A DNA stretch of 26,662 bases from Hyphomicrobium sp. (GCA_031415475.1 JANORU010000218.1:1-26662); one strand, 5' to 3'; shown: positions 1 to 26,662, numbered from the stretch's first letter. Program-made: numbers and translations. The notes: generated from the sequence alone by a model not told the origin.

Positions 1-1
1 A

Positions 2-3000
2 GGCATTGAACTCCTCAAAGACAAGTCGTGGTTTCAGTTCTTCGACCAATCGCCGGGGACCGACGGCGACATCATGGACTTCTCGCGCGAGCAATCGGGG
101 CTTCTGTACCGGCCTTCCGACGAAACCGATAACGCGCTCATACAGGACGGCGCATCGCCTGATGACCACTCAGGGATATTTGTCGAGTCGCTTGAAACTC
201 TGATCGGCTCGGCAGGCAATGACCGGATCTATGCCAGCAGCGGGCTTTTCAAAGTTGACAGCGGTGAAGGCGACGACCTGCTCGATGGCCGTGGCAGCGC
301 GGAATTTTCCGGCCTCAGTGTCCAGGGCTACGATATCGAGATTTACGGCGGCGAGGGCAACGACACCATAATTTCCGGATCAGGCCGCTCGCTGGCAACC
401 GGCGGTGCCGGTGCCGACCGGTTCGTTCTCGCCAACCTCACCAATGGCCTTGAACGCGTCGAGTTCGTCATCGAAGACGCGGATGCCGGCGACCAGCTTC
501 TGGTGCCGTACAATTTTGTCGATCCATACGGCGGACCGTTCGAAGGTTCCAGACTGTTCCCGTTGCTTGGCGCGCTCGCCGCTTCGGAGGACTACCACGG
601 CTACGGCGATATTCCTGAAGTGGCCGCTTCCGGCAGCGCGCTGGATACGCCCGGCGCCTACCAGCTGCAGTGGCAAACACAGACGCAGGACATCTTCGAG
701 ATGGACGCCACCGTCGGCATCCTGCCGTTCGCCGCCCGCATCTATTACACACGCGATGCCACCGACCTACTCATCCATGTGGTCGAGGGTGCCAAGTACG
801 AATACACGTTCATCGGCAGCGATGAGACCGAACACACCGCCATCGACGCCGTTCTGATCCCTCAAACCGAGGCGGTCATCCGCGTCAAGGATTTCAACGT
901 CGGCGACCTCGGCATCCACTTCTACGACTACGGCAGTGGCACGCCATTCGACTTCTATAACTTCCAAGGTCCCGGCGGCACGGTGCTGTGGTCGAACTAC
1001 GACGCGGCTGTCCGCGCAACCATGAACAATGGCCTGCTGATCGCCCCTCTTGAGGAACGCCCCGACGACGCCATTTTCGATTTCGACGAGAACGGCCCTG
1101 GCTCGCGGCCGGAGCGCAATGGGACCGATGGCGACGATCTGATTATTGCCAGCGCTACCAGCCGCCTTGCCTCGCGGCCCTCCGGATTCGATCTATTCGG
1201 CAAAGCTGGCAACGACACGCTGACCGGTTCCGATGGTCGAGACAAGATCGACGGCGGGGCCGGCGGCGATCGCATGACGGGACTGAGCGGTAATGACACG
1301 TACGTGGTCGACAATACCGGCGATGTCGTCGTTGAACAGGCAGGCGGCGGCTTCGACACCGTGCGATCTAGCATTAGCTTCACGCTCGGCGCCCATGTCG
1401 AAGACCTGGTGCTGATCGGGGCCGGAACGTTCGGCCGCGGCAACGCGCTCCGCAATAGTCTATCCGGCACCGGTAAAAACGACCGCTTGGAAGGACTCGA
1501 CGGGGATGACTCGCTCTACGGCGCCGGTGGCAATGACATTCTGATTGGCGGCGGCGGCGGTGATGCTTTTGTCTATTTGGCAGCCACCGGCACAGATACA
1601 ATCATCGACACCGGTGCGGCCACTGACGTCGATACGCTCTACCTTCGCGGTGTGACCAAAAGCCAAGTCTCTCTCGCGCGGCTCGCGATCGATCTCGACG
1701 ATGTGGCTATCCGCATAACCGGTGGTGGCCGAGTCATTCTCGACGAATTTCTGTCCGGCGCCAGCGCCGACCGCATTGAGTTCGACGATGGAACAATCTG
1801 GGGTCGCACCACTATTGCCGCCCTCGCGCAGCAACAGGCCCCTCTGACGAACGACAAACCAGTCGCCGTTGAGGACCTCGATTTCTATACCAACAGCCGC
1901 CGGGTCGTCATCACGGCCGCCGATCTTTTGGCGAACGACAGCGACTCCGACAATCATCCTTTATCGGTCGTCGCCGCAGCATCCAAGACCACGGGCGTCA
2001 CCGTCGGCCGGTCGGCGAACGGCGATCTCGTCTTTACCGCAGCGAAATCATTCAACGGAAGCGCGGACTTCACGTATTCGATTTCGGATGGTCACGGCGG
2101 CTTCGCACTCGCCAACGGCGCGCTGACGTTTCTCGCCAATGGCACGCCGGCGCTGGCACGCTCGCCACTGGCCGATCAGAAATCACTCGAAGATATGCGC
2201 TTCACCTACACAATTCCTGAGTTCACGTTTCTCGACCCCGACGGCCAGGAGCTGACCTACTCGGCGACACTTGCGAACGGCGTCCGGTTGCCGGCATGGA
2301 TCAACTTCAATCCAGATACACTGACCTTTTCCGGCACTCCGCCGAGGGATTTCAACGGCACACTGAGCCTTCGCGTCACGGCTAGCGATGGCGAGGCGAG
2401 CATTCGCGATACCTTCACCCTCACCATCAATCCCGTAAACGACCGCCCGCTCGCCAATGCTGATACCGGTTTCGCGACGGCATTCGGCACCGCCGCGTCG
2501 ATTTCCACGTCTCGACTACTGGCCAACGATCACGATGCCGATGGCGATCTCCTGAAGGTCACTGCCGTTTCCGCAGCGGTCAACGGAACGGCCACTCTCG
2601 ACGCTTTGGGGCATATCATTTTCACGCCGAAGTCCGGATACGCCGGCTCTGCGTCGTTCGGCTACACAATCTCCGATGGCCATGGCGGGTCATCGACCGC
2701 CCGCGCCCAAATCACCATCAAGCCGGAATCGAACACTGGCGGCGGCGAACAACCCCATCGTATCGACGGCACAAGAAAAGCCGATAAGCTGCTCGGCACA
2801 GCGAGCGACGACATCATATTTGGATACGGCGGCAAGGACCGGATTTCGGGACTTGCCGGTTCGGACATCATCGATGGCGGCCGAGGCGGCGATACGATGA
2901 GCGGGGGAGCCGGCAACGATGTCTTCGTCTTCCGGCCAAAATCCGGGTCTGACAGAATCTTGGATTTTAACGCCGATCCAGGTGCCGGCGGCCAACAGGA

Positions 3001-3187
3001 CCGGCTCGACCTTACAGCCTTCGACTTTGCCAACTTTGCCGAAGTCCGCGCCCACGCTCGCGCGGACGGTGACAGCACGGTTCTCAGTTTCGGTTTCGAC
3101 TCGACGTCGAAGCTTGCCGGCATGACCAGCGTGCGGCTCATTGGTGTGGCGCTGAAGGACTTCGACGCCGGCGACGTCATTCTATGA
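2..3187 (+). CDS. Large secreted RTX (hemolysin-type Ca-binding repeat) protein with cadherin-like/Ig-like domains, probable type I-secreted adhesin/surface protein; 5' end lies outside the window
   Basis: The frame is open from base 2 (GIELLKDKSWFQFFDQSPGTDGDIMDFS...), so the ATG at 74 is probably internal. It has multiple GGxGxD nonapeptides (GGEGND, GGAGAD, GKAGND, GGAGGD, GAGGND, GYGGKD, GGRGGD, GGAGND). Two cadherin-like/Big_9-type repeats start at NDKPVAVED (~1850) and NDRPLANADT (~2440). A dystroglycan/He_PIG-type Ig domain (LPAWINFNPDTLTFSGTP) lies between them, and the C-terminus is RTX-type (ILDF...DRLDL). Confidence 0.9.
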   Translation, partial: GIELLKDKSWFQFFDQSPGTDGDIMDFSREQSGLLYRPSDETDNALIQDGASPDDHSGIFVESLETLIGSAGNDRIYASSGLFKVDSGEGDDLLDGRGSAEFSGLSVQGYDIEIYGGEGNDTIISGSGRSLATGGAGADRFVLANLTNGLERVEFVIEDADAGDQLLVPYNFVDPYGGPFEGSRLFPLLGALAASEDYHGYGDIPEVAASGSALDTPGAYQLQWQTQTQDIFEMDATVGILPFAARIYYTRDATDLLIHVVEGAKYEYTFIGSDETEHTAIDAVLIPQTEAVIRVKDFNVGDLGIHFYDYGSGTPFDFYNFQGPGGTVLWSNYDAAVRATMNNGLLIAPLEERPDDAIFDFDENGPGSRPERNGTDGDDLIIASATSRLASRPSGFDLFGKAGNDTLTGSDGRDKIDGGAGGDRMTGLSGNDTYVVDNTGDVVVEQAGGGFDTVRSSISFTLGAHVEDLVLIGAGTFGRGNALRNSLSGTGKNDRLEGLDGDDSLYGAGGNDILIGGGGGDAFVYLAATGTDTIIDTGAATDVDTLYLRGVTKSQVSLARLAIDLDDVAIRITGGGRVILDEFLSGASADRIEFDDGTIWGRTTIAALAQQQAPLTNDKPVAVEDLDFYTNSRRVVITAADLLANDSDSDNHPLSVVAAASKTTGVTVGRSANGDLVFTAAKSFNGSADFTYSISDGHGGFALANGALTFLANGTPALARSPLADQKSLEDMRFTYTIPEFTFLDPDGQELTYSATLANGVRLPAWINFNPDTLTFSGTPPRDFNGTLSLRVTASDGEASIRDTFTLTINPVNDRPLANADTGFATAFGTAASISTSRLLANDHDADGDLLKVTAVSAAVNGTATLDALGHIIFTPKSGYAGSASFGYTISDGHGGSSTARAQITIKPESNTGGGEQPHRIDGTRKADKLLGTASDDIIFGYGGKDRISGLAGSDIIDGGRGGDTMSGGAGNDVFVFRPKSGSDRILDFNADPGAGGQQDRLDLTAFDFANFAEVRAHARADGDSTVLSFGFDSTSKLAGMTSVRLIGVALKDFDAGDVIL

Positions 3188-3260
3188 CGCCATCTTTACC
3201 GATCGGCACTTGCGGGGTTGCAGCAGGCCCGCCACAGTCGCCGTGGTAGTCCGGAACCGG

Positions 3261-4091
3261 GTGAGTTCTGCAGTGCGAAGTGTGGTGGTGTTGGCAGTTG
3301 CGATGCTGATCGGTCCCGCCGCACACACTGTTGCGGCGGCGGCAAGTGAAACGCCGGGTTGTACCCTTGCATCCGGCCAGATCGCGGCGGTGGCGCGGGT
3401 CTTGAGCCCGCAATCTCTTTTGCTGGCCGATGGCCGCGAAGTACTCCTGTCGTCGATCCTGGCGCCGGTTGGCGAAACAGCCGGCAGCGATAGCCAATCC
3501 TGGGCGCCCGAACGCGAGGCGCGGGAGGCACTCGAAGGCCTCGTGCGCGACAATGCAATCGAGATTTCGCCGACCGGCCTCAAGATCGATCGCTATGGCC
3601 GCTCCATCGCCCATGTCTTTGCCGTCGGTGGCGGTAAGCGCCTTTGGTTGTCCGGCGCGCTTGTCGAGAGCGGCAACGCACGCGTTGACGCCTCCAATTC
3701 CGACGGTGCTTGCGTGCCGGATCTTCTGCTTCGGGAGACCGGCGCACGCCGCCAGCGTGCCGGCCTCTGGCAAAACCCAGTCTATGCCATCCGCTCCGCC
3801 GCCAACACGCGCGACCTCAAGCGTCTGTTCGATAGCTTTCAGATTGTCGATGGGCGGATTGCGGCGGTCGCCCTGATCAAATCGCGTGTCTACCTAAATT
3901 TCGGCGACAACTGGCGATGGGACTTCACGGCCGGCGTGACGCTACCCAAGGGCACGGAGCGCGACCAGATCACTCTAAAGCTCAAAGCCCTTCAGGGCCG
4001 GCGTGTGCGCGTGCGCGGTTGGGTTGAGCCGCGTAATGGCCCGTTCCTGTCGATCAATAATCTGGACGCAATCGAACTTCTCGACCCATGA
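3261..4091 (+). CDS. Thermonuclease (SNase-fold) family protein with N-terminal hydrophobic export signal and C-terminal OB-fold-like domain; catalytic motifs degenerate
   Basis: It contains the DRYGR motif (3588-3602), LSGALVESGNARV and EARRQRAGLWQNP, typical of SNase-like proteins, and a C-terminal YLNFG..W..DFT / GRRVRVRGWV segment. The start is uncertain (TTG 3210, GTG 3261, GTG 3273 or ATG 3303). Confidence 0.8.
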   Translation: MSSAVRSVVVLAVAMLIGPAAHTVAAAASETPGCTLASGQIAAVARVLSPQSLLLADGREVLLSSILAPVGETAGSDSQSWAPEREAREALEGLVRDNAIEISPTGLKIDRYGRSIAHVFAVGGGKRLWLSGALVESGNARVDASNSDGACVPDLLLRETGARRQRAGLWQNPVYAIRSAANTRDLKRLFDSFQIVDGRIAAVALIKSRVYLNFGDNWRWDFTAGVTLPKGTERDQITLKLKALQGRRVRVRGWVEPRNGPFLSINNLDAIELLDP

Positions 4092-4110
4092 CACGCGGCC
4101 AAACAAAAAT

Positions 4111-4133
4111 GCCCGGCGGTTGACCCGCCGGGC
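4111..4133 (-). terminator. Intrinsic terminator for carD (possibly bidirectional)
   Basis: GCCCGGCGG-ttgac-CCGCCGGGC 9-bp stem; on the minus strand it is followed by ATTTTTGTTT. It lies between convergent genes. Confidence 0.8.
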
Positions 4134-4160
4134 GCTCAATTTGTTCGGTCTCGCGGCCGA

Positions 4161-5312
4161 TCAGGCAGCCTTGATCTCGCCGCTGTCGCCTTCTTCCGCC
4201 ATGCGGCGGCCCTTGGCGCTCTTCGACAGAACTTCAGTGATGCGCTGGACGGCACCACGCTCGTCGAGCTTTTCAACCGCTGCGATCTCGCGCGCCATAC
4301 GATCGAGTGCGTCCTCATAGAGCTGGCGCTCGGAGTACGACTGTTCGGGCTGGGCTTCCGACCGGTAGAGGTCGCGGACCACTTCGGCGATCGAAATCAG
4401 ATCGCCTGAGTTGATCTTGGCGACATATTCTTGCGCGCGGCGGCTCCACATGGTGCGCTTGATACGGGCGCGGCCCTTGAGGATATCCATCGCCCGCTTG
4501 ACGATGCCGTCATCGGCGAGCTTGCGCATACCGACGCTGGCTAGTTTGCCGGTCGGCACGCGCAGCGTGAGCTTTTCCTTCTCGAAATTGATCACGAACA
4601 GCTCCAGCGACATGCCAGCGATTTCCTGCTCCTCGATGCCGACAATGCGGCCGACACCGTGGGCGGGATAAACGATGAATTCGTTGGTCTTGAAGCCATG
4701 CCGCTGATTGACCGGCTTCTTGGACGCAGCTGCATCGGCCAGCGCCTTGCGGGCGGCAGCGGCTTTTTCGGCAATCGCCTTTGGCGTCGCAGGAGCTGCG
4801 ACCGGCGCGGTGATGCGCGGTGCACCCTGGCTGCCATTCGACGCCGCGACGGCGCGCGCCGGTGGGGCAACCGGAACCTTGATCCCGACGGGTGCCGCGA
4901 CAGCCTTAGCCCCCGTAGCAGAGACCTTGGCGGCAACGCCCGGCTTGACGGCCGAAGCGGTCGGCTTCTGCGCGACAGTTGCCGCAACGGGCTTCGCCAT
5001 GGCCTTCTGAAGAGCAGCAACGGCTGGCTTCACAGCAGCCTTCACTGGGGCAGCGACAGCCTTTGCGGCGACCGGCTTAGCGGCTGCCACGGCTGCCTTG
5101 ACGGCAACAGCCGCGGGCTTGGCCGCGTTCGCAGGCTTGGCGGCGATACCTGAGGTCTTGGCGGCCACAGGTGCGGGCACCGGCTTGGCCACTACCACTT
5201 TGGCCTTGGAGACGACAACTTTGGCGACGACCACTGGGCTCGGCTTCTTGGCAGCAACCACTTGCGGCTTTGCCAACTTAACTTTCGACGCCGATTTCTT
5301 TTTCTGAGCCAT
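4161..5312 (-). CDS. carD: CarD/CdnL-family RNA polymerase-binding transcription factor with long Ala/Lys/Pro/Val-rich N-terminal extension
   Basis: The C-terminal ~180 aa carry FIVYPAHGVGRI, LRVP..K...VGMRKL, RTMWSRRAQEY (conserved Trp), GDLISIAEVVRDL and QSYSERQLYE. ATG at 5312 (MAQKKKS) has GAGG just upstream; the ORF-track start at 5375 is less likely. Confidence 0.93.
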   Translation of the reverse strand: MAQKKKSASKVKLAKPQVVAAKKPSPVVVAKVVVSKAKVVVAKPVPAPVAAKTSGIAAKPANAAKPAAVAVKAAVAAAKPVAAKAVAAPVKAAVKPAVAALQKAMAKPVAATVAQKPTASAVKPGVAAKVSATGAKAVAAPVGIKVPVAPPARAVAASNGSQGAPRITAPVAAPATPKAIAEKAAAARKALADAAASKKPVNQRHGFKTNEFIVYPAHGVGRIVGIEEQEIAGMSLELFVINFEKEKLTLRVPTGKLASVGMRKLADDGIVKRAMDILKGRARIKRTMWSRRAQEYVAKINSGDLISIAEVVRDLYRSEAQPEQSYSERQLYEDALDRMAREIAAVEKLDERGAVQRITEVLSKSAKGRRMAEEGDSGEIKAA

Positions 5313-5786
5313 TCGCCTCGTCTCACTTTCTCGCAAACTACGCTCACCGGGCGAAAACACGCCGCACGGTGACACATGACTTGTCCGGTCGCGTTGCTGA
5401 GACCGAACAAGGCCCGGCCAGCGGTTTCACAACCGCCAGACTAGGCACCTAACGACCCATCTCAGACACCAGCTTTCGCCGGCACTAGATTGCAACCATC
5501 CGTTGAAGTCGACGAAGCCTACCCAACTGCACGGTGGCAGCCGGATGCAAAAGCCTCATATTCCCTCGGAGTTTGCAGAACGTTGGTGCTGGTTTGTACG
5601 CGCCACGTTCTTTCTAGGTTCCTTGTTGGACCGTTGTGATGTGCTTATAACACAATCTTCACGGAAAAAGAAGGGCGGCGCACCGCGGCGATTGGGGTCT
5701 GCTGAACATAATTGGTTAACGCGCACAACTCCATGGCCCGGCGATGGCCAGCGGGCGCGAAATAACCCTGACTGCTCAGCGGAGGC

Positions 5787-6125
5787 TCAATCGCCTTCGC
5801 CTGGTTCCGGCGAAAAGTGTTTCTCAAATTTGCCAGACTGGTCCTTGAAGTCGTCGGCGTCGGCCGGCGACGGCTTCTTGGAGGTGATGTTCGGCCACTT
5901 GTCGGCAAAGACGCGATTGAGCTCAAGCCATTTTTCGAGCGCCGGCTCGGTGTCGGGCTTGATGGCGTCGACCGGACATTCCGGTTCGCAGACGCCGCAA
6001 TCGATGCATTCATCCGGGTGAATGACCAGCATGTTGGCGCCTTCGTAGAAGCAGTCCACGGGGCAGACTTCCACGCAATCGGTGTATTTGCATTTGATGC
6101 AGGCTTCATTGACGACGTAGGTCAT
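5787..6125 (-). CDS. fdxA: Ferredoxin, Azotobacter FdI-type 7Fe ([3Fe-4S]+[4Fe-4S])
   Basis: [29 protein letters not shown]...[17 protein letters not shown], the classic FdxA Cys pattern; 112 aa. Confidence 0.96.
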
Positions 6126-6173
6126 TCTTTGCGTCCGGACTTCGTGGCTATGAGACCCCGAAGGGCCCGATGT

Positions 6174-6201
6174 TTCTTAACGAGAGGGGGTTGTACGTCA
6201 A
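6174..6201 (-). promoter_or_regulatory. Candidate sigma70 promoter for fdxA
   Basis: Minus strand reads TTGACG (6201-6196), 16 nt, then TAAGAA (6179-6174), about 50 nt upstream of the fdxA ATG. Confidence 0.45.
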
Positions 6202-6257
6202 CGCCCGCTTCAGCGCAGCAAACGCGCAACCATGGTTACCCGCAAAGGCCTCATGGT

Positions 6258-6369
6258 TGCTCCTAGAGCGCTTTGCGATCCGATGGAATCGGATCGGCGC
6301 TCTAGATTATTGTTTTGTCGCATTTTCTACGACGAACCGGTGGCCACTTCGAGGGACAAATGCTCCTAG
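6258..6369. repeat. Short palindromic intergenic repeat/MITE-like element of the Rhizobiales Bru-RS/RIME type (~103 bp unit)
   Basis: CTAGAGCGC..CGATCCGA..TCGGATCG.GCGCTCTAG hairpin (6263-6305). The other arm reads on the minus strand CTAGGAGCATTTGTCCCTCGAAGTGGCCACCGGTTCGTCGTAGAAAATGCGACAAAACAATAATCTAGAGCG, matching my recollection of this repeat family. TGCTCCTAG occurs at 6258-6266 and 6361-6369. Confidence 0.75.
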
Positions 6370-6797
6370 TCCCCCCGAAGACGATCGATCAACCTGCGAT
6401 CGCGCTTAGTCGGCCTGCCGCTGCCTGCTTCACGCGCGCCAGCCCGGCCAGCGAAGGATGATGTCGAGTTCTCCGAACCGGAACTCTTGGTCGCGTCGCG
6501 GGGAGCTGTCAATTCCTCGTAGAGCAAGCTGGCGTCGGCGGCCGAACCACGACGGATGCCCACCCCCGCAACGGTGAGCACTCGGACGCCGCGCGGACTG
6601 GAAAACGTAATAACATCGCCGGGCTTGATTGGCTGACTCGGTTTGTCGGTCTTGTCCCGGTTGATACGGAACTTGCCAGACGCCACGAGCGTGCTGGCGA
6701 GCGTCCGTGTCTTGGTAATCCGGGCAAACCAGAGCCACTTGTCCAGCCGCTGCGAACCGCCGCCCGCCGGCGCGACGGCTTGCGGCCCGCCGGTCAT
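6366..6797 (-). CDS. RNA-binding S4 domain protein, Hsp15/HslR-like
   Basis: RLDKWLWFARITKTRTLASTLVASGKFRIN...KPSQPIKPGDVI (S4 domain) and C-terminal GRPTKRDRR typical of Hsp15 homologues. Its ATG overlaps the helicase stop (ATGA). Confidence 0.9.
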   Translation of the reverse strand: MTGGPQAVAPAGGGSQRLDKWLWFARITKTRTLASTLVASGKFRINRDKTDKPSQPIKPGDVITFSSPRGVRVLTVAGVGIRRGSAADASLLYEELTAPRDATKSSGSENSTSSFAGRAGAREAGSGRPTKRDRRLIDRLRGD

Positions 6798-9700
6798 CGC
6801 GAACTCTTCTCGCGCGATTGTTTCTCTAGCATCTCCCTCAGAGCCCCGAGGCTGGCAAACGGAGAATCGGCGCTCGATGGGCTGCTTTTCGGAGGCGCCG
6901 CTGAAATCGTCTGCGGTTTCCTGTCGCCGTCGCGAGGCCGGTCGCGGCCGCGATCCCTGTTACGCGGCTGTTCGCCGTCGCGCGCCGGACGCTTGTCGCG
7001 ATCGCCACGATCCCGATTGGGCTGGTGTTCTCGATTGGGTTTGCGGTCTCGATCAAAACGTCGGTCCTTGCGGCCGGGTTCAACCGCTGGCTTTTTGGCC
7101 TCTACATCGCCATCCGCTTTGGCAACCACGGTGCTCTCGGCCGCGGCTGCCTCTTGCTTTGCAGGACGGGGCCGATCGGTGCGCGCACGCTGCTCGTGGC
7201 GCGGCTTGCGGCGATGGTCGGAGCCATGGGGCCGGCGCGGACGCCAGACGTCTTCGTAGTCGACCGCAGCGCCGGCAACGGCAGGCTCCGCAGCCGGCGC
7301 GCCAGCCGCCGCAATCCCGGCCACAACGCTTGCCGCCTCAGCACCATCAGACACACCCTCACTTGTTAGCGATGCGGCGTCGACCGCCGTCTCATCGAGA
7401 GCAACAGCATCGACTTCGGCCGGCTGTTCAGACGCCGCTGTGGGTTCGGCTGAAACCAAAGTCACCTCGGGAGCCAGTTCGGGAGTCACTTCAGGGGCCA
7501 GTTCGAGGGCCAGTGCAGCCGCTGCCGGCTTCGGCCGCCGGTCGAGCCGGAAACCCAGCGCCTTCAGTACCTGGCCTAGTTCGTCCGGCGAGCAACCGAG
7601 GATCGACATCATTTCCGGCGTCTGCAGGAAACCGCCATCGCCGGTCGCGCCGCGCGGCGGCGTCCCGGGCAGGTCCTTGATCTGACGCCAGGCAAGCAGC
7701 GGCCGGATGAGATCGGCAAGCCGCTCCAGCATATCGAAGCGCACCGCCCGCGGGCCGCACAGATGATAGCCGCTCACGCGATAGAACGGCTCTGGTACAG
7801 CCGGATCAGCGCCAACCGATGTGAGGCCCGCGCGCGGCGGATCAGGAATGGCCTGGCCTAACGCCGAAGCCTTTAGTCCCCATAGCGCCACCAGGAGTTC
7901 CGACGCGGCCGGCTTCAGCAGCGGCGGGAAGTAGACATTGAACGCGCCGAAGCGCACGCCGTATTTGCGCAACTGTGCCCGCGCGGGTTGGTCGAGGCTC
8001 TTGAGATCGTCAGCTACCGACTCGCGCTTCAGAACGCCGAAGTTTTCTTTCAGCCTGAATGCAATACCGCGCGCCAGCCCCGTAATGTCCTCGGCCTTCG
8101 AGATTTCAACCAGCGGCTTCAAGCGCTCGTTGACCAAGTCTTCGATCAGCGTCGTCAGCCGGGCTTGCACTTTTTCGCGATCGGTTGCCGACAGATGTTC
8201 ATCCGCGAGCAGGGTCACGGCCGGGCGCAGCGGATCCTCGGAGGCTGCAAGTTTTGCGATCTCCTCGCCCTTCCAGACGATCTCCCCGGTCCGCGTAAGC
8301 TTGAAGGCATCAGTGCCGGCGGCCGCAACCCGGCGTGCCCGCATGCCTAACTCGCGCGACAGCACTTGCGCGGCGGCCCCGCGTGCCGCTTTGCCATGCA
8401 GATCTTCGCTCGCCGTATCGGCTGTGAAGAGAAATCCTTTAAGCCGGCCGACGTAATGCGACTCGACGTTGATCGCGCCGTCTTCGGCGATTTCAGCCGT
8501 AAGCTCTTCTTTGTCTCGCATACCCTTCATCAATGCACTCGTGCGCCGGTCGACAAAACGCTGCGTCAGGCATTCATGCAGCGCGTCCGACAGTTTATCC
8601 TCGATATCCCGGGTCTTCACCTGCCAATGCCCAGGGTCTTTCAGCCAATCGGGACGTTGAGAGACGAACGTCCACGTCCGGATATGCGCCAAGCGGTTCG
8701 ACAAGGTGTCGATGTCGCCATCGGTCCGATCGGCAATCGCGACTTGGCGAGCGAACCAGTCCTCGTCAATGCGGCCATGTGGACCCATCAGGTCCTTGTA
8801 GAGCGTCGAAACCAGCTCGGCGTGGTTCTGCGAGGAAATCTTCCGATAGTCTGGGATCTGGCAGACTTCCCAAAGCCGCATGACGGCTGCCTTGGAGCGG
8901 GCCATGTCACGGATCTCGCTGTCGTCCGAAACCGTTTCAAGGGCAGCCACGTCGTCGGCCATCCGCGCCCGCGTCAGCCGCTCCTCATTGGGAATGTTGC
9001 GCAAACTTTCGCGCAACCGGTCGAGGCTGGCGAAGTCGAGGTCGCGGTTGCGCCACTGCAGCACGCGCACCGGTTCGAACACGTGCTGCTCAAGCCGTTC
9101 GACAAGATCGGCGTCGAGCGCTTCACACGAGCCCGTGACGCCAAACGTGCCGTCGTTCATATGACGGCCGGCGCGGCCGGCGATCTGGGCGATTTCGGAT
9201 GGCGTGAGATTGCGGAAGTTCTGGCCATCGAACTTTCGTACAGCCGAGAACGCCACGTGATCGACGTCGAGATTGAGCCCCATGCCGATGGCGTCGGTCG
9301 CCACCAGAAAATCAACGTCGCCCGCCTGGTAGAGCGCGACCTGGGCATTGCGGGTTCTTGGCGACAGCGCGCCGAGCACGACAGCCGTGCCACCACGCTG
9401 ACGGCGGATCAGTTCGGCAATTGAATAGACTTCGGCCGCCGAGAACGCCACGACGGCCGAGCGTTGCGGCAGCCGCGTGATTTTCTTTTCACCGGCGTAG
9501 GCGAGTTTCGACAGGCGCGGGCGAGAAATAAAGTTGGCACCGGGAATGAGATCGCTGATGGCGCCAGCCATGGTCTGCGCGCCAAGCAGCAGCGTTTCAG
9601 ACCGGCCGCGCGCATTCAGTAGCCGGTCGGTGAACACGTGCCCGCGTTCGGGATCGCTGGCGAGCTGCACTTCGTCGATCGCCAGGAAATCGACATCGAC

Positions 9701-9979
9701 ATCGCGCGGCATGGCTTCAACGGTTGCCACCCAATAGCGGGCCCGCTCCGGCTTGATCTTTTCCTCGCCGGTGATCAAAGCGACCTTGTCGACGCCAACC
9801 CGCTGGGAAATGCGGTCGTAGACCTCGCGCGCCAACAGGCGCAGCGGCAGGCCGATCATGCCGCTTTCGTGGCCGAGCATCCGTTCAATTGCGAGATGCG
9901 TCTTGCCAGTGTTTGTAGGCCCCAGGATCGCAGTGACATTGCGGATCCGGGACTCGAAATCGCTACCCATCGTGCCCAT
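6794..9979 (-). CDS. SF2 helicase, Suv3-like / MgpS-type
   Basis: Motifs GPTNTGKT, DEVQ, ATDAIGMGLN and QIAGRAGR match the Suv3 pattern. It has a long C-terminal low-complexity tail. Start is ATG 9979 or 9970. Confidence 0.92.
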   Translation of the reverse strand: MGTMGSDFESRIRNVTAILGPTNTGKTHLAIERMLGHESGMIGLPLRLLAREVYDRISQRVGVDKVALITGEEKIKPERARYWVATVEAMPRDVDVDFLAIDEVQLASDPERGHVFTDRLLNARGRSETLLLGAQTMAGAISDLIPGANFISRPRLSKLAYAGEKKITRLPQRSAVVAFSAAEVYSIAELIRRQRGGTAVVLGALSPRTRNAQVALYQAGDVDFLVATDAIGMGLNLDVDHVAFSAVRKFDGQNFRNLTPSEIAQIAGRAGRHMNDGTFGVTGSCEALDADLVERLEQHVFEPVRVLQWRNRDLDFASLDRLRESLRNIPNEERLTRARMADDVAALETVSDDSEIRDMARSKAAVMRLWEVCQIPDYRKISSQNHAELVSTLYKDLMGPHGRIDEDWFARQVAIADRTDGDIDTLSNRLAHIRTWTFVSQRPDWLKDPGHWQVKTRDIEDKLSDALHECLTQRFVDRRTSALMKGMRDKEELTAEIAEDGAINVESHYVGRLKGFLFTADTASEDLHGKAARGAAAQVLSRELGMRARRVAAAGTDAFKLTRTGEIVWKGEEIAKLAASEDPLRPAVTLLADEHLSATDREKVQARLTTLIEDLVNERLKPLVEISKAEDITGLARGIAFRLKENFGVLKRESVADDLKSLDQPARAQLRKYGVRFGAFNVYFPPLLKPAASELLVALWGLKASALGQAIPDPPRAGLTSVGADPAVPEPFYRVSGYHLCGPRAVRFDMLERLADLIRPLLAWRQIKDLPGTPPRGATGDGGFLQTPEMMSILGCSPDELGQVLKALGFRLDRRPKPAAAALALELAPEVTPELAPEVTLVSAEPTAASEQPAEVDAVALDETAVDAASLTSEGVSDGAEAASVVAGIAAAGAPAAEPAVAGAAVDYEDVWRPRRPHGSDHRRKPRHEQRARTDRPRPAKQEAAAAESTVVAKADGDVEAKKPAVEPGRKDRRFDRDRKPNREHQPNRDRGDRDKRPARDGEQPRNRDRGRDRPRDGDRKPQTISAAPPKSSPSSADSPFASLGALREMLEKQSREKSSR

Positions 9980-10070
9980 CGGCCCTCTGCACCCTCATTG
10001 AAGAAGGCAGGTGGCCCTTGGCATTGCACCGCAGGCGGGCGAGATCAAGAATTTCTTGCGGATCAGCCGG

Positions 10071-10107
10071 AAAACGAAAACTCCGCGGCTCTTGTCGAGC
10101 CACGGAG
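10071..10107 (-). terminator. Intrinsic terminator downstream of the DUF3108 gene
   Basis: Minus strand CTCCGTGGCTC-gacaa-GAGCCGCGGAG (11-bp stem with one G.U) followed by TTTTCGTTTT, 25 nt after the stop. Confidence 0.8.
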
Positions 10108-10131
10108 AAATTCTTTCGCCGAAAGTATTGC

Positions 10132-11004
10132 TTAGTCGACCGACGCAACCTGACCCGCAGCCGGATTGCGGATTTCGATGCGGGTGGCTTCAATGGTGAC
10201 CGTGCCAGCAATCGTCGGCAGGTTGACCCGGTAGGGCACGACAAGGCCGGCACCGGGAATGGTGCGGAAGGCAATTTCGATGCCGGAATTTTCCTTCAAG
10301 GCCTGCGTATCGCCATTGTCGCGATAGCCGCCGACCGGCGCGTATGTTGCCCGGCAGACGATGCCGTCATCGGTGCCGCCATTGGCGCGGGCTCCGGCAA
10401 TCGGCTCCTTATAGGCGAACACGAGGCCGAGATCGAAGCGCTGTATCCCATCAAACACCGCGAACTTGCGGCCGCACGGGCCCTTGCCCGTCGCCCGCGT
10501 GACCGCCAAAATGGTGGTCAGCGGATCAAGCACGGATTTGACGTGCGGCGCCTTCAACGGCACAAAATCGTCGGTCATGGCAATCTGCGGATCAACCGTC
10601 AGCTCGGTCACGCTGCCATCGGTGAAGCCCATGCGCACATCGCCGGACTTGGCACTGCTTTCGAAATTGAACTGATAGCGTGCCGGCTTCGGCCCAGAAC
10701 TCGTGAGCCGGCCCGACGATTTGGTGACGCCATGCCAATGGAAAGCGCCAAGGAGTGCTGAAACTTCAACATCGGTCTCGATTTTGTAGTTCGAAGCAGA
10801 CACGTCCGCGCCGTACTTGGCAGTGCCGATGTCAAAGCCGTTGAAGGTGATCTTGTAAGCAGCCGTCAGCCCGCTTGCGACCGGATTGGCGGCGGCCACA
10901 TGGCCGGCAGGCGATATCACCGAGGTCGCCAGGAGTGCGACGGCCGAGGCCAATAGCCACGACCGGCCCTTGAATTGGGGTAAATTAGACATCACAAACG
11001 CCAC
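10132..11004 (-). CDS. DUF3108-like exported beta-rich protein
   Basis: Signal-peptide-like N-terminus (RSWLLASAVALLATSVISPAGHVAAA), beta-strand-rich body with LDPLT and VFDG..RFDL motifs, and the usual position next to rpmB as I recall it. Start is GTG 11004 or ATG 10992. Confidence 0.75.
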   Translation of the reverse strand: MAFVMSNLPQFKGRSWLLASAVALLATSVISPAGHVAAANPVASGLTAAYKITFNGFDIGTAKYGADVSASNYKIETDVEVSALLGAFHWHGVTKSSGRLTSSGPKPARYQFNFESSAKSGDVRMGFTDGSVTELTVDPQIAMTDDFVPLKAPHVKSVLDPLTTILAVTRATGKGPCGRKFAVFDGIQRFDLGLVFAYKEPIAGARANGGTDDGIVCRATYAPVGGYRDNGDTQALKENSGIEIAFRTIPGAGLVVPYRVNLPTIAGTVTIEATRIEIRNPAAGQVASVD

Positions 11005-11234
11005 TCCAACGCCACTTACGACACAACCAACACTGCGGCGGCCGGGTTGCCTTTCGGGCTAGTCCCGTTCACACGCTCAAACCCGATGGTCGGGCCAAAG
11101 CATGAAAAATGCGTTGAGAACTGCCCCATTGCGGAACTTTTTGCCACTTTGTGGCTCCTGGGCCGGGGCTGGCTTAGTGGGCTTGATACGTTCAGATACC
11201 GCTGCGGCGCCGGGTCTTTGAGGGGTCCGGCGGC

Positions 11235-11264
11235 TTGACGCTGGCTGGGGGGGTCAAGTATAGA
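11235..11264 (+). promoter_or_regulatory. Candidate sigma70 promoter for rpmB
   Basis: TTGACG (11235-11240), 18 nt, then TATAGA (11259-11264); it overlaps a CTTGAC/GTCAAG inverted repeat. Confidence 0.55.
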
Positions 11265-11392
11265 GCCCGGGATTGCCCCGCTGGCGTGATCTGGCGGGGC
11301 TTACCTTTTTATCGAGATCCAAACGGGTCAGCCGGCGCGCTGAAGGTACCAAGTCGACGGTATCAAGGCTGCTGCGGCCAGGGAGATGTGAC

Positions 11393-11683
11393 ATGACACG
11401 GCGCTGCGAACTTTCGGGCAAGACCAATCTGTCCGGCCACTTGAAGAGCCATGCCGAGAACAAGACCAAACGGAAGTTCCGCCCCAACCTCGTCAACGTG
11501 ACGCTGATCAGCGAAGCGCTCGACAAGAGTGTCAAGCTGCGCATCTGCGCCAACGCGCTCAAGACGGTCGAGCATCGCGGCGGTCTGGACGCTTACCTGC
11601 TGAAGGCCCACGATAGCGACCTATCGGCTGCGTGCCTGAAGCTGAAGCGCGATCTCGTGAAGAGCAAGGCCGCTGCTGCCTAA
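11393..11683 (+). CDS. rpmB: 50S ribosomal protein L28
   Basis: [10 protein letters not shown]...[23 protein letters not shown]...[30 protein letters not shown] precedes ATG 11393; the ORF-track start at 11273 is too far upstream. Confidence 0.96.
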
Positions 11684-11710
11684 TCGGCGAAGCAGCGAAC
11701 TTTGAAATTC

Positions 11711-11744
11711 AAAAACGCAGGCTTAAAGCCTGCGTTTTTTATTT
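11711..11744. terminator. Bidirectional intrinsic terminator between rpmB and the phytase-like gene
   Basis: AAAAACGCAGGCT-taa-AGCCTGCGTTTTT perfect inverted repeat with A-tract before and T-tract after. Confidence 0.9.
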
Positions 11745-12845
11745 GCGCACGTGGCGGGCGGTAACCGGCAAGGCAAACTGCAGCATGATCGTGCGCTGGA
11801 TCAGCCAATTAAAATTATCATCCGAGATCAGCGTCAGCCGCGTCTCGCCCGTCGCGTCCGTGTGAATGGCGAGGCCCTCCATATTGTCGATCTCGTGTTC
11901 GAGGCCGGCGTCGAGCAGAACGTCACCCTTGAGCACGGCACCCGGCTTGATATCGGCCGCAGCGAACCGGCGTAGCCGCATGCGCACACCTTCGGTCCAG
12001 TTAAAGCTGCGCTCCAGGATGACCAACCCACCATCGGGCAAGCTGGCGGCATCGGTGATACCGAACTTGCCCTGGCTCTCCACCGACAAGCGTTGCGGCT
12101 TGCCGCCAGTCCAAATCCAGCCCGCATAGTCTTTCTCGCGCTTCAAGGGATGCTCGGCAAATCCAACGAGCGATCCGGCGCGCGGGCCGCCCTTCAGGAC
12201 TGCCAGCGCCTCCAAGCCATCGCGGCGCATGGATTTGGTTTCGGCCGGCATCGGTAGATAACTCGCAGGCGAAGCCAAATCCTGGCCATCGAAGCGGAAC
12301 TCTCCGATCCGGTCGTTATGCTCGAACGCCATGTACAGCGTGCCCTTGGCGAGTGTGCCGCTGGCCAGGGCCACCGCCTCGGCGTCGCGGTCGCGGTTCT
12401 TTTTGAGATTTGCCCCATCTTTGGCGCGAATGGCACCGAGCCGGGCATTGCCGATGCCGTTCAGGCCGTTGTCGCGATAAACGAGATTGGCGGCGAGCCA
12501 GGCGCCGGCGTCCGACACGGCGAAAAAGTTCTGACCATCGGCATCAATGGCCAAGCCTGACCAACCGCCAAAGTTTTTCGCGGACGAGGAGACCACCAAC
12601 CCACCGCGCCATTCGAGCTTGCCGAAGGTCTTGACTGAGGCATTCGATTTATCAAAACCGGGGATCGCTTGAACCGAAACATCGATAGCCGACGCTGACA
12701 GACCGGCCGTCGATGGCTTCATCAAGCCACCGAAGGCGAGACCGGCCGACAGGATCGATGTCAGAAAAACGACACTCCACACTCGCTTTCGTCCGCGCGG
12801 CCGCGGCGATGGCTGTATGTCGGTCGCATCGCGCATGGGCCTCAC
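11739..12845 (-). CDS. Esterase-like activity of phytase family protein (beta-propeller-like), N-terminal membrane anchor/signal
   Basis: FGGWSGL, AVSDAG, DAEAV, DGLEAL, LER, DNMEGL and LISDDNF motifs; hydrophobic segment VWSVVFLTSILSAGLAFGGL. Confidence 0.85.
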   Translation of the reverse strand: MRPMRDATDIQPSPRPRGRKRVWSVVFLTSILSAGLAFGGLMKPSTAGLSASAIDVSVQAIPGFDKSNASVKTFGKLEWRGGLVVSSSAKNFGGWSGLAIDADGQNFFAVSDAGAWLAANLVYRDNGLNGIGNARLGAIRAKDGANLKKNRDRDAEAVALASGTLAKGTLYMAFEHNDRIGEFRFDGQDLASPASYLPMPAETKSMRRDGLEALAVLKGGPRAGSLVGFAEHPLKREKDYAGWIWTGGKPQRLSVESQGKFGITDAASLPDGGLVILERSFNWTEGVRMRLRRFAAADIKPGAVLKGDVLLDAGLEHEIDNMEGLAIHTDATGETRLTLISDDNFNWLIQRTIMLQFALPVTARHVRK

Positions 12846-12857
12846 CTTGGCTTGACG

Positions 12858-14756
12858 TTAGTGTAACGACCGCCGCGCTTTCGCTGCCCGCCGCACCCGT
12901 TGGGGAGACTTCAGCGCCGTTGGCTTCTCTTCAAACAACTCGACCAGCTTTTCGGTCATCGCACCAGCCAGTTCCGAAGCGTCTGTGATGGTCACCGCAC
13001 GGCGATAGTAGCGTGTCACGTCGTGGCCGATGCCAATGGCGATCAGTTCGACCGGCGAACGCGTCTCGATTTCCTCGATCACCTGGCGCAAGTGATGCTC
13101 CAGATAGCTGCCCGAATTGACCGATAAGGTTGAATCGTCGACCGGCGCGCCATCGGAGATCATCATCAGAATGCGGCGCTGCTCGGGCCGCGCCATCAAC
13201 CGTCGATAGGCCCAGGCGAGCGCTTCGCCGTCGATGTTTTCCTTCAACAGCCCTTCGCGCATCATCAAAGCGAGCGAGCGCTTGGCCCGCCGCCACGGTG
13301 CATCGGCCGTTTTATAGATGATATGGCGGAGATCGTTGAGCCGGCCCGGATCGCCCGGCTTGCCCTGCTGCAACCAGCGCTCGCGCGCCTGCCCGCCTTT
13401 CCACGCCCGCGTCGTGAAGCCCAAAATCTCGACTTTGACCCCGCAACGTTCGAGCGTGCGGGCAAGAATATCGGCGCAGCACGCCGCCACCATGATCGGC
13501 CGGCCGCGCATTGAGCCTGAATTGTCGAGCAAAAGCGTGACGACCGTGTCGCGGAAATCGGTGTCGCGTTCGCGCTTGAACGACAACGGTTGCATGGGAT
13601 CGGTGACGATACGGGTCAGCCGCGCGGCGTCGAGTACGCCTTCCTCGATGTCGAAGTCCCAGGCGCGGCTTTGCTGCGCCAACAAGCGGCGCTGCAAGCG
13701 GTTGGCGAGCCGCGCCACGGCGCTTGCCAGCACCTTCAATTCCTTGTCGAGGAAGGCCCGGAGCCTATCAAGCTCATCGGTGGTCGAGAGCGCTTCGGCC
13801 TCGACCTCCTCGTCGAATTCACGAGTGTAAATCTTGTAGCCAAAACTTTCAGGCTGATCGAGCACGTTGAGGTTGGGACGCCACGGTTCAGTCGGATCCG
13901 TTTCGGCTTCGCCATCGGACTCGACTTCGGTATCCTGCGCGTCCGAGCGCTCGGCGGCCTCGGCGGCGTCGCCATCTTCGCTCTCGGAGGTGTCCTGATC
14001 AGGTGCAGCGTCGTCGCCATCGGACGCTTGGTCTTCGCCCTCCTCGTTCTCTTCGCCACCTTGCGGTTGGTTTTCGGGGTCTTCTTCGCTCTCCTCATTT
14101 TCGCCCTGGCTGTGCGCGTCGGCGAGTTCGAGAACCCGCAACAGATCGCGCACTTGCCGGCCGAACTCGACCTGATCGGTGACCGCCGCGTCCATGCGCT
14201 TCAAAACCGCGCCGCACTGCTTTTCGAGAACCGGCCGCCAGATGTCGACCAGCGCCTTGGCCGATGCCGGCGGCGGGCTGCCCGTTAAACGCTCGCGTAC
14301 GAGAAGGGCCAGCGCTTCGTCGAGCGGCGCGTCGTCCTTGGAGGTCACGTCGGCGAACTTGCCGTGCGCATAATAGTCCTCGCATTTGGCGGCGAGGTTT
14401 TGCGCCATGCCGTCCATGCGGTTGGCGCCGATCGCCTCGACGCGGGCCCGTTCGACCGCCTCGAAGACCGCGCGCGCGTCGCCCGCTGCCGGGGCCAAGC
14501 GGCGATGGACCTTTTCATCATGACATGCGGCGGTCAGCGCTAAGCTATCGGCCCAGCCGCGCACGACGGCCACTTCGCGCGGTGTCGGCACGCGCGACGG
14601 CTGCGGAATAGTGATGTGATTGCCCTCGACGCTCGGCCGGGCCGGCGAAAAATCGACCTCGATCTCGTGATTGCCGGCAATTGCCCGGACAGCGACGGAG
14701 ATCGCCCGCTTCAAGGGTTCGGACGGCGTCTCTTTTCGTTTCGGAGGTATCGTCAT
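12858..14756 (-). CDS. cobT: Cobaltochelatase subunit CobT (vWA domain)
   Basis: N-terminal RGWADSLAL...[14 protein letters not shown], acidic linker, [24 protein letters not shown] and ISDGAP; directly downstream of cobS. Confidence 0.93.
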
Positions 14757-14775
14757 CGGGCCCTGCTGCCAGCCC

Positions 14776-15774
14776 TCAACTCAATGCCACGTTGGCGGCG
14801 CTTTCGGGCAGGTCTTCACCGAATGAGCGCTGATAGAATTCGGCAACCAGCGGCCGTTCAAGTTCATCGCATTTGTTGAGGAACGTGAGGCGGAACGCGA
14901 AGCCGATATTGCCGAAAATGTCCGCATTCTCGGCCCAGGTGATGACCGTGCGCGGGCTCATGACGGTCGAGATATCGCCGTTGATGAAGGCTTGCCGCGT
15001 GAGATCGGCGACGCGCACCATGCTTGAGACCTGCTTGCGCTTGGCTTCGGTCTTAGCGAACGACTTGACCTTCTGCAGCACGATGCGCGTTTCATCGTCG
15101 TGCGGCAGATAGTTGAGCGTGGCGACGATCGACCAGCGGTCCATCTGGCCCTGGTTGATCTGCTGCGTGCCGTGATAGAGCCCCGAGGTATCGCCCAGGC
15201 CGATGGTGTTGGTTGTCGCAAACAACCGGAACGCCGGATGCGGCCGGATGACCTTTGACTGATCAAGCAACGTCAGCCGGCCCGAGACTTCGAGCACGCG
15301 CTGGATGACGAACATCACGTCCGGCCGGCCGGCATCGTATTCGTCAAACACCAGAGCGGTATTCGACTGCAGGCAATACGGCAGAATGCCTTCCTTGAAT
15401 TCAGTGACCTGCTTGCCGTCCTTCAGGACGATGGCATCCTTGCCGACAAGATCGATACGCGACACATGGCTGTCGAGGTTGACGCGAATGCACGGCCAAT
15501 TGAGGCGTGCTGCCACTTGTTCGATATGGGTCGACTTGCCGGTTCCATGGTAACCCTGAATAATCACACGCCGGTTGTGTTTAAAGCCGGCAAGAATGGC
15601 GAGCGTAACGTCGTGGTTGAACAGATAATCCGGATCGAGATCGGGAACATGCTCGTTGGCCTTGGCATAGGCCGGTACTTCAAGATCGCTATCGATACTG
15701 AACAGTTGGCGCACCGACACTTTCATGTCCGGCAGGCCTTGGGCAGCGGTTCCCGGTGACGTCGAAGCGGCCAT
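14776..15774 (-). CDS. cobS: Cobaltochelatase subunit CobS (MoxR-like AAA+ ATPase)
   Basis: Walker [10 protein letters not shown], Walker [23 protein letters not shown] and MSPRTV; N-terminal [11 protein letters not shown]. Confidence 0.95.
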
Positions 15775-15878
15775 GTCGTTTCCCTATAGCCCCGTTCCGT
15801 GGAGCCGTTTGCTGCGGCACGTCGCGGACCGGCGCGCCCGCGGTGATCTAAGGCTAAGGGAACGTCGCTGACGCGCGA

Positions 15879-16511
15879 TCAGACCAGCCCCGCCTGTTTG
15901 AGATAATTATAGGCCTGGATAATCTCGCGCAACCGTTCCTCGGAGCGCGTATCGCCGCCGTTGGCGTCGGGATGATGGCGCTTCACCAGATCCTTAAAGC
16001 GGGCCTTGATCTCGTCTTTGCCAGCTCCTGGCTCCAATTCCAGCGTCTGCATGGCCTTTTTCTCGAGCGGCCGGAACTGGCGGCGAGACTCGACCGGCTG
16101 GGACCGGGCCTGCTTGGCGCGCCACGCAAAATAGGCCGCACTGTCATTGCCAGCGGCACTGCCCGCATCCTCGCCGCCTTCTTTCTTATGGCGTGTGCCA
16201 TGGGCCCAGGAATTAGCACCGACCTTCCAGGTCGGGCGGTGACCTGTGGCGGCATCCTTGACGAAATCGGCGACCTGGCCGTCGTTCATGCCATCGAAGT
16301 AGTTGTAGGATGCGTTGTATTCGCGCACGTGGTCGGTGCAGAACATAAAGAACTCGCCGTCGTGACCACGGCCCTTGGGCGCGCGGTGGCCAGCCGGCTT
16401 GTCGCAACCCTGCCATTGGCACATGGGTTGCCGCTTCTTCTTCTCGTCCTCCGCACGCTTGCGATTAGTGCCAACGCGGATGGAGTCGAAAAATTTTGAT
16501 TCGAGTTTCAT
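15879..16511 (-). CDS. J-domain (DnaJ-like) protein with N-terminal Cys/His motif and C-terminal J domain
   Basis: LVKRHHPDANGGD (HPD motif) near the C-terminus; N-terminal CQWQGC...FCTDH. ATG 16511 (MKLESKFFDSIRV) is preferred over 16724, which would overlap bolA. Confidence 0.9.
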   Translation of the reverse strand: MKLESKFFDSIRVGTNRKRAEDEKKKRQPMCQWQGCDKPAGHRAPKGRGHDGEFFMFCTDHVREYNASYNYFDGMNDGQVADFVKDAATGHRPTWKVGANSWAHGTRHKKEGGEDAGSAAGNDSAAYFAWRAKQARSQPVESRRQFRPLEKKAMQTLELEPGAGKDEIKARFKDLVKRHHPDANGGDTRSEERLREIIQAYNYLKQAGLV

Positions 16512-16628
16512 GGGGCATCGACTATGATGAAATGCGGCGCCCGGTGCAAGCGGCGAAGCGTAGCGTTCGGTTCGTGGTTGCGTTACACTTAAGATAGTTT
16601 TGCCAATTTGCCGGGAGACGCTCACACC

Positions 16629-16904
16629 ATGGCCGCCGAGAGCCGGATGCGCGAAAAATTGATGGTCGCGCTCGAACCCATTCGACTCGACGTCGTCAAC
16701 GAGAGCGAGATGCATGCCGGACACAGATCATCGCCCGGTACGGGCGAGAGCCATTTCCGCGTTCTGATTGTTTCGGAAAAATTTCGCGGCGTTGCCCGAG
16801 TTGCCCGCCACCGGATGGTCAACGATATTCTTGCCGACGAGCTGTCTGGCCGCATCCATGCACTGTCGCTATCGACCTATGCGCCGGGTGAGCCGATCGC
16901 TTGA
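16629..16904 (+). CDS. bolA: BolA family protein
   Basis: LDVVNESEMHAGH, ESHFRVLIVSEKFRG, RHRMVNDIL and IHALSL are BolA signatures. Confidence 0.93.
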   Translation: MAAESRMREKLMVALEPIRLDVVNESEMHAGHRSSPGTGESHFRVLIVSEKFRGVARVARHRMVNDILADELSGRIHALSLSTYAPGEPIA

Positions 16905-16924
16905 GCCACGTGCCAGCAATTGAT

Positions 16925-16981
16925 GGGGCGATTGATGCCCCGATTGGTGATGGAGGCGGGCCGGCTGCGACACCGGCCCGC
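16925..16981. terminator. Two GC-rich hairpins between convergent bolA and the small secreted-protein gene; possible transcript-end structures
   Basis: GGGGC-gattgat-GCCCC (16925-16941) and GCGGGCCGG-N8-CCGGCCCGC (16956-16981). There is no strong U-tract. Confidence 0.4.
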
Positions 16982-16992
16982 TCGACTTCAAA

Positions 16993-17289
16993 TCAGTACC
17001 ATCGCCGCCGGCAGACGCGCTGCCAGTCGCAGTGCTTGCGGCCCCAGTCATCGCGCCAGCACACCCGGTCCCAGTAGCAGTGACGCGGACGGAAGTGATG
17101 CCGGTGGTGGAAGTTCCGATGCCGCCAATGGCGCCGATGCCGGACTTCCTCAACCAAACCATCGGCACGCGACGATGTCTCGAGCGCATGACCGATTGCT
17201 GAACTCTGCGGAGCTGCAGTTGCGGGTCCGAGCCCTGCAAAAACCAGCATGCCAAGTCCAGCCACACCAGCGAAAAGAGTTCTATTCAT
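16993..17289 (-). CDS. Small secreted protein (98 aa) with signal peptide and Arg/His/Trp/Cys-rich C-terminus
   Basis: ATG 17289 has GGGAGA RBS upstream. MNRTLFAGVAGLGMLVFAGLGPATA is a Sec-type signal (ATA cleavage motif). The C-terminus is HRRHWRHRNFHHRHHFRPRHCYWDRVCWRDDWGRKHCDWQRVCRRRWY. The ORF-track extension to 17586 overlaps the XRE gene and looks non-coding. Confidence 0.8.
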   Translation of the reverse strand: MNRTLFAGVAGLGMLVFAGLGPATAAPQSSAIGHALETSSRADGLVEEVRHRRHWRHRNFHHRHHFRPRHCYWDRVCWRDDWGRKHCDWQRVCRRRWY

Positions 17290-17435
17290 TCCATAGTTCT
17301 CCCAATTGCAAATGCCTGTCGGGCGAAGTGCGCGCGAACGCACAAACGTTGACCCAACAGAACTCCCGGCATGGACATCAGCATCCTCCATGCTGCATGA
17401 ACGCGGGATGAACTGATGACGCGTTGAAGTCTGGC

Positions 17436-17463
17436 TTGCGGGAATATTTTCCCGGATCATAAT
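17436..17463 (+). promoter_or_regulatory. Candidate promoter of the XRE gene with overlapping palindromic operator
   Basis: TTGCGG (17436-17441), 16 nt, then CATAAT (17458-17463). Palindrome CGGGAA-TATT-TTCCCG lies at 17439-17454. Confidence 0.5.
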
Positions 17464-17506
17464 GCCACCAACCTGCACATGAGATTCGACGGGGGCACTG
17501 GGATTC

Positions 17507-18262
17507 ATGTCGCAATCTTGTCTATCGGACGAAGACGCCCACACGGTCGCCGGGCGCGTTCGCGAAGAACTGGCGCGGCGGCGCATCTCGCGTCAGAAAC
17601 TTGCCGACACGGCCAAGATCAGCATCTCAACGCTCGAAAAAGTTTTGTCTGGCCGCCGCCCGTTCACTCTTGCAACGCTGCTCAGAATAGAAGATGCGCT
17701 TGGCGTTTCGCTGCAACCGAAATCGCTTGCGAAAAAATCCGATCGCGCCAGTGCCAGCGTCGCGGCGGATGAACTTGGCAATTACGCGCGGGCCTCCGTT
17801 GCCTGGCTCGAAGGCAGTTATCACACGCTGATCCCGTCGTTCGGCGAGCGCGCGGCAATTTCGTCCTACCGCACGGATATCGTCTGGGATGACAGCCAGA
17901 ACTGCCTGACGTTCCGGGAATCACAGCGGGTCGATTCCGCATTCACCCAATTCGGCAGTGTTTCCATGCCGAACCAGACGGGCCACGTCTATCTCGTCAC
18001 CAACCGGCATGGACAGCAGCGGCTTGCCATTCTCGCCCGGCCAAACAGTAGCGGCGTCATGCATGGCATCCTGGCCACCCTACAGTCGGGCCGTGGCGCG
18101 CACCTGACGCCGGTCGCCGCGCCGATCGTGCTGAGCCCGCTGGCCAGCGTGCCGTCGCCAGCCTATGGCCGCATCCTTCACGGTCGGGCCGAATATGGCC
18201 GATACCGCGCGCTGTTGAAGAAAACACTCGACGAAGGCTTCGCCACCTTTGTCAATTTGTGA
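17507..18262 (+). CDS. XRE/Cro-type helix-turn-helix transcriptional regulator with uncharacterised beta-rich C-terminal domain
   Basis: VREELARRRISRQKLADTAKISISTLEKVLSGRRPFTLATLLRIEDALGV is an HTH_3-type pattern; it is followed by a ~170-aa C-terminal region I cannot assign. Confidence 0.85.
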   Translation: MSQSCLSDEDAHTVAGRVREELARRRISRQKLADTAKISISTLEKVLSGRRPFTLATLLRIEDALGVSLQPKSLAKKSDRASASVAADELGNYARASVAWLEGSYHTLIPSFGERAAISSYRTDIVWDDSQNCLTFRESQRVDSAFTQFGSVSMPNQTGHVYLVTNRHGQQRLAILARPNSSGVMHGILATLQSGRGAHLTPVAAPIVLSPLASVPSPAYGRILHGRAEYGRYRALLKKTLDEGFATFVNL

Positions 18263-19544
18263 GCGCCTTCTCATCCCCCGGCGGCAGTTTCATGATCCGG
18301 AGCGCTGAAATCTTGTTGCGGCTCTTGCGTAGAATCTCAAATCGATAGCCGTGGAACGTGAACACCTGACCCGGCTCGGGAATGGTTTGCGCCTCGTGGA
18401 TAACGAGGCCGGCAAGTGTCGTCGCCTCTTCTTCCGGCAAGTCCCATTCCATATGCCGGTTCAAGTCGCGGATCGCGACCGCGCCATCAACGTTCACAGT
18501 GCCGTCGGCCTGCGGGCGAATATGGGCTTCATGCGTGTCATGCTCATCGGCGATCTGACCGACGATCTCCTCGAGAATATCCTCGAGTGTGATCAGGCCC
18601 TGCACTTCGCCATACTCGTCGACCACCAGCCCCATCTGCGCCTTACGCTTCAGGAACTGGTTGAGCTGATCCTTCAAGGTCGTGGTATCGGGCACGAACC
18701 ACGGCGTCTGGGCAAAGCTCATGATGTCGAGTTTTGAAACGTCCCAGCCCGCCCGGCCAAGGGCCGACAGCAAATCCTTGGTATGAAGCACAGCGACGAT
18801 GTTTTCCGGCTCGTCCTTCCACAGCGGCATGCGGGTATATTGGGACTTCAAAATCTCATCAACGATCAGCTGCGGATTCTCTTCAGCGTTCAAGGTTTCC
18901 ATCTTGGTGCGATGGATCATGATGTCGGCAATCTGCAATTCGCGCAGATCGAGCACGCCGCCGAGCATGTTGGCATCGCCGCGCTGGACCGAGCCTTCTT
19001 TCGCTTGCAGATCGATGGTGCCGCGAATTTCCTCATGCGCCGCCAGAATATTGGCTTCGTCGTCTATGGTCGTGGGTGTGAGTTTCAGGAGCTGGCGGAC
19101 GACGAATTCGATAGCCATGGTCACTGGCGTCAAGACCACGATTACAATTCGCATAATGGGAGCGAGCCAGAGTGCCACGCGATCGGAATAGGCAAGCGCG
19201 TAGGTCTTCGGCAAGACGGCGGCAAAGATCACGATCAACACCGTCATGATGATTGTGGCGTAAGCGACACCAACTTCACCGGCCAGTGTGACCGCGAGAC
19301 CGGAGGCGAGCGCGGCGGCCAATACATCGACCAGCGTATTGCCGAGCAGGACGGTACCAATCATTTTTTCGGGCGAGGCCAGCAGACGATTGACGAGCGC
19401 CGCCTTGGCGTTGCCTTCCTGTTCGAGCGCGTGCATGCGGGCGCGCGACGCCGCTGTCAGCGCCGTTTCCGCGCCATTGAAAAACGCCGACAGCGCGATC
19501 AACAGAAGTATCGCAAACAGTGTGAGACCGATTTCGAAGGTCAT
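18252..19544 (-). CDS. HlyC/CorC (CNNM-like) family transporter: DUF21 membrane domain, CBS pair, CorC_HlyC domain
   Basis: SAFFNGAETALT, LLGNTLV, VLPKTYAL, IMIHRTKM, YTRMPLW and LVVDEYGEVQGLITLEDILEEIVGQIADEHD. Start ATG 19544 (MTFEIGL). Confidence 0.92.
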   Translation of the reverse strand: MTFEIGLTLFAILLLIALSAFFNGAETALTAASRARMHALEQEGNAKAALVNRLLASPEKMIGTVLLGNTLVDVLAAALASGLAVTLAGEVGVAYATIIMTVLIVIFAAVLPKTYALAYSDRVALWLAPIMRIVIVVLTPVTMAIEFVVRQLLKLTPTTIDDEANILAAHEEIRGTIDLQAKEGSVQRGDANMLGGVLDLRELQIADIMIHRTKMETLNAEENPQLIVDEILKSQYTRMPLWKDEPENIVAVLHTKDLLSALGRAGWDVSKLDIMSFAQTPWFVPDTTTLKDQLNQFLKRKAQMGLVVDEYGEVQGLITLEDILEEIVGQIADEHDTHEAHIRPQADGTVNVDGAVAIRDLNRHMEWDLPEEEATTLAGLVIHEAQTIPEPGQVFTFHGYRFEILRKSRNKISALRIMKLPPGDEKALTN

Positions 19545-19667
19545 TGTGGGTTCCAAGGAGAGCGACGCAAAGCCGTTTGCCGGCAATTATAGGGCAAATC
19601 GCCGTCGACGGGTAAATCGGCGGCGTTCCGGCCGTTTCTGACAACGGTTGCGCGCGCAACAGTCGAT

Positions 19668-20813
19668 CTAGCCGATCTCGCGCTCAAGGAATTCCAGCAC
19701 CTTCGCCGGATCAACATCGCGGGCGACATAGGCCTCGCCGATGTCGCGAACGAGAATGAAGGTCAGCTTGCCGTCACGGACCTTTTTGTCCTGCCCCATC
19801 AGCCGGACGAGTTCGGCGGCATTGGCTTTGCCGCCTGGAATATCGCCGAACTTCGATGGCATGCCGCACGAAGTCATATGCGCAGTCACCCTGTCTGCCG
19901 TGCCTGTCGGGCAAAGCCCCAGGCTTTCGGAGAACCGAAACGCCAGGCACATGCCAATCGCAACGCCTTCGCCGTGCAGCAGGCGATCGGAATATCCGGT
20001 CCAGGCTTCCAGAGCGTGTCCGAACGTGTGGCCGAGATTGAGCAGCGCGCGGTCGCCGGTTTCCAACTCATCGCGCGCGACGATCGCCGCCTTGGCCTTG
20101 ACGCTCGTCTCGATCGCCTGCGTGACGGCCTCCTCGTCGAGTGCCAGAACCTTGGCGGCGTTGCCTTCAAGCCAGGAGAAGAATGTTTTATCGCCGAGCA
20201 GGCCATACTTGGCGACCTCAGCGTAGCCAGCGCGCATCTCTCTTGGCGGCAACGTTTTCAGGACATCGGTATCGGCAATCACCATCACCGGCTGATGGAA
20301 GACGCCGATCAGGTTTTTACCTTGCGGCGTGTTGATTCCGGTCTTGCCGCCGACCGAGCTGTCGACCTGGGCAAGCAGCGACGTCGGGATCTGCACGAAG
20401 CGCACGCCGCGCCGCAGAATGCCGGCCGCGAAGCCGGCCAGATCGCCGATCACGCCGCCGCCGAACGCGACCACCAGATCGCCGCGCTCGAGGCCCATTT
20501 CCAGCAGCCGCTCACTGAGAGGCGCAAGCTGCTTGTAGCTCTTGGTTGCTTCGCCAGCCGGCAGAACGATCGATCCGGCAAGCCGGCCCTCGGCCCTGAG
20601 CGAGGCTTCGAGTTCGGCCAAGTGATGGCGCGCCACATTCTCGTCGGTCACGATCCCGCACTTGGCGCGGCCAAGTCGCGTGGCGATCAGACGGCCCGCT
20701 TCGGCCAGCAGTCCCGGGCCGATCAGCACGTCATAGCTTCGCTCGCCGAGCACGACCGGCACGGTGCGTTTGGCGCGCGAGACCGCAGCCATGGAATGGA
20801 CAACCGTCGGCAT
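19668..20813 (-). CDS. aroB: 3-dehydroquinate synthase
   Basis: AFGGGVIGDLAGFAA, QIPTSLLAQVDSSVGGKTGIN, GKNLIGVFHQP, LLNLGHTFGHALE, LLHGEGVAIG and DKK. Start is ATG 20813 or 20792. Confidence 0.96.
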   Translation of the reverse strand: MPTVVHSMAAVSRAKRTVPVVLGERSYDVLIGPGLLAEAGRLIATRLGRAKCGIVTDENVARHHLAELEASLRAEGRLAGSIVLPAGEATKSYKQLAPLSERLLEMGLERGDLVVAFGGGVIGDLAGFAAGILRRGVRFVQIPTSLLAQVDSSVGGKTGINTPQGKNLIGVFHQPVMVIADTDVLKTLPPREMRAGYAEVAKYGLLGDKTFFSWLEGNAAKVLALDEEAVTQAIETSVKAKAAIVARDELETGDRALLNLGHTFGHALEAWTGYSDRLLHGEGVAIGMCLAFRFSESLGLCPTGTADRVTAHMTSCGMPSKFGDIPGGKANAAELVRLMGQDKKVRDGKLTFILVRDIGEAYVARDVDPAKVLEFLEREIG

Positions 20814-20816
20814 GGG

Positions 20817-21446
20817 TCAGTCTTTCCTTACGTCGCTAATCGCTTCCGTGGCCGCGGCGCTGCAGGCTTCGACTGCGACCGGTGGAGCGGTTACGAGTTT
20901 CTTCTTCAGGACATCGAGCACTTCGTTGACGATCACATCGTGCGGCACATCGCGGCTTTCAATCGTGATATCCGCTTCACTGTAAATGGGATAGCGCGCG
21001 TCCATCAGGTCGCGCATTACCGCTTCAGGATCGGCGGTCTTGAGCAACGGACGGGTGTCGCGCTTCAAAACCCGGCGCATCAGCACCGGCAGCTCGGCTC
21101 GGAGCCAGATCGACAATCCGAGTTCCTTCATCTTGGCCCGTGTCTCGGGATTGATGAATGCACCGCCGCCGGTCGCCAGCACCTGCGGGCCATCGCTCAG
21201 CAGCCGGGCAATCACGCGGCGTTCGCCATCGCGGAAATATGGTTCGCCATGGTCGGCAAAGATCTCATTGATCGATTTGGCCGCCACCCGCTCGATCTCT
21301 TCATCGGTATCGATGAACGGCAGGCCGAGGCGGGCCGCCAGCCGCTTGCCGACCGAAGACTTGCCGCACCCCATCAATCCGACAAGCACGATCGATCGGC
21401 CCCCAAGGGCCGCGCGCACGCTATCTGCCGGTCTTGCTTCGTCCAT
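20817..21446 (-). CDS. aroK: Shikimate kinase
   Basis: Walker A GLMGCGKS, FIDTDEEIE, GEPYFRDGE, ATGGGA, RPLL and ARYPIY; immediately upstream of aroB. Confidence 0.95.
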   Translation of the reverse strand: MDEARPADSVRAALGGRSIVLVGLMGCGKSSVGKRLAARLGLPFIDTDEEIERVAAKSINEIFADHGEPYFRDGERRVIARLLSDGPQVLATGGGAFINPETRAKMKELGLSIWLRAELPVLMRRVLKRDTRPLLKTADPEAVMRDLMDARYPIYSEADITIESRDVPHDVIVNEVLDVLKKKLVTAPPVAVEACSAAATEAISDVRKD

Positions 21447-21681
21447 GGGCGGAAAAGCTATGTTAGACTTCGAATCGGGGTGTGCGGCCCGGGTGTCGTT
21501 CGTACCTTGGACCAGGGTTGTGCCTGTGTATTGCGCAGCCGGCGCTAAAATTCAATTTGTCAATGGTTTGCGGCCGGTTTGGAGTGTGGAAGTCCGGGCC
21601 GGACGGTGGTTAGGGTAACCCGGCGCACGACATAATGGCGACACGTTAAATGGCGAGACAGCCGAAACCACAGCCGAGATC

Positions 21682-21828
21682 ATGATCAGTCTTCTTCGCT
21701 TTTTCGCATTGCTCGGATTGCTCGCCGCTGTCGCGACCGGCGGCCTCTATGTGCTTGCCACACAGTACGAGCCGGCCCAGCAGGAAGAAGTCAAAGCGGT
21801 CCCGGGTGTTAAAATCCAAAAAGAATGA
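21682..21828 (+). CDS. Small single-pass membrane protein (48 aa), not in the ORF track
   Basis: Translated by hand: MISLLRFFALLGLLAAVATGGLYVLATQYEPAQQEEVKAVPGVKIQKE*. It has one hydrophobic helix then an EP..E...P tail and resembles the small ORF I recall upstream of xerD in Rhizobiales. Confidence 0.7.
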   Translation: MISLLRFFALLGLLAAVATGGLYVLATQYEPAQQEEVKAVPGVKIQKE

Positions 21829-21857
21829 GATGGCGGCGCCGCCATACGTCTGAAACC

Positions 21858-23606
21858 ATGCGTCTGAAACTGATCGATCAATTGCTGGCCGCTGCACTCG
21901 TTCTGGCGATGCCAGCCACCGCGAGCGCCGGAGATGCCTATAGCCCTCCGCCCGGCACGGCGAACGCTTCACCCAATGCGTTTGGGCGTGCGACGCCCGG
22001 CGCGGGACGCCCAGTCGATCCGAACAACGGCGTGGTGCGGGAAGACCTGGCGCCCGTGATGGCAGACGACGGCTCGGGCGTGCCGCTCGAATTGTGGAAC
22101 GGACTTTCGATCAACGACATTGAAGCCCTGTTCGCCGGCCTCGAAATTCCACCGCGCTCGCCGGTGCTCCATTCTCTCTTCAAGCGTTTGATCACAGCCA
22201 GCGGCTCGCCGCCTGCAGGTAGCAAAGACGGCCGCCGATTTCTGGCGCTCCGGCTTGAGGCCTTGGATCGATCTGGGCTGACGGGCGAAGCCTCATCGCT
22301 GTTCGATCAATCGCCGCCGGGCAGCGACCCGGCGCTTGATGTGATGAAAGCCCGCGCCGCCATTGGCGCCAACGATCGCGAGCATGGCTGTGCCCTCGCT
22401 CAAAGTTTCGCCGCCTCACAAAGCACGCTCGAAGGCCGCCTTAAGGGTGAGGCCATTCTGATTTCCGCGTATTGCGCGGCTGCGGCCGGCAATGTCGAGG
22501 CGGCAGGCCTGCAAGCCCAATTGGCACGCGAACAGGGAATAGAGTCGTCGCCCGGTCTCGATGCGCTCGAATTGATGGCGGTTGGCGCAAAACCAAAGAT
22601 TGCCAAGGATGCGAAAATTGGACTGCTCGATTGGCAAATCCTGTCGCTGGCCGGAAGCGGCGATCTGGCGTCCTTCATTCCAGGCGCATCACCTGGTCTG
22701 CTCGCCACCATTGCCCGTTCGACCGCCGCCGATCCGCGCCTCAAACTGCTGGCTGGCGAACGCGCCGCCGCCCTCAACGCCATCTCTGTTGCCGATCTTG
22801 CCGGCATCTACCGCGCACAGCCTGCGGGCCGGCCGCTGGAAACATCGTCAACACCCGATGCTGCTGACCAACTTGCCGCCGCCGAGCGGCGCGCTGAGAC
22901 GTTCAAAGCTGCCGAAGCCGAGCGCACCCCGGCGAAAAAGGCGCGCTTCATCCGCTCGTATCTCGACGATGCGCGCCGCGCCGGGCTGTATTGGCCTGCC
23001 TTGCAAGCCATTGCGCCAGCTGCTGCCGCTGTTCAGCGCGTACCCGAACTCGGATGGTTCGCGGAAACCGGCATCGAAACGGCGCTCGCCGCTGGTGATT
23101 TCGACGCCGCCCGAGCTTGGGCATCGGCTGGCGGCGCAACCTCCGACGGGTCCCACGGCCATTGGCTCGCCTTGATCGATCTTGCCGATCCGAACCTCAG
23201 CGGCGAAGCACGCGCCCGAAACTTGCCGGCGCTCGAAAAGCTTGCGGCGCGCGGACGATTCGACCCGTCCCTGCTGCACCGGCTCGCGACCGTGCTCGAT
23301 GCACTCGACATCCAGGTACCGATCCCGCTGTGGGAGCAGGCGAGCCGAACGCCGCAACCGAACGACGGCCATTTGCCGGAAACCGGCGTGCTCGCCAAAC
23401 TCACCGACGCCGCCAAGAAAAAGGAGTTCGGCAATACCGTACTTCTTTCCATGAAAGCGCTTGGCCCGACCGGCGCGGAAGGCGCGCACATGATCGCGCT
23501 CGGCGACGGCATCCGCGCGTTGCGGCGCGCCGGGCTCGACGCCGAAGCAAGGCAACTTGGTCTGGAAGCCCTGTTTGCCGCTTGGCCTCGGGCGACCGGC
23601 ACATGA
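21858..23606 (+). CDS. Conserved hypothetical exported alpha-helical protein
   Basis: Signal peptide MRLKLIDQLLAAALVLAMPATASA, then GVPLELWNG, PRSPVLHSLFKRL and an Ala/Leu-rich helical body. It is co-oriented with and tightly spaced to xerD. Confidence 0.85.
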   Translation: MRLKLIDQLLAAALVLAMPATASAGDAYSPPPGTANASPNAFGRATPGAGRPVDPNNGVVREDLAPVMADDGSGVPLELWNGLSINDIEALFAGLEIPPRSPVLHSLFKRLITASGSPPAGSKDGRRFLALRLEALDRSGLTGEASSLFDQSPPGSDPALDVMKARAAIGANDREHGCALAQSFAASQSTLEGRLKGEAILISAYCAAAAGNVEAAGLQAQLAREQGIESSPGLDALELMAVGAKPKIAKDAKIGLLDWQILSLAGSGDLASFIPGASPGLLATIARSTAADPRLKLLAGERAAALNAISVADLAGIYRAQPAGRPLETSSTPDAADQLAAAERRAETFKAAEAERTPAKKARFIRSYLDDARRAGLYWPALQAIAPAAAAVQRVPELGWFAETGIETALAAGDFDAARAWASAGGATSDGSHGHWLALIDLADPNLSGEARARNLPALEKLAARGRFDPSLLHRLATVLDALDIQVPIPLWEQASRTPQPNDGHLPETGVLAKLTDAAKKKEFGNTVLLSMKALGPTGAEGAHMIALGDGIRALRRAGLDAEARQLGLEALFAAWPRATGT

Positions 23607-23619
23607 CGGCAACGCTGCC

Positions 23620-24564
23620 ATGAATGTGAACGACCGGAGTGACATCGGCGCATTTTTGGAAATGCTGTCATCCGAGCGCGGCGTTGCCGCCAATACGCTG
23701 GAAGCCTACACGCGCGACCTTGAAGGATATTCCGCCTTTCTCGAACACGACGGCACGGCGATCCGTAGCGCACGGCGCCAAGACATCACCGCATTCCTGC
23801 AGGCCGGCGCCGCTGAGGGCTTGTCACCAGCAACCCGGTCGCGCCGCCTGTCCGCCATCCGCCAGCTTTACAAATTCCTGACCGCCGAAGGCATTGTCGA
23901 GGACAGCCCAGCAGCCGGGGCAACCGCCCCGAAACTGACCCGCGCCTTGCCGAAAACGCTGTCGGTCGCCGAGGTCGATACCTTGATCGGGGCCGCCGCC
24001 CACGCCGTTGACGGCGTCACGGGCCGCGATCTTGTCCGCGCCCGCCGCTTTCATGCTCTCCTTGAAATGCTGTACGCCACCGGCATGCGCGTGTCGGAAT
24101 TGGTGTCGCTGCCGCGCAGCGTTCTGGCCGGTGATCCGCGCGTCTTGACGATCAAAGGCAAGGGTGGTCGCGAGCGAATGGTTCCGCTCAACGCGCCGGC
24201 GCGGCGCGCGCTCGATCGTTATCTTTCACTTGGCCAGGACCCGGATGATGGCGTCGCCCCGATGCTGACGTCGAAGTGGCTGTTCCCATCCAAAGGCACG
24301 TATGGCCATCTGACGCGGCAGAAGTTCGCGCAGGATTTGAAAGTCTGTGCGGAGCACGCAGGTCTCGATCCGGAACGAGTATCGCCGCACGTTTTGCGCC
24401 ACGCCTTTGCCAGTCACCTTTTGGATCGCGGCGCCGATCTGAGAAGCGTGCAGCAGTTGCTCGGCCACGCCGACATCTCAACCACCGAGATCTATACCCA
24501 CGTGCTGGAAGAACGGCTGAAGAAGATCGTTTTCGATCATCACCCGCTGGCGGAAAAGTCTTAG
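23620..24564 (+). CDS. xerD: Site-specific tyrosine recombinase XerD
   Basis: FLEMLSSERGVAANTLEAYTRDL, LYATGMRVSEL, KGKGGRER, SPHVLRHAFASHLL and LLGHADISTTEIYTHV; the catalytic R-K-H-R-H-Y set is intact. Confidence 0.93.
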   Translation: MNVNDRSDIGAFLEMLSSERGVAANTLEAYTRDLEGYSAFLEHDGTAIRSARRQDITAFLQAGAAEGLSPATRSRRLSAIRQLYKFLTAEGIVEDSPAAGATAPKLTRALPKTLSVAEVDTLIGAAAHAVDGVTGRDLVRARRFHALLEMLYATGMRVSELVSLPRSVLAGDPRVLTIKGKGGRERMVPLNAPARRALDRYLSLGQDPDDGVAPMLTSKWLFPSKGTYGHLTRQKFAQDLKVCAEHAGLDPERVSPHVLRHAFASHLLDRGADLRSVQQLLGHADISTTEIYTHVLEERLKKIVFDHHPLAEKS

Positions 24565-25526
24565 CGGTTCTTGCCGAACTGCTGGTCGGCGATGTCCTTG
24601 ATCCCGGCACGTAGAGCAGCAGTGACTCCGGGTTCGGTGATCGCGTGCCCGGCGTTGTCGAGGATCTCGAGCCGCGCCGCCGGCCATGCCTTGGCCAGCG
24701 CTTGCGCCGCTTCTGGTGGGCACAATAAATCATAGCGGCCCTGCACGATCACACCGGGGATCGCGGCGAGCCGATCGGCATTGGCAATGAGTGCGTCCGG
24801 TGACAGGAAAAAGGAGTTGGCGATGTAGTGCGCTTCGATCAGCGGCGTCGGCGGCAGGCGGACCGGCTGGTCGTTCAGTGATGGCAAGTGAACATCGCCC
24901 GGCGAGAGTTCCGACAGCGCGCGCTCGTAGCTGTTCCAAACCGCCGCTGCCGGGGCGTGAATCGCCGGATCTGGGGTGTTCAATCGCGCCAAATAGGCCC
25001 GCAACGGCTCGCCACGCTCTCTGCCCGGCAACGCCGAACAAAACGCCTCGTACAGCTCGGGGCGAAAGCGGCGCGGGCCGTCTTCAAACGCCCACTGCAC
25101 CTCGCGATCGGTCCCGAGAAAGATAGCCCGGAGCACGAGGCCGGCCACGCAATCGGGGTAGGTTTCGGCATACGCGAGCGCCAGCGTCGATCCCCACGAG
25201 CCACCGACCACGATCCAACGCTCAATCGCGAAATGACAACGGATTGCTTCCAGATCCTCAACCAGGTGCCTAGTCGTATTGGCGGTGCGCGACAGGTAGG
25301 GGTGGCTGCGGCCGGCCCCGCGCTGATCGAACAGGATGGCGCGGAACCGCTCGGGATCGAACAGCGAGCGATGGCTGTGCTGCGATCCGCTGCCCGGACC
25401 GCCATGCAGAAACACAGCCGGAATGCCGTCGCGGCGGCCGACCTCCTCGACGTACAGCCAATGGCCGTCGCCGACCGATAGCATAATGGCGTCGAGCGGT
25501 TTCTGACCTGGCACTGGATCGTGCAT
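24561..25526 (-). CDS. pip: Proline iminopeptidase (alpha/beta hydrolase, peptidase S33)
   Basis: FLHGGPGSG, FDQRGAGRS, GGSWGSTLALAYA (Ser), QGRYDLLCP (Asp) and AGHA (His). Start ATG 25526. It overlaps the xerD stop by 4 nt. Confidence 0.9.
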   Translation of the reverse strand: MHDPVPGQKPLDAIMLSVGDGHWLYVEEVGRRDGIPAVFLHGGPGSGSQHSHRSLFDPERFRAILFDQRGAGRSHPYLSRTANTTRHLVEDLEAIRCHFAIERWIVVGGSWGSTLALAYAETYPDCVAGLVLRAIFLGTDREVQWAFEDGPRRFRPELYEAFCSALPGRERGEPLRAYLARLNTPDPAIHAPAAAVWNSYERALSELSPGDVHLPSLNDQPVRLPPTPLIEAHYIANSFFLSPDALIANADRLAAIPGVIVQGRYDLLCPPEAAQALAKAWPAARLEILDNAGHAITEPGVTAALRAGIKDIADQQFGKNR

Positions 25527-25539
25527 CGCGAGCCTTGAT

Positions 25540-26662
25540 CTAGTGCGAACTCGACGTACTGGCGCCGTAACCGGTTTCGGAGCGCACACGCTGTGCTGCA
25601 AACGCGGCCCGTTCCGCGTTACCTTGAGCACTGTTGTCCGTCTTGGATACCAGCCAAATCGTGAAGAATGCGAGCGTCATCGAGAATAATGCCGGGTTGT
25701 CGTAGGGAAAAATCGCCGCTGCGTAGCCGAACGTTTTCACCCAAACGGCCGGGCTTAGAACCACCATTGTAACAGCCGACACAAGTCCCAACAGTCCGCC
25801 GCAGAACGCGCCGCGCGTGGTCGTGCCGCCCCAATGCAGGCTCATGATCAGAACCGGGAAATTGCAACTTGCCGCGACAGCAAACGCGAGGCCAACCATG
25901 AACGCCACATTCTGCTTCTCGAAGATGTAACCAAGCGCGACGGCAATAAGGCCGATCACCACGGCCGCGACTTTCGATATCCGGACCTCGGTTGCCTCGG
26001 TTGCCCGGCCACGGGCAAAAACGTTGGCATAAAGATCGTGGCTGACGGCAGAGGCACCGGCCAGAGTGAGACCGGCGACCACCGCGAGGATTGTTGCAAA
26101 CGCGACCGCCGAGATGAAGCCGAGGAAATAAGAGCCGCCAATCGCCTTGGAGAGATGCACGGCCGCCATGTTGGTGCCGCCAAGAAGGCCGCCGACCTTG
26201 TCGATCGTCCCATCGGCACCCGGCTGATAAAACGACGGGTCGTTCATCAGCAGTGTGATGGCGCCGAAGCCGATGATGAATGTGAGAATGTAGAAATAAC
26301 CGATGAACCCGGTTGCATAGAACACGCTCTTGCGCGCCGCTTTGGCGTCGCGCACCGTGAAAAAGCGCATGAGAATATGTGGCAGGCCGGCCGTGCCGAA
26401 CATCAAGGCCAAGCCCAGCGATACCGCGGAAATGGGATCCGCGACCAGCTTGCCGGGTGACATGATGGACAGGCCACTGGGATGCGCCTCGGTTGCCGCC
26501 TTGAACATGGCTTCCGGCGAGAAACTGAACTGCACGAGGACCATCAGCGCCATGAATGTCGCGCCGCCAAGCAGCAGACACGCCTTGATGATCTGCACCC
26601 AGGTCGTTGCCACCATGCCGCCAAAGGCGACGTAGGTGATCATGAGGACGCCGACCATGGCA
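25540..26662 (-). CDS. actP: Cation/acetate symporter ActP (sodium:solute symporter family); 5' end outside the window
   Basis: [78 protein letters not shown] and RSETGYGA. Confidence 0.92.

What the first reader, a model, noticed from the sequence alone, without database searches (positions are those of the whole stretch)
16993..17289. Secreted precursor ending in a cationic Arg/Trp beta-hairpin with two symmetric disulfides (protegrin/tachyplesin-like topology)
Seen: a signal peptide, a ~25-aa spacer ending LVEEVR, then a 48-aa tail with 14 Arg, 1 Lys, 9 His, 6 Trp and 4 Asp. The four Cys are at tail positions 21, 27, 37 and 43. Both 21+43 and 27+37 sum to 64, so they are exactly symmetric about the DDWGR turn. 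The tail is an internal duplication (HCYWDRVCWR / HCDWQRVCRR, period 16), and a hairpin register would place W23 opposite R41 and W39 opposite R25. Known: C1-C4/C2-C3 two-disulfide cationic hairpins are the scaffold of animal antimicrobial peptides such as tachyplesin and protegrin. Inference: a processed bacterial hairpin peptide acting as an antimicrobial, membrane-active or signalling peptide, preceded by a His-rich segment that could bind metal. I cannot name a family for it.
Basis: partly seen in the sequence, partly recalled or inferred. Interest (0 to 1): 0.72.

Follow-up and report, generated by a model that had tools for sequence, protein, structure and literature searches.

The report
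Unnamed secreted protein with disulfide-stapled hairpin
This is a real, conserved but unnamed small exported protein of Hyphomicrobium whose last 25 residues are predicted to fold into a two-disulfide beta-hairpin; it looks like animal hairpin antimicrobial peptides, but nothing here shows it acts as one, and an envelope-binding role fits its setting better.

Summary
The minus-strand ORF 16993-17289 encodes 98 aa: a Sec signal peptide, a spacer ending LVEEVR, an Arg/His/Trp-rich linker, and a tail with Cys at 71/77/87/93.

It is a real gene:
- Close orthologues differ almost only at third codon positions.
- All orthologues keep a GAGGAGA-type ribosome-binding site.
- About 30 homologues at 30-60% identity keep C-x5-C-x9-C-x5-C invariant.

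Natural variants support a nested disulfide ladder: 2-Cys forms keep only the inner pair, 6-Cys forms add a further outer pair, and strand indels are symmetric.

No Pfam, NCBIfam, PDB or literature match was found. The module is confined to one alphaproteobacterial order. The gene sits next to bolA in several genera, but only 13 of 21 species of the genus carry it.

The antimicrobial reading is untested and poorly supported: no export or immunity genes, a hairpin net charge of only +2, and a chromosomal housekeeping context. His-richness is not conserved, which weakens the metal-binding idea. Expression was not shown.

Best guess: a periplasmic, envelope-binding small protein. The scan had noted this same stretch once before as a "two-gene islet"; the pairing with the XRE regulator is not obligate.

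The parts
16993..17289 (-). Gene for the 98-aa exported small protein (stop codon 16993-16995)
   Evidence: Translation. Third-codon-position bias between close orthologues: differences by codon position [0,1,10], [0,0,7], [3,1,10]. Homologues.
17297..17303 (-). Ribosome-binding site GGGAGAA, 7 nt before the ATG
   Evidence: A GAGGAGA or GGGAGA block lies 6-8 nt before the start in all 13 aligned orthologue upstream regions.
17215..17289 (-). Signal peptide, residues 1-25 (MNR, hydrophobic core, A-T-A then AP)
   Evidence: Read from the sequence. A23 and A25 are invariant in alignment A1. No SignalP was available, so the cleavage site is inferred.
17140..17214 (-). Variable spacer, residues 26-50, ending in the conserved LVEEVR motif
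   Evidence: The V-E-x-V-x-H/Y-R block is conserved in A1 and A3. It is also present in Cys-less and BA14K-bearing relatives. AF2 pLDDT is about 50.
17083..17139 (-). Arg/His/aromatic-rich linker, residues 51-69
   Evidence: Composition. Arg is constant across the family; His is not.
17008..17082 (-). Predicted beta-hairpin, residues 70-94, with Cys 71, 77, 87, 93 and the turn D80-D81-W82-G83-R84
   Evidence: AF2 strands 70-79 and 85-94, block pLDDT 95-97. Invariant C-x5-C-x9-C-x5-C. The one length change in the family falls in the loop (x8 in P0032 and P0033).
16996..17007 (-). Basic/aromatic C-terminal tail RRWY
   Evidence: 17 of 25 family members end in W or Y.
16957..16980 (.). GC-rich stem-loop between the convergent bolA and the small gene; a likely two-way terminator
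   Evidence: 9-bp stem; the 66-nt fold gives -28.9 kcal/mol, z = -2.6. There is no U-tract, so its function is inferred.
17398..17413 (+). TGAAC-N6-TGAAC repeat in the divergent intergenic region; a candidate operator
   Evidence: Single match in the window, 0.08 expected. The TGAAC/GTTCA block is conserved about 100 nt upstream of the small gene in the orthologous loci. What binds it is unknown.
17507..18262 (+). Divergent XRE-family HTH regulator gene; a frequent but not obligate neighbour
   Evidence: HTH_3 at residues 19-70. It is syntenic in most Hyphomicrobium loci. It is present without the small gene in G005 and G009. It is absent where the small gene is present in G036 and the P0014 loci.

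Best explanation
The gene encodes a small Sec-exported protein of about 73 aa after signal-peptidase I cleavage.

Its C-terminal 25 residues fold in the oxidising periplasm into a beta-hairpin. Two ladder disulfides, C71-C93 and C77-C87, staple it. The disulfide face carries two Trp-Arg cross-strand pairs, and the turn is a conserved D-x-W-G. Upstream lies a disordered, strongly basic Arg/His/aromatic linker and a conserved VEEVRHRR motif.

The most likely role is a non-essential periplasmic or envelope-associated protein. The cationic linker and structured hairpin would bind an anionic or glycan envelope component such as LPS, peptidoglycan, phospholipid or exopolysaccharide. A released antimicrobial peptide is less likely.

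Shown: the gene is real, the family is conserved, and the Cys pattern is invariant. Predicted: the hairpin. Inferred: disulfide connectivity, periplasmic location, the binding target and the physiological role.
For: Real coding gene: third-position bias and a conserved RBS.

Family: 25 representatives among 1.84 billion proteins, with invariant Cys spacing.

Hairpin: AF2 pLDDT 95-97 for strands 70-79 and 85-94.

Ladder connectivity:
- 2-Cys relatives keep only the inner C-x9-C.
- 6-Cys relatives add a third, outer pair of Cys around the core (C-x6-C before it, C-x5-C after it).
- This genome's own paralogue has x6/x6 inner strands where others have x5/x5.
- That paralogue is modelled as one long hairpin, 74-81 against 105-111.

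Disulfide machinery is present: 2 DsbB and 4 DsbA-like genes.

Envelope setting:
- Relatives of the module carry a Gly-zipper, membrane-like helix.
- The own-genome paralogue lies beside a gene that reads like an outer-membrane beta-barrel protein (read from the sequence, no family search run).
- The N-terminal module is shared with a BA14K-domain protein. BA14K is a secreted Brucella protein under envelope and general stress regulons (PMC12354254; bioRxiv 10.1101/2023.04.15.536747).

Context: the position beside bolA, the dnaJ-like gene and cobS/cobT is chromosomal and vertically inherited across genera. No transporter, immunity or modification genes are nearby.
Against: - No experiment or expression data. 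No RNA run was listed for the gene. In one metatranscriptome the neighbours have contigs but the gene has depth 0-0.6. This is weak evidence, because contigs cannot show absence.
- The binding target is pure inference.
- Only 13 of 21 species of the genus carry the gene, so it is dispensable. That fits many roles.
- The link to BA14K rests on a shared low-complexity N-terminal region, not on the hairpin.
- The disulfide pairing was not read from model coordinates.
Confidence: 0.5

Rival explanations
1. It is the precursor of an exported antimicrobial or membrane-active peptide. The Arg/Trp hairpin is cut off after LVEEVR or nearby, leaves the cell, and kills or inhibits competitors, as tachyplesin, protegrin or arenicin-type hairpins do.
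For: - Predicted two-disulfide antiparallel hairpin with Trp/Arg pairs.
- Mature protein net charge about +9 plus 10 His.
- It evolves faster (about 40% identity) than its neighbours (62-92%).
- Presence within the genus is patchy, 13 of 21 species.
Against: - A Sec signal only reaches the periplasm.
- No export, immunity or processing genes are at this locus or at orthologous loci.
- The hairpin proper has 4 acidic residues and a net charge of +2, and acidic positions recur in both strands across the family.
- The gene keeps a fixed housekeeping position across genera. It shows no mobile or island context.
- The LVEEVR motif is conserved, as expected of a functional part and not of a discarded spacer.
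Confidence: 0.15
2. It is a periplasmic metal-binding or metal-buffering protein. The His-rich linker, possibly with the Cys as ligands, binds Ni, Zn, Cu or Co.
For: - 8 His among the 20 residues before C1 (9 in the 48-aa tail) in this protein, and similar numbers in its closest relatives.
- H-C dipeptides at C1 and C3.
- Neighbouring genes include cobS/cobT and a CNNM/CorC-type metal-transport protein.
- A language-model lead points to a 'His-rich protein BRANT' cluster, score 0.81, below the tool's reliability line.
Against: - His content in the linker ranges from 0 to 9 of 20 across the family, while Arg is always 3-8.
- Alternating Arg would repel cations.
- The four Cys sit in a geometry that fits disulfides. 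It is not a CxxC-type metal knuckle, and the periplasm is oxidising.
- The cobST and CNNM neighbours are convergent or separate housekeeping genes, not an operon with this gene.
Confidence: 0.12
3. It is a secreted signalling peptide sensed by the divergently encoded XRE-family regulator, like an RRNPP-type pheromone and receptor cassette.
For: - Divergent small-secreted-peptide and XRE-HTH arrangement, conserved in most Hyphomicrobium loci.
- Conserved TGAAC repeat block in the shared intergenic region.
- Faint NCBIfam similarity of the HTH part to AimR or HigA-type proteins, far below cut-off.
Against: - The pair is not obligate. G005 and G009 keep bolA and the regulator with only 174-285 bp between them and no peptide gene. 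G036 and the P0014 loci have the peptide gene without the regulator.
- No TPR or other peptide-binding domain was detected in the regulator.
- A disulfide-locked 25-aa hairpin with a highly basic linker is an unlikely re-import signal.
- No Opp-type importer is adjacent.
Confidence: 0.05
4. It is not a functional product: a spurious or decaying ORF in a GC-rich genome.
For: No RNA evidence. The gene is absent from 8 of 21 congeners.
Against: - Third-position substitution bias.
- Conserved RBS and start.
- Invariant Cys over about 30 homologues in several genera.
- A confident structure prediction.
Confidence: 0.02

Closest known systems
Animal two-disulfide beta-hairpin antimicrobial peptides (tachyplesin/polyphemusin, protegrin, gomesin, arenicin-3)
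   Same: - Antiparallel hairpin with a C1-C4 / C2-C3 ladder, here predicted and inferred.
- Even Cys spacing within each strand, so both Cys lie on one face.
- Arg and aromatic residues around the disulfides.
- Made as a signal-peptide precursor.
(The animal peptides are described from general knowledge.)
   Different: - No sequence homology: the PDB profile search gave E > 2 and Foldseek gave nothing specific.
- Longer strands, 10 residues, with x5 spacing and a 9-residue inter-Cys loop.
- The hairpin contains four acidic residues and has a net charge of only +2.
- It is the C-terminal module of a roughly 73-aa bacterial periplasmic protein. It is not known to be released.
- No activity data.
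BA14K family (Pfam PF07886), small secreted proteins of Brucella and other Rhizobiales
   Same: - Same order of bacteria and same overall plan: signal peptide, low-complexity basic/aromatic region, short C-terminal Cys-bracketed domain.
- One BA14K-bearing protein (P0013) matches this protein's N-terminal part, including VREDVRHRRHYR.
- BA14K is secreted and stress-regulated (PMC12354254; bioRxiv 10.1101/2023.04.15.536747).
   Different: - The BA14K HMM does not match this protein.
- BA14K has two Cys about 25 residues apart around an RYRSYD motif. It lacks the C-x5-C-x9-C-x5-C hairpin.
- BA14K's molecular function is itself unknown.
Unannotated sibling modules in the same order: the 2-Cys 'RRCWINRWGERVCRF' proteins, the 6-Cys Gly-zipper proteins, and 'CYWRRNCWYDSFGRRFC' proteins
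   Same: They share the core C-[WF]-x-[DN]-x-[WY]-G-x-R-x-C loop at the extreme C-terminus of small exported Arg/Tyr/His/Gly-rich proteins.
   Different: - The number of Cys pairs differs: 1, 2 or 3.
- The export signal differs: some are Tat-like.
- Some have a membrane-like Gly-zipper helix.
- None has a Pfam or NCBIfam model.
- Homology rests on a short motif scoring 20-29 bits per genome.

Membership tests
Two-disulfide beta-hairpin antimicrobial peptides (tachyplesin/protegrin class) | Antiparallel beta-hairpin fold | tested here: met
   AF2 with a 22-sequence alignment gives strands 70-79 and 85-94 with pLDDT 95-97. This is a prediction, not a structure.
Two-disulfide beta-hairpin antimicrobial peptides (tachyplesin/protegrin class) | C1-C4 and C2-C3 ladder disulfides | tested here: inconclusive
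   The register (residue numbers summing to 164) puts C71 opposite C93 and C77 opposite C87. The nested 2-, 4- and 6-Cys variants and the symmetric indels agree. Dsb genes are present. No coordinates or chemistry were examined.
Two-disulfide beta-hairpin antimicrobial peptides (tachyplesin/protegrin class) | Short (about 17-25 aa), strongly cationic, amphipathic mature peptide | tested here: not met
   The hairpin at 70-94 has 6 K/R against 4 D/E. The predicted mature protein is 73 aa. Release of a short peptide is not shown.
Two-disulfide beta-hairpin antimicrobial peptides (tachyplesin/protegrin class) | Antimicrobial or membrane-permeabilising activity | not testable with these tools
   Needs synthetic or recombinant oxidised peptide and MIC and leakage assays.
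Two-disulfide beta-hairpin antimicrobial peptides (tachyplesin/protegrin class) | Sequence homology to a known member | tested here: not met
   The profile search against all PDB chain sequences gave a best E of 2.3, on the signal peptide only. Pfam and NCBIfam gave nothing.
BA14K (PF07886) | Match to the BA14K domain model | tested here: not met
   No hit at E <= 10 for this protein. The model does hit relative P0013 at 7.9e-11.
Bacteriocin or microcin locus | Adjacent dedicated export, immunity or maturation genes | tested here: not met
   The neighbours are bolA, a J-domain protein, cobS, cobT, an XRE regulator, a CNNM/CorC protein and aroB/aroK. The same holds at distant orthologous loci.
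RRNPP-type peptide and receptor cassette | Obligate pairing of the peptide gene with an HTH-TPR receptor gene | tested here: not met
   Each gene occurs without the other. Only an HTH domain was detected in the regulator.
His-rich periplasmic metal-binding proteins | Conserved His-rich metal-binding segment | tested here: not met
   His in the 20 residues before C1 ranges from 0 to 9 across 22 members.
Pfam PF28279 'BRANT' His-rich protein (lead from the Atlas) | Match to the family model | not testable with these tools
   The lead has a feature score of only 0.81. The local Pfam scans returned no such family for this protein or its relatives, and whether that copy holds the model is unknown. 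No paper was found.

The most novel reading that the evidence does not exclude
Bacteria of one alphaproteobacterial order have independently evolved a gene-encoded, disulfide-laddered Arg/Trp beta-hairpin of the tachyplesin/protegrin type. They deploy it in several scaffolds (2, 4 or 6 Cys; soluble or membrane-tethered) as an envelope-active effector. It might bind LPS or outer-membrane assembly machinery, of the producer or of competitors. If so, it would be the first bacterial counterpart of the animal hairpin host-defence peptides.
Probability: 0.15. Interest if true: 0.8.

Novelty: new variant of a known kind. Interest (0 to 1): 0.5.

Why it matters
Disulfide-stapled cationic beta-hairpins are a classic scaffold of animal innate immunity and a template for antibiotics that target the outer membrane. 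To my knowledge, and in the literature searched here, no gene-encoded bacterial counterpart is described.

This work defines a conserved, unannotated family with a confident fold prediction and a simple signature: C-x-hydrophobic-x-R-x-C-W-R-D/N-R-W-G-x-R-x-C-x-hydrophobic-x-R-x-C. The family is restricted to one order that includes many methylotrophs, rhizobia and pathogens. It also has sibling modules with 2 and 6 Cys.

The product is small enough to synthesise, so its structure, disulfide map, binding target and any antimicrobial activity are directly testable.

If it turns out to be an ordinary envelope protein, it still gives a name and a model to many 'hypothetical' small proteins. It also adds context for the equally obscure BA14K family.

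Tried and rejected
- Pfam, NCBIfam and PDB sequence searches of the protein, its profile and its sibling variants found no family.
- The first word-indexed homology search found nothing. The exhaustive search and six-frame genome searches were needed.
- Foldseek against the PDB returned only generic hairpins at E > 1. It is uninformative for a 25-residue element.
- The ESM Atlas gave only unnamed clusters and two weak named leads, BA14K and BRANT at 0.81. The hairpin alone gave nothing.
- Literature searches found no description of such a family.
- The search for related loci on the full alignment failed for lack of a conserved block. A closer subset worked.
- Expression: the metatranscriptome contigs did not cover the gene, and no RNA run was listed. 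This is inconclusive, not negative.
- An EcfG-type general-stress promoter (GGAAC-N16-17-CGTT), suggested by ba14K regulation, was sought upstream. It was not found at the correct spacing.
- The idea that the gene is a core gene of the genus was rejected: 13 of 21 species carry it.
- The idea that it forms an obligate two-gene unit with the XRE regulator was rejected.
- No complex prediction was run, because no specific protein partner is claimed.

Full report
**What is there**

The minus-strand ORF 16993-17289 encodes a 98-residue protein.
- a 25-residue signal-like N-terminus (MNR, hydrophobic core, A-T-A);
- a 25-residue spacer ending LVEEVR;
- a 48-residue tail with 14 Arg, 1 Lys, 9 His, 6 Trp and 4 Asp;
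- Cys at tail positions 21/27/37/43, which are protein positions 71/77/87/93;
- an internal repeat, HCYWDRVCWR / HCDWQRVCRR, matching at 7 of 10 positions.

The longest possible ORF (197 aa from 17586) is not the gene. A GGGAGAA ribosome-binding site lies 7 nt before the ATG at 17289. All 13 aligned orthologues have a GAGGAGA-type site in the same place and start with MKR, MNR or MTR. A GC-rich stem-loop at 16957-16980 separates the gene from the convergent bolA.

**Is it a real gene?**

Yes.
- Closely related orthologue pairs differ almost only at third codon positions over the C-terminal 37 codons. Differences by codon position are [0,1,10], [0,0,7], [0,1,8], [3,1,10] and [0,0,3].
- An exhaustive HMMER search of 1.84 billion representative proteins found 25 relatives at E <= 0.001.
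- Six-frame searches of related genomes found more.
- Source labels, where present, read 'hypothetical protein' from Hyphomicrobium metagenome-assembled genomes.
- The window's own assembly is a 3.0-Mb, 644-contig genome, 91% complete. Near-identical DNA occurs in freshwater-sediment metagenomes.

**The conserved signature**

In alignments of 22-25 members at 27-75% identity to this protein, the four Cys and their spacing C-x5-C-x9-C-x5-C are invariant. Gly83 is nearly invariant and the residue before it is W, Y or H.

In an antiparallel register this places a hydrophobic or aromatic residue opposite a basic one twice on the Cys face:
- C1+4 is R or K in 22 of 25 members.
- Its partner C3+2 is W, V, M, I or L in 25 of 25.

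The hairpin is the best conserved part, at 36-76% identity to this protein. The rest of the mature chain is at 22-54%. The only length change between the Cys in the 4-Cys family is one residue in the loop, x8 in two members. That is where a hairpin tolerates an indel.

**Fold**

AlphaFold2 with the 22-sequence alignment predicts two strands, 70-79 and 85-94. Block pLDDT is 95-97 there and 49-58 elsewhere. The two strands are symmetric about W82. C71 therefore faces C93, C77 faces C87, W73 faces R91 and R75 faces W89.

I could not read the model coordinates, so the disulfides themselves are inferred. Three independent observations support a nested ladder over C1-C2/C3-C4 pairing:
1. A sibling group in another family of the order ends in RRCWINRWGERVCRF. 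The members read in full (for example L068) have only these two Cys, so the inner C-x9-C must close on itself.
2. Another sibling group has six invariant Cys. An extra outer pair surrounds the same core.
3. This genome's own 6-Cys paralogue (contig C80) has x6/x6 inner strands where its relatives have x5/x5. That is a matched indel on both strands. AlphaFold2 models it as one long hairpin, 74-81 against 105-111, at pLDDT 74-81.

The genome encodes two DsbB and four DsbA-like proteins, so the machinery for periplasmic disulfide formation is present.

**Known families**

None matches.
- Pfam and NCBIfam give nothing for this protein, its relatives or the sibling modules.
- A profile search of all PDB sequences gives only signal-peptide noise.
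- Foldseek returns generic hairpins.
- Three literature searches found no description.

The N-terminal part (signal peptide, VEEVRHRR motif, Arg/His/aromatic stretch) is shared with other small exported proteins of the same bacteria that have different C-termini:
- one with a bona fide BA14K domain (P0013);
- several Cys-less ones that end in alternating hydrophobic motifs such as LHLHF or GIGW.

BA14K is a secreted Brucella protein. It is among the strongest sigma-EcfG targets and sits in the CenR/EssRS envelope regulon (PMC12354254; bioRxiv 10.1101/2023.04.15.536747). Its molecular function is unknown.

**Distribution and context**

*Order and class.* The 35-position hairpin profile matches 41 of 401 sampled genomes of the order at E <= 0.01. 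These matches include the sibling variants. In a class-wide sample of 401 genomes, apart from the window's own genome it matches only 2, weakly. The module is therefore essentially confined to this order.

*Genus.* Within the genus, 13 of 21 species, counting this one, carry the 4-Cys gene, one copy each.

*Position.* Where present, the gene sits in one place. It is convergent with bolA and next to a J-domain gene, cobS and cobT. The same holds for distant members at about 33-36% identity from other lineages. One member lies elsewhere, near parC and recO. This pattern indicates an old, vertically inherited, dispensable gene that is repeatedly lost.

*Rate.* It evolves faster than its neighbours: about 40% identity against 62-92%.

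*The XRE regulator.* The divergent XRE-family regulator (17507-18262) is a frequent neighbour. The shared intergenic region carries a conserved TGAAC-N6-TGAAC(-N5-GTTCA) block. The pairing is not obligate. Two congeners keep bolA and the regulator only 174-285 bp apart with no small gene. Other lineages have the small gene without the regulator. These data weaken that reading.

**Function**

Nothing here measures function, so this section is inference.

*Against a released antimicrobial peptide.*
- A Sec signal delivers a protein only to the periplasm.
- No exporter, immunity or maturation gene is nearby at any orthologous locus.
- The hairpin proper has four acidic residues and a net charge of only +2. 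Acidic positions recur across the family.
- The LVEEVR motif is conserved, unlike a disposable spacer.

*Against a primary metal-binding role.* His in the linker ranges from 0 to 9 of 20 across members, while Arg is always 3-8.

*For an envelope role.*
- Sibling proteins with the same core loop carry a Gly-zipper, membrane-like helix.
- This genome's own paralogue lies next to a gene that reads like an outer-membrane beta-barrel protein and next to another Arg/His/Tyr-rich exported protein.
- The shared N-terminal module links it to BA14K-type envelope and stress proteins.
- A Trp/Arg/Asp-rich rigid loop attached to a polycationic tail is well suited to binding anionic glycans or lipids.

I therefore favour a periplasmic, envelope-binding small protein at about 0.5. 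The rivals are an exported antimicrobial (0.15), a metal binder (0.12) and a signalling peptide (0.05).

*Expression.* It was not shown. One metatranscriptome has contigs over bolA and the J-domain gene but depth 0-0.6 over 17051-17332. No RNA run was listed for the gene alone. Contig data cannot prove absence.

**Verdict**

The antimicrobial, signalling and metal interpretations remain untested, and the context does not favour them.

This is an unannotated family that places a known kind of fold, the disulfide-laddered cationic beta-hairpin, in a new setting: the C-terminal module of small bacterial exported proteins. I rate it a new variant of a known kind, of moderate interest, and easy to test by peptide synthesis, mass spectrometry and a deletion mutant.

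Noticed in passing
G000 contig C80, locus L084:1269-1604 (-) and L084:1801-2196 (-), with L084:410-1051 (-): This genome has a paralogue of the hairpin module. It has six invariant Cys and sits behind a Gly-zipper helix. It lies next to a 131-aa exported His/Tyr/Arg-rich protein and a gene that reads like an outer-membrane beta-barrel protein. AF2 models the Cys region as one long hairpin at pLDDT 74-81.
   Followed up: partly
Loci L048-L051, L063, L067-L069 (a genus of another family of the order, 12 of 12 genomes sampled): Small proteins with a Tat-like signal (MDRRSFF) and Gly/Tyr/Arg/Pro-rich repeats. They end in RRCWINRWGERVCRF, which keeps only the inner Cys pair of the hairpin core. No Pfam or NCBIfam family matches.
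   Followed up: partly
Loci L053, L056, L059, L064, L065: Another C-terminal variant, C-x6-C-YWRRNC-WYDSFGRRF-C, behind Cys/Pro/Ala/Val-rich repeats. It occurs in 7 of the sampled genomes of one family (6 of one genus), five read here. It is unannotated.
   Followed up: no
L012, L017, L020; G000 contig C424 (L085:578-1096 -); P0012, P0021, P0023, P0026: Cys-less relatives that share the signal peptide, the VEEVRHRR motif and the Arg/His/Tyr-rich region. They end in alternating hydrophobic motifs with a terminal aromatic residue (LHLHF, GIGW, RFGW, FSFRY). These resemble the C-terminal signature of outer-membrane proteins.
   Followed up: no
window 17398-17413 (+) and the orthologous intergenic regions: A conserved TGAAC-N6-TGAAC(-N5-GTTCA) block lies between the small gene and the divergent XRE regulator. 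It may be that regulator's operator. No EcfG-type promoter with the correct spacing was found.
   Followed up: partly
window 17507-18262 (+): The XRE-family regulator has about 170 C-terminal residues with no Pfam or NCBIfam match. It is 62-68% identical across the genus, and it stays at the bolA junction even where the small gene is missing.
   Followed up: partly
window 16957-16980: A 9-bp GC-rich stem-loop without a U-tract lies between the convergent bolA and the small gene. The 66-nt fold has z = -2.6.
   Followed up: partly
window 15879-16724 (-): A 281-aa protein with only a C-terminal J-domain (residues 226-277). It is conserved next to bolA and cobS in all loci examined. As called from its GTG start, it overlaps the bolA ORF by about 117 bp on the opposite strand, so one of the two starts is probably further downstream.
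   Followed up: no
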